This document shows positions 1 through 64,000 of a DNA stretch of 64,000 nt, piece after piece; positions within the stretch are counted from its first letter, which is position 1, and each line of letters begins with the position of its first letter. The DNA comes from an uncultured delta proteobacterium (GTDB taxonomy: Bacteria > Myxococcota_A > Polyangia > Polyangiales > Polyangiaceae), in contig CAWJCS010000003.1 in NCBI GenBank assembly GCA_963841435.1, positions 928,001-992,000 on the forward strand, written 5' to 3'. The notes under the pieces are model-generated. The model had not been told where the DNA came from, ran no database searches, and worked only from the letters and a program-made list of their open reading frames with translations. Made by a program: the position numbers and the translations under genes.

Positions 1-64
1 GACATACCGCGCCTTTCGTTCCGGGGCGAGAGTCGGACGTTCGGGAGCGGTGCTACGGTTCGCC

Positions 65-2149
65 GTGCGCGTGTTGGCGGTGGTGCCGGCCTTCCGGGCG
101 GAGCGGACAATCGCCGCCGTCGTCCGTGAGCTCGGCGTCGCGCTCGGCGCTGAAGCCGGGCCCGTGATCGTCGTTGACGACGGCTCGGACGACGACACCG
201 CGCGAAATGCCGAAGCGGCCGGCGCGCTCGTCCTTCGCCACGCGAAGAACCTCGGCAAGGGCGAGGCGCTCCGCACGGGCTTCGACCGAGCACTCGTCGA
301 AGGCGCCGACGCCGCGGTGAGCGTCAACGCCGACGGCCAACACCCGGTCGAGGAGGCCTTGCGCGTCGCCCGCCACCCTGCGAGCCGCGAAACGCTCGTG
401 CTCGGTGTGCGAAACCTCGCCCGCGACGGCGCGCCGCGCGCGAACCGCTTCTCGAACGCGTTCTCCAACCGCTTCCTCTCCTGGTTCGGCGGTCGAAAGC
501 TCGCGGACACGCAATGCGGCCTGCGCCGCTACCCGCTGCCCGAAGCCCTCGGGCTCGGCGCCCGAGCCAAAGGCTACGCGTTCGAGTCCGAGCTCCTCTT
601 GCGTGCCGCGCGGCGCGGACGCCCCATCGCCGAGCTTCCCGTTCGGGTCGTCTACCCGCCCGTCGGCGAGCGCGTCTCGCACTTTCACCCCGTGCGCGAC
701 CCGGCGCGCATCATCTATCGGGTGCTACAAACCGTGCTCCTCGTGCCGCGCGCCGGGCACTACCTAGGGCGGCTCGCGCTGGGGCTCGCCGTCACGACGC
801 TCGCCGCCGTGGCTCTTTCACACTGGCTGCTCGCGAGGGTGCTTTCGCCCACGCCCGTCGCCGTCAAGGCGCCCGGCGGCGCCGTCGAGCACGTCTCGGC
901 GAGCCTCGAGCGCTTCGCGGGCTCCTACGTGCTCCGCCGCGGCGCGCTGCTCCAGGTCGGGCTCGACGGCGACCCCGAGCGCATCGGCTTCGCGCAGGCG
1001 CGCCTCTTGCGCCACGAAATGCTGGAAAACGAGCATGTGCTGCTCGAGCGCTTCGGCGCCGCCGTGCCCTACCGCATCGCGCGGACCGCGCTGCTCGATC
1101 TCGCGCGCCTTCGCTATCGCTCGCTCGATCACGGCTTCTCGCCCGAGCGCCGGCGCGAGATCGCCGCGGGGGCGCTCGGCTTCCAGCCCGACCCCTACGC
1201 CGATTTCGTCCCAACCTACCAGCGCTTCGTCTTCTTGAACGCACTCTACGACATCGCCCTCTCGTTCGAAGACTCGCCGCTCGTCGGTTGCACCACGTTC
1301 GTCTTCCACGGCCCGGCCGAGCCCGAGGGCGGCGCGCTGCTCGCACGGGCCTTCGACATGGAAGTCGACCCGATCTTCAATCGAAAGAAGGCCATCTTCC
1401 TGGTGCGCGAGCCCGGCGCGATCCCGTTCGCGTCCGTAGCGTGGCCCGGCCTCGTCGGCGTCGTGAGCGGGATGAACGTCGAAGGCGTCGCGGTCGTCGT
1501 GCACGGAGGGCGAGCCGGCGAACCGGCGACGCACGGCGAGCCCGTCGTGCATGCCCTGCGTCGAGTGCTCGAGCACGCGCGCACCACGGCCGACGCCGTA
1601 CGGCTCTTCGCCGAGCGTGAGCCGCTCGTCAGCCACCTCGTCGTCGTCGCGGACGCGGCGGGAGACGCGGCCGTCATCGAGCGCGTTCCGGGCCGAAAAC
1701 CCTACGTGCGAAGGCTTCCGCCGCGCGCCGGCGTCACCAACCACTTCGAGGGGCCTTCGCGCAACGACCCCAAGAACCTGCGCGTCATCGCCGAATCGAG
1801 CACGCGCGACCGCCGCGCACGCGCCGACGAGCTCGCCGCCCGCGCCGCGGCTCCCGTGCGCCCCTCGGCGGCGCTCGCCATGCTGCGCGACCGCAGCGGC
1901 CCCGGCGACACGCCCCTGCCGCTCGGCGATCGGCGCGCCATCGACGCCCTGATCGCGACGCACGGCATCATCGCCGACACGCGCACACGCACGCTCTGGG
2001 TGAGCGAGAGCCCGCACCTGCTCGGTCGCTTCGTTGCCTTCGACCTCGAACGCCTGCTCGCCCCGGACTACGCGCCGAACGACGAGGCACTGCCGGCGTT
2101 GCCGGCGGACCCGGACGAGGCGACGCTCGCGCGAGCACGGGCAGAGTGA
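65..2149 (+). CDS. Fusion of a family-2 glycosyltransferase and a C45-family (Ntn-hydrolase, autoproteolytic acyltransferase/hydrolase) domain
   Basis: N-terminal VPAF..VVDDGSDD..HAKNLGKG..ADGQH..DTQCGLR (GT2), then a TM helix, then LVGCTTF (Ntn nucleophile Cys), ARAFD, GVVSGMN, VTNHF (C45). GTG at 65 chosen because TGcTACGGT (extended -10-like) precedes it; the ORF track starts at 50. Confidence 0.85.
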   Translation: MRVLAVVPAFRAERTIAAVVRELGVALGAEAGPVIVVDDGSDDDTARNAEAAGALVLRHAKNLGKGEALRTGFDRALVEGADAAVSVNADGQHPVEEALRVARHPASRETLVLGVRNLARDGAPRANRFSNAFSNRFLSWFGGRKLADTQCGLRRYPLPEALGLGARAKGYAFESELLLRAARRGRPIAELPVRVVYPPVGERVSHFHPVRDPARIIYRVLQTVLLVPRAGHYLGRLALGLAVTTLAAVALSHWLLARVLSPTPVAVKAPGGAVEHVSASLERFAGSYVLRRGALLQVGLDGDPERIGFAQARLLRHEMLENEHVLLERFGAAVPYRIARTALLDLARLRYRSLDHGFSPERRREIAAGALGFQPDPYADFVPTYQRFVFLNALYDIALSFEDSPLVGCTTFVFHGPAEPEGGALLARAFDMEVDPIFNRKKAIFLVREPGAIPFASVAWPGLVGVVSGMNVEGVAVVVHGGRAGEPATHGEPVVHALRRVLEHARTTADAVRLFAEREPLVSHLVVVADAAGDAAVIERVPGRKPYVRRLPPRAGVTNHFEGPSRNDPKNLRVIAESSTRDRRARADELAARAAAPVRPSAALAMLRDRSGPGDTPLPLGDRRAIDALIATHGIIADTRTRTLWVSESPHLLGRFVAFDLERLLAPDYAPNDEALPALPADPDEATLARARAE

Positions 2150-2168
2150 GTATTTTCGGCTCTGAAAG

Positions 2169-3365
2169 CGTGATCTGGTCGTCCAAGACTCCGAGGTCGT
2201 GGTGGGCGCGGGCTTTGATGGTTTTTTCCTGCTGGTCTTCGCTGAAAGCTCTCGCGACCCTCGCAATCCGCAAGCAAACACGCGCCCGGCCTCGCCGGTT
2301 CCTTTGCTTGGGTGGTGGTCTCTCGAGGCGATCGTGATCTGGTCGTCCAAGACTCCGAGGTCGTGGTGGGCGCGGGCTTTGATGGTTTTTTCCTGCTGGT
2401 CTTCGCTGAAAGCTCTCGCGACCCTCGCAATCCGCAAGCAAACACGCGCCCGGCCTCGCCGGTTCCTTTGCTTGGGTGGTGGTCTCTCGAGGCGATCGTG
2501 ATCTGGTCGTCCAAGACTCCGAGGTCGTGGTGGGCGCGGGCTTTGATGGTTTTTTCCTGCTGGTCTTCGCTGAAAGCTCTCGCGACCCTCGCAATCCGCA
2601 AGCAAACACGCCCCCGGCCTCGCCGGTTCCTTTGCTTGGGTGGTGGTCTCTCGAGGCAATCGTGATCTGGTCGTCCAAGACTCCGAGGTCGTGGTGGGCG
2701 CGGGCTTTGATGGTTTTTTCCTGCTGGTCTTCGCTGAAAGCTCTCGCGACCCTCGCAATCCGCAAGCAAACACGCGCCCGGCCTCGCCGGTTCCTTTGCT
2801 TGGGTGGTGGTCTCTCGAGGCGATCGTGATTTGGTCTTCCAAGACTCCGAGGTCGTGGTGGGCGCGGGCTTTGATGGTTTTTTCCTGCTGGTCTTCGCTG
2901 AAAGCTCTCGCGACCCTCGCAATCCGCAAGCAAACACGCCCCCGGCCTCGCCGGTTCCTTTGCTTGGGTGGTGGTCTCTCGAGGCAATCGTGATTTGGTC
3001 GTCCAAGACTCCGAGGTCGTGGTGGGCGCGGGCTTTGATGGTTTTTTCCTGCTGGTCTTCGCTGAAAGCTCTCGCGACCCTCGCAATCCGCAAGCAAACA
3101 CGCGCCCGGCCTCGCCGGTTCCTTTGCTTGGGTGGTGGTCTCTCGAGGCGATCGTGATCTGGTCTTCCAAGACTCCGAGGTCGTGGTGGGCGCGGGCTTT
3201 GATGGTTTTTTCCTGCTGGTCTTCGCTGAAAGCTCTCGCGACCCTCGCAATCCGCAAGCAAACACGCGCCCGGCCTCGCCGGTTCCTTTGCTTGGGTGGT
3301 GGTCTCTCGAGGCAATCGTGATCTGGTCTTCCAAGACTCCGAGGTCGTGGTGGGCGCGGGCTTTG
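2169..3365. repeat. Intergenic tandem array, 164-bp unit, 7 full copies plus a 49-bp partial
   Basis: CGTGATYTGGTCKTCCAAGACTCCGAGGTCG recurs at 2169, 2333, 2497, 2661, 2825, 2989, 3153 and 3317. Only 4 polymorphic positions among units and no unique spacers. Confidence 0.97.
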
Positions 3366-3429
3366 CCCGCGCTTGTTTCGACCTGGTAGGTTTGACGGAT
3401 CCGTGCGGCTGGGACGGCTCCGTCCGGGC

Positions 3430-4528
3430 TCAGCGCTCTAGGCCGATCCAGGCGCCGCCGCAGGCGAGGCCGAGCGCGATGGGCGCCACGGCGAGGGCGA
3501 AGAGCACGCCGATCGGCGCCGCGAGCCACAGCATGCCGACGAGCAGGCCCAGCGTGAGCGCTGCCGCGAGCGCTGGCTCGAGGAGCCCCTGCCCCGAGCT
3601 CGCCCGCGCCACGAGGTACCCGGACAGCGGGAAGGCGGCGAGCACGGCTGCACCGAGCAGCACGAGGGGGCCCGAAGAGCGCACGTCGGCCTCGTCAGCG
3701 AGCGAAAAATCGATCCCCAGCCGATTGCCGGCCACGACCGATGCCGAAACGAGCACGACGACGAGCCCGAGCGTCGCGAACGCGCCGAGCACGATCCAGC
3801 GCAGCATCAGCGGTCGCTCGCGCTGCACGAGCCGCGCGCGAACTTCCTCGATCGACGGCGGCTCGAGCGTGTGCACCGAATGGACCGCACCCTCGCCGCG
3901 CAGCGCCATGAACGTGCCGAGCGCCATGAAGAGCAGCATCGGGGCCGTCACGACGAGAAGCCCGGGCCCGCGTCCCCAGAGGATGTGGTCGTAGAGCCCG
4001 TGCAGCAGCATCGACACGAGCCAGGCCACGGAGAACCAGCGGTCGTGCCGGTGCACCGCGCCGAGCGCATAGCCCCAGACCCCCGCGAAGAACAGCGACG
4101 CAGGAGCGGAGAGCAGGAGGCGCGCGAAGTCAACGGCGTCGCCCGCTGGAAGGGGGAGCAGCATCGCCTCGGCCGCGGAGAACCCCGCAGCAGCCGCCGC
4201 CGCATAGAACAATCCCTGCCGTGGGCTCTCGACGCGCCGCCGACGGTACAGGGTCCAGACGACGAGCACCTTGACGCCCTCCTCGAGCGGCGCCGCGAGG
4301 AGGAAGGTCGCGAGCAAGGCGCCGCTCGCTCCCGAGCGCGTCACCTCGAAGCTTAGCTCCGCGAAGCCGAGCACCCACTGCTCGACCTCGATCGTGAGCG
4401 CCCCCGCGAGCGCGCCCCCCACGGCCACGAGCAACCCCAGCCGACGCGAGAATCCGCGCGCGCCCGCGTGCGCGGAGGTAGATCAGCAACGCAAGCAGCA
4501 GGGGCAGGGCTGCAGCGAAGACCCGCAT
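3430..4528 (-). CDS. PrsW-family intramembrane metalloprotease (apparent frameshift near 4455-4462)
   Basis: APLEEGVK, GFSAAE and LHGLYD motifs with multiple TM helices. The N-terminal TM segment MRVFAAALPLLLALLIYL from ATG 4528 is in a different frame and joins across a (CG)4 tract. Confidence 0.8.
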
Positions 4529-4531
4529 GAT

Positions 4532-5269
4532 TCAGAAATGCAGACCGGCCACGGCCGTCGCGGTGACGCCGAGACCGATGCTGCTGGCGTCCGTGGCCGT
4601 AGGGGTCTCCGCCGAGTGCGAGAGAAAGAGCACGTCGCCCGAGACGTTGGCGCCGAGCGAGAACATGCTCGTGAAGTAGTAGTCGAGGCCGCCGAACAGG
4701 CGCGCGTCGAGCCCCACGGCAGGCTGTTCCTTGAACGGCGTCGGCGAGACGTTGTCCGCCGTGACGCGAACGAAATCGTAGACGCGCGCGTACCCGACGC
4801 CGATCCCTCCGTACGGTTCGAGCGCACCGAACGGGAAGTGGACGGCACCTTCGGCGTCGATCGTCACGTGCTTGAAGGCGTAGGCCGTGCCCCAGCGAAA
4901 GCGCGCACCGAGCGTGAAGAACAAAAGCCGCACGCCGAACGCGGCCCCCGCCGTGAAGCTCGTGGACTTCAACTGGTAGATCCCCTCCTGATTGAAATCC
5001 TTTTCCTTGATGGCTCCGAGCCCGAGGTGCGTCACGCCGACCTCGCCGTTCAACCACACGAACTCGAGCCCGCGCCCGGAGTCCTCCCGGTCCGCCTGTT
5101 GGAGCGTCTGCTCCGGCGTCGGCTCGCCCGAGCCCTCGTTGCCGCCCTGGCTTTCGATCGCGGGCGGCGGTGCGAGGCCGCCCGACGACAGACCCGGATC
5201 GGCCGCTTGAGCGAGCGCCGACGACGAGACGCCCGTGACGAGCAAGAACGGCAAGAGCGCGAAGCGCAT
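4532..5269 (-). CDS. Secreted outer-membrane beta-barrel-like hypothetical protein
   Basis: Signal peptide, alternating beta strands (EPYGGIGVGY, GLDYYF), C-terminal Phe (AGLHF). Confidence 0.7.
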   Translation of the reverse strand: MRFALLPFLLVTGVSSSALAQAADPGLSSGGLAPPPAIESQGGNEGSGEPTPEQTLQQADREDSGRGLEFVWLNGEVGVTHLGLGAIKEKDFNQEGIYQLKSTSFTAGAAFGVRLLFFTLGARFRWGTAYAFKHVTIDAEGAVHFPFGALEPYGGIGVGYARVYDFVRVTADNVSPTPFKEQPAVGLDARLFGGLDYYFTSMFSLGANVSGDVLFLSHSAETPTATDASSIGLGVTATAVAGLHF

Positions 5270-5278
5270 GGCAGAAGC

Positions 5279-6148
5279 TTAGCGGAAGCGGACAGTTTCG
5301 GGAGTCCTCGTGTCGCCGAGCTCCTCGCACACGGCGCGGAGCTCCGGTTTCACGGCGCCAGTCCAGGCGAGATCGTCGGGGGTTTCGTCGAGCGGTACGT
5401 CGAGGCACAGGGTTGCAAGCTCGCGGTAGAGCGCCGCCGCCTCGCGGTGGTCCCTAAGCGACTGGGCGAGTGCCTGCTTGCCCCTGAGCTCGACGCCCCA
5501 GGCGTCCGGGTCGTCCTCGATGCGCTCGAGGGACTCGAAGCGTGCGAGCAGCGTGCTCGCCGCCTTCTTTCCCCAGCGTGGCACCCCGGGGATGCCGTCG
5601 GCGGCGTCACCCACGAGCGCGAGAAAATCCGGGATCGAGCGCGGGCTCACGCCGAACTTGGCGACGACACCGGCCTCGTCGAGGGTCACGTTCTTGTAGC
5701 GATCGTAGAGCACGACGCGACCATCTCGCACGCACTGCGTGAGGTCCTTGTCGGGCGTGCAGAGCAGCACCTGCTCCACGCGCGGATCGGCCGCCGCGCG
5801 GGCCGCGAACGTCGCGAGCGCATCGTCGGCCTCGAACTCGATCATCGACCAGGTGACGATGCCGAGGGCGCGCGTGGCGCGTTCGGCGAGGGGGAACTGT
5901 GAGAACAGCGCGGGGTCGATGCCCTCGCCGGTCTTGTAGCCGCCGAAGAGCCGGTTGCGAAACGATTCGATGACGGTGTCGAATGCCACGGCGACGTGTG
6001 TCACGGCCGCAGACGCCACGAAGCCGGCGAGGCTCCTCAAGAGCACCCGGGACGCTCCCACCTCCTGCCCCCCGGGACCCGCGCTGGCCGGAGCGCCGTA
6101 GAACGCGCGAAAAAGCTCGTAGGTTCCGTCAATCAGGTGGATCCGCAT
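5279..6148 (-). CDS. Stand-alone 5'-3' exonuclease / flap endonuclease (PolI N-terminal/Xni-like)
   Basis: LIDGT..LFRAFY, FRNRLFGGYK, EADDALAT, DKDLTQ, LVGDAADGIPGV..WGKK (H3TH). Confidence 0.92.
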   Translation of the reverse strand: MRIHLIDGTYELFRAFYGAPASAGPGGQEVGASRVLLRSLAGFVASAAVTHVAVAFDTVIESFRNRLFGGYKTGEGIDPALFSQFPLAERATRALGIVTWSMIEFEADDALATFAARAAADPRVEQVLLCTPDKDLTQCVRDGRVVLYDRYKNVTLDEAGVVAKFGVSPRSIPDFLALVGDAADGIPGVPRWGKKAASTLLARFESLERIEDDPDAWGVELRGKQALAQSLRDHREAAALYRELATLCLDVPLDETPDDLAWTGAVKPELRAVCEELGDTRTPETVRFR

Positions 6149-6235
6149 CGAAACGCCAACACCGCTTGCGTTCCGGGTGTCCTCTTTGGAAGAATGGGGC
6201 CCGCTCTGCCCCTGGGGGCTTCAGTCGAGACTACC

Positions 6236-6544
6236 ATGCGTACCGACAACCGATTGCTCGTTCTTTGCTCCTTGGGCGGACTGCTCACGGCGCTCAGCTG
6301 CACCCTCATCACCGACGTCAACCGTACCAAGATTCCGCTCGATGCCGGCAGCACCGAGGGCGGTCAGCCTGGCAGTGGAGGCACCACCGGTGGAACGAGC
6401 GGTTCCGGCACCGGCGGCTCGACGATGGGCGGCTCGTCGGGCTCGGGCACCGGCGGCACGAACACCCAGGGCGGCATGGGTGGTGAGGGCGGCGACGCCG
6501 GGCTCGGTGGCGAGGGCGGCGACCTCGTGAGCTCGAACAACTAG
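6236..6544 (+). CDS. Small Gly-rich lipoprotein
   Basis: MRTDNRLLVLCSLGGLLTALSC lipobox-like signal followed by a G/S/T low-complexity tail. Confidence 0.65.
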   Translation: MRTDNRLLVLCSLGGLLTALSCTLITDVNRTKIPLDAGSTEGGQPGSGGTTGGTSGSGTGGSTMGGSSGSGTGGTNTQGGMGGEGGDAGLGGEGGDLVSSNN

Positions 6545-7179
6545 CGTCGGCTGAGCCTGCGGCACGCGACGGCGAGGAGCCCGAGCGCGCAGAACAGGGC
6601 GCCGTCGAGCTCGCGCGGCAAGCGCGGGCGGGGTGCGATGCTTGCGCCGCATCCGTACTTCGGACAGTGCGCGAGCGAGCCCTCGCCCGGCACGTCGGGA
6701 TCCCGGGCCTGACGAAGCTCGGCTACGTCGGGCAACTGATCCGAGTCGGAGTCGCAGAGCGGCCCTGGCGGCACACCCGCTGGCGGCGGACCGTCGCACG
6801 GGTTCTTCTCGAGGGCCGCAAGCGCGGCCGCGAGGCTCGCCGTGTCTCCAGCGCCGATCTTGGCGATGCCGGCGTCCTTTCCGGCCTGCGAAAGATTCGC
6901 GAGAAACACGCCGTAGCCGAGGGCCCCTTCCGTCCTCGTCTCGACGCCTTCGTCCTTGCGGGTGCTGGCCCCACCCTGCGGGCTCGTGTGGCAGAGCAGG
7001 CACGGCGGGGGGCACGCCGAATAGGCACCCGTCTTCTCGAGATAGTCTTGGATGGCGCCGGGGAAGCTCGGCGACGCCTGGGCGCGCGCGCCCAGCCCGA
7101 GCACACCGAACGCGAGCGTGCAGGCGACGAGCCGCACCAAGCTTCGAGCAGCACACCACGCACCCAATCTCGACCCCAT
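6541..7179 (-). CDS. Secreted Cys-rich monohaem c-type protein with DxDxD Ca-binding loop and C-terminal TM/Arg-rich (MYXO-CTERM-like) anchor
   Basis: Signal peptide ..AQA-SPSF, CLLCH, DSDSDQLPDVAEL, YGCGAS, hydrophobic helix ending RRLSRR. Confidence 0.75.
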   Translation of the reverse strand: MGSRLGAWCAARSLVRLVACTLAFGVLGLGARAQASPSFPGAIQDYLEKTGAYSACPPPCLLCHTSPQGGASTRKDEGVETRTEGALGYGVFLANLSQAGKDAGIAKIGAGDTASLAAALAALEKNPCDGPPPAGVPPGPLCDSDSDQLPDVAELRQARDPDVPGEGSLAHCPKYGCGASIAPRPRLPRELDGALFCALGLLAVACRRLSRR

Positions 7180-7326
7180 GCTCCCATTCTTCGCACATCG
7201 ACGGGCCGCGCGCTACACGCGCTCCGCGGCCGGCCGTGTCGCGCGGCCTTTTCGCAAGCCTGCCGCGCACGGACGCGCCGGCGACGGGCGCCGGCACCCC
7301 CGCCGCGGTGTGCGCCGGGCGAAGCT

Positions 7327-7929
7327 TCAGCGACGCCGACGGCGTACGACGACCAAGACTCCGACCGCCGCGAACAGCAGCGCGCCGTCGAGCTCGTGCG
7401 GCGAGCGCGGGCTCGGGGCGATGCTCGCCTTCGCTCCGCAGCCGTACTGCGGGCAGTCGACGAGACCACCGGGACCGTCCGGGTTCGTACCAGCGCGGAG
7501 CTCGGCGACGTCAGGAACGCCATCGTGGTCGGAGTCGCACACGTGCCCTGGATCGCTGTAGCAATCCAGGGTTTCGAGTGCCTGCAACGCAGGCCCCACC
7601 GTGGTCTCGTCGGCGTCCCCCAACGGTCCCGGCGGCCGCCTGCCGCGCAGGTCGTAGCCGATGCTCGACTGGTTGCGAATGTTCCGGGTGAAGCCCATGT
7701 CGCGCACGGTGAGGACGCCGCCCTGCGGGCTCGTGTGGCAGAGCAGGCACGCCGGGGGGCACGAGGGCGCCTCTCCGGTCAACGTGAGATAATCCATGAT
7801 CGCTCCCGGGAAGCTCGGCGATGCTTGAGCGGCGACGGGCGTGGCGAGCGCACCGAGCCCGAGCGCGAGGCACAAAAGGCGGGCGCCGAGGGTGCGGGAA
7901 AACGCGAAGGGGGACATCGAGTGGCTCAC
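7327..7929 (-). CDS. Paralog of 6541-7179: monohaem c-type surface protein with C-terminal anchor
   Basis: AQASPSFPGAI, CLLCHTSPQGG, DSDHDGVPDVAEL, YGCGA, TM + RRRRR; GTGA overlap with the upstream stop. Confidence 0.78.
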   Translation of the reverse strand: MSHSMSPFAFSRTLGARLLCLALGLGALATPVAAQASPSFPGAIMDYLTLTGEAPSCPPACLLCHTSPQGGVLTVRDMGFTRNIRNQSSIGYDLRGRRPPGPLGDADETTVGPALQALETLDCYSDPGHVCDSDHDGVPDVAELRAGTNPDGPGGLVDCPQYGCGAKASIAPSPRSPHELDGALLFAAVGVLVVVRRRRR

Positions 7930-9159
7930 AGGAACGCGTGCAGCTGCGTGAGAATGGTCGTCTCCGGGGGGCGAATGATCGCGTCGAGTCGAAGATCGAG
8001 GTGGGGCAGGAAGAACCAGGCCGCCGAGGCCCAGACGCCGATCCCCGGCTTGCCGACCGTCTTCGTGGCCTCGAGGCCGAGCACCTGGTCGGCCTTCGGC
8101 TGGCCCGAGTCGAGCACCTCGCCGGTGAGCAGGGCGTGCAGCCCCTGTACGATCTCGTAGTCGGCCTGCAAGAACCCCGTGTAACCGAGCGAGCGCGTCG
8201 AGTCGGTGATGAGGTCGGCCTCGGCGAGCACGGCAACGGGGTCGCCGATGGCGAAGCGCGTGAAGAGCCCGTGAGCGCCGCGCGCGACGTTGGACTCGAG
8301 GGTCAGGCGATCGCGCTTGGCGTACGTGTACAAGCTCGACACGCCGAAGGCGGCGCGGCTGCCCACCATGAGCTCCAAGTAGAAGCTGTAGCCGCGCTCA
8401 CGAAACTCGTCGGGGTTGATCTGGTAGTTACCCAAGATCACCATCCCCTCGCCCCGTACGGCCTCGGAGTTGTAGGCGAGCGCGAGGCCGTGCTCTTGAT
8501 CGGATTCTCGATCGGTGCGCGTCGCCTCCCTCACCCACATCGTGTGCTCGGGGATTCGCACGCCGAACGGCAGGTTCAAGCGCCCGGCGCGCGCCGTCCA
8601 GGTGCCCTCGCCGAAATCCATGCCGATGTAGTGGTTGCGCGAGATGGCGTTGAATTCCTTGCCCTGTCCCGTCGTCACCTGCGCGGCGCGCGCGTGCGGC
8701 GAGCCCACGGCGACGCGCGACGCCCCCACGCTGCCTCCGGCGAAAAAGGAGCCGAAGCGCAGCTGTCCGTACAGATCCATCTGCATCGGGAAGGCCCTGA
8801 AGTCGCCGCTCTTCAGCGTCGACGCCATGCGCAAGCTGCCGCCCATGAGCAGCGGCTCGGGAAGCTGGATGAAGCCGAGGAACCCCGACGTTCGAGCTCG
8901 GCTCTGCCTCCTCGGCGTTCTTTCCGTCGTAGCGCATGCGCAGCAACAGATCGCTCTGCGCGCGGCCGTAAGCCGTGAGCACCTCACCGCCCGACGGATC
9001 GCCGTGGCACACGGGGCAGCCCGTGTACGCATGACGGATCATCCACGTGTACGCGTCGGCACGACGCGGCGTCAGAAGGACGACGGCGAAGCCCGCTGCG
9101 ATCAACAGCGCGCGCAGAAGCCCGCGAAGAGCGGGCGAGGAGTGCGCGGCGACCGGCAT
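7926..9159 (-). CDS. Outer-membrane beta-barrel (porin-like) protein with N-terminal CxxCH haem domain; frameshift near 8891
   Basis: Signal peptide ..RADA-YTWMIRH, CPVCH..GGEVLTAYGR; the second frame carries GRLNLPFG and beta strands ending QLHAFL. Confidence 0.72.
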
Positions 9160-9170
9160 GCGTCAGCACT

Positions 9171-9197
9171 ATTTTACGGCGGCGCACCCGCTGTCAA
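9171..9197 (-). promoter_or_regulatory. Putative sigma70 promoter for the haem-porin operon
   Basis: Minus strand TTGACA-N15-TAAAAT ending 11 nt before ATG 9159; the spacer is short of the optimal 17. Confidence 0.5.
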
Positions 9198-9326
9198 TCA
9201 CAAGAACAGGGTTTTTCTGGTGAAACTCGTGCGCGGTTGGCACAGACGCAGAGCGACGCACGGCAGAGCTCACCCGTGCGCGCAAGCCGTGCGCGGGGGA
9301 AGCCTCGAATCGAGACGGTGTCGCGA

Positions 9327-9878
9327 TCAGCTCTCGCGCAGCTTGAACTTCGCGGTGACCTTGACCTTCGTGTCGGTGCACACGCCGAGGTAGCAGGGCT
9401 TCTCGATGCCGTGGTCGGTGATGTTGACCTCGAAGTTGCCGTTGACGAGCAGGTCGCTGCCGAGCCGCTTCACGGTGTAGTTGAACTTCTTGTCCTTCGT
9501 AACGCCGTGGAGGCGGAACTTGCCGGTGGCGCTGCCCGAAACCTCTTGCTTGTCGGCAGGCATCTTGATGGCGCTCTTCTCGACGGTGAGGCTTGCGTCG
9601 GGGAACTGCTCGACGCCGAGGTAGCGCCCCGTGTGCTTGTCCCTGAGGCCGATGCCCGTCTTCAGGTTCTTGAGCGACGCCTTGAGGACGAGCTTGCCGC
9701 CATCCTCCGCTGCCGTGAGCTGGTTGCCGTGACCGTTGATCTTGAGACCGCCCGGCCCGGTGGCAGTGAACGTCACGTCCGGCTTGTCGATGACTTTCAG
9801 GGAGGAGGCCGCAGCAACGGCCGCGAAAGTGAGCGCGGCGAGCGCGGGTGCGAAGCGAGCAATACCGAAACGGGCCAT
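9327..9878 (-). CDS. YceI-family (lipid/polyisoprenoid-binding) periplasmic protein
   Basis: LKTGIGLRDKH, FPDASL, GKFRLHGVTK, FEVNITDHGI; signal peptide; AAGGAG RBS. Confidence 0.88.
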   Translation of the reverse strand: MARFGIARFAPALAALTFAAVAAASSLKVIDKPDVTFTATGPGGLKINGHGNQLTAAEDGGKLVLKASLKNLKTGIGLRDKHTGRYLGVEQFPDASLTVEKSAIKMPADKQEVSGSATGKFRLHGVTKDKKFNYTVKRLGSDLLVNGNFEVNITDHGIEKPCYLGVCTDTKVKVTAKFKLRES

Positions 9879-10055
9879 CCAACAGTTCTCCTTGACCTTG
9901 TTCACTCTGGAATGCCCGGCGCCTTCAGCGCCGGGTCCACGAATCCACAAAACGTACTACGGGGCATCGGGGCGACGGATTCCCTAGAATATTAAGTAAG
10001 AGTGTTTTCCACATCTTAGCGAATCATGTTTTTATGTGAATGGAATTTTATTTCG

Positions 10056-10697
10056 TCAGGAAGGGACGAGCGGGGCGTAGAGCGCCGCTCGGCGCTCCTT
10101 GCCGCAGAGCGGCCACCGAAACGCCACCTCCCGGACCAGGGACCAGCCCTCTCGGGCAGGGAGCGCCCCCCGCGCCATGAGCACCCAGACTCCCCGGCGC
10201 GCAATGCGAGCCCCCTCGGCCAGCCACTCGGGCGGAGGCAGCGTCGCACGCGAGATGGCCACGTCGAACGACGCCGCCGCGAGCGACTCCGAGCGGGCGC
10301 GCTCGACGCGCACCGAAAGCGGCGCGAGGGACGCCAGGGTCGTGCGCAGAAACGCGACGCGCTTGGCGCGCGGCTCGAGCAGCGTCATGTCGAGGTCGGG
10401 TCGGAGCAGGCCGAGGCCGAGACCGGGGGCGCCGATGCCGCTTCCCACGTCTACCCAGCGTTCTTCGCGCGCCACGAGACCGGAGGCGACGATGGCGGCC
10501 GCGTCGGCGAACAGCAGGTCGACGAGCTCCCCTGGGTCGCTCACGCTCGTGAGATCGATGCGCGCGTTCCAGGTGACCGCCCGCTCGACGAACGTCACGG
10601 CCCGAGCCACGAGGGGCGACCCCTCTTCGGAAAGGAGGCCGAACGCCCCGAACTCGCGTGCGACGAGCGCGGAAAAGTCGGGACCCGAGTTGGCCAA
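10056..10697 (-). CDS. rsmG: 16S rRNA m7G527 methyltransferase
   Basis: WNARIDLTS, VDVGSGIGAPGL, LLEPRAKRVAFL, DVAISRA. Confidence 0.88.
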   Translation of the reverse strand: MANSGPDFSALVAREFGAFGLLSEEGSPLVARAVTFVERAVTWNARIDLTSVSDPGELVDLLFADAAAIVASGLVAREERWVDVGSGIGAPGLGLGLLRPDLDMTLLEPRAKRVAFLRTTLASLAPLSVRVERARSESLAAASFDVAISRATLPPPEWLAEGARIARRGVWVLMARGALPAREGWSLVREVAFRWPLCGKERRAALYAPLVPS

Positions 10698-10725
10698 GGG
10701 CCCAAGAGTACTCTAGGAAGAGCGC

Positions 10726-11772
10726 ATGGTGCCCGCCGACGCAGCGCCGCCCTTCGGGGACGTGGCGTTGGAGCTCCTTGGTCGGGTCACGGGGCGCGCG
10801 GGGCCATTCGCGCTGACCGAGCTCGCAGGCGGCGCGTCGCCGCGGCGCTTTCTGCGCGTCGAGCTCGGTCCCGGGCAGCACGCCGTGCTCATGGTCGTCC
10901 CGCCCGAAACGCCCGACGTGGCGTTCGCCCGCGAGCGCGGTCGCCCCTGGCCGTTTCTCGAAGTGCGTGAGCTGCTCGAAAGCCGGGCCGTGCGCGTGCC
11001 TCGTCTGCTCGCCGAAGACCTCGCGCGCGGCCTTTTGCTCGTCGAGGACCTCGGGGTCACGCTCGCCGAGCACCTCGAACGCCGGCCTTTCGATCGCGAG
11101 CGACTCTACCGGCGCGCCGTGGTCGACCTCGCACGCGCGCAGGCGGCGCTCGAGCCGCTCCCCGAGGGGTCCGTCGTCGGCGAGCGGGGCTTCGACGAAA
11201 CGCTGTTTCGCGCGGAGCTCGAGCATTTCTGGGAATGGGCCGTCGTGGCGCGTGGCGTCGCGGGCGGCGCGCGGGCGGACTTCGACCGCGCCGTCGCGTG
11301 GCTGCTCGCAGAGCTCCTCGCGCTGCCTCGCGGCTTCTGCCATCGCGACTATCAGAGCCGCAACCTCATGGTGCTCGAAGCCGAGCGCGGCGACACCGAG
11401 CTCGCGTGGATCGATTTCCAGGACGCGCTGCTCGGGCCGCGCGCCTACGATCTCGTCGCGTTGCTCTGCGACAGCTACCAGCCGTTCGACCTCGCGTTCG
11501 TCGACGCGAGGCTCGACGACTACGCGGCGGCGCGCGAGCTCGACGCGACGGAGCGGCTCACGCTCGGTCGCGAGTTTGCGCTGCTCGCCGTGCAGCGCAA
11601 ACTAAAGGACGCCGGGCGCTTCGTGTTCATGGAGCGCCGGCGAGGCGATCCGAGCTTCCTCCCCTTCGTTGACCCGACGCTCGCGATGGTGCTCGCCGTG
11701 CTCGAGCGCCTCGGCGAGAGCGCCGTGCTCGGTGGCCTCGCGGCGCTCGTGCGGACCGCTCAGGGGCGCTGA
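10726..11772 (+). CDS. APH-family phosphotransferase, AmgK-like (MurNAc/GlcNAc anomeric kinase)
   Basis: GGASPRRFLR, LLVEDLG, CHRDYQSRNLM, IDFQDALLGPRAYDLVALL, QRKLKDAGRF. Confidence 0.85.
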   Translation: MVPADAAPPFGDVALELLGRVTGRAGPFALTELAGGASPRRFLRVELGPGQHAVLMVVPPETPDVAFARERGRPWPFLEVRELLESRAVRVPRLLAEDLARGLLLVEDLGVTLAEHLERRPFDRERLYRRAVVDLARAQAALEPLPEGSVVGERGFDETLFRAELEHFWEWAVVARGVAGGARADFDRAVAWLLAELLALPRGFCHRDYQSRNLMVLEAERGDTELAWIDFQDALLGPRAYDLVALLCDSYQPFDLAFVDARLDDYAAARELDATERLTLGREFALLAVQRKLKDAGRFVFMERRRGDPSFLPFVDPTLAMVLAVLERLGESAVLGGLAALVRTAQGR

Positions 11773-12696
11773 CCGGGCGGCGGAGGTGAGCTCGGATGGA
11801 GCGGCGCCCACACGTCGTCGAGCGCGCCGTCACAGAAAAGCAGCCAGCTCTGGTCCGGCAGCCCGACGCGGGCGGCGACCTCCCGAAGCACGCCGAGCGC
11901 GCGCTCGACCCCGTCGAGCGCCAGGTCCACGTACGAGTAGCGCACACCGACACCGCCTCCCACGACGCGCCCGCAGCGCTCCGACACGAGCGCCGCGTCG
12001 AGCGCGTCCTCGAGCACGCGGCGTGCCGACAGCGCGAGCCGCGGCTCGAGCTCCTTGCTCTTGACCTTGAGATAGCAGAAGAGCTCGCCGTGCCTGGAGA
12101 ACCGGCGCGACGCGAACGGCGCTCCACTCAGAAAGCACTTGAGCATCTCCGGCATGAACGTCGAGCAGAGCGCCACGTCGGTCTGAGCCGGGTAGTCGCG
12201 GGCGGGCTCGACGTTCGAGCTCGAGCAACGTCCAGCGCTGCTCGCCACCGAGCGCCCAGAGCGGACACGCCGGCAGGCCCTCGTAGAGACCCGAAACGGC
12301 GCGCGCGCACGTAGCGGGCAGCTCGGCGACGGGCCAGAACCTCGGGGCCCCCGCTTCCGCTTGCAGCACCGCGAGCGCGCCGCCGCGCGGAGCGGGCTGC
12401 ACGGCGAGCTCACCGACGAAGTCGTTGACGAAGGCGTCTCCAGCGAGCCCGCGCACGAGCTCGGCGGCGGCGGCGTGCTCGGTGTCGGTGCCGCGCCCGC
12501 CGGGTAGCTCGATGAGCACGTCGAGCAGGTGCCCCCGCGCGAACCCGGTGCGGGCGCGGGCGCGCGAAAGATCGATGCCGGTCCGTTCCTGCGTGCGCCC
12601 GACGGCCGCGTCGAAGTCGACCGCAGCACGCCCGCGCTCCGGCGACAGACGCAAAAGGAGGTCTCGCTCGGGGGGCAGAGCGCTCGGCGTCGGCAT
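11760..12696 (-). CDS. Hypothetical protein, frameshift near 12214
   Basis: Protein-like N-terminal half in the 11830..12696 frame and C-terminal half in the 11760..12629 frame (GRVVGGGVGVRYSYVDLAL). Confidence 0.65.
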
Positions 12697-12701
12697 GGCG
12701 A

Positions 12702-13316
12702 TCAGTGCACCTGGTGGCGCGCCTTCTTCTTCTTCTTGCTCTTCTTCGGGCCGAGCTCGAGCACTTCGGCGCGGACCTCGGCGACGCCGCGCCTCAACAT
12801 GCCGAGCTGCTCGGCGGCAGACGTTGAAAGGTCGAGAATCCTTCGGGATTTTCCGAAAGGCCCGCGGTCGTTCACGCGCACGTAAACGACGGCGCCCGTG
12901 TCGATGCGAATCACGCGCAACACCGTGCCGAATGGCAGCGTTCGATGCGCCGCCGTCGGCAGCGCCGGGTCGAAGACCTCGCCGCTCGCCGTCTTGCGCC
13001 CGGCGAACGCCGCGCCGTAGTACGACGCTTCGCCGCGCAGCACGCGGCGCGCGGAGCGCCCGCGGTAGGTCGCCTCGAGCTCGCGTGGGTTCCGCGAGGG
13101 CGCGGGTGGCGGCCGGCGCTCGCTCGTTCGCCCAGCCTTCGCCGCGGTCGGGGGCGACGGGGGTCCGGGCTCGGGCTCCGCTGCAACCGTGGGGGCGGCG
13201 CTCGCGGTGTGCGGGAGCGGCGGCGGCGTCTTGCAGGAGAGCACCACGAGCCCGACACCGAAGTGGAAGGCGCGCCTGATGTCACCGGCGCTGACGCGTG
13301 ACACACTCGGTAGCAT
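12702..13316 (-). CDS. rlpA: Septal ring lytic transglycosylase RlpA-family lipoprotein
   Basis: GEASYYG..TASGE..TAAHRTLPFGT..VRVNDRGPF..ILDLS; lipobox VLSC. Confidence 0.93.
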   Translation of the reverse strand: MLPSVSRVSAGDIRRAFHFGVGLVVLSCKTPPPLPHTASAAPTVAAEPEPGPPSPPTAAKAGRTSERRPPPAPSRNPRELEATYRGRSARRVLRGEASYYGAAFAGRKTASGEVFDPALPTAAHRTLPFGTVLRVIRIDTGAVVYVRVNDRGPFGKSRRILDLSTSAAEQLGMLRRGVAEVRAEVLELGPKKSKKKKKARHQVH

Positions 13317-13423
13317 CGGACGAGACTACCGCGAACGACACGACGCCCGAAACCCCGTCCGGAGGGACGCACGCGAAGCCGCGGCAGCCGGGCGGGAACG
13401 GAGGGCCCCGCGAGCTCTCGGGC

Positions 13424-14032
13424 TCAGTCGATGAACGGGCCGGGGTCGCCAGCGCCCTCGCGCACGACCTTCGGCATGTTACCCGTGAGGTCGACGACCG
13501 TGGTCGGCTCGGTGCCGCCGGGACCGGCGTCGAGCACGAGCGCGAGACCCGGAAACTCGTCGTCGAGCTCGCGTGGATCGAGGTGCGGTACCTGACCATG
13601 GCGAGCCGCGGTGCTCGAGATGATCGGACGCCCGAGCTCGGTCACGAGCGCGAGGGCGACCGGGTGATTGGGGATGCGCACGCCGACCGTCCTGCGCGGC
13701 GTCTGCACGATGCGCGGCACCTCGCGCGTGGCCTCGAGGATGAAGCAGTAGGGCCCCGGCAAAAATTCCTTGAGCGTGTGGAAGACGCGATCGTGCATGA
13801 CGGCGTAACGCGCCACCTCCGTGAGATCGCGACACACGAAGGAGAGCATGTGGCTCTTGTCCATGCCCTTGATCTGATAGAGGCGGTCGACGGCCTTCTT
13901 GTTCATGAGATCGCAGCCGAGGCCATAAACGGTATCCGTCGGATAAGCGATGACCTCGCCCGCCTCGAGCGCATCGACGGCGCGGCGGATTTTACGCGGT
14001 TCTGGCCCCGTTGGGTTGATCTCGAGCAGCAT
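13424..14032 (-). CDS. Sua5/YciO/YrdC family protein (YciO-like)
   Basis: IAYPTDTVYGLGC, LPGPYCFIL, VGVRIP, ISSTA, PTTVVDL, VREGAG. Confidence 0.92.
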   Translation of the reverse strand: MLLEINPTGPEPRKIRRAVDALEAGEVIAYPTDTVYGLGCDLMNKKAVDRLYQIKGMDKSHMLSFVCRDLTEVARYAVMHDRVFHTLKEFLPGPYCFILEATREVPRIVQTPRRTVGVRIPNHPVALALVTELGRPIISSTAARHGQVPHLDPRELDDEFPGLALVLDAGPGGTEPTTVVDLTGNMPKVVREGAGDPGPFID

Positions 14033-14036
14033 GGGC

Positions 14037-16073
14037 TCACGCTTCGATCTCGAGCAGCCGCGTCGTTCGCGGCAGAAGCTCGATGTCGAACGCGCCGACG
14101 CTAGCACGGAAGTCACGGCCGTCGAGCAAGTCCACGGCACGCGACACCCCTCGTAGCTCGACCCTGGCGAGCAGCGAGTGCTCGGTCGCGTTGATCACGA
14201 ACAAGACACGCGGCCGCCCTTCGCGGTCCACGTGCACGGTCGCGCGTGCCGCCTCGGGTGTCACTCTCAGCGTGGGGAGGGAAAGCTTGTCGCGCGCGCG
14301 CGAAACCGCGTGCGCGATGGCCTCGTCGTCGAACGGCAAGACCGGCGGCACCGCGTCCGAAGGCGACGCGGAAAGCTCGAGCGGCCGAGCGAGCGGTCGG
14401 AACGAACCGTCGAGGACTGGGGCGTGGGGCCCCAGCGTCACGGCGCGGCCCTGCGCGCGGACCTTTACGACGCGCTCGAAGAGCGCCGGGTCGAGCGCGC
14501 CCGGGCAGGCAATCAGCGTCCAGCGAGCGATTTTGAGAGAATGACGTGCCACGTCGTCGCTGGAAAAGGCGTACGGCAGATGCTCGCGCTCGAGCGCTGC
14601 CTCGAACCGCTCGAGGAACAGCGCGGTCTCGACCGCGCGCGGCGAGCCGAGCCCGAGCTCGTCCTCGAAACAGGCGTCGTCGGCACCGCCGCCCAGGACT
14701 TGCAGCGCCGCCGCGCTGAGCGGCCCGAAGGCGTGCATGACGCGAGCGAGACGGCGGAACGCGCGCGGCACCATGACGTGCACGGGGGCCTCGCGCGAGA
14801 GCTCCCAGAAGCGCACCTTCGTGAGCGCGGCGGCGAGACGTTGCCAAGCGTCGGCGCTCGGACGCTCGCGCCCCGTGCGGTCGAACGGCGCCCCGATCCA
14901 GCGATCGCGCTCGACGGTCATGTAGAGGTTGTAGCCGCGCAAGCCGTAGGCGAGCGCCGTGAGTGCCGTGAACGCGTTGTCTTCTTCGCCGAGCGGCGCG
15001 AAAAACGGTGGGAAGCCCGCGCCGAGCTCGCACGCGAACGCCGCATGGCCGCGCGCCGCCGAGCGCACGGCGAGCTCGGAGGTGCGGCGTGCGATCTCGG
15101 CGCGCTGCGGCGGGGAGGCGCCGTGGTAGTAGTCGAGTCCGAGAAGCTCGATGGCGTTGCCGACGCGACCCGGATCGAGTGGCGTCGCGGCCTCGCTGAG
15201 CGGCAGGTTGTGGGTCGTGGGGATGCCCGATAGGCCCGCCCGCTCGAGCCCGCGGCGAAAGCGCTCGAGCGCCGTGGCGAGCAAGACCTCCTGGAATTCC
15301 GCCCAATCGAGGTGCCGCGCGAGATCCGCGCTCGTGTTCGCGTGGAAACGGCGCGGGGGCTCGACGTTGAAGAACGTCACGCCCGGATCCCCGAGCGCCT
15401 CGCGCAGCCGCTCGACCTTGCCGTACTTGTCGCCGAGAAACGCGCGGAACAGGGCCACGGCATCGTGGTGGTAGTCCTGGTCGTAGACGCCGTCGCGAAA
15501 GTACATGGCCCCCTCGTTGTCGACCTGGAGCAAGACGATGGGGCCGCGAGGCCAGACGAGCGGCGCAAGCTCCCGGCCGACGGCTTCGAACCAGAAACCC
15601 GCCTCGGTGTGGAACGCCTCGCTCGCGTAGCTCGGCACCGGAAACGCGAGCGGTGGCACGGGGAGGGCGACGGGCTTCCCCCCCGCCGAGACCGCCTGGC
15701 ACTCCTTGTTCCAGATCACGCGCTCGGGGATGCCGAAGAACGTGAGCTCCGCGTTCACGTGCGGACCCGGCCGGGCAATCACCTTGAGGCCGAGCTCGCC
15801 CGCGAGGCGCACGAAACGCGTGACGTCACGGCGCGGATCGTGTTTGCCGAAGTCGAACTCGCCCGCCGCCCGCTCGTGGAGCCCCCACGGCACGTAGGTG
15901 TCGACGAGCCCGCAGCCGAGGCTCTTGACGGCCTCGAGCGCGGGACGCCATGCGTCGGGATCGAGGTGGAAATAGTGGACGCTCCCCACGAGGAGCGGGA
16001 GGACCTCCCGCCCCAGCCGCAAACCTTCCGGGACGAGCTCGATCCCCGAGTCTTGGCCCGCACGGCGGCTCAT
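14037..16073 (-). CDS. Beta-galactosidase (GH35-like N-terminal domain)
   Basis: GSVHYFH, TYVPWGLHE, ARPGPHVNAE, LQVDNEG, ACELGAG. Confidence 0.85.
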   Translation of the reverse strand: MSRRAGQDSGIELVPEGLRLGREVLPLLVGSVHYFHLDPDAWRPALEAVKSLGCGLVDTYVPWGLHERAAGEFDFGKHDPRRDVTRFVRLAGELGLKVIARPGPHVNAELTFFGIPERVIWNKECQAVSAGGKPVALPVPPLAFPVPSYASEAFHTEAGFWFEAVGRELAPLVWPRGPIVLLQVDNEGAMYFRDGVYDQDYHHDAVALFRAFLGDKYGKVERLREALGDPGVTFFNVEPPRRFHANTSADLARHLDWAEFQEVLLATALERFRRGLERAGLSGIPTTHNLPLSEAATPLDPGRVGNAIELLGLDYYHGASPPQRAEIARRTSELAVRSAARGHAAFACELGAGFPPFFAPLGEEDNAFTALTALAYGLRGYNLYMTVERDRWIGAPFDRTGRERPSADAWQRLAAALTKVRFWELSREAPVHVMVPRAFRRLARVMHAFGPLSAAALQVLGGGADDACFEDELGLGSPRAVETALFLERFEAALEREHLPYAFSSDDVARHSLKIARWTLIACPGALDPALFERVVKVRAQGRAVTLGPHAPVLDGSFRPLARPLELSASPSDAVPPVLPFDDEAIAHAVSRARDKLSLPTLRVTPEAARATVHVDREGRPRVLFVINATEHSLLARVELRGVSRAVDLLDGRDFRASVGAFDIELLPRTTRLLEIEA

Positions 16074-16207
16074 GGCGGCGCGAGGCTAGCACCCCCGGGT
16101 GATTGGGCGATGGGGGGGGCGGCGACGGGCCGATGACGGGCGGCAACCGGACGGCAAAACTCCGGGGATTGATCCGCGAAACGCGTAGCGCTAAAGATCC
16201 CGACCCC

Positions 16208-16513
16208 ATGACCTTCGTCGTCACCGACAACTGCAAGGGCTGCCGTTTTACGGATTGCGTCGCCGTCTGCCCGGTGGACTGCTTCCATGCCGACGCCGAG
16301 ATGCTCTACATCGATCCAGGCGAGTGCATCGACTGTGGTGCCTGCGTGCCGGAATGCCCGGTCGAAGCCATTTACGACGAGTCGCAGCTGCCCGACGACA
16401 AGCAGAGCTGGATCAAGCTCAACGCGGACAAGGCGCCGAGTCTGCCGGTCATCAATCAGAAGGGTGACCCGGCCCCCGGCGCCGAAGAGCGCAAGCAGGC
16501 CCTCGGCTTCTGA
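16208..16513 (+). CDS. fdxA: 7Fe/8Fe ferredoxin (FdxA type)
   Basis: CKGCRFTDCVAVCPVDC and CIDCGACVPECPVEAI. Confidence 0.93.
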   Translation: MTFVVTDNCKGCRFTDCVAVCPVDCFHADAEMLYIDPGECIDCGACVPECPVEAIYDESQLPDDKQSWIKLNADKAPSLPVINQKGDPAPGAEERKQALGF

Positions 16514-16523
16514 CGGGACGCCT

Positions 16524-17441
16524 TCAGCGACCGAGCCCGTAGTGCTCGAGCAGGTCGTCGAGCGCCCGGGAGAGGGTGAAGCGCGGGGCCCACTCGACGG
16601 CCGCGCGGATCTTGCCGATGTCGGCAACCAGCAGCTCCCGATCGACGGGGCGCAAGCGCGACGGATCCACGGCGACGCTGAGGGGGCGACCGAGCTTTTC
16701 TCGCAACAGGTCCATGATCTCGGCCACGGAGTACGCCGTTCCCGAGCCCACGTTGAACGCCTCGCAGCCCCGAGCGCGCTCGGCAAGCCTCAGGATGGCG
16801 CCGGCGATGTCGCGCGTGTCCACGTAGTCGCGGCGCGCGGCAGTGTTGCCGAGCGGGACGTGGTCGCTCGTCTTCAGCGTGTCGAGGATGTGGGGGAAGA
16901 CGTGGGGGTTCGTCTCGCGGGCGCCGACGGCGTTGAAGATCCGCAGGAGGACCGCGGTGGCGCCGGACTCGGCGTGATACTCGCGAACCAGGGTTTCCCC
17001 CTCCGCCTTCGATTCGCCGTACACGTCGCAGGGCTCGACCCTCGAGGTCGCCTCGTTGCAGACCACGGTGTCGGGCGCGTAGACGGCGGCACTCGACGCG
17101 AACAGGACACCGGGCGCACCCGCGCCCTTGGCGGCGTCGAGCACGCTGCGCGTCCCGTCCACGTTGATGGACCGGGTCTCCTCGGGTCGCGCCACGCAAT
17201 CCGGGATGAAGTGGAGCGCCGCGAGGTGCACCACCCAGTCGGCGCGCGCGTCAACCATGGCGCGTTCGACGCGGTCCTGATCGCGCACGTCGCCCTCGAC
17301 GACGCCGACACCCGCCGGCAAGTAGTCGCGGCGACCGCGCACGAAGCTGTCGTAGACGACGAGCTCGTGACCGCTCGCCACGAGCTCGTCCGAAAGCGCA
17401 GAGCCGATGAAGCCCGCTCCGCCCGTCACGAAGAACCTCAC
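16524..17441 (-). CDS. NAD-dependent nucleotide-sugar epimerase/dehydratase (GalE-like SDR)
   Basis: VTGGAGFIGS, HLAA, ASSAAVY, YGESK, RDYVD; GTGA overlap with the upstream gene. Confidence 0.9.
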   Translation of the reverse strand: MRFFVTGGAGFIGSALSDELVASGHELVVYDSFVRGRRDYLPAGVGVVEGDVRDQDRVERAMVDARADWVVHLAALHFIPDCVARPEETRSINVDGTRSVLDAAKGAGAPGVLFASSAAVYAPDTVVCNEATSRVEPCDVYGESKAEGETLVREYHAESGATAVLLRIFNAVGARETNPHVFPHILDTLKTSDHVPLGNTAARRDYVDTRDIAGAILRLAERARGCEAFNVGSGTAYSVAEIMDLLREKLGRPLSVAVDPSRLRPVDRELLVADIGKIRAAVEWAPRFTLSRALDDLLEHYGLGR

Positions 17442-18628
17442 CGCCGCCCCCGCTTCAAAAGCTCGGTGTAGACGCGGTAATAGCCCTCGGCCATCGCCGA
17501 CAGAGAATACTTCTCCTCGACGACGCGGCGCCCCGCGCGCTTCATGTCTGGCAGCCTCGCACGCGCGCCGATGAGCTCTTTTAGCACGGCCTTCACGCCG
17601 CCGACGCTTTCGGGGTCGCGAACGAGGAGCCCCGTGACGCCCGGCGTGACGGGCTCGCGCACGCCGGGGCGGTCGGAAACCAGGCACGCGAGACCGCACG
17701 ACATGGCCTCGAGCGTCGCGACCGAGAGCCCTTCGCGGGTCGAGAGCTGCACGAACACGTCGGCCTGCGTCAGGAGCTCGCGCTTGTGCGCCTCGTCGAC
17801 GAAGCCGAGAAAGCGCGTCGCTCCGCTGCTCGCGCTCGCGAGGCGCGCCACCTCCCCTTCGCTGGGTCCGGTTCCGGCGATGACGAGCTTCAGGCGTGTC
17901 TCGCCCTCGCGCACGAGTGACTCCACGGCCTCGATGAGGATGGGAATGTTCTTGCGCGGCACGATGCGCGAAATCGACGTGAGCGTGATCACGTCGGTTT
18001 CGGGGCGCTCGCTGGGACAATAGAGTGCCGTATCGACGCCGTTCGGCACGACGAACACCTCCCGCACACCCATGTTGCCGCGCAGGTAGTCGGCGAGGTC
18101 CTCGCTCACGCTCACCACGACGTCGGCTTTGGCGAGCACGGCGCGCGTCAGGGGCTCGAGCGCGCGCGGCAGCTCGTACACGTCCGCGTTGCCATGCACC
18201 GTCACGACGAGCGGCCAGTGCCCGAAGGGCTTCATGGCGATCACCCCCAGCCCGAGCGGCAGCGGGAAATGCAGGTGCACGAGATCCACGCCCGAGGTCA
18301 GTCGCTTGAGCGGGCGCATGCAACCGAGCGCGTCGAGCACGGCGACGCACGCCTTGGCGGGAAACGGGACGTGATGGGCGCCCGTCGCGTAGTCCTTCCA
18401 GCGCTCGGGCGCGATGTTCGGATAGCGGTGCACCCCGAGGTCGTCATAGCGCTCGTAGCGCGGGCTGCCGGCGTACCCTCGCGTCAAGACGACGTTCTCG
18501 ATGCGATCGCCGAGGCCGTGGGCGATGGCGGCCAGCACCATCTGCGCGCCACCCTGGCGCGGCCAAAACGTCGGGATGAGCGACATCACGCGGATGGGCC
18601 GCGCGGCTTCGGCGAGCCCGACCGTCAT
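17438..18628 (-). CDS. Glycosyltransferase family 4
   Basis: GGAQ, VTVHG, VPNGVD, ISRIVPRKN, EGLSVATLEAMSCG. Confidence 0.9.
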   Translation of the reverse strand: MTVGLAEAARPIRVMSLIPTFWPRQGGAQMVLAAIAHGLGDRIENVVLTRGYAGSPRYERYDDLGVHRYPNIAPERWKDYATGAHHVPFPAKACVAVLDALGCMRPLKRLTSGVDLVHLHFPLPLGLGVIAMKPFGHWPLVVTVHGNADVYELPRALEPLTRAVLAKADVVVSVSEDLADYLRGNMGVREVFVVPNGVDTALYCPSERPETDVITLTSISRIVPRKNIPILIEAVESLVREGETRLKLVIAGTGPSEGEVARLASASSGATRFLGFVDEAHKRELLTQADVFVQLSTREGLSVATLEAMSCGLACLVSDRPGVREPVTPGVTGLLVRDPESVGGVKAVLKELIGARARLPDMKRAGRRVVEEKYSLSAMAEGYYRVYTELLKRGRR

Positions 18629-19710
18629 GCCGGCACCGCCGAGGGCAGGGCGCCCGTGAGCACGCGGCGGATCGCCGACAGGCCGTCCTTCGCGAGCGCC
18701 TCGAGTCCCTCGATCCGATGGTCCTTGATCAGCGTCTGGAGCCCTTGGGTCTTGTGGGGCTCGCGGTTGTCGAGCACACAGGCGGGCTTGCCGAGGCCAA
18801 CGGCGCAGATCGCCGGATGGTAGCGATCGGAGATGACGCCCGACGAGCCGGCGACGATCGACACGAGCTCGCCCACGGACCGGCACGGCACCGACGGCAC
18901 GCCCAGCCGCGCTGCGAGCTTTTCCAGGAAGTGCCCGTCGGCGGGAACGTCGCTCGTGGCGAGCACGACCTTTTCCTCGGGCGCGAGGGGAAGCTCACGT
19001 CCGCCGCAGCGCAGACGCCCGCGGCCGATGTGAATGCTCTTCGGGTCGAGGTTATTGGCCCGCAAGAACAGCAAGCGATAGGGCGTCGGGAGCGGGCACG
19101 GGGGAACGCGTCCCACGGCGGCCTCGAACGGATAAAGGAACGCGTAATCGGCCGAGGGAACAGAGGGCAAACCGTGCTCCGTGAGGTAGGCGTGCGTCGT
19201 CGCTTCGCGCGCCACGCACAGGCTGGCACGGCCGAGCGTCGCGAGAGCGTCCTCGGCGAGCGGTCCGATCGAGTGGCTCGCGAGCAGGAAGGGAATGCCG
19301 AGGTCGGCGGCGACCTCGAGATCCGAGAGTGCGCTCGGCCAGCGCGCGTCGTAGCGCGCCAGGAACGGTCCCGGCGCGCTCACGATGGCATCGTAGCCCG
19401 AGAACAGCGCCGCGCGTCGTTTGCGGCGCCCCGGCTCGAGGGTCACGCGGCGCACGGCGCGCGGCACGAAGCGCCAGCTCCAGGCGAACGTCTCGCGCAC
19501 GTGTCGATCGGCGAGCGACAGGAGCTCCTCGGTGCCCGCTCGTGCCACGCCCGGGTAGCCCGCGAGATCGAGCACGGACGGGCGAAGCTCCCGAAGCGAG
19601 CGCAAAAGCACGGAAGCCTGCAGCACGTCCCCGAGATTGCCCCTCAACCAGGCATGCACGACCAAGAGCTTCACGACACTGGATCCACGGCTCGTTTCAC
19701 TGGTCGGCAC
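18625..19710 (-). CDS. Polysaccharide pyruvyl transferase family protein
   Basis: GNLGD, SHSIGP, VARE, SADYAF, ISDRYHPAI. Confidence 0.78.
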   Translation of the reverse strand: MPTSETSRGSSVVKLLVVHAWLRGNLGDVLQASVLLRSLRELRPSVLDLAGYPGVARAGTEELLSLADRHVRETFAWSWRFVPRAVRRVTLEPGRRKRRAALFSGYDAIVSAPGPFLARYDARWPSALSDLEVAADLGIPFLLASHSIGPLAEDALATLGRASLCVAREATTHAYLTEHGLPSVPSADYAFLYPFEAAVGRVPPCPLPTPYRLLFLRANNLDPKSIHIGRGRLRCGGRELPLAPEEKVVLATSDVPADGHFLEKLAARLGVPSVPCRSVGELVSIVAGSSGVISDRYHPAICAVGLGKPACVLDNREPHKTQGLQTLIKDHRIEGLEALAKDGLSAIRRVLTGALPSAVPA

Positions 19711-19820
19711 CCCGGGTCTTATCCCCGGGCCGCGCCGCTGGGAAGCGGCGAAGTCGGGCCAAACCGCCTGGGTCGCGCTGATACACCATCAAGGGGGCCA
19801 GAGGAGCCCACGAGCCGAGC

Positions 19821-20873
19821 TCAGGGAGCTCCGAAATCGAGCCCGATGCGCGAATGAAGCTGGAGCACGCCGCGCTGCTGGCCGCCTTGACCCAGCGCCG
19901 CCGCCAAGACGGACTGTATCTCCCCGTTTTCCGGAAAGGGCGATCCGGGCCGAATGCCGACGCGCCCGTCGGATTTCGATTGGAACTCCAAGAGGTCGCG
20001 TGGGGCATCGGGTGGCAGCCCCACCATGTCGAAGCGAGCGCTCGCTGCGTAGCGCTTCGCGCCGATCGAGAGCGTCACGAGGTCACCCTGGATTTCCTCG
20101 ACCTTCACGAGGCGATACGTGACCAGATCGAGCCCGAACACGCCCTCGCGACTCGTCACCATCCACAAAGCGCCGACGCCGACGGGCTGGGCCGGGCGCG
20201 GCACGGCCAGCATCGCCAGCGTGTCCTCGAGCATCCGAAAGAGGTCGCGCACGTCGGCGGCGTTTGCCCGAGCGTCGGAATGGTACGCCGTGCCCGAGCC
20301 GTCGGGGCGCACCTCGTACGAGATCCGCGCGCCCTTGAACTGGGGCAAGTGCGCGCCCGTGGCGCTCACCTTGGCGTCGGCGATCGTGGCGGTCACGGCG
20401 ACGTTCTCGGCGGCACCCGGCGCGGTGGGCTCGGCGCTCGGCGCTTTCTCGGCGTCGAACGCGAGCGATACATCGATCGGCGTGCCGCTCTGCCGCGGGT
20501 CTTGCTGCAGCAGGATCTGAACGGTGCCTTTCGACTTCCAGCCCGGCTTCGGTTGTCCGGTGCCGAGGCTCACGCGTGGCTCGGCGCCCGTGCCACCCAG
20601 CGTCAGCTTGATGCTGGCACCGCGCGGCATCTCGCGGTCGGCCTCGCCGGGCCCGAACACCCCGTTCGGCGGTGGACCGCCCGAGGCCGCGGGCACGGGA
20701 CCGCGCGGGACGCCGACCGACGCCGCCGCGACGGCCTTGGCGACGTTGGGATCGATGACGGCCGTGCGGTCGACGCTCGCCGCGGGCTCGGCGGCTTGCT
20801 CCTCCTGCTTTTTGCAGCCGATGCCGAGCCCGCAAGCGACCAGGACCCAAATGACGACGATCCTATGGCGCAT
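19821..20873 (-). CDS. Hypothetical lipoprotein
   Basis: MRHRIVVIWVLVACGLGIGC lipobox; GAEPRVSL and PVGVGALW motifs. Confidence 0.72.
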   Translation of the reverse strand: MRHRIVVIWVLVACGLGIGCKKQEEQAAEPAASVDRTAVIDPNVAKAVAAASVGVPRGPVPAASGGPPPNGVFGPGEADREMPRGASIKLTLGGTGAEPRVSLGTGQPKPGWKSKGTVQILLQQDPRQSGTPIDVSLAFDAEKAPSAEPTAPGAAENVAVTATIADAKVSATGAHLPQFKGARISYEVRPDGSGTAYHSDARANAADVRDLFRMLEDTLAMLAVPRPAQPVGVGALWMVTSREGVFGLDLVTYRLVKVEEIQGDLVTLSIGAKRYAASARFDMVGLPPDAPRDLLEFQSKSDGRVGIRPGSPFPENGEIQSVLAAALGQGGQQRGVLQLHSRIGLDFGAP

Positions 20874-20918
20874 TTCGCCCTCCCCTACCCGCGCCCCGAG
20901 CGATTGTAAAGTCCCGGC

Positions 20919-21647
20919 ATGCAGCCTCACCAACCTGGACGGCGTGGGCCGAAGATCGAGCACGCGTGCTTCGTTTGCGGCAAGAAGGGACACTTCCCCG
21001 AGCTGGTGCGCGCGGGCATCGCGCGAAGCGCCGTCGCCGAGCACATCAGCCACACGCGCGGCGTCGAGTGGCAGCCCGACAGTCGTATCTGCCAGGACTG
21101 CCTGGCCCGGGCGCGTCAAGAGCGGCTCGTCGCACGGCTCAGCGCCCAGCGCGGACACCTCGACGAGGTCGACGCCGACCTCGTCCGGCGCATCTCGGAA
21201 CGCGAGAGCGTCGTCGAGAGCGAGGACCACGACGCCTCGCCGAGCCTCGGCGGCACCGTCGCCGACGCCGTCGCCCGCTGGGGCGGCTCGTGGACCTTCG
21301 TGGTCACTTTCCTCGTGCTCATCGCCGTGTGGTCGACCTCGAACGCACTCCTGCTCCGGAACCGCGGCTTCGATCCCTACCCCTTCATCCTGCTAAACCT
21401 CGTGCTTTCGTGCGTCGCGGCGCTGCAGGCGCCCGTGATCATGATGTCGCAGAATCGGGCCGAGCGACGCGATCGGCGCCGCGGCGAAAACGACTACCGC
21501 GTCAACCTGAAGGCGGAGATCGAGGTCGCCGCGCTGCACGAGAAGCTCGATCACCTCCTGCACGTGCAATACGAGGAGCTCGTCGAACGCCAGGAAACGG
21601 CGCTCGACCTGCTCGAGCAGCTGATTGCCGCGAAGCACGCGCGCTAA
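20919..21647 (+). CDS. DUF1003 domain membrane protein
   Basis: GGSWTF, FDPYPFILLNLVLSCVAALQAPVIMMSQNR, DYRVNLKAE. Confidence 0.92.
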   Translation: MQPHQPGRRGPKIEHACFVCGKKGHFPELVRAGIARSAVAEHISHTRGVEWQPDSRICQDCLARARQERLVARLSAQRGHLDEVDADLVRRISERESVVESEDHDASPSLGGTVADAVARWGGSWTFVVTFLVLIAVWSTSNALLLRNRGFDPYPFILLNLVLSCVAALQAPVIMMSQNRAERRDRRRGENDYRVNLKAEIEVAALHEKLDHLLHVQYEELVERQETALDLLEQLIAAKHAR

Positions 21648-21654
21648 GGTCGTG

Positions 21655-23322
21655 GTGAAGGCCTTCTTCGAGCGCGGTCGCGTGGCCCTTTCGCGACGTT
21701 TTCCCCGTGCGCCGGGGCTCATCGGCAGCGTCGTGGCCGTCGCTTGCCTCGACGCCGTGGTCAACGCCCGTTACCCGGGGCCCGAGCCACCCGCGTGGTA
21801 CCTCGTCGCGAGCCCGGACATCGTCGTCTTGCTCGGCGTGCTCGCGCTCTTCGGCCGCGCCGGGCGTCCCGTGCCGAGGAGCCTTCGCTGGCTCGCCCTC
21901 GCGCTCCTGCTCGGCATCAGGCTCCTGCGCTTCGGCGACGGCGTGTCTCTTCGCCTGCTCGACCGACCCTTCAACCTCTACATCCAGCTCCCGCTGCTCG
22001 GCGAGCTGCCGCGCCTCGCGCGCGAGGCGCTCGCGCCGCACGAGATCGCGCTCGGGCTCCTCGCGCTGCTTGCCGCCGCCGCGATCATCGGCGCGACCAC
22101 GGCGTGGGCCCTCGGCGAAAGCGCGCGCGCCGTCGCGACGACCCAGGGTCGGCGCCTCACGGCCGGCGTCGTGGCCGGCTTCGCCGTCGCCGGCCTCTTC
22201 GTTTCGAAGCCTCGCGGCGGCGCGGGCCTCTTCGGTCACGTCCCCTCGAGCGGCGTCGGTCGCATCGGCGACGAGATCGGGTTCTTGGTCCACGCCCGGG
22301 CCCTCAAGCGCGAGCGCGCCGAAGAGGTGCGCGCCACCCGCGAGCGGCTCCGGAAGGCCCCGCATGATCTCTCGCGGCTTCGGGGCGGCGACGTGCTGCT
22401 CTTCTTCGTCGAAGCCTATGGGGAGACGGTGCTCCACAGCCGGTCACAAAAGGACAGACTTGGCCCCGTTTACGCAAGCATGGAGCGCGAGCTTTCGGCC
22501 GGCGGGTATCACGTCGCGTCGGGGCTCCTCGAATCGCCCATCTTCGGTGGTCAATCCTGGCTCGCGCACGCGACCCTTTCGAGCGGCATCCGCACCACCG
22601 ACGAGCTCGAATACCGCGTGCTCGGCGAAGCCGCCCCGCCGGCCCTCGCCGAGTTTTTCGAGGCGGCCGGCTACCGCACCGTGCTCGTTCAGCCCGCAAC
22701 GAAGACGGTCACCGGCATCACGAACTACCTCCGCTTCGAAAAGCACTACTACGCCGCCGACTTCGGCTACCGCGGTCCGGGCATCGGCTGGGGCACGATC
22801 CCCGACCAGTACTCGATCGATCTCGTCCATCGTCGCGAGCTCGAAAAGCCTCACGGTCCGACCTTCGTCGAGTACACGCTCGTCTCGAGCCACGTTCCGT
22901 GGCGCGAGGTGCCCGTCTTCGTGCCGGGTCCCACGGACTTCGGCGACGGCTCGCTGTACCGCAAACTTCCAATCACGCGCTCGGAGGTCACCCTCGGCGA
23001 CGAGCGCGCCGCCTCGGCGGCATTTGCGGGCGGCATCGCCTACGATCTCGATGTCTTGAAGGCCTATCTGCTCGAGCGCGTGCGCGGCGACACCCTCGTG
23101 GTGGCCCTCGGCGACCACCAACCAGCGGCGGGTGCGACCGAGGGCAGCACGACTCGCGGCGTCATGGTCCACGTCTTCTCGCGGAATCCGAGCTTCGTCG
23201 ACGCCTTCGTCAGAAGGGGCTACACCCAAGGGATGCGACCCAGGGAGCCTGCACGGCGGCAGGGCCTCGAGTCCTTCCTTCCCCACTTCCTCGCTGACTT
23301 TTCGGCTGGTGGCGGAGCGTGA
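21655..23322 (+). CDS. Membrane-anchored sulfatase/alkaline-phosphatase-superfamily (LTA-synthase-like) protein
   Basis: N-terminal TM helices; FFVEAYG, SPIFGGQSWLAH, LVSSHVPW, LGDHQP metal-site motifs; start uncertain. Confidence 0.78.
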   Translation: MKAFFERGRVALSRRFPRAPGLIGSVVAVACLDAVVNARYPGPEPPAWYLVASPDIVVLLGVLALFGRAGRPVPRSLRWLALALLLGIRLLRFGDGVSLRLLDRPFNLYIQLPLLGELPRLAREALAPHEIALGLLALLAAAAIIGATTAWALGESARAVATTQGRRLTAGVVAGFAVAGLFVSKPRGGAGLFGHVPSSGVGRIGDEIGFLVHARALKRERAEEVRATRERLRKAPHDLSRLRGGDVLLFFVEAYGETVLHSRSQKDRLGPVYASMERELSAGGYHVASGLLESPIFGGQSWLAHATLSSGIRTTDELEYRVLGEAAPPALAEFFEAAGYRTVLVQPATKTVTGITNYLRFEKHYYAADFGYRGPGIGWGTIPDQYSIDLVHRRELEKPHGPTFVEYTLVSSHVPWREVPVFVPGPTDFGDGSLYRKLPITRSEVTLGDERAASAAFAGGIAYDLDVLKAYLLERVRGDTLVVALGDHQPAAGATEGSTTRGVMVHVFSRNPSFVDAFVRRGYTQGMRPREPARRQGLESFLPHFLADFSAGGGA

Positions 23323-24233
23323 TGGAAGGAGCGTCGCCTCGGCCCGATCACTTAGGCGAGGCCCGAGCCTGGGCGCTCTTGCGAGTGCTCGCGGCACGTG
23401 CGAGCGCTGGCACGCCGCTCGCACGCCGCGCGGAGTTCGATTTCGACGGTGACGACGCGCCGCGCGAACGCAGTAGCGGCGCGGGGCTCGTTGCGGTCGA
23501 TCCCGATCACCCGCGTGGCTTCGTCGCGAGGGCGGCCGCCGACGCGGCGGTGAGCGAGCTCTTCGACCTGTACCTCCCGCTGTGCACGGGCGCTCGCAGC
23601 GCGCGGTTCGTGCTCGCGCACGTGGGCCAGAGCCTCGACGGGCAGACGGCAACCGCGACGGGAGCCTCCCGCTACGTGACGGGCCCCGAGAACATTCGCC
23701 ACCTGCACCGCCTGCGCGCCCTTTTCGACGCCGTGATCGTCGGCGCGCACACCGTCGAGCTCGACGATCCGAAGCTCACGACCCGCCTCGTCGTCGGCCG
23801 GCACCCGACGCGTGTCGTCATCGATCCCCACCTGCGGCTGCCAAAAGACCGCACGCTGTTTCGCGATCCGACCGCGGAGACGCTGGTCGTGTGCCGCGAT
23901 GACGCGACGGGGCCGAGCCACGTGCGGCGCGAGAACCTGATCCGCCTGCCCGCGACGGGTGACCGGCTCTCCGTACCGGCCATCGTGGAGGCGCTCGGCG
24001 CCCGTGGCCTCGGGCGCCTGTTCGTCGAGGGGGGCGGTGTCACGGTGTCGCACTGCCTGTCGGCGCGCGCGCTCGACCGCCTGCACGTCAGCGTCTGCCC
24101 CGTGTTCCTCGGAGCGGGGCGGCCTGGCATCGTGCTCCCGGGCATCGACGGGATGGACGGCGCCTTGCGCCCCCACGCCCGGCGCTTCGGCATGGGGGAC
24201 GACGTGCTCTTCGATTGCGCCTTCGAGAGGTAG
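23319..24233 (+). CDS. RibD C-terminal (pyrimidine reductase/DHFR-like) domain protein
   Basis: GQSLDGQTA, HLHRLRA, VGAHTV..DDPKLTTR, LFVEGGG; no deaminase domain. Confidence 0.9.
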   Translation: MMEGASPRPDHLGEARAWALLRVLAARASAGTPLARRAEFDFDGDDAPRERSSGAGLVAVDPDHPRGFVARAAADAAVSELFDLYLPLCTGARSARFVLAHVGQSLDGQTATATGASRYVTGPENIRHLHRLRALFDAVIVGAHTVELDDPKLTTRLVVGRHPTRVVIDPHLRLPKDRTLFRDPTAETLVVCRDDATGPSHVRRENLIRLPATGDRLSVPAIVEALGARGLGRLFVEGGGVTVSHCLSARALDRLHVSVCPVFLGAGRPGIVLPGIDGMDGALRPHARRFGMGDDVLFDCAFER

Positions 24234-24259
24234 CCTCCCGTGACGCCGAGCACGCCGAG

Positions 24260-25294
24260 ATGACGCCAAGCCCCCGCGTCTTCGTGGTCGAGCCCGAGGC
24301 CGGGGGCCGTGTGAGCGGCGGCTATCTTTATAATCTAAGGCTTGCCGAGTCCCGTGTCATCGCCCGGCGGCCCGCAGCGCCCGGCGGGCTCGAGGGCGCG
24401 CTCGAAGCCATTGGCGCCGCACCCGGCGACACCGTGCTCCTCGACTCGCTGCTGCTCGAACCGCGCGCGGCCGCCCTGCTCGCGGCGCTCGGCCGCGCGT
24501 CGGGCGCCCGCGTGGGCGCGCTCGTCCACGCCTTCCCGTCGTTCGTGCGGCGCGCGTCCGAGCCGCGCCCATTCACGGGCGAGCTTCGACCGACCGCGGC
24601 GGAGCTCGAAGCGCTCGCAGCGCTCGACATCGTCGTCACGCCTGGCGCGTACGTGGCTCGCGTGCTCGCGGCGGCCGGCTGCCACCTCCCCTGCCTCGTG
24701 TGTCCGCCCGGCGTCGACCGCCCGGCGACGAGCCCCCGAGCACGCCCTCCCGGCGACGCCGTCCGCCTCGTGACGCTCGCCAATCTCACGCCGAACAAGG
24801 GGATCCCCGCTTCGATCCGTGCGCTTTCGCCACTTCGCAGGCACGCCTTTCGGCTCACCGTCGTCGGCGCCGCGCCGAGCGCAGAGGACCTCGCGGACCT
24901 CGTCGCAGAGGTCGAGGCGTCAGGCCTTGCCGACCATGTGCGCTTCGCGGGCCCGCTCGCGCACGCCGACGCGCTCGCGCGGCTCGCCGAGAGCGATGTG
25001 ACGTTGCTCTCGAGCTACACGGAAAACGCGCCGCTCGCCGTGCTCGAAGCGCTCGCTGCCGGCGTTCCCGTCGTCGCGTACGCGGCGGGCGGCGTGCCGG
25101 ATCTCGTCGAGCACGAGCGCTCCGGCCTGCTCGTCCCGCTTTCCGACGAAGCCGCGCTCTCGGCCGCCCTCGAGCGCGTGCTCACGAGCGCCCCGGAGCG
25201 CGCCCGCCTCGCCGCGGGCGCGCGCGAGGCCGGTGCGAAGCTCCCCTCGTGGGACGATGCGGCCGCAGCGTTTCAGCGCGCGCTCGGCGCGTAG
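24260..25294 (+). CDS. Glycosyltransferase family 4
   Basis: SGGYLYN, ANLTPNKG, ENAPLAVLEALAAGVPVV. Confidence 0.88.
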   Translation: MTPSPRVFVVEPEAGGRVSGGYLYNLRLAESRVIARRPAAPGGLEGALEAIGAAPGDTVLLDSLLLEPRAAALLAALGRASGARVGALVHAFPSFVRRASEPRPFTGELRPTAAELEALAALDIVVTPGAYVARVLAAAGCHLPCLVCPPGVDRPATSPRARPPGDAVRLVTLANLTPNKGIPASIRALSPLRRHAFRLTVVGAAPSAEDLADLVAEVEASGLADHVRFAGPLAHADALARLAESDVTLLSSYTENAPLAVLEALAAGVPVVAYAAGGVPDLVEHERSGLLVPLSDEAALSAALERVLTSAPERARLAAGAREAGAKLPSWDDAAAAFQRALGA

Positions 25295-25956
25295 GCCAAG
25301 TAGAACGAGCGCGCGAACGACAGCGTCACGAACGCGCTGCCGAGCGCGGCAGAGGCCACGCCGAGCGGATCGCCGAAGACGAGCCCGGCGAGCAGGCTCG
25401 CGACGAGCAGGCCGAACCCGATGCGTCCGATGAGCGAGCGGGGCGCAGGCCCCCCTCGTGACGGCCACGCGCTGAGGACGAGCACGTACGCGTAACGCAA
25501 GAGACCCGGCCACAGGATCCAGCCGCCGAAGCGGCCCCGCTGCCAGAGTTCGACCGCGAGCACGAGCACGAGCAGCGAGTCCACCTCGACGTCGAAAAGG
25601 GCGCCGAACGACGACACGAGGCCCGAGCGGCGAGCGAGCCAGCCGTCGAAGGCGTCGAGCGTGAGCACCGTCAGCGTGAGCACGACAATCGGAAGCGGGC
25701 CGGCGCCGTGCAACGCGAGACCGAGGGAAAGCACGAGCACGAGCCTGAGCGCCGTGACGGCGTTCGCGCTCCCGAAGCGACCGTCAGGCGTGAAGCGCCC
25801 CCGCGCCCCCGCAACGAGCCACGCGAACGACAGGGCCGCGCCCAGCACGAGCGGCCACGGATGGCCGACGACGGCCGTCACGGCCCAGGCGGCGAGCACC
25901 AGCCCCGCGTGCCGGGTCGGCAGGGCATCGCGTGGCGTGGGCTCGGAGGCTGGCAT
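25273..25956 (-). CDS. CDP-alcohol phosphatidyltransferase family protein
   Basis: [30 protein letters not shown] signature. Confidence 0.92.
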
Positions 25957-26049
25957 CGGCGAGAGTATCCGTCAGGGCGGGGCCACGGGTGCCCGCGCGC
26001 GCCACCTTCGCGCACCAGCGCGGGCGAGAGGAGTGCTAAACATGCGGTG

Positions 26050-27039
26050 GTGAGCGCTGCCCGGCCGAGCGGAACCGCACGCGCCTTCTGGGTCGAGGCG
26101 CCCGGCCGCGGGGCCATCCGCGACGAGCCGCTCCCCGAGCCCGGCCCCGGTGAAGCCCTCGTGCGCGCCCTGGTGAGCGGCGTCAGCCGCGGCACGGAGA
26201 GCCTGGTGTTCCGAGGTCGCGTGCCCGTGAGCGAGCACGAGCGCATGCGCTGTCTGCACCAGGCGGGCAGCTTCCCGGGCCCCGTGAAGTACGGCTACGC
26301 GAGCGTCGGCGAGGTGGTCTCGGGCTCGCCAGCGCTCGCCGGGCGCCGCGTGTTCTGCCTTCATCCCCATCAAACGGCCTACGTCGTGCCCGAGAGCGAG
26401 CTCACCCCCCTGCCCGACGGCGTGCCCACCGACCGCGCCGTGCTCGCTGCGAACCTCGAGACGGCGCTGAACGCGCTCTGGGACGCGCGACCCCAGCTCG
26501 GCGACACCGTCAGCGTCGTCGGCGCCGGAGTCGTGGGCTGTTTGATCGCTTGGCTCGCGAGCGGCTTGCGCTCGGTCGACGTGGAGCTCATCGACGTGCT
26601 GCCGGACCGCGCAATGCTCGCGGCCGCGCTCGGCGCGCCGTTCGCCACGCCGGACGGCGCCAAGCGCGAACGGGACCTCGTCTTCCACGCGAGCGGCCGC
26701 AGCGAGGGGCTGCGGACGGCGCTCTCGCTCGCCGCCGCCGAAGCCACCGTGCTCGAGCTCTCCTGGTTCGGCGACGAGCCCGTCACCCTCCCGCTCGGCG
26801 AGGCCTTTCACCCGCGACGGCTCACCCTGCGCTCGTCCCAAGTCGGCACGCTGAGCCCCAACGCCCGTGCGCGTTTCACGCGAAAAAGCCGTCTCGAGCT
26901 CGCACTCTCGCTGCTCACCGACCCCGCGCTCGACGCCCTCGTCGGCGAGGAGAGCCCGTTCGAGTCGCTGCCCGAGGCCATGAAGTCGCTCGCGAGCTCG
27001 CCCGGGCCGCTCTGCCACCGCGTGCGCTACGGGGGCTAG
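26050..27039 (+). CDS. Zinc-binding (MDR) dehydrogenase-like protein
   Basis: [44 protein letters not shown]. Confidence 0.85.
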
Positions 27040-27100
27040 GCTCGCGTTGGGCGCTTCCAAGACTGCCTGAGTCGAGGCTAGGGTAGGCTCCGTTGGAGCC

Positions 27101-27504
27101 ATGTACAGCGTTTGCGTCCGAGGCCACGTGATGATCGCCCACAGCTTCAAAGGCGAGCTGTTCGGCCCCGCCCAGCGCCTGCACGGCGCCACCTACGTCG
27201 TCAACGTGGAGCTCCGCGCGCGCGAGCTCGGACCGGAGGGCGTGGTGGTCGACATCGGCCGCGCGAGCCAGGCGCTCGCCGCGCTGCTCGCCGAGCTCGA
27301 CTACCGAAACCTCGACGACGAGCCCGCCTTCGCCGGCAAGAACACGACGACCGAGTTTCTCTCGGCGTGATCTTCGATCGCTTCTGCGACCGGCTGAAGC
27401 TCGGCGAGCTCGGTCCCGGCGCCGAGCGAGTCGAGGAGCTTCGCGTGACGCTGCGCGAGTCGCACGTCGCCTGGGCCGCGCGCGACGGCGCCGTGCCGCG
27501 CTGA
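27101..27504 (+). CDS. 6-pyruvoyl-tetrahydropterin synthase / QueD-like (T-fold) protein, frameshift at about 27364
   Basis: MIAHSF..AQRLHGATY, NLDD..NTTTEFL; continues in another frame VIFDR..ESHVAWA. Confidence 0.85.
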
Positions 27505-27545
27505 CGGCAAGCCGTTCGGCGCGGGGCCACGCCGTTTCGGCGCCG

Positions 27546-28961
27546 TCAGGCTAGCTGCGTGAGCGGCCCCGTGTCGGGGTTGACGTTGCCGACGCTCGTC
27601 GTGCTCGACATGCCCATGAGCTGGCAGATCGACACGAGGAGCTTGGCCGACGCTTCCTTGTTCACGTCGAGAAAGCGTCCCGTCGAAAGGCCGAGCGAGC
27701 CGCCGCCCGCCATCACGGCGCACCAGGGCTGCATGGCGTGCGACGTCGTCCCGAGCTCGCGCGCCCAGACGACGAGCGTGTTGTCGAGCAGCGAGCTGCC
27801 GCCCTCGTCGATCGCGTCCATCGCCTGGAGCATCGCGACGATCTGTTCGCAATACCAGGTGTCGATGGCCATGAGCTTGTCGCGGTTGTCGGCGTTCTGA
27901 TGCGACATGGTGTGGTGCGCCACCGTGTGGCCGAGCCAGGTGTGCGTCACGTTGCTGAAGCCGCAGCTCAGCTGCACGCTCATCACACGGGTGAGATCGC
28001 AGGCGAAGACGTGCGGCACCAGGCCGAGCATCGCGCCGACCTCCGCCGGGAAATTCGCGTTGTTGGCGGAGCGTCCACTCGCCTCGGGGCGAGCCGGCAG
28101 GGTGCATCCGACCACGGGAGCGGGCGGCATGGCCTTCACGCGTGCCTCGATGGCGCGGAGCCCCGCGAGGTGCGCGTCGATCTTCGGGTACTCTTCCGAG
28201 CTTACCTTGGTGCGTAGCCGGTCGAGGTCGCTCATCACCAGATCGAGAATGCTCGTCTGCTCGAGCTCTTTTTGCACGGCCGCGGGATCGACCATCGGCG
28301 GCTCGCCCGTCGACGGCATCACGCCCGCGAAAAGCCGGTCGAAAGCGGCTTGCGGGTTCGTTTCCGGGTGCAGCGGCTGGTCGTCGCCCTTGTAGATGAC
28401 GCGCGTCACGCTCGTGGGGTTGCCGCACTGCACGCCGAGCTCGACGGTGCGATAGGACGTCTCGAGCATGGGATCCGAAGGCGAGCGCAGGTAAGGCAGC
28501 CCGTCGCCGTACGCCGCTGCCACGATCTGATCGACCGAGGGGCCGCTGCCCCAGCCCGTGCGATGCCCATTGCCGCCGTCGAAGTCGGCTCCGTTGCCGG
28601 GATCCTTGAGCTTTGCTCCCGTGAACATCCCGGCGCTGCCGAAGGCGTGCTGCTCGCCCGCTCCGGTTGCGCTCATCTTGAGGCCCCAGGGGATCACGAT
28701 CTTTTGCTGGAGCGGTGCGAGCGGCTGGTGGATCGGGTGCAGCGTGAACGCCGTCTCGCTTCCCTGGGGCTTCCAGTCGATGGGGCCCGCGGAGCTGTCG
28801 GAGTCGGCCGTGCCGTCGGGCGTGAAGATCAAGAGCAGTCGCTTCGGCCGTGCCAGCTCCTGACCGCTCGCGTTGAGCAGCGGAACGAACGGCGCGGCGG
28901 CCGTGCTGATACCCAGGCTCTTCAGAAAGCCGCGACGGGAGAGGAAGGGGCGGGATCTCAT
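27546..28961 (-). CDS. DUF1552 domain protein (Tat-exported)
   Basis: SRRGFLK twin-arginine signal, PSVDQ, ACDLTRV, HHTMSH, SLLDNT. Confidence 0.9.
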   Translation of the reverse strand: MRSRPFLSRRGFLKSLGISTAAAPFVPLLNASGQELARPKRLLLIFTPDGTADSDSSAGPIDWKPQGSETAFTLHPIHQPLAPLQQKIVIPWGLKMSATGAGEQHAFGSAGMFTGAKLKDPGNGADFDGGNGHRTGWGSGPSVDQIVAAAYGDGLPYLRSPSDPMLETSYRTVELGVQCGNPTSVTRVIYKGDDQPLHPETNPQAAFDRLFAGVMPSTGEPPMVDPAAVQKELEQTSILDLVMSDLDRLRTKVSSEEYPKIDAHLAGLRAIEARVKAMPPAPVVGCTLPARPEASGRSANNANFPAEVGAMLGLVPHVFACDLTRVMSVQLSCGFSNVTHTWLGHTVAHHTMSHQNADNRDKLMAIDTWYCEQIVAMLQAMDAIDEGGSSLLDNTLVVWARELGTTSHAMQPWCAVMAGGGSLGLSTGRFLDVNKEASAKLLVSICQLMGMSSTTSVGNVNPDTGPLTQLA

Positions 28962-28973
28962 CGTGATTCCGTA

Positions 28974-30815
28974 TTAATTGCCGATCGCGCGCACGTGGCG
29001 GAACGCGGGGGATAGGACGATGGACGTGATGAGGTCGCGCACGTTGCCAGTCGTGGCGAAGCTCTCGTGAATCGCGCGTAGCGCGCAGCCGTCGTCGGTG
29101 GATTCCATGCGACCGAGCGAGTAGCGGAACCACTGGTTGGCGACGCAGTCACTCACCGTGCGGCTCGCCGCGAGGCGCTGCCCGAGCTCGACGCCGCCGA
29201 CGTAGGGGACCTCGAGGTCGGGGCCGGCGTCGTAGATGACGCCCGTCGCGTCGATCGTTTCGCCCCCTTCGGTGGTGCGGTACTTGCCGATGCCGTCGTA
29301 GTTTTCGAGCGACAGCCCAATCGGGTCCATCTGCGTGTGGCAGCCGCCGCACGTGGGGTCGGACTCGTGGGCCACGAAGCGGTCGCGCGCCGTGGGGCCG
29401 AGCGAGGGCGGCAGCGGCGACGCCATCACGTCGAGCGGCGGCGGCTCGATGGGCTGGCACAGGATGTTCTCCCGCACGGCGATGCCGCGATGAACGGGCG
29501 AAGGGGAGTCCCCACGGTAGTGCTTCACGAGAAAGGCAGCCTGCGTGAGCAGCCCGCCGCGCTCGGTGGGATCGAGCTCGACGCGCGTGCCGGGGGTAAA
29601 GCCGGGCGGCTCGGCAAGACCGTAGGTCCCGAACAGCGGGCCCTCGGGGAAGGAGAAGCTCGCCGTGAACAGCGTGCTCAACAGGCCGTCGCCGCTTCGG
29701 ACGACGTAATCGGTGAAGGTCGTCGTCTCGTCGATCATCGCGGTCGCAACGTCCGGCTGCGTCTGGCCGAGCGTGCCGAACTCGTTCGCGTTGATGGCGA
29801 GCCACTGCAAGTGGAACGACGGCACGGAGTCGCGCGCCTTCGGGTCGGCGAGCATGCGGGCGACCTGGGCGTCGAGCGTCGCGTCGTCGTCGAGCGCGCC
29901 CCCGGCGGCGAGATCGAAGAGCGCCTGGTCGGGCATCGTGTCCCACATGAAGTACGAGAGGCGCGAGGCGAGCTCGTACGACGTGAGCGGTTCCGGCTTG
30001 GCGGACGGCGCGCCGCTCGCGCCGATGTCGGCGTGGTAGAGGAAGAACGGCGATTGGAGCATCGCTTCCACGACGAGGCGGAAGCCGTTCGTGGCGTCGC
30101 TCCCCCCGACGGCGAAGAGGGCCGCGTAGGCGTCGACCTCGGACGGCTCGAGCGGACGGCGGTAGGCTTTGAGCCCGAATTCGGCGATGAAATTTCGAAC
30201 GCACGCATCGCCCGTCGCAAGGTCGCAAGGCGAAAGCTCGGCGATGCGGCTCTTCGCGCCGACGGCCAGCGCCTGTGCCGCTTCCTGGAGCTGCTGAACC
30301 ACGAGATCGGTGATGGGCGAGATGGCGTTGCTCGTGAACGGACCCACGGTTTCGTCGGGGGAGATGCCCGCGGCGGGGGTTCCCGTCGCGCCCAACAGAT
30401 CGCGCACGGTGTGCTCGTACTGTGTTCGCGTGAGCCTCGCGACACGGCTCCGGCCGACGCGGAGCTGATCGCCCGTCTCGCTATCGCATTGGTCGGCGGG
30501 CGGATCCACGATACCGCCGCTGCCCGACGCGCCGGCGCTGCCGCCGGTGCCACCGCCCGTGCCGCCCGTGCTCGCGCCGCCTGTCGCCGACACCGAGCCG
30601 CCAGTGCCACCGGATGCCGAGCTGCCACCGGATGCCGAGCTGCCGCCCGTGGCACCCGTGCTGCTCGTGGCCCCGCTGCCCGTCGCGCCATCGGAGGTCG
30701 AGTCACTACTGATGGTGGCCTGACAACCGACGAGCGAAAGCGCGCTCAGCACGCCGAACAGCGTGAGACGCTGAGCGGCGAACGCGGCGCGGATGGGTCG
30801 CTCGTTTGCCATCAC
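28974..30815 (-). CDS. DUF1592/DUF1588/DUF1595/DUF1587/DUF1585 lipoprotein with CxxCH
   Basis: Lipobox LVGC, Gly-rich linker, RLTRTQYEHTVRDL, YELASRLSYF.WDTMPD, SPVHRG, CGGCH. Confidence 0.9.
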   Translation of the reverse strand: MMANERPIRAAFAAQRLTLFGVLSALSLVGCQATISSDSTSDGATGSGATSSTGATGGSSASGGSSASGGTGGSVSATGGASTGGTGGGTGGSAGASGSGGIVDPPADQCDSETGDQLRVGRSRVARLTRTQYEHTVRDLLGATGTPAAGISPDETVGPFTSNAISPITDLVVQQLQEAAQALAVGAKSRIAELSPCDLATGDACVRNFIAEFGLKAYRRPLEPSEVDAYAALFAVGGSDATNGFRLVVEAMLQSPFFLYHADIGASGAPSAKPEPLTSYELASRLSYFMWDTMPDQALFDLAAGGALDDDATLDAQVARMLADPKARDSVPSFHLQWLAINANEFGTLGQTQPDVATAMIDETTTFTDYVVRSGDGLLSTLFTASFSFPEGPLFGTYGLAEPPGFTPGTRVELDPTERGGLLTQAAFLVKHYRGDSPSPVHRGIAVRENILCQPIEPPPLDVMASPLPPSLGPTARDRFVAHESDPTCGGCHTQMDPIGLSLENYDGIGKYRTTEGGETIDATGVIYDAGPDLEVPYVGGVELGQRLAASRTVSDCVANQWFRYSLGRMESTDDGCALRAIHESFATTGNVRDLITSIVLSPAFRHVRAIGN

Positions 30816-30885
30816 GTGGTCCTCGAAATCGACAGTGCCTCGGGCCCGTGGAAGCAGGCCGAGCTGAAACGATTAAGTTACTATG

Positions 30886-30891
30886 ATTATA
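30886..30891 (-). promoter_or_regulatory. Putative -10 box for the DUF1592-DUF1552 operon
   Basis: Perfect TATAAT on the minus strand in an AT-rich patch about 70 nt upstream of the start; no clear -35. Confidence 0.35.
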
Positions 30892-31044
30892 CCGCTCCAG
30901 CAAGTCGCCGCGGCGCTCGCGCCGCCACTGAATCGTTCTTCTGTGACCGCAAGTCAGAAGTGCAAAGCTCGGGACGGTCAACCACTCTTGAACACGATGT
31001 CGGATGGCAGCGCACACGATGGGGGCGCGGGACCGCAAGCTCGT

Positions 31045-33479
31045 CTAGAACGGCGGCGGTTCGGCCGCGGTGGTGCGATCCTCATCGTCGTGTTCGGGCG
31101 GCGACGGGGTCGTCGGAGCTTCGGGCTCGTCCTCGACGCCGGCATCGAGCGCGTCAACGGCCGTGCTCGGCGGCTCGACAGGAGCATCCGCCGTGGCGAC
31201 ACCCGTCGGTACAGTTCCGTCTAAAAATTCCTCGTCGATGGCGTCGGCCTGACCAGGGTACGCGAGCAAACCCGTGTGCGGATCGATCGTCGCTGTCACG
31301 ATGCCGCCGGGGCGTGGAAAGTCCGTGCTCGGGTGCCCGGCATGCGCCGCCTTCATGAAGCTCACCCAGATCGGCAGCGCCGTGACGGCGCCGGATTCGC
31401 CCCAGCCAAGCCCAATCGGCTCGTCGTAGCCGACCCACGTGCCCGCGACGATTTCCGTGGAAAACCCGACGAACCACGCGTCTTTCGCCTTGTTCGTCGT
31501 GCCCGTCTTGCCGGCAACGGGCCGACCGAGCGCCTTGGCGCGCTGACCGGTACCGTTCTGGACGACGCTCTGCATGAGGCTCGTCGTGAGGTACGCCTCC
31601 TCGGCGCTCATCACGCGCCGCGCGGGCGGCGTGGGCGGCAGCGGAAGCTCGACACCGCCGGGACCGACGACGCGCAGAATCAATCGCGCGGGCACAAGCT
31701 CACCGCCGCTCGCGAGCGTCCCGATCGCGTTGGCGAGCTCGAGCGGCGTGACCTCGTACGCGCCGAGCGCGAGGGACGGCGTCGGCTCGAGCCGCGACTC
31801 GATGCCGAGCGCGTGCGCCCAGGCGACGACGTTCGGCGCGCCCACCTCCTTCAGCAAGAGAGCCGCCGCGTCGTTGTCGCTCTTCGCGATGGCACCGCGC
31901 ACGCTGAGCGCGCGCGTCTCGGGAACGACGCCGTCGGGCACGCCCGCGTCCGGCTTGGGCTTTTCGTGGTTGGGCAGCGTGAGCACGCTCGCGGGCGTGA
32001 AACGCCGCGACGCGAGGGCGTAACCGTAGAGGAAGGGCTTGAAGGACGAGCCTGGCTGACGGTGGGCATGGAGCGCGCGGTCGAGACCGCCCACGACGGC
32101 GTCGTACCCGCCCACGAGCGCGCGGATCTCGCGCGTGCGCACGTCGATGGCGACGAGCGCTGCTTCCGGCCCGAGCGCGAGCCGGCAGCTCGCAGGCGGC
32201 GCTTCGGCCCCCGCGAGCTCGCCGTCGGGCACGACGCGCAACAGCGCGCCCACGCGGGTGAGCTCGCTCGGCGGCAAGCGCTTGGGATCGAAACGGCTCT
32301 CGAGCCGCAAGAGCACGCGACAGCGCGAGCCGCCAACGTCAACGTCGAGGCTACCGGCGGTATCGTCGAGGGCGACGACGCGCCCGACGGCGGCGTGAGC
32401 GGGCCTCGGCGGCTCCGTCGCCGGCTTGCCCCAGAGCCGCCGCGTCTCGGCCGTGAACGGCGCCTCGAGCTTCTGACGATGCGCGTAGGCGTCGAGCCCC
32501 TCGCGCACCGCCTGCCGCGCCGCGGCCTGCAAGGCCGGGTCGATGCTCGTCGTGACGACGTAACCGCCGCGCTTGGCACGAGTCCCCGCGATCTCGGAGA
32601 GCACGCGTTCGACCTCGGCGACGACCTCGGGCGCGAGCTCCGAGTCCGCATCGAACGCGGGGGCGAGCGGTGCCGGCGCGTCACGGGCCCCCTGCCACAG
32701 ATCGCGGGTGATGAAGCCCTTCTCGAGCATCTGGTCGAGCACGTAGCGCCGGCGCGCGAGGGCGCGGGCCTCGTCGCGGCGCGGCGAAAAACGCTCGGGT
32801 GCCGCCACGAGCCCGGCGAGGGTCGCCGCCTCCTTGAGATCGAGGTCGCGCGCCTTCTTGCCGTAGTAGTAGCGCGCCGCTTCCTCGAGACCGTAGCGCC
32901 CGTGGCCGAGGTAGATGTGATTGAGGTAGAGGCCGAAGATCTCGTCCTTGGTGAGCGACTGCTCGAGGCGGCGCGCGAGGATCGTCTCCTTGATCTTGCG
33001 CTCGTAGGTGCGATCGGCGTCGAGCACGACGTTCTTGATGACCTGCTGCGTGATGGTGCTCCCGCCCTGGCGCGTGTGGCCCGCGCGCAGGTTCGCGACG
33101 AGCGCGCGCAGCATGCCGACGTAGTTGAGCCCCGCGTGCTCGTAGAAGCTCGCGTCCTCGGCCGCGAGGAAGCAGAGCTTCACGTGCTCCGGGATCTCCG
33201 AGAACGGAATGACGGTGCGGCGCTCGATGAACAAGCTCGCGAGCAACGAGCCGTCGCGCGCGAGCACGCGCGTGACCTGCGGCGGATCGTAGCCGCGTTT
33301 GAGCTCGGCGACGCTCGGCAGCCCGCGCTCGTAGTGCTCGACGACGATGACGACGGCGAGCACCGCCGCGAGAAACAGCGTGAGCAGCGTGAGCCCCGTC
33401 CAGCGCAGCACCGAGAGCAGGCGTTCACGCGTACGGCGCGCCGGGGGCGCGGCCTCCGAAGGAGGCGACTCTTCCGTCA

Positions 33480-33480
<1 letters not shown>
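31045..33480 (-). CDS. mrcA: Class A penicillin-binding protein 1A (transglycosylase/transpeptidase)
   Basis: AAEDASFYEH, QGGSTITQQ, RKIKE, YLNHIYLG; QPGSSFKPF (SxxK), KSDN (SxN), AGKTGTT (KTG). Confidence 0.93.
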
Positions 33481-34547
<1,067 letters not shown>

Positions 34548-35028
34548 CCGGATCTCGATGAATACCAAAAGATCCCGGCGCGTACGAGCACGACCCGCTA
34601 ACGCGGCCCGGATCGACGATCGGCCCGCTGGGCGGAACCGCCGCGGCCGGGAAGCGTCCGCAAACCCGAGCGCGCGCCCGAGCTCGTGCAACGACACGTC
34701 GCGCCACGGCGCGACGGGCAGGGACGCGGCAGTGGTGGGATCCAATCCTGCTGATCCCGGCCGAGGTCCGAGCAGCGAGTCCGCTTGCATCGTTCGGCCG
34801 ATCGTCGGGCCGTGCTCGGACGGCGCTGCTCGAGCGCGCCGGGCAAGGGGCGACTGAGGCAACGCGAGCGAAAAGGGCTCGGGGGGAGCCGCTCTGCGCA
34901 AGGCGCCCGCTGCAGGGGCACGGGGTCCCTGGTATGCTCGACTCGTGTCGCTGCCTGACGAGCTCACGCCTGCGGAACGCGCCTGGATCCTCGAGCGGCT
35001 CACGGGTTCCCGGTCCTAAGAAAACGTC

Positions 35029-35808
35029 ATGACCGAGATCTTGCGGAGCGAGCTGCTCACCGCAGCCGGTTTTCGGCACGCGTTCTTCACGCGGGCGGGC
35101 GGCGTCTCGACGGGACCGTACGCGAGCCTGAGCTTTTCGGTGGCGGTCGGTGACGCACCCGAGGCCGTCGCCGGAAATATCGAGCGCGCTGCTCGCGAGC
35201 TCGGTGTGTCGAAAGAGCACGTTTACTTTCTGTCACAGGTGCATGGAAAAGAGGTCGTCGAGATCGACGGGCGCTCGCCGCGCGAAGAGGTGCTCCGGCT
35301 CGAGGCCGACGCGCTCGTGAGCTCGAACCCGGAGATTGCCTGCGGCGTGCGCAGCGCCGATTGCGTGCCCATCTTGCTCGGCGACCCCCGCTCGGGCGCG
35401 GTCGGGGCCGTGCACGCGGGGTGGCGCGGCGTCGTGCGCGGCGTGGTCGAAGCGGCCGTCCTTGCGCTGCGCCGGCGCGCGGCGGGCGAGGGTCGCCTGC
35501 TCGCGGCGATCGGGCCGCACATCCGCCAAGATGCATTCGAGGTGTCCGAGGACGTCGCGGTCGAGCTCGAGAGAGCGTCTCCCGTGGCGGGCGCCGTGCG
35601 GCGCGGCGCCGGAAAGCCGCACGTTTCGCTAGCGACAATCGTGCGCGCCCAGTTGCTCTCGTCCGGGCTCGCTGTAAGCGACGTGGACGACGTGGGGGGC
35701 TGCACGGCGAGCGAGCCGGCTCGATTCTTTTCGTTTCGGCGCGATGGCCGGGTCGGCGGGCGCCACTTGTCCGCGATCGTGGCGCTTTCGGGACAACCGC
35801 GAGCGTGA
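35029..35808 (+). CDS. pgeF: Peptidoglycan editing factor PgeF / YfiH family
   Basis: FFTRAGGVS, QVHG, ADCVPILL, HAGWRG, IGPHI, FFSFRRDG. Confidence 0.93.
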   Translation: MTEILRSELLTAAGFRHAFFTRAGGVSTGPYASLSFSVAVGDAPEAVAGNIERAARELGVSKEHVYFLSQVHGKEVVEIDGRSPREEVLRLEADALVSSNPEIACGVRSADCVPILLGDPRSGAVGAVHAGWRGVVRGVVEAAVLALRRRAAGEGRLLAAIGPHIRQDAFEVSEDVAVELERASPVAGAVRRGAGKPHVSLATIVRAQLLSSGLAVSDVDDVGGCTASEPARFFSFRRDGRVGGRHLSAIVALSGQPRA

Positions 35809-35877
35809 GGCTCACCGCGGATCTTGCGCGCGACATCGACCCCGGCAATGATTCGGACGCTCGGAGCCGATTTTTCA

Positions 35878-37650
35878 ATGCTTCTCGTCAAGTGCGACCG
35901 CTGCGGGGCAAGCTACAAGCTCTCCGACGATCTGTTTCGTCGCAAGGCTGCAGGCTACGGCGTCGTCGTCACCTGTCGACGCTGCAAGCAAGAGATCCAC
36001 GTCGACGAGCATGGCGTGCGGTCAACGTCGGCGGCAGACGCGATGACCGAGTCCGCCGCACCCGACGCCGTGGGCGCAAAGCCGCCCCCGCGACCCCGAC
36101 CCGCTTCGCCCGAGCCGCCCAAGGTCGCGACACGTCCGCTGCCACCGCGAGTTGCCGGCGGACCGCCGCGCCCGCACACCGGCGCGACGGCCGCGGCGAT
36201 GGCACCGCGCCCCAACGTGAGCCGTGGACCCATGCGGCCCGCGCCGAAGCTCGTCGCGCTGTCGCCAGGGCTGCTCGGCGCCGACTCGCCGAGGCCGCCG
36301 CCCGTCCAGCCGAAGCCCGTCGCAATACAGCCGCCGACGCAGCCCGCAGCAACGGCCGAAACCTCGTCTCCAGACTCCGCGGCAGTGACGCCACGTCCGC
36401 CCTCCTCCGCCGCCGACTCGGAGATCCCGGTCGCATCGTCGGATTTCGTTTCGGATCCGGAGCCCACCGCCCCGCTGGACTCGAGTGACTTTCTCACCGA
36501 GTCGGCGCCGAAGGCCGGCGCCAAGCCGCGCCTGCCGGAAGCCCCGACCGGAAGACACCCGCCTTCGCTGATTTTTCACCCCGATCCCGAGCCCGAGCCG
36601 CCGAGCACGAGCAGCGCCCCCAAGCTCGAAAAGCTCGTCCACGATCTCGCGCCGCCGCGCAAAAAACCCGGCCACCCGCCGCGCCGCCAGCTTCCCTCCG
36701 GCGATCTGTCCGAGGACTTCATGAGCGCCGATCTCGGTTTCGAGGGGCCCGCGCTTCGACCGCCCGACGCCGACTCGCTCCTCAAGGCGCCGGTGTCGTC
36801 GCGTCCCGCCGCGAGCGCTGCTTCCGCCGCGAGCGCTGCTTCCACCGCAGCCGTCGCCAAGCCGCCCGAGTCGAAGCCCGCGGCAAACAAGTCGGCGCAG
36901 CCGGTCGCCGTCAAGAGCAAGACAGAGAGCGGCTCGGGTCGCGGTTGGATCGCGCTCGTCGCGCTCCTGCTGCTCGGCGTGGGTGGCTACGCGTTCCGCG
37001 ATCGCCTCGGGGGCGGCGGCTCGCGCGAGGCCGAGCCGACTCCCGAGGTCGCAGCCGCGCCCGAGCCCGCACCACCTCCCGAGCCTGCCGCGACAATCCC
37101 AGCCGCCGCCGAGCCCGCCGAGTCGGCACAAGCCGCGGCCGAGCCGGGCGCCGCCGAGCCCGCGACGGCGACGGCCGAAGCACCCAGCGAAGCGCCGGCT
37201 CCTGCGACGCCCGCCGCGACGTCCATCGCGCGCGCCGAGGCGAGCCCCCAAGCGACGGCCGCCACGCGCCCCGCGAGCGACACGACCGTCGCTGCCGCGC
37301 CTGCCGCCACGCAAAAGGCCACTGCAACGCCCACCACGGCCGCGCCGACGAACATCGAGCCGCGCCCGAGCGTCGGCAGCGAGCCCTTCAACACGGCGGC
37401 GGCACGCAGCGCGCTCGAAGCGGCGGCGGGGCAGGCCTCGAGCTGCCGCAAACCAGGAGATCCGAGCGGCATCGCCGTCGTTGTGATCACGTTCTCGCCG
37501 ACGGGCCGCGTCACCACGGCAACGGTCAACGGTCCGCCGTTCGCTGCCACGCAGACGGGCGGCTGCATCGCTTCGACGCTACGCAAGGCGCGCGTCCCCG
37601 CGTTCGCCGGCGACATGGTCACGGTCAAGAAGACGGTGACGATTCACTAG
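35878..37650 (+). CDS. Zinc-ribbon (MJ0042-type) / Pro-rich / TM / TonB-C-like protein (AgmX/GltJ-like architecture)
   Basis: CDRC..CRRC N-terminus, long P/A/S linker, one TM, C-terminal VVITFSPTGRV..GGCIAS..VPAF. Confidence 0.78.
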   Translation: MLLVKCDRCGASYKLSDDLFRRKAAGYGVVVTCRRCKQEIHVDEHGVRSTSAADAMTESAAPDAVGAKPPPRPRPASPEPPKVATRPLPPRVAGGPPRPHTGATAAAMAPRPNVSRGPMRPAPKLVALSPGLLGADSPRPPPVQPKPVAIQPPTQPAATAETSSPDSAAVTPRPPSSAADSEIPVASSDFVSDPEPTAPLDSSDFLTESAPKAGAKPRLPEAPTGRHPPSLIFHPDPEPEPPSTSSAPKLEKLVHDLAPPRKKPGHPPRRQLPSGDLSEDFMSADLGFEGPALRPPDADSLLKAPVSSRPAASAASAASAASTAAVAKPPESKPAANKSAQPVAVKSKTESGSGRGWIALVALLLLGVGGYAFRDRLGGGGSREAEPTPEVAAAPEPAPPPEPAATIPAAAEPAESAQAAAEPGAAEPATATAEAPSEAPAPATPAATSIARAEASPQATAATRPASDTTVAAAPAATQKATATPTTAAPTNIEPRPSVGSEPFNTAAARSALEAAAGQASSCRKPGDPSGIAVVVITFSPTGRVTTATVNGPPFAATQTGGCIASTLRKARVPAFAGDMVTVKKTVTIH

Positions 37651-37669
37651 GGTTCTTGGGAGGTCGAGC

Positions 37670-38110
37670 GGCGGCCGTTCCGGCGGTTTTGGTTTGGGCG
37701 CGGCCGCCCGCGACGATCGTGATCTGGTCTTCCAAGACCGAGATGTCGTTGCAAGAGGGGGCTCTCGTGCCGCGTGATCCCGCGACGTTGGGAGATCGGT
37801 CACTCGAGGCGAACCGCCCTGCGACTCTGGCAAGCCCAAGACAGCCGGCGGCCGTTCCGGCGGTTCTTTGGTTTGGGATGTGGCGACTCGTGACGATCGT
37901 GATCTGGTCTTCCAAGACCGAGATGTCGTTGCAAGAGGGGGCTCTCGTGCCGCGTGATCCCGCGACGTTGGGAGATCGGTCACTCGAGGCGAACCGCCCT
38001 GCGACTCTGGCAAGCCCAAGACAGCCGGCGGCCGTTCCGGCGGTTCTTTGGTTTGGGATGTGGCGACTCGTGACGATCGTGATCTGGTCTTCCAAGACCG
38101 AGATGTCGTT
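37670..38110. repeat. Intergenic tandem array, 180-bp unit (2 identical copies plus partials), homologous to the 2169-3365 array
   Basis: GACGATCGTGATCTGGTCTTCCAAGACCGAGATGTCGTT at 37712, 37892 and 38072; degenerate partial unit at about 37670-37711. Confidence 0.95.
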
Positions 38111-41100
38111 TAGGGAAACGGCGGGCCCTGGGGGGCTGTGGTCGTCGATGTGAGGTCTTTGGGTGGGGCGTCGCGGGCCATGACCTGCGATGCCGTCGTC
38201 AGGATGTCGGGCTTGACGGCGATGTCGAGCTCTCGCCCGCTCACCGAGCCGTGGCACCCGGCGCAAAGGCCCCCGAACAGGTCGCGACGGAAGCTCTGCC
38301 GCGCGTCCTCACCTGGATAAAACTGCGTCTCCTCGCGCTGGGCGTGTGCGGACGGGCCACTGTCCGTCGCAAGCTTCACGCTCGCCTCGAGCATGACGGG
38401 CACGCCGCCCGGCACGATCATGCCCGCCGACGAATCGGCCTGCACCGGCACGTTGCCGAGGAACTGGCGGCGCGTGTAGAGCTGCCCGTACTTGTCGTTG
38501 ACGACGAAGCTGCCTCCCGACGCGAAATCGACCACGCCCTGATCCGGCGGCAAGCTCTCCCACACGCCGAGGCGCGGCCCCGAGGGGATGGGCCTGCCCG
38601 TTCTCGTGTTCTGGAACAGCAGGCTCTGGAGCACCCCGACGTCGAGAATCGTCACGCGCGCCTTCGTGCCCGGGCCGATGGTCGTCGCGGCGTTCGCCTC
38701 GTCGTAGCGCGAGCGAAAGACGCCCGAGTTCTGCTTCGCGTAGACGGCGGCGGGCCAGAGGCAATCGCGGCTCCCGTCCGAGACCAGCGTCGTGCGCCCG
38801 CCCGTTTCCGGATCGACGACCGCGATCTCGAACTTGCCGGAGAAGGCGTCGAGCGCCGTCACGGTGGGCGCGTAGCTCACGAGCAACCGGCCGTCGGGAA
38901 GCGGCGAGGGGTTGCGGTAGGCGCCCTGCGTGCCGGAGAGCTTGCCCGTCGCCGCGCCATCGACGAGCGCGAGGGAATGCTGGAAAAAGTCGGGGCTCGG
39001 CTTGCCGATCGCCGTCGGATCCACCGTGTAGTCGTCCGGATCGGCGCTCGCCTGATCGATGCCGATGCTGCGGTTGACGACCGCGAGCGCGCCCGCACCC
39101 CGCTCGGCGCCCTTGTCGCTCAGAATCATCGCGAGGTTCTTGTCGGCGAGCTCCACGACGTCGGTCAGCTGCGTAAAATCGATGGTGCTGCGCTGGCCGA
39201 AGAGCGGGTGGTAGTCGCCGCCGTCCAGATTGATGCGGCGACCCGCGAGCTGGTAGAAATCCGGCGCGCGCTTTTCGGTCGTGAAGATCACGCGCCCGTC
39301 GCGCATGAACGACGGCAAGAGCTCCTGGTTCGTGAGAAACGTCAACTGGCGGATCTTGCCGCCCGTCTCACGAACGTAGAGGTTGGCGTTCAGCTTGCTC
39401 GGATCGGCGGGCGTGCGCTGCGGGCCCGAGTAGCCGATCTCGTCGACGTTCGTGATGTTGCCACGCGTCGAGACGAAGACGATGCTCCCGTCGGGAGCGA
39501 AAGCGGGATCGAAGTTGTGGACGAGCGCGCCGTTCGCGAGCACCGGCCGGCCCGCGTCGTCGATGGGAGCGGCCTCGATGGCCGGATCGAGAGCACAGGC
39601 GCCGCCGTCAACGACGTAGACGTGGAACGGATCGTTTGCGCCGCTACGCGCCGCGAAGGCGATGCGATTGCCGTCCCAGGAGACGGCCGGGCGGCGCGCA
39701 TCCGTCGTCGCTGAGTCGAGACCGCAGAGAGCGCTCAGGCTCGTCTCGGCGCCGGTCGAGAGCGTGCCGTCGGTCGCGCGCGATAGCGCGACCTCGACGA
39801 CCTCGGCGCCGGGCCGGTAGGTCGCGAAATCCTGCGGCAAGTCCGCATCGGCGGGCGCCGGCGCGCGCACGAAGGCGAGCGCTCCGAGCGGCGTGCTCGT
39901 GCCCATGCGCGCCGTGCGTTCGAGCTCGAACCAGCGGCGCACCACGCAGTACGGCCGCTGCTCGTCGAGCGGCCCCGTCTCGGCGGCGACGGGATCGCAG
40001 ACGTCGTCGAGCTCGGCCGGTCCGAACAGATTGCCCCCGCGGTGGCGAATGCCGCCCGCCGATGGCGACAGGTTCTTCCTGATGAGCCGGCTCGCGTTGG
40101 GATCGGGCGACTCGAGCGCGAGCTGCTCCAGCGACAGCTCGTAGTTCTTGCGCGTCGCCGGCAGACCGAAGTGCCCACCCGCGCCGCCACGCAACCGGTA
40201 GTCGTGGAACATCGACGGCGAATGGCAGCCGAGGAACATGCAGCCGCGCTTGACGAGCATCGGCTGCACACGGTCGGCGAAGAACATGAAGCCGGGGTCG
40301 GTGGGCACGCGAGTGGGCCCGCCTTTTTCGGCGGCCCAGGCCTCGAGGGCCACGTAGCCTTGGTCGTCGCGCGAGGCGAACACGGTACCGCCCTCGTGGA
40401 AGCTGCCGCCCGCGTCGCGGGACAGGGCGCGCCTGAGCATCTCGCTCGACGACGTGTTCGCCGAAACGTAGTCGGCGAACACGAAGTAGTTCCAGCGCAC
40501 CTGCTCCGGGCTCGCCCCGCAGGTAAGGTGCATGACGTTGGCGCGCGCGCCGTGGCAGTTGCCGGCCGCACAGCGCCCCGCGATGACGGGCTCGACGCGC
40601 GAGACGAACGTGCCGTAGTCGGGAGCCGCGGGGTCGACCGAGCCGTCGAACGCGGGGTCGTTGCCGATCAGCTCCGTGCAGGGGTCGAGAGCGGGGCGTC
40701 GCTCGGCGGGCTTTGCGTTGTTCTCGGCGGCGCCGTTGTCGATCCAGGTCTGTAGTGTCGTGAAGGTCGCGCTCGTGAAGTCGATCTGCGAGCGGCCCGC
40801 ATGCGTCACGTCGGTCGTGATGAGCACCGGGGGCGCGTCGTCCCACTTCGACAGCGAGATCTTGTAGGGGGGGACGACCTTGAGCAGCAGCCCCGGCACA
40901 CCGTACGGCCCGTAGTCCACCAACAGGTCGCGCCGGAGGTTCAGCGTGTCGTAGGTCTCGGTGCTCAGGTTGCCGAACGCGTTGCCACCGGGGTCGGCGA
41001 CGTGGCAGCTCGAGCGCGTCGGGCTGATCGAGCAGTTGCCGTGCAGGACCGGACCGATCTTGCGATCGTAAAAGGTGGTGCGCTCGGGCTGCTCGTCCCG

Positions 41101-41160
41101 CTGGCAACCGATCCCACCGAGGCCCACGGCGAGGAGCACAAGGGCGCGCGCTCTCTTCAC
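38110..41160 (-). CDS. Large lipoprotein with beta-propeller (PD40/TolB-like) and hydrazine-synthase-alpha-like haem domain
   Basis: Lipobox GIGC; PAVSWDG, DPAFAPDG, PSFMRDG repeats; LGNVPVQADSS..VPGGVP..PGE..CAGCH; also CAAGNCH and CMFLGCH. Confidence 0.75.
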   Translation of the reverse strand: MKRARALVLLAVGLGGIGCQRDEQPERTTFYDRKIGPVLHGNCSISPTRSSCHVADPGGNAFGNLSTETYDTLNLRRDLLVDYGPYGVPGLLLKVVPPYKISLSKWDDAPPVLITTDVTHAGRSQIDFTSATFTTLQTWIDNGAAENNAKPAERRPALDPCTELIGNDPAFDGSVDPAAPDYGTFVSRVEPVIAGRCAAGNCHGARANVMHLTCGASPEQVRWNYFVFADYVSANTSSSEMLRRALSRDAGGSFHEGGTVFASRDDQGYVALEAWAAEKGGPTRVPTDPGFMFFADRVQPMLVKRGCMFLGCHSPSMFHDYRLRGGAGGHFGLPATRKNYELSLEQLALESPDPNASRLIRKNLSPSAGGIRHRGGNLFGPAELDDVCDPVAAETGPLDEQRPYCVVRRWFELERTARMGTSTPLGALAFVRAPAPADADLPQDFATYRPGAEVVEVALSRATDGTLSTGAETSLSALCGLDSATTDARRPAVSWDGNRIAFAARSGANDPFHVYVVDGGACALDPAIEAAPIDDAGRPVLANGALVHNFDPAFAPDGSIVFVSTRGNITNVDEIGYSGPQRTPADPSKLNANLYVRETGGKIRQLTFLTNQELLPSFMRDGRVIFTTEKRAPDFYQLAGRRINLDGGDYHPLFGQRSTIDFTQLTDVVELADKNLAMILSDKGAERGAGALAVVNRSIGIDQASADPDDYTVDPTAIGKPSPDFFQHSLALVDGAATGKLSGTQGAYRNPSPLPDGRLLVSYAPTVTALDAFSGKFEIAVVDPETGGRTTLVSDGSRDCLWPAAVYAKQNSGVFRSRYDEANAATTIGPGTKARVTILDVGVLQSLLFQNTRTGRPIPSGPRLGVWESLPPDQGVVDFASGGSFVVNDKYGQLYTRRQFLGNVPVQADSSAGMIVPGGVPVMLEASVKLATDSGPSAHAQREETQFYPGEDARQSFRRDLFGGLCAGCHGSVSGRELDIAVKPDILTTASQVMARDAPPKDLTSTTTAPQGPPFP

Positions 41161-41272
41161 GGTAGCCTCATCCTAACCGCCACGACGGCGCGTGGCCACA
41201 CGCGTCTCGCGCCACCGTCACGGCCCACGACCCGGAGGTCGTCCATCCACCGCGAGGGTGGCGTCAACGCAC

Positions 41273-42211
41273 CTACATCCGAGCGAGGGCGACCCGCGCG
41301 GCGTCACGCACGAAGGAATCGGGGTCGCCGAGGGCCGCGCGCACGGTGTCGAGAGCGCTGGGATCGGCAATCTGGCCGAGCGACCAGACGGCGGCCTTGC
41401 GCACGCTCGCGTCGGGTTCGTCGGCCGGTGTCGTGAGCGCCATCAGGCCGTCCACGGCGTCCCCGACGCGCATCGTGCCGATCGCGAGCACGGCAGCGCG
41501 CCTCACGTCGACCGAATCGTCGCCGATGCGTTCCACGACCGCTTCGACGTCATTGAACGCATTGACGCGCGTCGAGGCTTCGACGGCGGCGAGCCGCACG
41601 CGAGCGTCCTCGTCCGACATCGCGAACGACAGCTCGTCGTTCGGACCCACGCTGCTCAGGCGCTGCAACGCCCGAACCGAGGCCTCGCGCACCACGGGCG
41701 ACGCGTCGTTGCGAATCGCCGCGGCGAGGTACTTCGCTCCCGAGAGCGTCAAGAACTCGCCGAGCGCGCTCGCTGCGTGAGCACGGCGCGCTTCGGTCGC
41801 GGAGGCGTCACCGAGCGTCGCGGCGACCTCGGAGTACACCTGGCCGGGGCCGAACACGCCGAAGATGCGCCGCCTCAGCCACCAGGCCGCGATCTCGCGC
41901 GTCTTCGCGTTGCCGTCGTACAGCAACCCGGAGACCAGCGAGATGCACGAGAGGCACTCCATCTTCTCGCCGTGCTCGAGCACCTGCCAGATCTTGGTCG
42001 GTGCCACGACAGGCTTCAGATCCTTGCCGAACATCGACCGGATCACCTCCGGCGAGCTCACCGACTCGAGCGAGGAGCTTTGGAGGTTTTGGTAGACGGC
42101 GGCGCGCCCCGAGTGGGTGCTCTGATCGTTGTCCGCGTGCGCAGAGGACGAGACTGCCGCGAGGCCGAGTGCGGCCGCGCTCACCAGAAAGCGTCGAAGA
42201 ACGTTGTCCAT
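41273..42211 (-). CDS. Exported HEAT/PBS-repeat protein
   Basis: Signal peptide ..AHA; repeats VREASVRAL, VRLAAVEA, VRRAAVLAIG, VRKAAVWSLG, VRDAARVAL; CLSC motif. Confidence 0.85.
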   Translation of the reverse strand: MDNVLRRFLVSAAALGLAAVSSSAHADNDQSTHSGRAAVYQNLQSSSLESVSSPEVIRSMFGKDLKPVVAPTKIWQVLEHGEKMECLSCISLVSGLLYDGNAKTREIAAWWLRRRIFGVFGPGQVYSEVAATLGDASATEARRAHAASALGEFLTLSGAKYLAAAIRNDASPVVREASVRALQRLSSVGPNDELSFAMSDEDARVRLAAVEASTRVNAFNDVEAVVERIGDDSVDVRRAAVLAIGTMRVGDAVDGLMALTTPADEPDASVRKAAVWSLGQIADPSALDTVRAALGDPDSFVRDAARVALARM

Positions 42212-42238
42212 GGCTTTGCCTCAAATCTCCTTGGGGAC

Positions 42239-44566
42239 CTAGTACTGGCTCCCGCCGCCGCTGACGGGGTCGTTCGCGAACGGAACGAAGTCGGTGTTCT
42301 GACGGGAGTAGTACTGCCCGCCCATGTCGATGGCGCGAATCAGCTTGGCGAGCTCCTCGCGCGTCAGGCCCACCTCGGCCGCGTGATCCCAGCGCGTGCC
42401 CGCGATGGTGCCCTTGTTGTCGTCCACGGGGAACGGCTGGCCGAGCGCCCAGGCGTACTCGCTCGGGTTGCCCTCGGCCGCGACGTTGAGGACCTCGATC
42501 ATGCGGCTGTGGCGCGCATCGCTCGGCACGGCCCAGCGCGGCGGGACCGTACCGGTCACCATCGCACCGTCGAGGTTCATCTCCATCTGCAGTGCGGCCG
42601 GGTAGAACAGCGACACGTAGGAAGCCGGCCAGGCGCGCGTCTCGCGATCGTAGGTCACGGTGATCTCGCGGCTCGAGAGGTCGAGGCGCGGGATGTCGTA
42701 GGTGTCGGTGACCTCGCCGGTGACGGCGTCGGTCATCGTCACCTGGTAGAACTCCTGCGCCTTACTGCCGTTCGTGGTCTCGTTGTGGCACTGGACGCAC
42801 TTGGCATCGAGCAGCGCCTGGATCTCGTTCGCGTTGCCCGCCTTGGCGTAGGCCCAGGGGTACTCGACGCGATCGGCAACGGCGAGGTTGAACGGTTCGG
42901 GGTTGTTGCCCGCCGCGATCGTGAGCTGCTGGTCGGCGGGCAAGATCGCCTTGGTGCGATCCTCGTGGCAGCCGCCGCAGATGCGGCCCTCGCCCGGCAT
43001 CCCCTGAATCCAGGTGGTCTGGCTGCGAATCGACAGACCGAAGCGATCGATGGGCTGCAGGTGCATCGGCACGTAGGGCGGCACTTCCGCCATCCAGGAG
43101 CCGTCCTCGTTCACGCGAGCTTCGCCGAGCATCGCGGCTCCCTCGGCCATCGTCAGGCCGAACATCGTGGCGCCGGGGGCGGACTCGGTGGAGAAGCCCT
43201 CGATGATACGCACCTTCACGGCATCGCCGAGCGCGCGATCCATCGGCGTCCCGGCGGGAAACTGCGCGCCCTCCACGGTCTCACCGTGGCGCGCGTAAAG
43301 CGAGGTCTGCGTCACGTCGATCGAGCCGACGATGGCCGGCTTCGAGTCGTCAACCGTGTCCTGCCGGGTCGGCAGGATGGCGGGCTCGTCGCGCGCGACG
43401 ATCGGCCGGGCGTAGATCTCCCAGCTGCCTTCCCAGTTCTTCACGAGCTGGTTCTCGCCGCTCTTGGTGTCGTAGACGTAGATGCCGTAGTCGGGCGGCG
43501 TGAGCTCGAACTCCATCGTGTCGTTGACGACGCCCGGGGCCCACGAAACCAGCAAGCGACCGTCGGGCAGCATCGCGGGCGAGCGGTAACGACCGACGGG
43601 CGACGGGCCGTCACCCGTGGGCACGAGCGGCGTCACGAGCGAGAAGGCGTCCTCCTTTTCCTCGTCGACACGCAGCGCGTCAGCGGCGCTCCGGGCGTCG
43701 TAGCGGAACAACGAGCCCGCCTGGATGGTGTTCTCGCGATTGGTGACGACGCCGTAAAAGACGTTGGGCGTCGTGCCCTCGGTGACCTGCACGAGGGAGT
43801 TGCCCGGCTTGCCGTGCTGGCCGCCGAGCGCCGTCATCTGCGTGCAGTCCGGGTTCATCGCGAAGAGCTTCACGTCGTTGACGTTCTCGAGGTGCTCCCA
43901 GCGCGAGAAGCCCACGCGACCGTCGTCCATCGAGAAAAGCGTCACCGTGTGCGACAGATTCTGCGAGCAGAGCTTGCGATCCGCGTCGCCGCCGTCGAGC
44001 GAGACGGACCCGAGCTGGGTCACCACCTGCGAGTGGTTGTACTCGTCGGCGCGCGTGCCCATCTGCGTGTAGCCCTGGTTGGTCACGAACACGATGCGGT
44101 TGCCCGTCGACCAGATGGCATTGATGTCGTCGTAGTTACCGAAGGTGAGCTGGTGGATCTCGCTCTCGCCTTCGGCGAGGCTCGCCCAGTACACGTGGTA
44201 CCGATCGCTCGCCTTCGTCTTCATCGTGAAAAGGACGCGGGTCGCGTCGTAGCTCACGTCGACGCTCGAAACGTCCGCCTCGGGGTAGCCGGCGATGAGG
44301 TTCGTGATGTCGCCCGTCCTGAGATCGAGCACCTCGAGCCGCCCACCGGGCTCGTAGCGGCCGTAATCCATCACCTGGCCCATGCCGCCCGCGACGTCGA
44401 TGGCGGTCACGTCGCCGTTGCCGTCGAGCACGGTGTGCTGGCGCACGGCGTAGACGATCCGACCCACGTCGTTTTTGCCCTGATCCTCGGTGGACGTTTG
44501 CCCTGAGCACGCGGCGAGGCCGAGCAACGTCAGGATCGGGAGCGAGGTCTTGAGCGAGCGAACCAT
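42239..44566 (-). CDS. HzsA-related lipoprotein (beta-propeller + HZS-alpha middle-like domain, two CxxCH)
   Basis: Lipobox LAAC; DVSYDA, SRWEH, YRSP..LPDGRLLVS; LGEARVNEDGSW.AEVP..PMHLQPID..TWI..PGE.RICGGCHE; CVQCH; AGGAG RBS. Confidence 0.8.
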   Translation of the reverse strand: MVRSLKTSLPILTLLGLAACSGQTSTEDQGKNDVGRIVYAVRQHTVLDGNGDVTAIDVAGGMGQVMDYGRYEPGGRLEVLDLRTGDITNLIAGYPEADVSSVDVSYDATRVLFTMKTKASDRYHVYWASLAEGESEIHQLTFGNYDDINAIWSTGNRIVFVTNQGYTQMGTRADEYNHSQVVTQLGSVSLDGGDADRKLCSQNLSHTVTLFSMDDGRVGFSRWEHLENVNDVKLFAMNPDCTQMTALGGQHGKPGNSLVQVTEGTTPNVFYGVVTNRENTIQAGSLFRYDARSAADALRVDEEKEDAFSLVTPLVPTGDGPSPVGRYRSPAMLPDGRLLVSWAPGVVNDTMEFELTPPDYGIYVYDTKSGENQLVKNWEGSWEIYARPIVARDEPAILPTRQDTVDDSKPAIVGSIDVTQTSLYARHGETVEGAQFPAGTPMDRALGDAVKVRIIEGFSTESAPGATMFGLTMAEGAAMLGEARVNEDGSWMAEVPPYVPMHLQPIDRFGLSIRSQTTWIQGMPGEGRICGGCHEDRTKAILPADQQLTIAAGNNPEPFNLAVADRVEYPWAYAKAGNANEIQALLDAKCVQCHNETTNGSKAQEFYQVTMTDAVTGEVTDTYDIPRLDLSSREITVTYDRETRAWPASYVSLFYPAALQMEMNLDGAMVTGTVPPRWAVPSDARHSRMIEVLNVAAEGNPSEYAWALGQPFPVDDNKGTIAGTRWDHAAEVGLTREELAKLIRAIDMGGQYYSRQNTDFVPFANDPVSGGGSQY

Positions 44567-44618
44567 GGTCAGACTCCTTACGGGGGCCCAGGGCAGGCTA
44601 AGGGCCACCCCCAGCTGT

Positions 44619-44634
44619 TGCAGCTCTTGGACCA
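44619..44634 (-). promoter_or_regulatory. Putative sigma54 (-24/-12) promoter of the HzsA-like operon
   Basis: Minus strand TGGTCCAAGAGCTGCA = GG-N10-GC, about 50 nt upstream of ATG 44566. Confidence 0.5.
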
Positions 44635-44646
44635 CAAAACATTCCC

Positions 44647-44663
44647 GTGATTTCAGATAGTTA
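44647..44663. promoter_or_regulatory. Putative IHF-binding site
   Basis: GTGATTTCAGATAGTTA, one mismatch to WATCARNNNNTTR, just upstream of the sigma54-like box. Confidence 0.45.
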
Positions 44664-44793
44664 CAAGCTGGCACGCGGGGCCCCGGCCCCCGAACGACGC
44701 CCCGAGCCGGGGGCGGGTTCCCCCAAGGTCGGAGCGCGCGGAGTCTCGGCCCGCTTTGCCGGCCGCGCCGTCGAGGGTAGTTGTTCGGCCGTT

Positions 44794-45459
44794 TTGGAAG
44801 GCGTGAAGTTCGACCAAGCCGGGCTCGTACCGGCGATCGCCCAGGATCGCCTCACGGGCGCCGTGCGCATGGTGGCGTGGATGAACCGCGAGGCGCTCGA
44901 GCTGACGCTCGCCACGGGGCGCGCCACTTTCTTCAGCCGTTCGCGCAACGCGCTCTGGGTGAAGGGCGAAACGAGCGGCCACACGCTCCACGTCTCGGAG
45001 ATCGTCGCCGATTGCGACGGCGACACCCTGCTCTTGCTCGTCGACCCCGAGGGGCCCTCTTGCCACACGGGGCGACCGACCTGCTTTTTCCGACCGCTGT
45101 CGACCGACGGCCTGCGCGAGGCGCCGCGCGAGTCGTTGCCCTACCTCTTCGAGCTCGAAGCCGTGATTGCGGAGCGCGCGAGCTCGACAGCCGAAAAGAG
45201 CTACACGCGCTCGCTCCTCGACAAGGGGGCCGCGGGCATCAATCCGAAGATCCTCGAGGAGGCCGGCGAGCTCGCCCAGGCGATCGAGGGCGAAAGTGAC
45301 GAGCGGGTGGCGAGCGAGGCCGCCGATCTGCTCTATCACGCGCTCGTGGGCCTGAAGCTCAGAGGCGTCTCACTGAGAGAGGTCGTCGAGAAGCTCGCGC
45401 TGCGCTCGCAGACCTCGGGCCACGCCGAGAAGGCCGCGCGCGCGCCCAAGCGAGACTGA
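44794..45459 (+). CDS. hisIE: Bifunctional phosphoribosyl-AMP cyclohydrolase / phosphoribosyl-ATP pyrophosphatase
   Basis: [48 protein letters not shown]; start approximate. Confidence 0.95.
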
Positions 45460-45633
45460 GCGGCGCCGCGACCCACGGGGCCGGGAGCCGCTCGGCGCCG
45501 TTCGGCGGGCGGGCGCGGGTGGCGCGCTTAACGAAGTGGTGCGGAAGGCGCATGCGCGCGCCGTTTTTTCCTTGGGGTTCATGCAGTTTGACCCTGCTCG
45601 CGGCGAGCGAGTATCGTCATGGGCCCGGCGACG

Positions 45634-47730
45634 ATGAACAAAAAGGTGTTGATCTTCGAGAGCGACGCCGCGTTCGCGGAGGAGCTTCGCTCGGGATTCG
45701 CGGGCATTGGCTGCGACGTGTCGGTGGTGGACGATGCGACGCAGGGGCTGCAGGAAGCAGCCCGCAGTCGGCCCGACCTGATCGTGCTCGCCGTGGAGCT
45801 GCCGCGCAGCAACGGCTTCTCGGTCTGCAACAAGCTCAAGCGCGACGCGGGCCTGCAATCGGTTCCCGTGCTCATCCTGAGCCGCGACTCGACGGACGAG
45901 ACGTTCGACCAGCACCGACGCCTCAGGGGGCGTGCCGAAGACTACATCCACAAGCCCGTGAGCTTCGGGGATTTGTTGGCACGGGCCCAACAGTTCACCT
46001 CGCTCGCGGCGACCCCGTCGGGACCCGGCGAGTCGGCCCCCGAGAGCACGGCGCACGTGACCGACGACGAGCTCGTCATCGATTCGATTCCGCCGCCGGC
46101 CGTCGAGGAAGAGGAGGTGCTGATCGCGCCGCCCAGCATCGCGCCGCTGAGCGGGCCACCCGTCACGGTCGAGGACCTCGAGATCCTCAGCGAGACACCG
46201 CCGCCACCGGCCTCGATCGAGGAGGTTTCGCTGGCTCCGCTGCCGCTCGAATCGGACGAGCCGATGGAAATCGTGAGCGACCCGCCCCCCGCCGAGGACG
46301 CACCCGGCTTCGTCGCGGGCAGCGAACTGCCGACGAATTCGCTCGTGGCGCCCGCGAGCGTTGCGCCCTCGGCGCGACCGCCCTCGCTCGGTCCGGCGTC
46401 CGCGCGCCGCCCGTCGGAAAGCGTCAACATGGCGCGCCTGCGCGAGCAGGTCGAGCGCCAGCGGCAGCGGCTCGCGGAGCTCGAGGAATCCGAGCGCGCG
46501 GCGCGAGCCCGCGCCGACGAGCTCGACGAGGCACTCCGACGCGGCGCCGCCAAGGACGCGGAGGTCCAGCGCCTTCAGCGGGATCTCGACGAGGCCAAGG
46601 CCAAGGTCGTGTCCGGCAAGTCGTCGGGCTCCGCGCGCGAGTTCCTCGATCTGAGGGAGCAGCTCAACCGCAAGGACAAGGAGATCCTCGAGCTCAGGGA
46701 TCAGGTCACGCATCGCGACAAGGAGCTGCTCGCGCTCAAGGATGGCGCGCTCGCGTTCGAACGCCAAAAGGCGGATTTTTCCGATCGCGTCCTCGAAGCC
46801 GAGCAGCGTCTCACCGAAGCGCAGCGCCGCGAGGAAGCCGCCAAGGAAGACAAGGAGCAGGCGACCAAGCGCGCGGAGGATTTCCGGCGCAAGACGGAAA
46901 AGCTGAAGAGCGACTTCGAGCTGCTCTCGGGCGAGCTCTCCAACGACCGCGCCGCGCACCAGGCCGAGCTTGCCGAGCGCGACGCCCGCGAGGCCGCGCT
47001 GCGCCAGGACCTCGAGGACGCGAAGAAGAAGGCCGAGGCCGAGCTCGAGGCCGCCGTCCAGGCCACGGAGGACCAGGGGCAGCAAAAGCTGGACGAAGCG
47101 CTCGCCACCGCACGGACGGCGGCCGAGGAGGAGCGCCGCGCCGCCATCGAGACGGCGCGCAGCGAGGGGCAGGCTGCGGCCACCGAGGAGTTCGAGACCA
47201 AACGGCAGGCGCTCGCGCGCGCCCACGACGAGGCGGTCTCCAAGGTGCGTGCCGAGCAGGCGCAAGCGCTCGGCGAGGTCGAACAGAAGTCGGCGGCGAT
47301 GGTGGCCGAAAGCCAGCGCGAGCTCGAGCAGCGTTCGCGCGAGCTCGAGGAGAAGAACTCGCGCGTCGCGAGCCTCGAGAGCGAGCTCGCCGAAAAGGCG
47401 ACCGCGCTCTCGGAAGCCAACGAGAAGCTCGAGCGCCTCGAACGGGAGCACTCGCGCGTGAGCACGGAGCTCGGCGAGGCGACGAACGAGCTCGAAGCCT
47501 TCCGCGACACCTCCGCTCAGCGCGCCAAGGCCATCGCGAAGCTCGAGGCGGACGTCGAGGCTGCGCGGACGGCTGCGATGGCCGCCGAGCAGACCATAAA
47601 GGCCACGGCGGGCGAGCTCGCCAAGGTCCGATCCGACCAGCAACAGAGCCGCGCCGCGCTGGAGGGCGCGAAGGACGCGCTCGCCCTCGCGCTCGTGCGC
47701 GTCGAGCTCGCCCAGGGTACGGGCGAGTAG
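45634..47730 (+). CDS. frzS: FrzS-like pseudo-receiver / acidic Pro-rich linker / long coiled-coil protein
   Basis: KKVLIFESD..RPDLIVLAVEL..NGFSVCNKLK..QHRRL..EDYIHKPV; Ala at the phosphoacceptor position; C-terminal coiled coil of roughly 430 aa. Confidence 0.75.
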   Translation: MNKKVLIFESDAAFAEELRSGFAGIGCDVSVVDDATQGLQEAARSRPDLIVLAVELPRSNGFSVCNKLKRDAGLQSVPVLILSRDSTDETFDQHRRLRGRAEDYIHKPVSFGDLLARAQQFTSLAATPSGPGESAPESTAHVTDDELVIDSIPPPAVEEEEVLIAPPSIAPLSGPPVTVEDLEILSETPPPPASIEEVSLAPLPLESDEPMEIVSDPPPAEDAPGFVAGSELPTNSLVAPASVAPSARPPSLGPASARRPSESVNMARLREQVERQRQRLAELEESERAARARADELDEALRRGAAKDAEVQRLQRDLDEAKAKVVSGKSSGSAREFLDLREQLNRKDKEILELRDQVTHRDKELLALKDGALAFERQKADFSDRVLEAEQRLTEAQRREEAAKEDKEQATKRAEDFRRKTEKLKSDFELLSGELSNDRAAHQAELAERDAREAALRQDLEDAKKKAEAELEAAVQATEDQGQQKLDEALATARTAAEEERRAAIETARSEGQAAATEEFETKRQALARAHDEAVSKVRAEQAQALGEVEQKSAAMVAESQRELEQRSRELEEKNSRVASLESELAEKATALSEANEKLERLEREHSRVSTELGEATNELEAFRDTSAQRAKAIAKLEADVEAARTAAMAAEQTIKATAGELAKVRSDQQQSRAALEGAKDALALALVRVELAQGTGE

Positions 47731-47731
47731 C

Positions 47732-48496
47732 TCAGTCGGCGCGGCGAGCCCGCGTCGCCTCGATCAGGTGGAACTGGCGTGGCCTGAGCGGCCACACGAA
47801 GTAGGCATGCGGCCGCTCGGCGGGGAAAAATCCCCCCGTGAGATGATCGATGAGCACCGCCTGGCGCTTGGCGATCCCCCCGGCCTCGTCTTCGAAGACG
47901 GGGTAGAAGTGCTCGAGGATCTCGGCGTCGTCGAGGCGGCGATCGGTGTCGACGCGGACCTCGAGCGCAGGCTCGATCTCGCCCGACACCCGATCGTGAA
48001 AGCTTGCCCACGAACGCCCCTCGGTCGCCCGCCGAACGGCGTCGCGGATCTTCGCGAGACGCGGGTCGCCGTCGTCGGTGGTCTCGAGCAGGACCCTGAG
48101 CTGGCCTATCACGTTCGAAAACAGGATCGCCGCGTCACCCTCGGCCCTGAGCAGCTGGACGAGCCCCGCGGGATCGGCGAGCAGTCGATCGTCCCTGACG
48201 AACCGGAGCCGCGGCCGGTGCTCGAGCGGCGCCCGGGCGAGCCTGCGCCGAAACAGCACGTGAGCAAGCGGATCCGGCTCGAGGCACACGACCTCGTCGA
48301 AGCGCTCGTAGAAAAAGGGCTGCACGCACCAGCCGCCGCTCGGCCCCACGACGACGAGCTTCTGCTCGGGTGGCTCCCAGGCGTAGAGCCATTCGGCGAG
48401 CGCGAAGCGAAACGGGGCCCAGAGCGTCTCCGCGTAGCGAAACCCCCGCACGTGGTAGCGCAGGCCGCCCGCGGGATTGGTGAGCGAAAAGCTCAC
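47732..48496 (-). CDS. Hypothetical protein (possible Rossmann/SAM-methyltransferase-like fold)
   Basis: LVVVGPSGGW, VCLEPDP, LFSNVIGQL; GTGA-coupled to the upstream gene. Confidence 0.65.
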   Translation of the reverse strand: MSFSLTNPAGGLRYHVRGFRYAETLWAPFRFALAEWLYAWEPPEQKLVVVGPSGGWCVQPFFYERFDEVVCLEPDPLAHVLFRRRLARAPLEHRPRLRFVRDDRLLADPAGLVQLLRAEGDAAILFSNVIGQLRVLLETTDDGDPRLAKIRDAVRRATEGRSWASFHDRVSGEIEPALEVRVDTDRRLDDAEILEHFYPVFEDEAGGIAKRQAVLIDHLTGGFFPAERPHAYFVWPLRPRQFHLIEATRARRAD

Positions 48497-49254
48497 TCCG
48501 ACCGTTCCAGCTCGCCCTCGAACGGCACCCAGCGACCCTCCAGCAACCGCTCGTGCGGGACGAAGCGAGCCTTGTAACGCATACGCTCGCAGTCGCCGAT
48601 ATAAAGGCCAAGGTAGAGGTGCCGGAGGCCCAGGCTCTTGCAGAGCTCGACCTGCTTGAGGATCGAGTACGTGCCGATGCCGAGGCTCTCGAGCTCGGGA
48701 TCGTAGAAGCAGTAGACCGCCGACAGCGAATCCTCGGCCCGATCGACGAGCGCCACGCCGACGAGCTCTCCGTCAACGGTGTAGCGGAGCTCGAAGCTGT
48801 CGCAGCAGGTCATGACGAGAAACTGGCGATAGCCCGCCAGGTCGATCTCCTGGTCGCCGAGGCCGCGCAGCTGCTTGTGCCGGTTGTAGAGAGCGACGCG
48901 TCGCTCGTCGAGCAGCGGCGGCCCCATCTCCACCGAGAGCACGCGAGCGCCGCGAGCGAGCGCGCGGCGCTGCGAGCGGTTGGCCCGGAACTTTTGTACG
49001 TCGAGCCGGATGGGCTCGCAGGCGCGGCAGCTCGGGCACGCGGTACGGTAGAGGAACATGCCCTGGCGGCGGTCACCCGCCGCCAGGCGCTCGTCGAGCT
49101 CGTCGCCGGCGAGGCGTCGCGACGGCACGCGCAGGGGCAGCACGGCCGTACGACCCGTCACGTAGGGGCAATCGTGCGGCTCGTCGTACACGACGATCTC
49201 CGGGGGCGTCCCCGGGATCACGCGCGGGGGTACGACGGGGCTCGCGCGGGTCAC
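48493..49254 (-). CDS. bpt: Bacterial ATE1-like aminoacyl-protein transferase (Asp/Glu leucyltransferase Bpt)
   Basis: HDCPY, GDRRQG..YRTACPSCRACEPIR, LSAVYCFYDP, LGIGTYSIL, LYLGLYI..C..MRYK. Confidence 0.9.
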   Translation of the reverse strand: MTRASPVVPPRVIPGTPPEIVVYDEPHDCPYVTGRTAVLPLRVPSRRLAGDELDERLAAGDRRQGMFLYRTACPSCRACEPIRLDVQKFRANRSQRRALARGARVLSVEMGPPLLDERRVALYNRHKQLRGLGDQEIDLAGYRQFLVMTCCDSFELRYTVDGELVGVALVDRAEDSLSAVYCFYDPELESLGIGTYSILKQVELCKSLGLRHLYLGLYIGDCERMRYKARFVPHERLLEGRWVPFEGELERSE

Positions 49255-49661
49255 GGCTTCGGCTCCAACACGAACGGTTCGGGTAGAAGCGCCGCGAGCG
49301 TCATCGTCCGGCGACCGGAGGGGCCCGCCACGGTGACCTCCGCATCGTGCCCGAACTCGTGCAGCACCTGACGACAAAGACCGCACGGCATGACGAGCTC
49401 GGGGCCCTCCGCGTACACGGCCACGCGCTCGATGGCTCGTTCGCCTGCCGCGACCATCGCGGCCACGGCGGAGCGCTCCGCGCAGAGCGTCGCCCCGTAG
49501 GAGGCGTTCTCGACGTTGGCACCAACGTACGTCTCCCCGCTCTTGCTCACGATCGCGGCCCCCACGCTAAACCCGGAGTAAGGTGCATAAGCGTGCTCGC
49601 GCGCCCGGCGGGCCGCCTCGACGAGCGGATCGACGCGCTCGGAGGCGACGCCGTCAGTCAT
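49251..49661 (-). CDS. cdd: Cytidine deaminase
   Basis: AYAPYSGFSVGA, NVENASYG..CAERSA, PCGLCRQ. Confidence 0.95.
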   Translation of the reverse strand: MTDGVASERVDPLVEAARRAREHAYAPYSGFSVGAAIVSKSGETYVGANVENASYGATLCAERSAVAAMVAAGERAIERVAVYAEGPELVMPCGLCRQVLHEFGHDAEVTVAGPSGRRTMTLAALLPEPFVLEPKP

Positions 49662-50481
49662 GGCCGAGCTCCTGCTTCATGCGCTCGATCCAGCCGCCGA
49701 GCAGGCGGCCGAGACGATCGCGCGCCGCGGCGCCCGTCGCCTGCACCTCGGCGTGATCGAGCGGCCGATCGCCGAGGCCGGCAGCGACGTTGGTGACGAC
49801 GCTCACGGCGCCGACACGCACGGCGCATTGCCGGAGCGCGATCACCTCGAGCACGGTGCTCATGCCCACGGCATCGGCGCCGAGCGTGCGCAACATGCGG
49901 ACCTCGGCGGGTGTTTCGTAGCTCGGCCCGAGCAGCCCCGCGTAGACCCCCTCCTCGAGCGTGATCCCCTCGGCTCGGGCGGCGTCGCGTGCGAGACCCG
50001 CCAGTATGGGATCGTAGGCAGCCGTCATGTCGGGAAAGCGCGGCAGCCCCTGGCTGGGACCGACGAGCGGATTCATCCCCGTCAGGTTGACGTGATCCGT
50101 CACGAGGAGCAACGCACCCGGCGAAAGCCCCGAGCGAATGCCTCCCGATGCGTTGGTGAGCAGGACGACGCGACAGCCGAGCTCCCCGAGCAAGCGGACG
50201 CCGAACACGACCTCTTCGGGCGCATGACCCTCGTAGAGGTGGACCCGCCCCGACAGGCACGCGACGGGCACCCCGCGAAGCCGCCCCGCGACGACCTCGC
50301 CCGCGTGGCCCGGCACCTTCGGGACGGGCATGCCCGGCACGTCGGCGTACGGCACCTGCTTTGCCCCCTCGAGGGCGGTGCCGAACGCCCCGAGCCCCGA
50401 GCCGAGCACGACGCCCACGAGCGGCCGTTCGCCGAGCCTTTCACCGAGAATTCGAGCGGCTGCGGCAGGCCTGGCGCTCAT
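49654..50481 (-). CDS. punA: Purine-nucleoside phosphorylase (trimeric type)
   Basis: LGSGLG, GRVHLYEG, TNASGG, GPSYETPAE, DAVGMST, VTNVAAG. Confidence 0.95.
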   Translation of the reverse strand: MSARPAAAARILGERLGERPLVGVVLGSGLGAFGTALEGAKQVPYADVPGMPVPKVPGHAGEVVAGRLRGVPVACLSGRVHLYEGHAPEEVVFGVRLLGELGCRVVLLTNASGGIRSGLSPGALLLVTDHVNLTGMNPLVGPSQGLPRFPDMTAAYDPILAGLARDAARAEGITLEEGVYAGLLGPSYETPAEVRMLRTLGADAVGMSTVLEVIALRQCAVRVGAVSVVTNVAAGLGDRPLDHAEVQATGAAARDRLGRLLGGWIERMKQELGHD

Positions 50482-50550
50482 GCCGGCTCCAAGCTATGGT
50501 CCCGCCCCCTGTCGCCCAGCCCGATAAGGTGCGGGCAGCGAGAACCCTGC

Positions 50551-50892
50551 ATGGCCAGCAAGTTCGCCCAGTTCATCGAAGATAACAAGATCGACCCGCG
50601 CCGCCTGCTCGTGGTCTCCAAGCGCATCGAGCGCCTCGGTCCCCCCGACCGTCGCATCAAGCTCGACAAAGCGCGCGCCAAGAGCGCGGGCGCAACTCCT
50701 GCGCCGGCCGAAGGCGAGAAGGTGGAGCCGAAAAAGCCGAAGTCCGGCAGGCCCGTGACGCCGCGGCTGTTCGACGCCGCCAAGAACGGCAAGCCCGTGG
50801 CCGCGCCCGCCAAGACCCGCCTTCTTCGCGCCGTCAACGGCGTCCTCACGCAGAAGAAGAAGCCGGCCGTCGATTTGCGCACGCTCTTCTGA
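50551..50892 (+). CDS. Small basic (Lys/Arg/Ala-rich) hypothetical protein
   Basis: MASKFAQFIEDNKIDPRRLL..KPKSGRPVT..KTRLLRAVN..DLRTLF; codon usage typical of a real gene. Confidence 0.75.
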   Translation: MASKFAQFIEDNKIDPRRLLVVSKRIERLGPPDRRIKLDKARAKSAGATPAPAEGEKVEPKKPKSGRPVTPRLFDAAKNGKPVAAPAKTRLLRAVNGVLTQKKKPAVDLRTLF

Positions 50893-51073
50893 GCGTTCGG
50901 CCGCGCGCCGCGGCAGACAAAGGCTGAAAGATCCGGGAGGCCCGTGCATCCAACCTCCCGTGGCCCCGGCCTTCGCCCTTGCCTACCCGCTCCTACCCGC
51001 GCGGCTCACTCCGTTCGGTCCGCCGGTGGGCGCGGACGAGCGGGGAGCGCGTGCGGGCGCTAGTCTTGGACGG

Positions 51074-51700
51074 GTGAGCGTTTCCGGGGACCTCCTGTCA
51101 CGCTGCCAAGCTTCGGACCCTGCCGCCTTTCGCGAGCTGTTCGAGACGCACCGCGTCGAGGTCACGCGTCTCGTGTTCCGCATGACGCACGGCAGCGGCG
51201 ACCTCGAGGATCTCGTGCAAGAGGTGTTCGTTCAGGTCCATCGCAGCCTGCCGTCGTTCCGCAGCGAGGCGCGCCTCTCGACGTGGATTCTTCGTATCGC
51301 CGTGAATGTCGTGCTCATGCACCGTCGCGCGGCGCGCACGCGCCCGCTGATGCTCGTGAGCAAGGGCGAGCCGTCGCTCATCGACGACGCAGGGCCGCCC
51401 GACGAGCAGGTGTCTCGGCGGCGCCGCATCGAAGCGCTCTATCGCATCGTCGATCGTTTGAGCGAGAAGAAGCGCACGGTGTACGTGCTGCACGAGCTCG
51501 AGGGTCTGTCACCCCATGAGATTGCCAAGATCCTCGGGTCACCCGTGCTGACCGTCCGCACGCGGCTCTTCTACGCGCGGCGCGAGGTGCTCTCCCTGCT
51601 CTCGAGCGAGCCCGCGCTCCGCGCCATCGCCGACGGCCTCGGAGCGCCGAGCTCCGATCGACCCGGTGCGGGACGCGAGCCGCACAAGGAGCCCGCTTGA
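51074..51700 (+). CDS. ECF sigma-70 factor
   Basis: EDLVQEVF, LSTWILRIAVN, LHELEGLS..EIA..TVRTRLFYAR. Confidence 0.92.
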   Translation: MSVSGDLLSRCQASDPAAFRELFETHRVEVTRLVFRMTHGSGDLEDLVQEVFVQVHRSLPSFRSEARLSTWILRIAVNVVLMHRRAARTRPLMLVSKGEPSLIDDAGPPDEQVSRRRRIEALYRIVDRLSEKKRTVYVLHELEGLSPHEIAKILGSPVLTVRTRLFYARREVLSLLSSEPALRAIADGLGAPSSDRPGAGREPHKEPA

Positions 51701-52803
51701 ACCGCCAGCGCGACGCCCGGGCGCTCCGCGCCGTCCTCGAGGAGGCGCGTGCCGAGCGCCCCCCCGAGATCGACATCGCACGCATCGAGCGCACGCTCGA
51801 GAGCTTGCCCCCGCGCTCGGTACCACGGCCGTCGCTGCATTTCGGCAGGCGACTCTGGCTCGTGCCTGCCGCCGTGGCCGCGCTCGCGGGGCTCGTCTAC
51901 CTGGTGCGACCCGCGCCCATCTCGGCGCCCGTGCCCGCGCCGAGCGCAGCGAGCGAGCGTCGCGGAGCGACCGACGGCGACACGCTCGCGCCCGGCAGCG
52001 TCGTCGCGGCGGCGGACGAGCCGCGCGTGGTCGCACACGCCGGGCGCGTCACGTGGACGCTCGAGCCGGGGTCGCGCGCCACGCTCATCAGCGCCGGCGA
52101 CATGGTGACGGTGCGCCTCGAACGCGGCGCGGTGTCGGCGCGCGTCGTGCCGAGCCTGCGTCCGGAATCGTTCGCGATCGAGGCGCGCGAGCTGCGCGTC
52201 GCCGCCCACGGCACGGCGTTTCGCGTGGCGCTCGCCGCCGACAGCGTCAACGTCGCCGTGACCGAGGGCACGGTGCTCGTCGGCCCGCGCAGCCAGCCCG
52301 GCACGGGGCATCTGCTCACGAGCCCGGCCGCGGAGCACTTCGCGCCGCCCCACCCCGGCGACGAGCCCGCCCCGAAGCGCCCGAGCGCGCGCGCGCCCGT
52401 CTCCACGGCGCCGAGCGCCCCCGAAGAACCCTCCGCCAACAGAGAGGGGAGCGAGGCGGCCCGGAAGAGCGACGCCGACACGCACGAACCCGGCCACGTC
52501 GCCGAGCGCCCGGTGGTGCCCGAGCCGTCGCCGGGAGCCGTTGACACCGCGACACTCCACCTCATCGAGCTCACGTCCGCATGCTTCCGGCAGCGCACCG
52601 TCGCGGCCCAACTGCCGAGCGGCGCCGCGCAGACCACGCTGCGCTACCAGTCGCTCCCGAACGGCTCGATCGCGGGCGTGCAATTTTCGCCACGGCTGCC
52701 GAGCGGCGTCGAGCTCTGCGTTCGTGACGGCGCGCGCTCGCTGCACGCGCCCGTCTCACCGAACGGCCTCGAAGTATCGCGCGCCATCGTCCTGTCGCGC
52801 TGA
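51697..52803 (+). CDS. FecR-domain anti-sigma factor
   Basis: Single TM, VRLERGAV, AHGTAFRV, VAVTEGTV; coupled to the ECF gene. Confidence 0.85.
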   Translation: MNRQRDARALRAVLEEARAERPPEIDIARIERTLESLPPRSVPRPSLHFGRRLWLVPAAVAALAGLVYLVRPAPISAPVPAPSAASERRGATDGDTLAPGSVVAAADEPRVVAHAGRVTWTLEPGSRATLISAGDMVTVRLERGAVSARVVPSLRPESFAIEARELRVAAHGTAFRVALAADSVNVAVTEGTVLVGPRSQPGTGHLLTSPAAEHFAPPHPGDEPAPKRPSARAPVSTAPSAPEEPSANREGSEAARKSDADTHEPGHVAERPVVPEPSPGAVDTATLHLIELTSACFRQRTVAAQLPSGAAQTTLRYQSLPNGSIAGVQFSPRLPSGVELCVRDGARSLHAPVSPNGLEVSRAIVLSR

Positions 52804-52836
52804 GAGCGCCGGACGGGTTCGACGAATCTCGGGCGG

Positions 52837-53223
52837 CTACTCGCGCGTCAGCACGACGGCGTGCGCCGAGTCGATCATCCAGCGCATGCTGCGCTCGTCG
52901 TCGAGCACGAGGGCGAGCGGGTCGAGCTTGCCGTCGGGGCGCTCCACCGCAAGCTCGACGCGCGTCCCGCGGGCCGACGCGATCCGGTAGGGCGCGGAGC
53001 GAGGCTCCTCGGCGGGGATGGCGACGGTGATCTTCTGGCCGGAGAACTCGAAGAGCACACCCTTCGCCCACCCCGTGGCCGCGGCGACGTCCCGCTGCTC
53101 GAAGCTCTCGACGCCGGAGCCGAGCCAGCGGCCATCGAGCTTGCGGGTCAGGGGGTTGCCGCAGCCGGCGGTGGCGCAGACGACGACGGCCAGCAGCGCG
53201 GGCTTGCGAGCAAATGGGGACAT
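52837..53223 (-). CDS. Small hypothetical lipoprotein
   Basis: Lipobox TAGC, LDGRW, beta-rich body. Confidence 0.68.
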   Translation of the reverse strand: MSPFARKPALLAVVVCATAGCGNPLTRKLDGRWLGSGVESFEQRDVAAATGWAKGVLFEFSGQKITVAIPAEEPRSAPYRIASARGTRVELAVERPDGKLDPLALVLDDERSMRWMIDSAHAVVLTRE

Positions 53224-53281
53224 GAAGGGAATGGTAAGATAGACACCTACATGAGACCACATTTGTGGTGGCCAAATTCGT

Positions 53282-54232
53282 TCACAAGCAGCATCTTACG
53301 CCTATACTGTAATCAAAGTACTCCTGGGGGTGTTGCGTGATCCGGGCGTCGCAGCCGTCCACGGTCGCTCGCGAGAAGAAGCCGCCGACGAAGGCCCCGG
53401 AAGGCTCATCCACCCACTCATCGAGGTTGCCCACCATGTCGAAGACGGCATCCCCGGACCAGTCGCTCCGGCAACGCGCGCTCTCCCCGGTTCGGCGCAG
53501 CAAGGGTCCCTCGGCACCCGCAACGAGGTTCAGGCGCGGATCGAGGTGATGGACGGACGCGTTGCCGTAGAGCACGTCCGCGGGGTGCGCTTCACGGCCG
53601 ACGTTGCAGACGCCGGGCTCGTAGCGCTCGCCGTAGGGAAACTTCCGTCGCTCTTCGCCACGGCACGCATCAATCCATTCGGCGAGCGTGCAGAGGCGTT
53701 TGCCGGCCGTCGCGCAGGCACGGGCCGCGAGAATGCCGCTCACGTAACCGTTCGGAATCGCTCCGGCGCGCGACTCGGCGCGCGGCACGAAGGGCTCGTT
53801 TTGCTCCCAGCCGGGCAGGAGCGGCAGCCTGGGTGCCGCCGCGGGCACACCCTCTCGAAAGAGCTCGAGCGCCCGCAGCGCATCGCTGCGACTCGGGGCG
53901 AAATAGGGCGAGATCGACCTTCCCAGGCGAGCATCGACGAGCACGTCTTCGTAGCGGTCGACGCAAAAGCGCCCCGCGGCGAAGACCATGTCGGCGGGAC
54001 AGCGCCCACCGCGGGGACCCACGGGGAGGCGCGGCGGGCCTTCCGAGCCCCCGAGCACGCTGTCACCCCCGTCCGGCAGGTAGAGCACCGCCGGGGGACG
54101 CGCCTTGGCTGCACCAGACGACGCGCTCGGAGATCCGCGGGTCGCGTCGTCTTCGGAGCGCCGGCAGGCGGCGAGAGCGAGCAACGCCGCGAGGGCGAGC
54201 GACGCGCGCCCGAACCCGCCGCGGGGGATCAC
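53282..54232 (-). CDS. SUMF1/FGE-sulfatase-domain lipoprotein
   Basis: LAAC, CPADMV..FCVDRYE, GKRLCT..EW, FPYG, DMVGNLDEW, GVRCC. Confidence 0.85.
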   Translation of the reverse strand: MIPRGGFGRASLALAALLALAACRRSEDDATRGSPSASSGAAKARPPAVLYLPDGGDSVLGGSEGPPRLPVGPRGGRCPADMVFAAGRFCVDRYEDVLVDARLGRSISPYFAPSRSDALRALELFREGVPAAAPRLPLLPGWEQNEPFVPRAESRAGAIPNGYVSGILAARACATAGKRLCTLAEWIDACRGEERRKFPYGERYEPGVCNVGREAHPADVLYGNASVHHLDPRLNLVAGAEGPLLRRTGESARCRSDWSGDAVFDMVGNLDEWVDEPSGAFVGGFFSRATVDGCDARITQHPQEYFDYSIGVRCCL

Positions 54233-54450
54233 TTGCCGCGGTAGACGATGAGCCCGTGGCTGAGGTCGTAGGGCGAGACGGCGACGCGCACCCTGTCGCC
54301 CGGCAGCACGCGGATGTGATGACGCCGCATGCGACCCGAGAGCTGAGCGCGGACGATCGCTCCACCCTGGTCAACCTTGATGTTGTACTGGCCGCCGCCG
54401 AGCGCGTCCTGAATCACGCCTTCCATCTCGAGAAGATCACCCTTGCTCAT
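54229..54450 (-). CDS. infA: Translation initiation factor IF-1 (orphan copy)
   Basis: LEMEG.I..AL, AQLSGRMRRHHIRVLPGDRVRV.VSPYDL..G.IVYR. Confidence 0.92.
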   Translation of the reverse strand: MSKGDLLEMEGVIQDALGGGQYNIKVDQGGAIVRAQLSGRMRRHHIRVLPGDRVRVAVSPYDLSHGLIVYRGK

Positions 54451-54575
54451 TTGTTTGTCGGCAGCCCAGCGCTCTCGGGCGAGGCGGGCGGAAGGATACA
54501 TACAAAGCAGCACTCGGCAAGGACAACCCCACCCCGGCATGGACGTAGCCCACCTTCGCGTGGTCTACCTGACGC

Positions 54576-55766
54576 GTGACCCCGGCCCCTCTCGCTCGGT
54601 TGCTCGCCCTGGCGGGCGCCCTGCTCGCGGCCGGCTCGGCGCTCGGAGCACGCGGCACGGCACGCCAGGCCGGCATGCACGTGGGGCCCGGCCCGACCGG
54701 CTGGGCAGCCGCGGGGGTGGGCGCCATCCGCGGCATCACCGTCGGTCCCATCGAGAGCAGCCTGCACCCGGGCAAGGGCTACGGCAGCGCCCCCTACGAA
54801 CGCACGCTCGACGAGTCCCAAAGGCTCGGAGCGACCTGGGTGAGCCTCACGGTGTTCGGTCGCGTGGCGGATTTGAAGCCGAGCGCCGTGTCGCCGACGT
54901 TCGAGGCGCCCTACGAAAAGAACCGCGCCGACGTGCGCCGCGCCGTCAGGAGCGCGCACGCGCGGGGGCTCAGGGTGTTCCTCGTGCCGCATCTCTGGGT
55001 CGAGTCGGGCGGCTGGCGAGGCGAGCTCGACCCCGGCGACGACGACGCGTGGCGCGCCTTTCGGGAAAGCTACCGCTCGTTCTTGCTCGGATGGGCCGAC
55101 GTCGCGCGCGAGGCCGGCGTCGACCTGCTGTCGATCGGGGTGGAGCTTCGAAGCTGGCTCACGACGACGCACGCCGCGGGGTTCGTCGACCTCGTGCGCG
55201 AGGTCCGTGCTCACTACCCGGGGCTTCTGACGTACGCCGCGAACTGGGACGACGTCGACGACACCGTGATTCTCGGCGAGCTCGATCTCATCGGTGTGAA
55301 CGCCTTCTTCCCGCTCACCGACAAGCCGAACGCCTCGATCGGCGACCTCATCGAGGGCGGACGGCGCGTCGCCGCGGAGCTTTCGACGCTTGCCGAACGG
55401 TGGCAAAAGCCCATCCTCCTGACCGAGTTCGGCTACACGACGCGCGCCGATCCGGCGCTTCGACCCTGGGAATGGCCGGACGGCATGACCAACGTCGTCG
55501 TCGACGAGGCCGCGCAGGATCGCGCCTACTTCGGGCTGCTTTCGCCGCTGCTCGACGAGCCGTGGCTCGCGGGGGCGTTCTGTTGGCGCCTGTACGCCGA
55601 CCCGGACGACGTGTCGCAGGAGGCCGCCTGGGGCTTCTCACCGCGCGGCAAGCTGGCGGAGCTCACACTGCGCGACGCCTACCGCGCGCGCTGGGCATCC
55701 GACGGCACCTGGCCGCTCGGCGGCGCGCTCGTCCGCTCGGCGGCGGGCGAGCCAGGCGTGTTCTGA
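54576..55766 (+). CDS. Glycoside hydrolase family 113-like TIM-barrel protein
   Basis: LVPHLW..WRG, SIGVEL, LTYAANWD, IGVNAFFPL, LTEFGY. Confidence 0.82.
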   Translation: MTPAPLARLLALAGALLAAGSALGARGTARQAGMHVGPGPTGWAAAGVGAIRGITVGPIESSLHPGKGYGSAPYERTLDESQRLGATWVSLTVFGRVADLKPSAVSPTFEAPYEKNRADVRRAVRSAHARGLRVFLVPHLWVESGGWRGELDPGDDDAWRAFRESYRSFLLGWADVAREAGVDLLSIGVELRSWLTTTHAAGFVDLVREVRAHYPGLLTYAANWDDVDDTVILGELDLIGVNAFFPLTDKPNASIGDLIEGGRRVAAELSTLAERWQKPILLTEFGYTTRADPALRPWEWPDGMTNVVVDEAAQDRAYFGLLSPLLDEPWLAGAFCWRLYADPDDVSQEAAWGFSPRGKLAELTLRDAYRARWASDGTWPLGGALVRSAAGEPGVF

Positions 55767-55822
55767 CCCGTTCGGCGAGCGCTCGGCACGGGACCGTCGT
55801 CGCCGGTGTATCATGGCGCACG

Positions 55823-56905
55823 ATGCGAACGTTGGCCCGACACGTCCTCGCCGGCACGGTGCTCGCGATGACGAGCTGCGGGAATAGCGAAACGCCTGGC
55901 GTCGACGTAACGGGCGGACGAGCGGGCAGTGCGGGCACGGCAGCCATGGCGGGTGAGAGCACGGCGGCCGGAACGGCGGGGTCGGCCGGGGCCACGGGGG
56001 GAGACGCGAGCGGGCGCGGCGGCGCAACGGGTGCCGGAGCGGGCGGCGGCGGTAGCACGGCCATTGCGGGCCGCGACAGCGGCGGCGCTTCGTCTGGCGG
56101 CGCTTCGTCTGGCGGCGCTTCGTCTGGCGGCGCTTCGTCTGGCGGCGCTTCGTCTGGCGGCGCCGCCGGAATGGAGCCCGAGGGCGGCTCCGGCGGCGAC
56201 TATTGGCAGCCGACCGCCGGTCTGAGCTGGCAATGGCAGCTCTCGGTGCCGCTCGGCGACGTGCTTCCAGTTGACGTTTACGACATCGACTGGGAAAGCG
56301 ACGCGAGCGACGTTGCGAAGCTCCACGCGCAAGGCACGAAAGTCATCTGTTACGTGAGCGTCGGCAGCTGGGAGGATTTCCGTCCCGACAGCGACCTCTT
56401 TCCCGCAGCGGTGCTCGGCAACGACTACGACGGCTGGCCCGGCGAGAAGTACCTCGACATCCGGAGCGACGAGACGAGGGCGCGGATGCTCGATCGCTTG
56501 GACGCGTGTCGCTCGAAGGGCTTCGACGCCGTCGAGCCGGACAATATGGACGTCTTCGAGCTCGGTGCCGAGTCGGGCTTTCCGCTCACCCGTGCCGACG
56601 GCATCGATTACGCCAAGTGGCTCGCGGACGCCGTGCACGCGCGCGGCATGAGCATCGGCCAGAAGAACACGGCGAGCCTCACGGACACGCTCGAGCCTCT
56701 CTACGACTGGGCGCTCACCGAGAGCTGCTACTCCGACGGCAACTGGTGCAGCGACCTGCTCGCCTACGCCACCGACGACAAGCCGGTGTTCATGTGCGAG
56801 TACGAGCCCGCGAGCTTCGTGGACGCCTGCTCCGCCTGGAGCAGCCGCTACAGCCCCATTTTGAAGGACCTCGATCTCGGCGAATACGTCTCGTTCTGCC
56901 CGTAG
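55823..56905 (+). CDS. GH114 endo-alpha-1,4-polygalactosaminidase-like lipoprotein
   Basis: Lipobox MTSC, Gly linker, WQWQL, YDID, VICYVSVGSWEDFRPD, GFDAVEPDN, IGQKN. Confidence 0.9.
   Translation: MRTLARHVLAGTVLAMTSCGNSETPGVDVTGGRAGSAGTAAMAGESTAAGTAGSAGATGGDASGRGGATGAGAGGGGSTAIAGRDSGGASSGGASSGGASSGGASSGGASSGGAAGMEPEGGSGGDYWQPTAGLSWQWQLSVPLGDVLPVDVYDIDWESDASDVAKLHAQGTKVICYVSVGSWEDFRPDSDLFPAAVLGNDYDGWPGEKYLDIRSDETRARMLDRLDACRSKGFDAVEPDNMDVFELGAESGFPLTRADGIDYAKWLADAVHARGMSIGQKNTASLTDTLEPLYDWALTESCYSDGNWCSDLLAYATDDKPVFMCEYEPASFVDACSAWSSRYSPILKDLDLGEYVSFCP
56081..56163 (+). repeat. In-frame 15-bp tandem repeat GGCGGCGCTTCGTCT x5 (GGASS linker)
   Basis: Perfect copies at 56081, 56096, 56111, 56126 and 56141, plus a partial. 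Confidence 0.92.
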
Positions 56906-56993
56906 AGCCAGATTCCGAGAGAGGTGTGTCCGGGTGAATGACGCGGGGGCGGGCCGGGCGCCACGGGCCCCGGCATGGGCTCGTGGCCGCGCT

Positions 56994-57692
56994 TCAGCAG
57001 CCCGCGTTGAACGGGCAAGGCCAGGCCGTCTCGCTTGCGCACGACCAGTGGCGAGCGCCCATGTCGTTCGGCGGCTGGCACACGCAGTAGCCCGTCTTCG
57101 AAGATCCGCCGGAATCGAAATAGCTACCCTCGAGGTTGCAGAGCGTGCACTCTGCAACGTCACAGTCGTCGCCGGACTGGGGCGCGGCGGTCGGGCAGAC
57201 GCTGGTGTCGATGGCGTCGGGGATCTTGAAGCAGGAGTAGTCGCCCTCCACCGGGAAGCTGCAGTCGCCTTCGGCATAGACACCCGAAGTACACGTCTCC
57301 GGCTTCCAGCCGACGGAGGTTGGCCCGCAGGCCCGGTAGCAGAGCTGTACGTCCGAGGCGGTGCACGCGACGCCCTTCTTGATCTCGTCACCGGCCGCGG
57401 TGGGTCCCGCGCTGCAGGGGGGCATGAAGCTCTGGGCATCGGTGCCTCCGGAACCCCCCGTGGCGTCCGAGCCGCCCGTGGCGCCGGAGCCGCCCGTAGC
57501 GTCCGAGCCGCCGGTGGCGCCTGAGCCGCCGGTGGCGTCCGAGCCGCCCGTGGCGTCCGAGCCGCCCGTGGCGCCGGAGCCGCCCGTGCCGCTGGCCCCG
57601 TCATCGGAGGACGCATTGTCGCTCGAGCAGCCGGAGGCCAGCCCGAGGGCGAGGGTGAGAGCGAGAAGGAGAGAAGCGTGTCGGGTGCTCAT
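56994..57692 (-). CDS. Cys-rich lipoprotein with (G/D)ATGGS 18-bp repeats
   Basis: Lipobox ASGC; about 7 ATGGS units at about 57450-57590; Cys-rich C-terminal domain. Confidence 0.8.
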   Translation of the reverse strand: MSTRHASLLLALTLALGLASGCSSDNASSDDGASGTGGSGATGGSDATGGSDATGGSGATGGSDATGGSGATGGSDATGGSGGTDAQSFMPPCSAGPTAAGDEIKKGVACTASDVQLCYRACGPTSVGWKPETCTSGVYAEGDCSFPVEGDYSCFKIPDAIDTSVCPTAAPQSGDDCDVAECTLCNLEGSYFDSGGSSKTGYCVCQPPNDMGARHWSCASETAWPCPFNAGC

Positions 57693-57879
57693 GGTGATCG
57701 CCCGCCAAATGCGCGAGGGGGCCCGATCGATCAGGCAATCTGCAGGCCAATTTCATTTGAAATCAAACTTTGTGGGGTGCCGGTACAAGTGGGGAGCCTC
57801 CACGACCAACGGTCGCGGCGACGCGACGCGTGCCGATGGCGCGCGACGCCACCCGTCGAGGAAGGCGTCGCGGGACGGT

Positions 57880-58026
57880 CTGAATCAAGATGCCGGCGTC
57901 GGCGACCCGTAGCTCCGCCTCCCGCTCGAACACTTTGCACGAGAACCCGGCGAGCCTGAGCGCGCGAGCGAGAGCCAGGCCGCCGATGCCTGCGCCACTG
58001 ATGAGGATCTTGCCGTCCCGTTGCAC
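57880..58026 (-). pseudogene. N-terminal fragment of an FAD-dependent monooxygenase
   Basis: ILISGAGIGGLALARAL..FER..L..AGI (Rossmann GxGxxG); similarity ends after about 49 codons. Confidence 0.7.
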
Positions 58027-58166
58027 GAGGGTCTTTCCAGGTGAAGGTGGTTCTAGCCTTTCACCGGGGAGTCGCGCGGACCTTGGCCCACCTTGGCCTG
58101 CTCGGCTTGGTCAGCGTACACTTTGGGTGAGGTCGGTGGACGAGGCGACGTACAGTGGGAGGTGCC

Positions 58167-58920
58167 GTGAACTTTCTTGGATCCATAACGATAGGCGTGG
58201 TGGTTCTGGGGATGGCGTACGGCTGTGGCTCCGACGACGACAACCGCGGTGGCTCGTCGGGCGGCATGGGCGGCGGAGAGGGGGGCGGTCCCTCCAATCT
58301 TCCCGAAGGCTGTGACTTTCTCGCCGGGAAGGAGCCTGCACCCGTCTGCGGCAGCGGTGTTGCTTGCGAGCAGGTTCGGAGCGAGACAACGGCGCGCTTT
58401 TCAGCTGAACCTCGCGGACTCCTTTACCGACGACGACGGGAACGACGTGCCCTACTCCGAAGAGGAGCTCGGAATGCGCCTCCAATGCTTGACGAGCTGG
58501 CTGACGGGAATTGGTTTGGAGCCGGAGGTGCTGACGAATCTCCACATGGTGATCGTGAATGCGACCTTCGCAGTGCTCGAGCCCGTGCTCGAGAGCGCCG
58601 TGCTCGACAGGTACTGGATCGACTGCGAAGGCGGCGACTGCAGCTACTGCCACGAGCTGGACGAGTCCGATTGTGCCGAAGATGCATTCTGTGCGCCGTA
58701 CCTCGGGTGGCCGATCGACGAAGAACGCCAGTGCCTGAACCAGGCGTCGTTTGCGACCTGCGCTGGCGCCCACCAGGGGTGCGCTACCGCCGCCAGCCTC
58801 CAACGCGACGAAAACGGTCAGTGCTGGTGGTTTCCCAATCGCTGCGTGCTCGTCCACCTGCAGAGCGACGCGACCTGCGGGGACGAGGAAGCCGATCCTC
58901 CGCCGGATTGCGGCAGCTGA
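58167..58920 (+). CDS. Cys-rich lipoprotein, frameshift at TTTT 58398-58401
   Basis: Lipobox AYGC and Gly linker in one frame; acidic Cys-rich domain including CSYCH in the next; lower GC than the flanks. Confidence 0.6.
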
Positions 58921-58960
58921 GCGACACGCGTCCCGCGCGAGCCTCGAGCGCAGCGTGGCC

Positions 58961-60020
58961 TCAGCGAGAAAGCTTCTCGACCTCCGCGCGCCGGAAACCG
59001 GAAGGGTAGCGACCTAGGTAGTCGCGGGCTGCGGATTGCATGGCGGCGTCGTCGCCGGCGCGCCTGAGCGACAGCACGCGCAGGTACGCGGCGTCCTCGG
59101 AGAGCGCATCGCGCGGGTGCTGCTCGAGGAAGCGGCCGAAGCGCATGGCCGCGTCCTTGAAACCGCCCTCTTTGAAGGACGTTATCGCCGCTCGGAACTC
59201 TGCGGAGGCCGCCGCCGGCATGCTCGCGCTGTGAGCCAAGTCGCTGGAGGGGGCCGCCTCCGCACGGCCGGGTGAAGCAAGAAGACGCGGCGCCGTCGCG
59301 GTCGCGCTCGGCCGGACGGGTGCGTCCGGCTCGGGGCGTAGCGCGCTGCTCGATGGGGGCGGCGCGACAGCCCAGTGCTCTCCCGCTGCGAGGGAGACGA
59401 GCGGCCGCCCCCGAAGCCTCAGGGTCACTCGCCCCTCTTCGACCTCGACGCGTGTCGTCCGCCGCGCCTCGACCTCCACCGTGAAGATCGTCCCCACGTC
59501 CTCGAGCTCACCGTCGGGCAAGATCACGAGCAACGGGCGCTCGCCCGGCCGTTTCGCGACCCGGATGCGAAGCTTGCCGTCCTCGAGCCTGACGAACCGA
59601 CGCTGATGCTCGATGCCCTGAACCAGTTGGCTCCCGCCTCGGGGTTGACGCTGACGTGCGAAACGAAGACGGGAGGTACCGCGGGCCGCACATCCAGAAG
59701 AGGAAGAGCCCCAAACCCAGTGAGGCGGCGGCGGCGAGCACGCCGACTCGACGCCACGCGCGCGTCGGCGAGCGCTCGGTCGTCAACGCGTCGTCGAACG
59801 CCGCGAGCAGTCGTGTTCGCTCCTGGCGCACGCGAAGCTCGTCGGCGCTCGCCGGGTGGCTCGCGCGCAGCGCATCGCCGAGCGTCGCGAGCCATTCGGC
59901 CTCGCGCGAGCAGGCCCCGCACTGCGCCAAGTGGCGCTCGAAGCTGACGCGTTCGACGCCCGTGAGGCGTCCGCCGCGCAGGGCTTCGACCTCGAACTGC
60001 CGAGGGCAAGGCGGGGTCAT
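58961..60020 (-). pseudogene. zf-HC2/FecR/TPR anti-sigma factor, two apparent frameshifts (about 59690 and 59610)
   Basis: ERHLAQCGAC, TM, VRLEDGKL, EDVGTIFTV, C-terminal EDAAYLRV..YLGRYPSG. Confidence 0.72.
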
Positions 60021-60592
60021 GGCTTCTTGCCCCCGAGCGCCTTGCGCAGCTCGCGTCGCGCTGCGTGCAGTCGCGTCCACACGGTGCCCACGGGTACCCC
60101 GAGCGCTGCCGCGATTTCCGGACAAGTGAGCCCCTCCACCTCGGCGAGGAGCAGGGTGATGCGCTTCGCCTCGGTGAGGCGCAGGAGGGCGCGGTCGAGC
60201 TCGCTTCGCGCATACAATGCAGCACGAGGATCCGTGCTGGTCGAGCGAAGCGCGCCGAGCGAGCTCAGCACGGAGAGGAGGCGCCCAAGAGCGCTGCGCC
60301 GCCGCTTCACGTGCTGGACGGCGATGCCCATCAGCCACGGCCGACACGATGGGCGCCCGTCGTAGCGTGCCGCGCTCGATGCGGCGGCGAGGAACGTCGC
60401 GTGCACGAGGTCATCCACGTCCTCGGCATCGGCAGTGAGTCGGGCGACGAAGCGCCGGAGGGGATCCTGATAGCGGTCGTAGAGCTCGCCGAGCGCGCCG
60501 ATGTCACCCGCCGCGAGCCGCGTCATCAGCTCGGGGTCCGGCGTCCGTTGCCGCTCGGGAAGCGCCAGAAGCTCGTTACGCTCGATTCTCAT
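60017..60592 (-). CDS. ECF sigma-70 factor
   Basis: LGELYDRY, DDLVHATF, RPWLMGIA, LAEVEGLT..EIA..GTVWTRLHAAR. Confidence 0.9.
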   Translation of the reverse strand: MRIERNELLALPERQRTPDPELMTRLAAGDIGALGELYDRYQDPLRRFVARLTADAEDVDDLVHATFLAAASSAARYDGRPSCRPWLMGIAVQHVKRRRSALGRLLSVLSSLGALRSTSTDPRAALYARSELDRALLRLTEAKRITLLLAEVEGLTCPEIAAALGVPVGTVWTRLHAARRELRKALGGKKP

Positions 60593-61579
60593 CGCGTCCC
60601 CACCGTTGCGCCGAGAGCGAGCCCCATGACCCACATCGGCGGTAGCGGCGGACCGAAGCTCGCGTCGGACTGCGGCGGTCCCACCTCTCCCTCGATGCCG
60701 ACGAAGCCACGTAGCACCGAGCGCTCGGCGAAGCCCATGTGGCTCTTGACGAGCAAGCGGGGCACGACGCCCGTCATCGATTGCCTGCGAACGCCGGCGG
60801 GCCCCGTCTCGACGCTGGATTCGGACTGGACCACGACCCCGGGCCCCGCGATGAGATCGAGCGACACCGCGTCGAAGCGGAGCCGGCGGCCGATCAGTCC
60901 GGCGACCTCGAGCGGCGCGCTCGGCTCGGCCGTCTCGGTCACGTAGCTTTGCGCCGAGAGCTCGAGGCCGGCAAGCCAATCCTCGACACGAAAGACAGGC
61001 AGTACGGCGAGTCCGAGTCCGTACTGGCCATCACCTGCACGTGCTGAGGTGACGACGGAGAGCTCGAAGCCGAGACGTTCGGCCGACGCGCCGTGCCGCG
61101 CGGAGCGGTCGCGCTCGGACGCCGCGGCGGGCGCGAGCGGCTGGATTTCGAGGCGAAATGGTCGTGGCCGAGAGGTGGACGCGGGCTCGGACGCCCGGTT
61201 CTCCGTCGATGAACGCGGCCCCTCGACGACGCCGGACGTTTCGGGCGCGTCCCCTTCGCGTGGCACGAGCAGCAATGCCTTGAGCACGGCACACTCTCGC
61301 CGAGTCAACCGAGCAGGACGCATGCCTGCGTCGGCAAGCCTCACGCCCACCGGATCGCGGCGGGGATCGTGCCGAGCTTGACCTCGACGCAGGTGTCGAT
61401 GTCCTCGTGGGCCGCGAGCGCGCTCCGAACCTGCGTGGGCAGCTCCGGAAAGCGGCCGAGCACCTCGTCATCGGCCACGACATCCTCGGCGCACAACCGG
61501 CCCGCGCGAGGGGGTGCGCGGGCGCCGCGCGGAAAGCCCCGCCGGCGAGGCACAGGCAGGTGATGCAGAGCGGCAACAT
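60589..61579 (-). pseudogene. Secreted/outer-membrane hypothetical protein, frameshifted
   Basis: Signal-like start MLPLCITCLCL, segments in three frames, beta-strand C-terminus (GLALGATVG); ATGA-coupled to the ECF gene. Confidence 0.5.
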
Positions 61580-61643
61580 GGAAAAGGGTCTCGCCCCCAT
61601 TCTTGCCCAAGAAGCGGATCCTTCACGCTATCTCGAGCGGGCC

Positions 61644-64000
61644 TCAGAAAATTGCTTCGAGGCCGACGCTCGGGAGCGTGAGCGGGCCAACCTCGCCGCG
61701 CTTGCATTCCGTGCTGTAGCTCTCCGGGGTCAGCTCCCCCCGGCAGTCCATCCCTAGCGTGTTGGCTTCCTTTTCGAGCGTCACGTTCTGCCCTTCGAGC
61801 ACGAACGCGAGCCACCGATCGCTTCCGAGCTTCCAGCGTTTCTCGAGGCGCACGTCAACGCGGTAAAAGGCCGGGTCACGGTGGTTCTTGTAGCGGCGCA
61901 CGGGCACACGCCGGCCATGTTGAGACGGAAGCCCGGTAACCACGACGCGCCTGTCGCCGCGAGCGACCGACTCGTACCCGAAAGCGCCGCGCTCAAACGG
62001 CGCCTGAGCGAAGCGCTGGGTACGATCGCGACGGCGTCGCCTCCCTCGAGCGCCACGAAGTCCGCCTCGCGCACCGAGCGGGAGAGCGTGTACGAAAGCA
62101 TACGGCTCAGCCGCGGCGTGACCGAGCGCGTGACGAGCAGCTCGGGCCCGTGGGCATGACCACGCACGGGTGCAAAGCTCGGGCAGAAGTACGGATCGTT
62201 CGGCTTCGGGCCCTCGCCGCTCGGCGCGCTCGGCGGCTCGAATCTGAAGGCAGCTCGCCGTGAAATCCGTGAGCCCGGTCGAGCGTGTCAGGAACACGGT
62301 CGCGGTCGCCACCACTCGTGCCGGCAGCGTGAGCTCGAGCCCCTGGCTCGCCTGGATCACTCGCTGCAGCTCGCTACTTTGGCCCGGAAACCCGGCGCCG
62401 GCACCGACGACGGCAGGTAGCTCGCCCACGCTCAGCGTGGGGTACTGGTGGGCGACGCCGAAGCTCGAGAGGAGCGCAACGGACGGTGTCGCCGCGACGC
62501 GCATCGAAACGCGAGGGTCAACCGCCGCCACGGTCGTCTGCAGGCGCGGCTCGCTCGAAGTCGCACGTGCCGTCGAGTCGAAGATCGTGACACGAGCGCC
62601 GGGGACGACCTCGATGCGCGATCCGAGTTGCGCGACCAGGTCGAGATAGGCGGCGGGCGTCAGGTTCGTGCGGGGCGGATAGACGCTCGAAGGCACGACG
62701 GTCTGGTTCGGTTCCGCGGGCGCCTCGAGCCGGAAGCCGTAGACCTCGAAGCGGCCCTCTCCACCGGTACGCAGGCGTAGCCACGGCGCGAGATCCTGCT
62801 CGAGCTCGAGGCGAAGCGCTACCGAACGGTTCGTGAGATACGCGGGGTTCGAGCCCTGCGAGTCGTAGCCGAGGGTGGCCCCGATACGGAATCTTCCCGC
62901 GTCCCACGCGTGGTCGTAGCGCAGGTCCACGCGGTGAAAATCGGAGACCAGGTCCTCAATCGTCGCGCCCGAAGGCTCCTCGTGCGCGAGGTAGTCGTGG
63001 CTGCCGAAAGCGAGCAGGCCGAGCGTGCTTCGCTGTCCGACGGCCAACGTCACCCGCGATTGGTAGTCCCAGTACCGGATACGAATGTCGGAGTTGGCGC
63101 TCAGGACCGCTCCCGGAAAACCGTAGCGCCCGGCGACGAGCGCCGTCGCCCGGTCACCCGCGAACGGAGACTCGAGGAGCGCACCGGCGTAACGAGGCGC
63201 AGGCTCGCCTCGCCGTGCGGTCTCGCCGCCGGAGCACGCGTCCGCCCAGCCATGACACCCCCCGCGACGCCACCGTAACTTGCCGGTGCAGCCGCCGGAT
63301 AGAAATCCAGGCTCTCGACGAGAGAAGGGTGGATCACGCCGGGCCCGAGCCCGAGGTGAAACAACAACGGGACGCGTATCCCGTCGAGGAAATACCCGTT
63401 GTCGTTCGGAGGCGCTCCGCGCACGTAGAAGTACGGCAAGCCGCTCAGCGTGGGGGTCACGCCCGGCAGCACCTCGACGGCGCGAAACGGATCGCCGAAC
63501 GCGCCAGCGAAGTGCCGCTTCACAGTGGCAGAAAGCGGGTCGGCGTCACCGATCGCCCGGCGCTCGCCGTGCACCGTCAACCTCCGCCTCCGCACCGACC
63601 TCCGCCTCGCCAATCGCCGCACGCGGCGGCGCGGACTCAGCCGAGGTCGTGGCATTCGTTGCGGCGGGTGGCGCGGCAGGCGCGGCGCGGTCCCCTTGCC
63701 GAAACCCGACGCGCGCGCGGATCCACGCCGCAACCGCGGCGTCGCCGCGCCGGGCCGGCGTGAAGCGCCACGTGAGCACGGCGCGGCGCGCTTGCTCCGC
63801 GAACGGCGGCGCCCCTTCGAGCACGCGGACCGCTCCGACGCTCCCGTCCTTCTCGACCAGAAGCTCGAGCACGACGCTTGCCTCGCCCTCGGCGCCGCTC
63901 GGGTACGGCACGTCCGTGCTCCCGAGCACGACGGGAGGCGCGAGCGCGCTCTCCGCCGCTCGCGCCTCCCCGATGGAACAAAGGCAGCAGACGAAGACGA
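61644..64000 (-). pseudogene. TonB-dependent receptor with N-terminal TonB-C domain; several frameshifts; 5' end outside the window
   Basis: TonB-C (ELLVEKDGSV..WRFTPA), plug GAFGDPFRAVEVLPGV..VRG..LDGIRVPLLFH, barrel DPRVS, RVDVRLEKRW, LPSVGLEAIF. Confidence 0.8.

Follow-up and report, generated by a model that had tools for sequence, protein, structure and literature searches.

A conserved gene trio of Polyangia encoding two HzsA-like predicted lipoproteins with putative haem sites and a secreted HEAT-repeat protein

Gene content of the locus

The window (the whole stretch of DNA analysed, 64,000 nucleotides) contained three consecutive genes on the minus strand, listed here in the order in which they are read and referred to as A, HEAT, and B.

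42239..44569, minus strand: gene A, a predicted lipoprotein of 776 aa built like HzsA: first a six-bladed TolB-like propeller, then an HZS_alpha middle domain, and last a haem domain at the C-terminus
41273..42211, minus strand: HEAT gene, a secreted HEAT-repeat protein of 312 aa, starting 27 nt past the stop of A
38110..41160, minus strand: gene B, a predicted lipoprotein of 1016 aa in which three atypical haem-type modules precede a propeller and a middle domain similar to HZS_alpha

The three reading frames had GC3 values of 0.88-0.90 (A 0.89, B 0.90), the codon bias of real genes. Gene A started with an ATG at 44569, and AAGGAG was found 8 nt upstream of it. An earlier note on this DNA had placed an operon at 38110..44566; the three-gene operon stood, and its upper end was moved by three bases to the start of A. 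Reading frames, motifs and conservation also confirmed the note's description of two large propeller lipoproteins flanking a signal-peptide HEAT protein with a CxxC. The three N-terminal CXnCH motifs of B and the second CxxCH of A were additional to that description.

The N-terminus of A, MVRSLKTSLPILTLLGLAAC, contained the lipobox L-A-A-C, and that of B, VKRARALVLLAVGLGGIGC, contained the lipobox G-I-G-C, which is atypical at position -3. As judged without a dedicated lipoprotein predictor, the lipobox Cys was conserved in most relatives (37 of 40 for A, 25 of 26 for B), which suggests that A and B are membrane-anchored lipoproteins. Genes for haem-attachment machinery in the host genome included CcmF-like, CcmC-like and CcsA-like genes and two CcmE genes. 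Among sequencing runs, one soil metagenome contained a fraction of 0.14 of the sequence words searched for, and no RNA run was found to contain them.

HzsA fold and haem motifs of protein A

Three features of A corresponded to domains or haem positions of HzsA.

42962..43162, minus strand: stretch of A matching the HZS_alpha middle domain; haem motif 1 forms its end
42965..42979, minus strand: haem motif 1 of A, CGGCH; C531, C534 and H535 invariant in 40 of 40 sequences
42785..42799, minus strand: second haem motif of A (CVQCH at residues 591-595), identical in all 40 sequences and at a position matching HzsA haem alpha-II

Two checks proposed earlier, an HZS_alpha profile search and a superposition on HzsA, were passed by A, the second as regards the fold. 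The protein belonged to the HZS_alpha domain family (PF18582), with 54.5 bits against a gathering cut-off of 26.6. Its AF2 model (pLDDT 86.1) matched HzsA (5c2v_A) in Foldseek with an E-value of 1.6e-30 and a TM-score of 0.65, and structural alignment (VIA) gave Z 35.0 and an rmsd of 2.9 with 586 aligned, from model residues 34-762 against chain residues 55-803. All three domains of the HzsA fold were found in the model: the propeller, the haem alpha-I middle domain and the haem alpha-II C-terminal domain. As modelled, A is homologous to HzsA in structure along its entire length.

Haem motif 2 was colinear with HzsA 648-665 in the phmmer stretch. In HzsA, haem alpha-II is bis-His, with the CxxCH and the distal His772; H729 of A, kept in 35 of 40 sequences, may lie near HzsA 772, as the offset of the structural alignment suggests. 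The propeller of A contained the strongly conserved polar residues D175, E176, Y177, H207, W224 and H226.

Modules and propeller of protein B

Protein B was divided into three N-terminal modules and a region paralogous to A.

40711..41079, minus strand: B module 1, residues 28-150; C43-x8-C52-H53 (x6 to x9 in relatives) and invariant H120
40294..40632, minus strand: B module 2, residues 177-289; C197-x4-C202-H203 and invariant H255 (GG.FHEGG)
39901..40293, minus strand: B module 3, residues 290-420; C307-x4-C312-H313 and invariant H319 and H373 (G.RHRGG)
38146..39888, minus strand: propeller and middle domain of B (residues 425-1005), whose paralogous counterpart in A is residues 35-562
38251..38265, minus strand: B haem motif CAGCH; C966, C969 and H970 invariant in 26 of 26 sequences

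Up to and including the CxxCH, B aligned with A in BLASTP (E 3e-8) and in hhalign (probability 100%, E 7e-43, 480 columns), and these alignments show B to be paralogous to A across both propeller and middle domain. The best PDB fold match of the B model (pLDDT 75.8, pTM 0.81) was again HzsA, 5c2v_A (Foldseek E 7e-19, TM 0.47), covering the propeller and middle domain only; B was without the C-terminal haem domain of A. A wide structural search (VIA) with the entire B model was taken up by propeller proteins. Against PF18582 itself B gave no match at E<=1; matches were obtained for 12 of 26 orthologues, all below threshold (best 6.9e-4). The local B read ADSSAG where the family consensus was DGS. 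An HZS_alpha segment had been claimed for both lipoproteins, and the claim held for A by Pfam; for B it failed by Pfam and was recovered through homology to A and the HzsA fold match. Strongly conserved polar residues of the B propeller were H548, D557, R641, R642, D646, D649, Y650 and H651.

The CXnCH motifs of all three modules were invariant, and the invariant histidines that come after them are candidate distal ligands. Among the modules, 2 and 3 were clearly alike (hhalign probability 96%, E 1.5e-9), and 1 and 2 aligned with a probability of 51% (E 1.6e-4). The N-terminal region had no Pfam match at E<=10, and a profile search of the PDB gave only a chance match (E 2.1). Similarity leads for the modules, at 0.86-0.88, pointed to cytochrome c clusters. 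A search of the module profile against longer proteins gave 572 matches; the 120 listed were B orthologues or their fragments, and no new architecture carrying the module was found among these 120. PF26549 was a precomputed assignment on some B clusters. AF2 confidence fell exactly at the motif loops (residues 44-65, 245-257, 310-319 and 967-974), which would fit missing cofactors and may reflect them. Taken from their sequences, the modules are putative c-type-cytochrome-like haem modules absent from Pfam, in which haem would be attached to the CXnCH motifs. Haem binding to Cx6-9CH is unusual.

The HEAT-repeat protein

The HEAT protein contained a signal peptide and belonged to the HEAT_2 family (PF13646), scoring 86.1 bits in three stretches against a cut-off of 27.7. 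Its N-terminal block, residues 78-115, lay outside any Pfam model and contained one paired-cysteine motif.

41945..41956, minus strand: C86-C89, the CxxC of the HEAT protein, present in all 25 sequences aligned

In the same 25-sequence alignment the CxxC was part of an invariant block consisting of L78, E79, E82, E85, C86 and C89, followed by W110, W111, R113 and R115.

Distribution and gene order in relatives

The HEAT gene followed A in all 73 loci with room for it, and the order A-HEAT-B was found in every one of the 57 relatives with sufficient DNA, at identities as low as 30% and between differing flanks. A-HEAT-B is a real, conserved three-gene unit of the class Polyangia, and the synteny in relatives on which the earlier note had staked its reading was thus observed. 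Six of the 57 loci contained an unrelated gene between HEAT and B, on the opposite strand in the two loci examined; therefore B is probably not always co-transcribed. These inserted genes were considered as a fourth component and rejected, as they encoded mutually unrelated products (an EF-hand protein and an LMF1 protein) on the opposite strand.

At 45-49% identity, 15 loci had no flank gene of the window beside the trio; in four of them, weak matches (32-37% identity) to the protein kinase or response regulator were found elsewhere in the locus. Five loci came from other families (approximately 30-35% identity), four with the order A-HEAT-B and the fifth with A-HEAT only. A sixth other-family locus (L099) contained only a B-like gene. 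In one case (G115), B was not adjacent and was found 40 kb away on the same contig. One sequence cluster came from Nannocystaceae.

Within a 301-genome sample of the phylum, the 25 same-class genomes with A were exactly the 25 with full-length B. The trio was present in only 12 of the 23 sampled same-family genomes and is thus dispensable. A housekeeping role, suggested by the hisIE neighbour, was rejected on this count and on the differing flanks of distant loci. The superfamily comprised at least 2546 sequence clusters.

Relationship to hydrazine synthase

From haem motif 1 onward, the sequence is CSGCHYGSY in HzsA, CGGCHEDRT in A and CAGCHGSVS in B. The position of HzsA Tyr591 (H+4), the iron ligand of haem alpha-I, is therefore a T in A and an S in B, and the ligand is absent. 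No substitute Tyr column conserved at 80% or more was found between H535 and residue 651 of A, and none was found after H970 of B. The HzsA equivalog model NF052339, with a cut-off of 800 bits, gave 48.7 bits for A and 25.8 for B (30.9 and 16.5 in the genome search). No beta or gamma subunit was found at the locus, and the best genome match to the fused beta-gamma model NF052342 scored 32.2 bits against a cut-off of 1250, so the absence of both subunits noted earlier was borne out genome-wide. That best match was on another contig, and control genomes gave similarly weak matches.

Non-anammox HZS-alpha homologues have been described as clades I-IV; their haem pocket is canonical, and Tyr591 is missing from them (main text of Hagglund et al. 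2025, PMC12758564). According to the same text, Cys303 of the HzsA Zn site (Cys303 and His587) is missing even from some anammox bacteria, and its section 8 states that no substrate, cofactor or activity has been shown for HzsA-like proteins outside anammox. HzsA-like proteins outside anammox are thus already published; the A-HEAT-B trio was not found in the literature searched, which included parts of the main texts of the HzsA surveys PMC12758564 and PMC11828985, and the string 'Myxococc' was absent from the main text of the former.

The proposal of HzsA-like haem lipoproteins in a non-anammox myxobacterium was supported by fold and motifs. The N-N chemistry suggested with it was left unsupported by the missing ligand and by equivalog scores far below the cut-off, and its sequences make it almost certain that the trio is no hydrazine synthase. 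Real N-N or N-O chemistry akin to that of this enzyme is barely credible here: A does have the whole HzsA fold and a predicted haem at the alpha-I position, and the main text of PMC11828985 counts HzsA-like genes in metagenomes as markers of anammox potential, treating such homologues accordingly. Against this stand the ligand, score and subunit results above, the same conclusion reached for other non-anammox homologues in the main text of PMC12758564, and annotated flanks that contained no nitrogen-cycle genes.

Genes associated with B-like proteins

The B module recurred in the host genome in a small lipoprotein adjoining a DUF3570 gene. Among other Myxococcota, 14 loci with B-like genes were examined; a protein with a single module was adjacent in all 14, DUF3570 in 13 and ApbE in eight. 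DUF3570 is an experimentally shown ApbE flavinylation substrate and clusters with DsbD and thioredoxin-like genes (PMC8238504, in the part consulted). The window contained no ApbE, DUF3570 or DsbD homologue; by tblastn, ApbE of the host genome was located beyond the window, at C3:914133, and DUF3570 was found on contigs C4 and C6. ApbE and DUF3570 in the same cluster were thus found for B-like relatives only and not for the trio. In eight Sandaracinaceae-like loci a DsbD_TM-Thioredoxin_7 gene was divergent from and adjoined A. This neighbour was confined to one clade and may be lineage synteny.

Proposed role of the three proteins

On balance, the trio is probably an extracytoplasmic multi-haem redox system, that is, an electron-transfer oxidoreductase, and not a hydrazine synthase. 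A and B would each carry a single c-type haem where the propeller meets the middle domain. HzsA has its catalytic haem alpha-I at this position; in A and B the haem would have ordinary His ligation. In A this haem would be wired through the second haem of the C-terminal domain, and in B through the three N-terminal cytochrome-like modules with their stretched attachment motifs. The HEAT protein, in which the CxxC and an acidic block are invariant, could be a thiol-based electron or assembly partner, or a scaffold joining A and B in a putative complex. Electrons would most likely come from the membrane via an extracytoplasmic carrier of DsbD or flavin type, and the propeller and haem pockets might turn over a small substrate. 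The conserved polar propeller residues of A and B suggest catalysis over a passive role. A more specific version, in which a DsbD-type protein reduces the HEAT CxxC and so passes electrons to two HzsA-fold haem enzymes, would be a new thiol-fed oxidoreductase, one enzyme of which carries three stretched-motif haems; we regard it as unlikely.

Redox of iron or another metal for assimilation, with the haem proteins oxidising or reducing periplasmic iron, appears quite unlikely. The invariant E79, E82, E85, C86 and C89 make the E-x-x-E...E-C-x-x-C block of HEAT a candidate metal site, its E-x-x-E being what we take to be an iron motif. B-like relatives adjoined a DHOR di-haem oxidoreductase in three of 14 loci and an imelysin (M75, EfeO-type family) in two of 14, L099 also had an ABC-3 metal-transporter permease, and the flavinylation survey ties DUF3570 and related clusters to iron transporters (PMC8238504, in the part consulted). 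However, no transporter, imelysin or DHOR was found beside the trio in the window or in the related loci examined, and the imelysin-DHOR pair of the host genome was on another contig. HEAT is linked most tightly to A (27 nt apart, and neighbours in all 73 loci), and it could be no subunit at all. It would then act as a dedicated maturation factor, either a chaperone or a helper of a lyase, at the haem sites of both lipoproteins, the stretched CXnCH among them. Its CxxC could then keep apoprotein cysteines reduced, and HEAT weakly matched HEAT-type bilin lyases such as CpcE and NblB. These matches, however, were generic HEAT-repeat similarity far below the cut-off, and B-like proteins with two Cx4CH modules were found in 14 of 14 examined loci without a HEAT gene. 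This explanation is very unlikely. Ordinary Ccm systems handle Cx4CH in cytochromes c3.

A non-catalytic redox sensor or envelope scaffold is highly improbable. The propeller resembles that of TolB, an envelope interaction protein, and a response-regulator gene lay approximately 1 kb upstream of the trio on the other strand. That gene was kept only in close relatives with a wholly syntenic neighbourhood; it and the hisIE neighbour were gone from the 15 more distant loci, in which the trio stayed. Moreover, A, HEAT and B contained no kinase or transmembrane signalling domain, and five or six haem sites would be many for a sensor. The sensor alternative raised by the earlier note thus gained no specific support. 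Redox chemistry on carbohydrates seems far-fetched, as A and B contained no sugar-binding module and no CAZyme context was found around the trio.

Implications

Aerobic soil myxobacteria keep a full-fold HzsA relative without the catalytic tyrosine or partner subunits, and this supports the cautious reading of such homologues in the main text of PMC12758564. If the thiol-fed version were true, catalysis on the HzsA fold would be widespread and its anammox use one late specialisation, and counting 'hzsA' in metagenomes as an anammox marker would be unsafe. The analysis also exposed an uncatalogued haem-type module and linked it to flavinylated DUF3570/ApbE electron-transfer systems. Because this module uses Cx4CH and Cx6-9CH, CXXCH-based haem counts would under-read proteins that contain it. 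Identification of the substrate would give a function to the whole superfamily.

Comparison with known systems

TolB (PDB 2HQS and others), a six-bladed PD40 propeller, was the second-best fold match of A (Z 27); TolB is without haem domains, and the likeness is limited to the propeller. The DsbD/ApbE/DUF3570 clusters (Meheust et al. 2021, PMC8238504) make no mention of HzsA-like or CX4CH-module proteins in the part of that survey consulted. B-like relatives and the stand-alone B-type module adjoin DUF3570/ApbE, and one trio clade has the DsbD-thioredoxin gene, whereas the trio in the window is without these genes.

The clades I-IV of the main text of PMC12758564 are distant HzsA-fold proteins with a TM-score of approximately 0.66 to HzsA, like A here. 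They were chosen because a fused beta-gamma homologue is encoded close by, in many cases together with an FG-GAP protein, whereas the partners here are HEAT and a second alpha-like paralogue.

HzsA itself (Kuenenia stuttgartiensis, PDB 5C2V chain A) differs from A and B in having the Tyr591 ligand and the beta and gamma subunits; identity to it is 16-22%, and A and B are both predicted lipoproteins from an aerobic soil lineage. A has the same three-domain build as HzsA and both CxxCH positions. B shares the propeller and middle domain with HzsA and has three N-terminal modules instead of the C-terminal haem domain.

Gene organization and conservation

Frame-specific GC3 resolved three consecutive minus-strand genes in the window, which has a G+C content of 70%:

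42239..44569, minus strand, gene A (HzsA-like lipoprotein)
41273..42211, minus strand, HEAT gene (secreted HEAT-repeat protein with a CxxC motif)
38110..41160, minus strand, gene B (HzsA-like lipoprotein)

The start ATG of A (44569) was preceded by AAGGAG. A and HEAT were separated by 27 nt, and HEAT and B by 112 nt. Because hisIE is divergent upstream and a 608-aa zinc-ribbon gene is convergent downstream, the unit consists of three genes. A 180-bp tandem repeat (37669..38110; 2.5 copies, 96% identity) occupied the gap between the zinc-ribbon gene and B, reaching the B stop codon. Each copy opened with a terminator-like hairpin, and seven weaker copies (75–84%) of its first ~80 bases occurred elsewhere in the genome. 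Also within the window (27546..30872, minus strand) was a DUF1552 gene (HXXSHH) followed by one for a DUF1592/DUF1588/DUF1595/DUF1585/DUF1587 protein (PSCyt3/PSD domains), a two-gene arrangement typical of Planctomycetes.

Among 80 related genome loci, 73 contained all of A plus 1.1 kb or more of downstream sequence, and in every one of these HEAT directly followed A; B was present in all 57 loci whose downstream sequence reached 4.5 kb or more. In six loci, an insert of 1.4–2.6 kb separated HEAT from B; the inserts of the two loci examined encoded an EF-hand protein and an LMF1 protein, mutually unrelated and on the opposite strand. Close relatives shared the whole neighborhood, including hisIE, a response regulator and ATE, and their synteny alone is therefore weak proof. 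Fifteen loci at 45–49% identity retained the trio with none of the window's flank genes adjoining (in four of these, the only such matches were weak, 32–37%, to a kinase or response regulator, and lay in other parts of the locus), so the operon proposed in the earlier note is syntenic in relatives despite different flanks. Five further loci came from different families within the class (30–35% identity). Four retained the A-HEAT-B order; in the fifth, G115, A and HEAT were adjacent and B lay on the same contig at a distance of 40 kb.

Even sampling of the phylum (301 genomes) recovered A in 28 genomes, 25 of them labelled as the same family, order or class. Exactly these 25 genomes also carried full-length B (E ≤ 1e-115). 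The trio is accessory, since only 12 of the 23 sampled genomes from the window's own family carry it.

Proteins of the trio

Protein A matched PF18582, the HZS_alpha domain, at 54.5 bits (cut-off 26.6), and its second CxxCH gave weak cytochrome c matches in Pfam. Its sole PDB sequence match was HzsA, the alpha subunit of anammox hydrazine synthase (5c2v_A; E 1.6e-8, three colinear stretches), and both CxxCH motifs were invariant in a 40-sequence alignment. For the AF2 model of A (pLDDT 86.1, pTM 0.86) the first Foldseek match was HzsA (E 1.6e-30, TM 0.65), followed by TolB (TM 0.30). VIA-align superposed 586 residues on HzsA (Z 35.0, rmsd 2.9 Å; model 34–762, chain 55–803). On these domain, sequence, motif and structural matches, A is a full-length structural homologue of HzsA.

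Residues 444–970 of B aligned with A (BLASTP 24% identity, E 3e-8) with CxxCH motifs in register, and profile-profile comparison gave a probability of 100% (E 7e-43, 480 columns). The AF2 model of B (pLDDT 75.8) again had HzsA as best PDB match (E 7e-19), bearing out the earlier claim of two large HZS-alpha-like proteins. B terminates ~45 residues past its CxxCH and thus lacks the C-terminal haem domain of A.

The HEAT protein, described earlier as exported and carrying a CxxC between A and B, indeed contained a signal peptide and HEAT repeats. An N-terminal block at residues 78–115 was invariant in 25 sequences (L78, E79, E82, E85, C86, C89, W110, W111, R113, R115). The CxxC (C86/C89) is no haem site, as the next residue is I or V.

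Residues 28–420 of B formed three tandem modules with no Pfam match at E ≤ 10 and no PDB relative found by profile search. Modules 2 and 3 matched at 96% (hhalign, E 1.5e-9) and modules 1 and 2 at 51% (E 1.6e-4). Each module contained an invariant Cys-Xn-Cys-His and, further on, a G-rich turn with an invariant histidine (H120; H255; H319/H373). The spacer was x8 in module 1 (x6–x9 in relatives) and x4 in modules 2 and 3, and AF2 confidence fell below 50 exactly at the CXnCH-module loops. The modules are putative small cytochrome domains of the c type, in which the attachment motifs are stretched. Cytochromes c3 bind haem by Cx4CH, and the longer spacers of MccA-type proteins require special lyases. 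Ccm-type haem attachment genes were present in the genome.

A genome search found one in-frame stop in each of four B orthologues (G240, G270, G090, G290; TGA twice, TAG twice), for which pseudogenization, assembly error and read-through are possible explanations. A second B match occurred in six genomes: a full-length copy in G190, G300, G125 and G275 (~50–53% identity) and G090 (38%), and in G105 a B-like gene (32%, from residue ~178; L112). Neither A nor HEAT accompanied the two second-copy loci fetched (L113, L114).

Electron-transfer context

An HMM of the B modules found one further copy in this genome, in a 164-aa lipoprotein encoded immediately behind a DUF3570 gene on contig C4, and a second, weaker module protein two genes upstream:

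L115 (G000:C4:584001-603000), ~8321..11848, minus strand, 325-aa weak B-type module, 215-aa unknown, DUF3570 (445 aa), 164-aa lipoprotein with clear Cx4CH

No B-like gene was near this cluster. B-like proteins, matching B from ~residue 180, were encoded by another 35 genomes in the phylum. In the 14 loci examined (L099–L112, other Myxococcota), the B-like gene was adjoined by a small single-module (Cx4CH) protein in 14, with DUF3570 in 13, ApbE in eight, DHOR di-haem oxidoreductase in three, imelysin in two and HEAT in none. In this conserved cluster, an HzsA-fold protein may form the end point of an electron-transfer system of the flavinylation type. PMC8238504 reports experimental flavinylation of DUF3570 by ApbE, and extracytosolic electron-transfer systems in which DUF3570 typically clusters with DsbD, a CXC protein and a thioredoxin-like protein.

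In eight Sandaracinaceae-like loci, a divergent DsbD_TM-Thioredoxin_7 gene adjoined A. The homologue in the window's genome (48% identity to this neighbour) lay ~6 kb from an imelysin-DHOR pair, in the region ~662,700–672,100 of contig C2.

Function of the trio

From the HZS-alpha-like lipoproteins, the earlier note had raised N-N or N-O chemistry or a redox sensor. Against the NCBIfam alpha-subunit equivalog, A scored 48.7 bits and B 25.8 (cut-off 800). The HzsA iron ligand Tyr591, four residues past the haem histidine (CSGCHYGSY), corresponded to T in A and S in B, with no conserved tyrosine nearby in the alignments; the haem alphaI Tyr site is thus not retained. The noted absence of beta and gamma subunits held: against the fused beta-gamma model the genome reached at most 32 bits (cut-off 1250), in a 1755-aa open frame on another contig, and control genomes, e.g., E. 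coli, gave similarly weak matches. By these scores and the missing tyrosine, the trio is almost certainly not a hydrazine synthase, and N-N chemistry is unlikely. The 1755-aa frame itself (contig C6, ~770,000–775,000; L086–L088) had three colinear weak matches (positions 52–185, 428–587, 632–687), suggesting a propeller plus CCP-like build, and was unlinked to the trio.

The best-supported reading is that the trio would be an extracytoplasmic electron-transfer oxidoreductase; the most concrete rival is iron redox. In such an oxidoreductase, extra haems would wire the two anchored haem proteins of HzsA fold, whose propeller pockets differ and are highly conserved, and the HEAT CxxC protein may serve as electron partner, assembly partner or scaffold.

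Comparison with known systems

No description of the trio, the triple stretched-motif module or the module link to DUF3570/ApbE was found in the literature searched. HzsA-like proteins outside anammox are already known. In the portion of PMC11828985 (Nature Communications) available, such homologues in ten phyla were counted as anammox potential, and the phylum list shown there did not include Myxococcota. A term search of the main text of Hagglund et al. 2025 (PMC12758564) returned neither "Myxococc" nor "HEAT". That paper describes homologues chosen by co-location with beta-gamma homologues and likewise judges other non-anammox homologues not to be hydrazine synthase; their TM-scores of ~0.66 are like that of A against HzsA.
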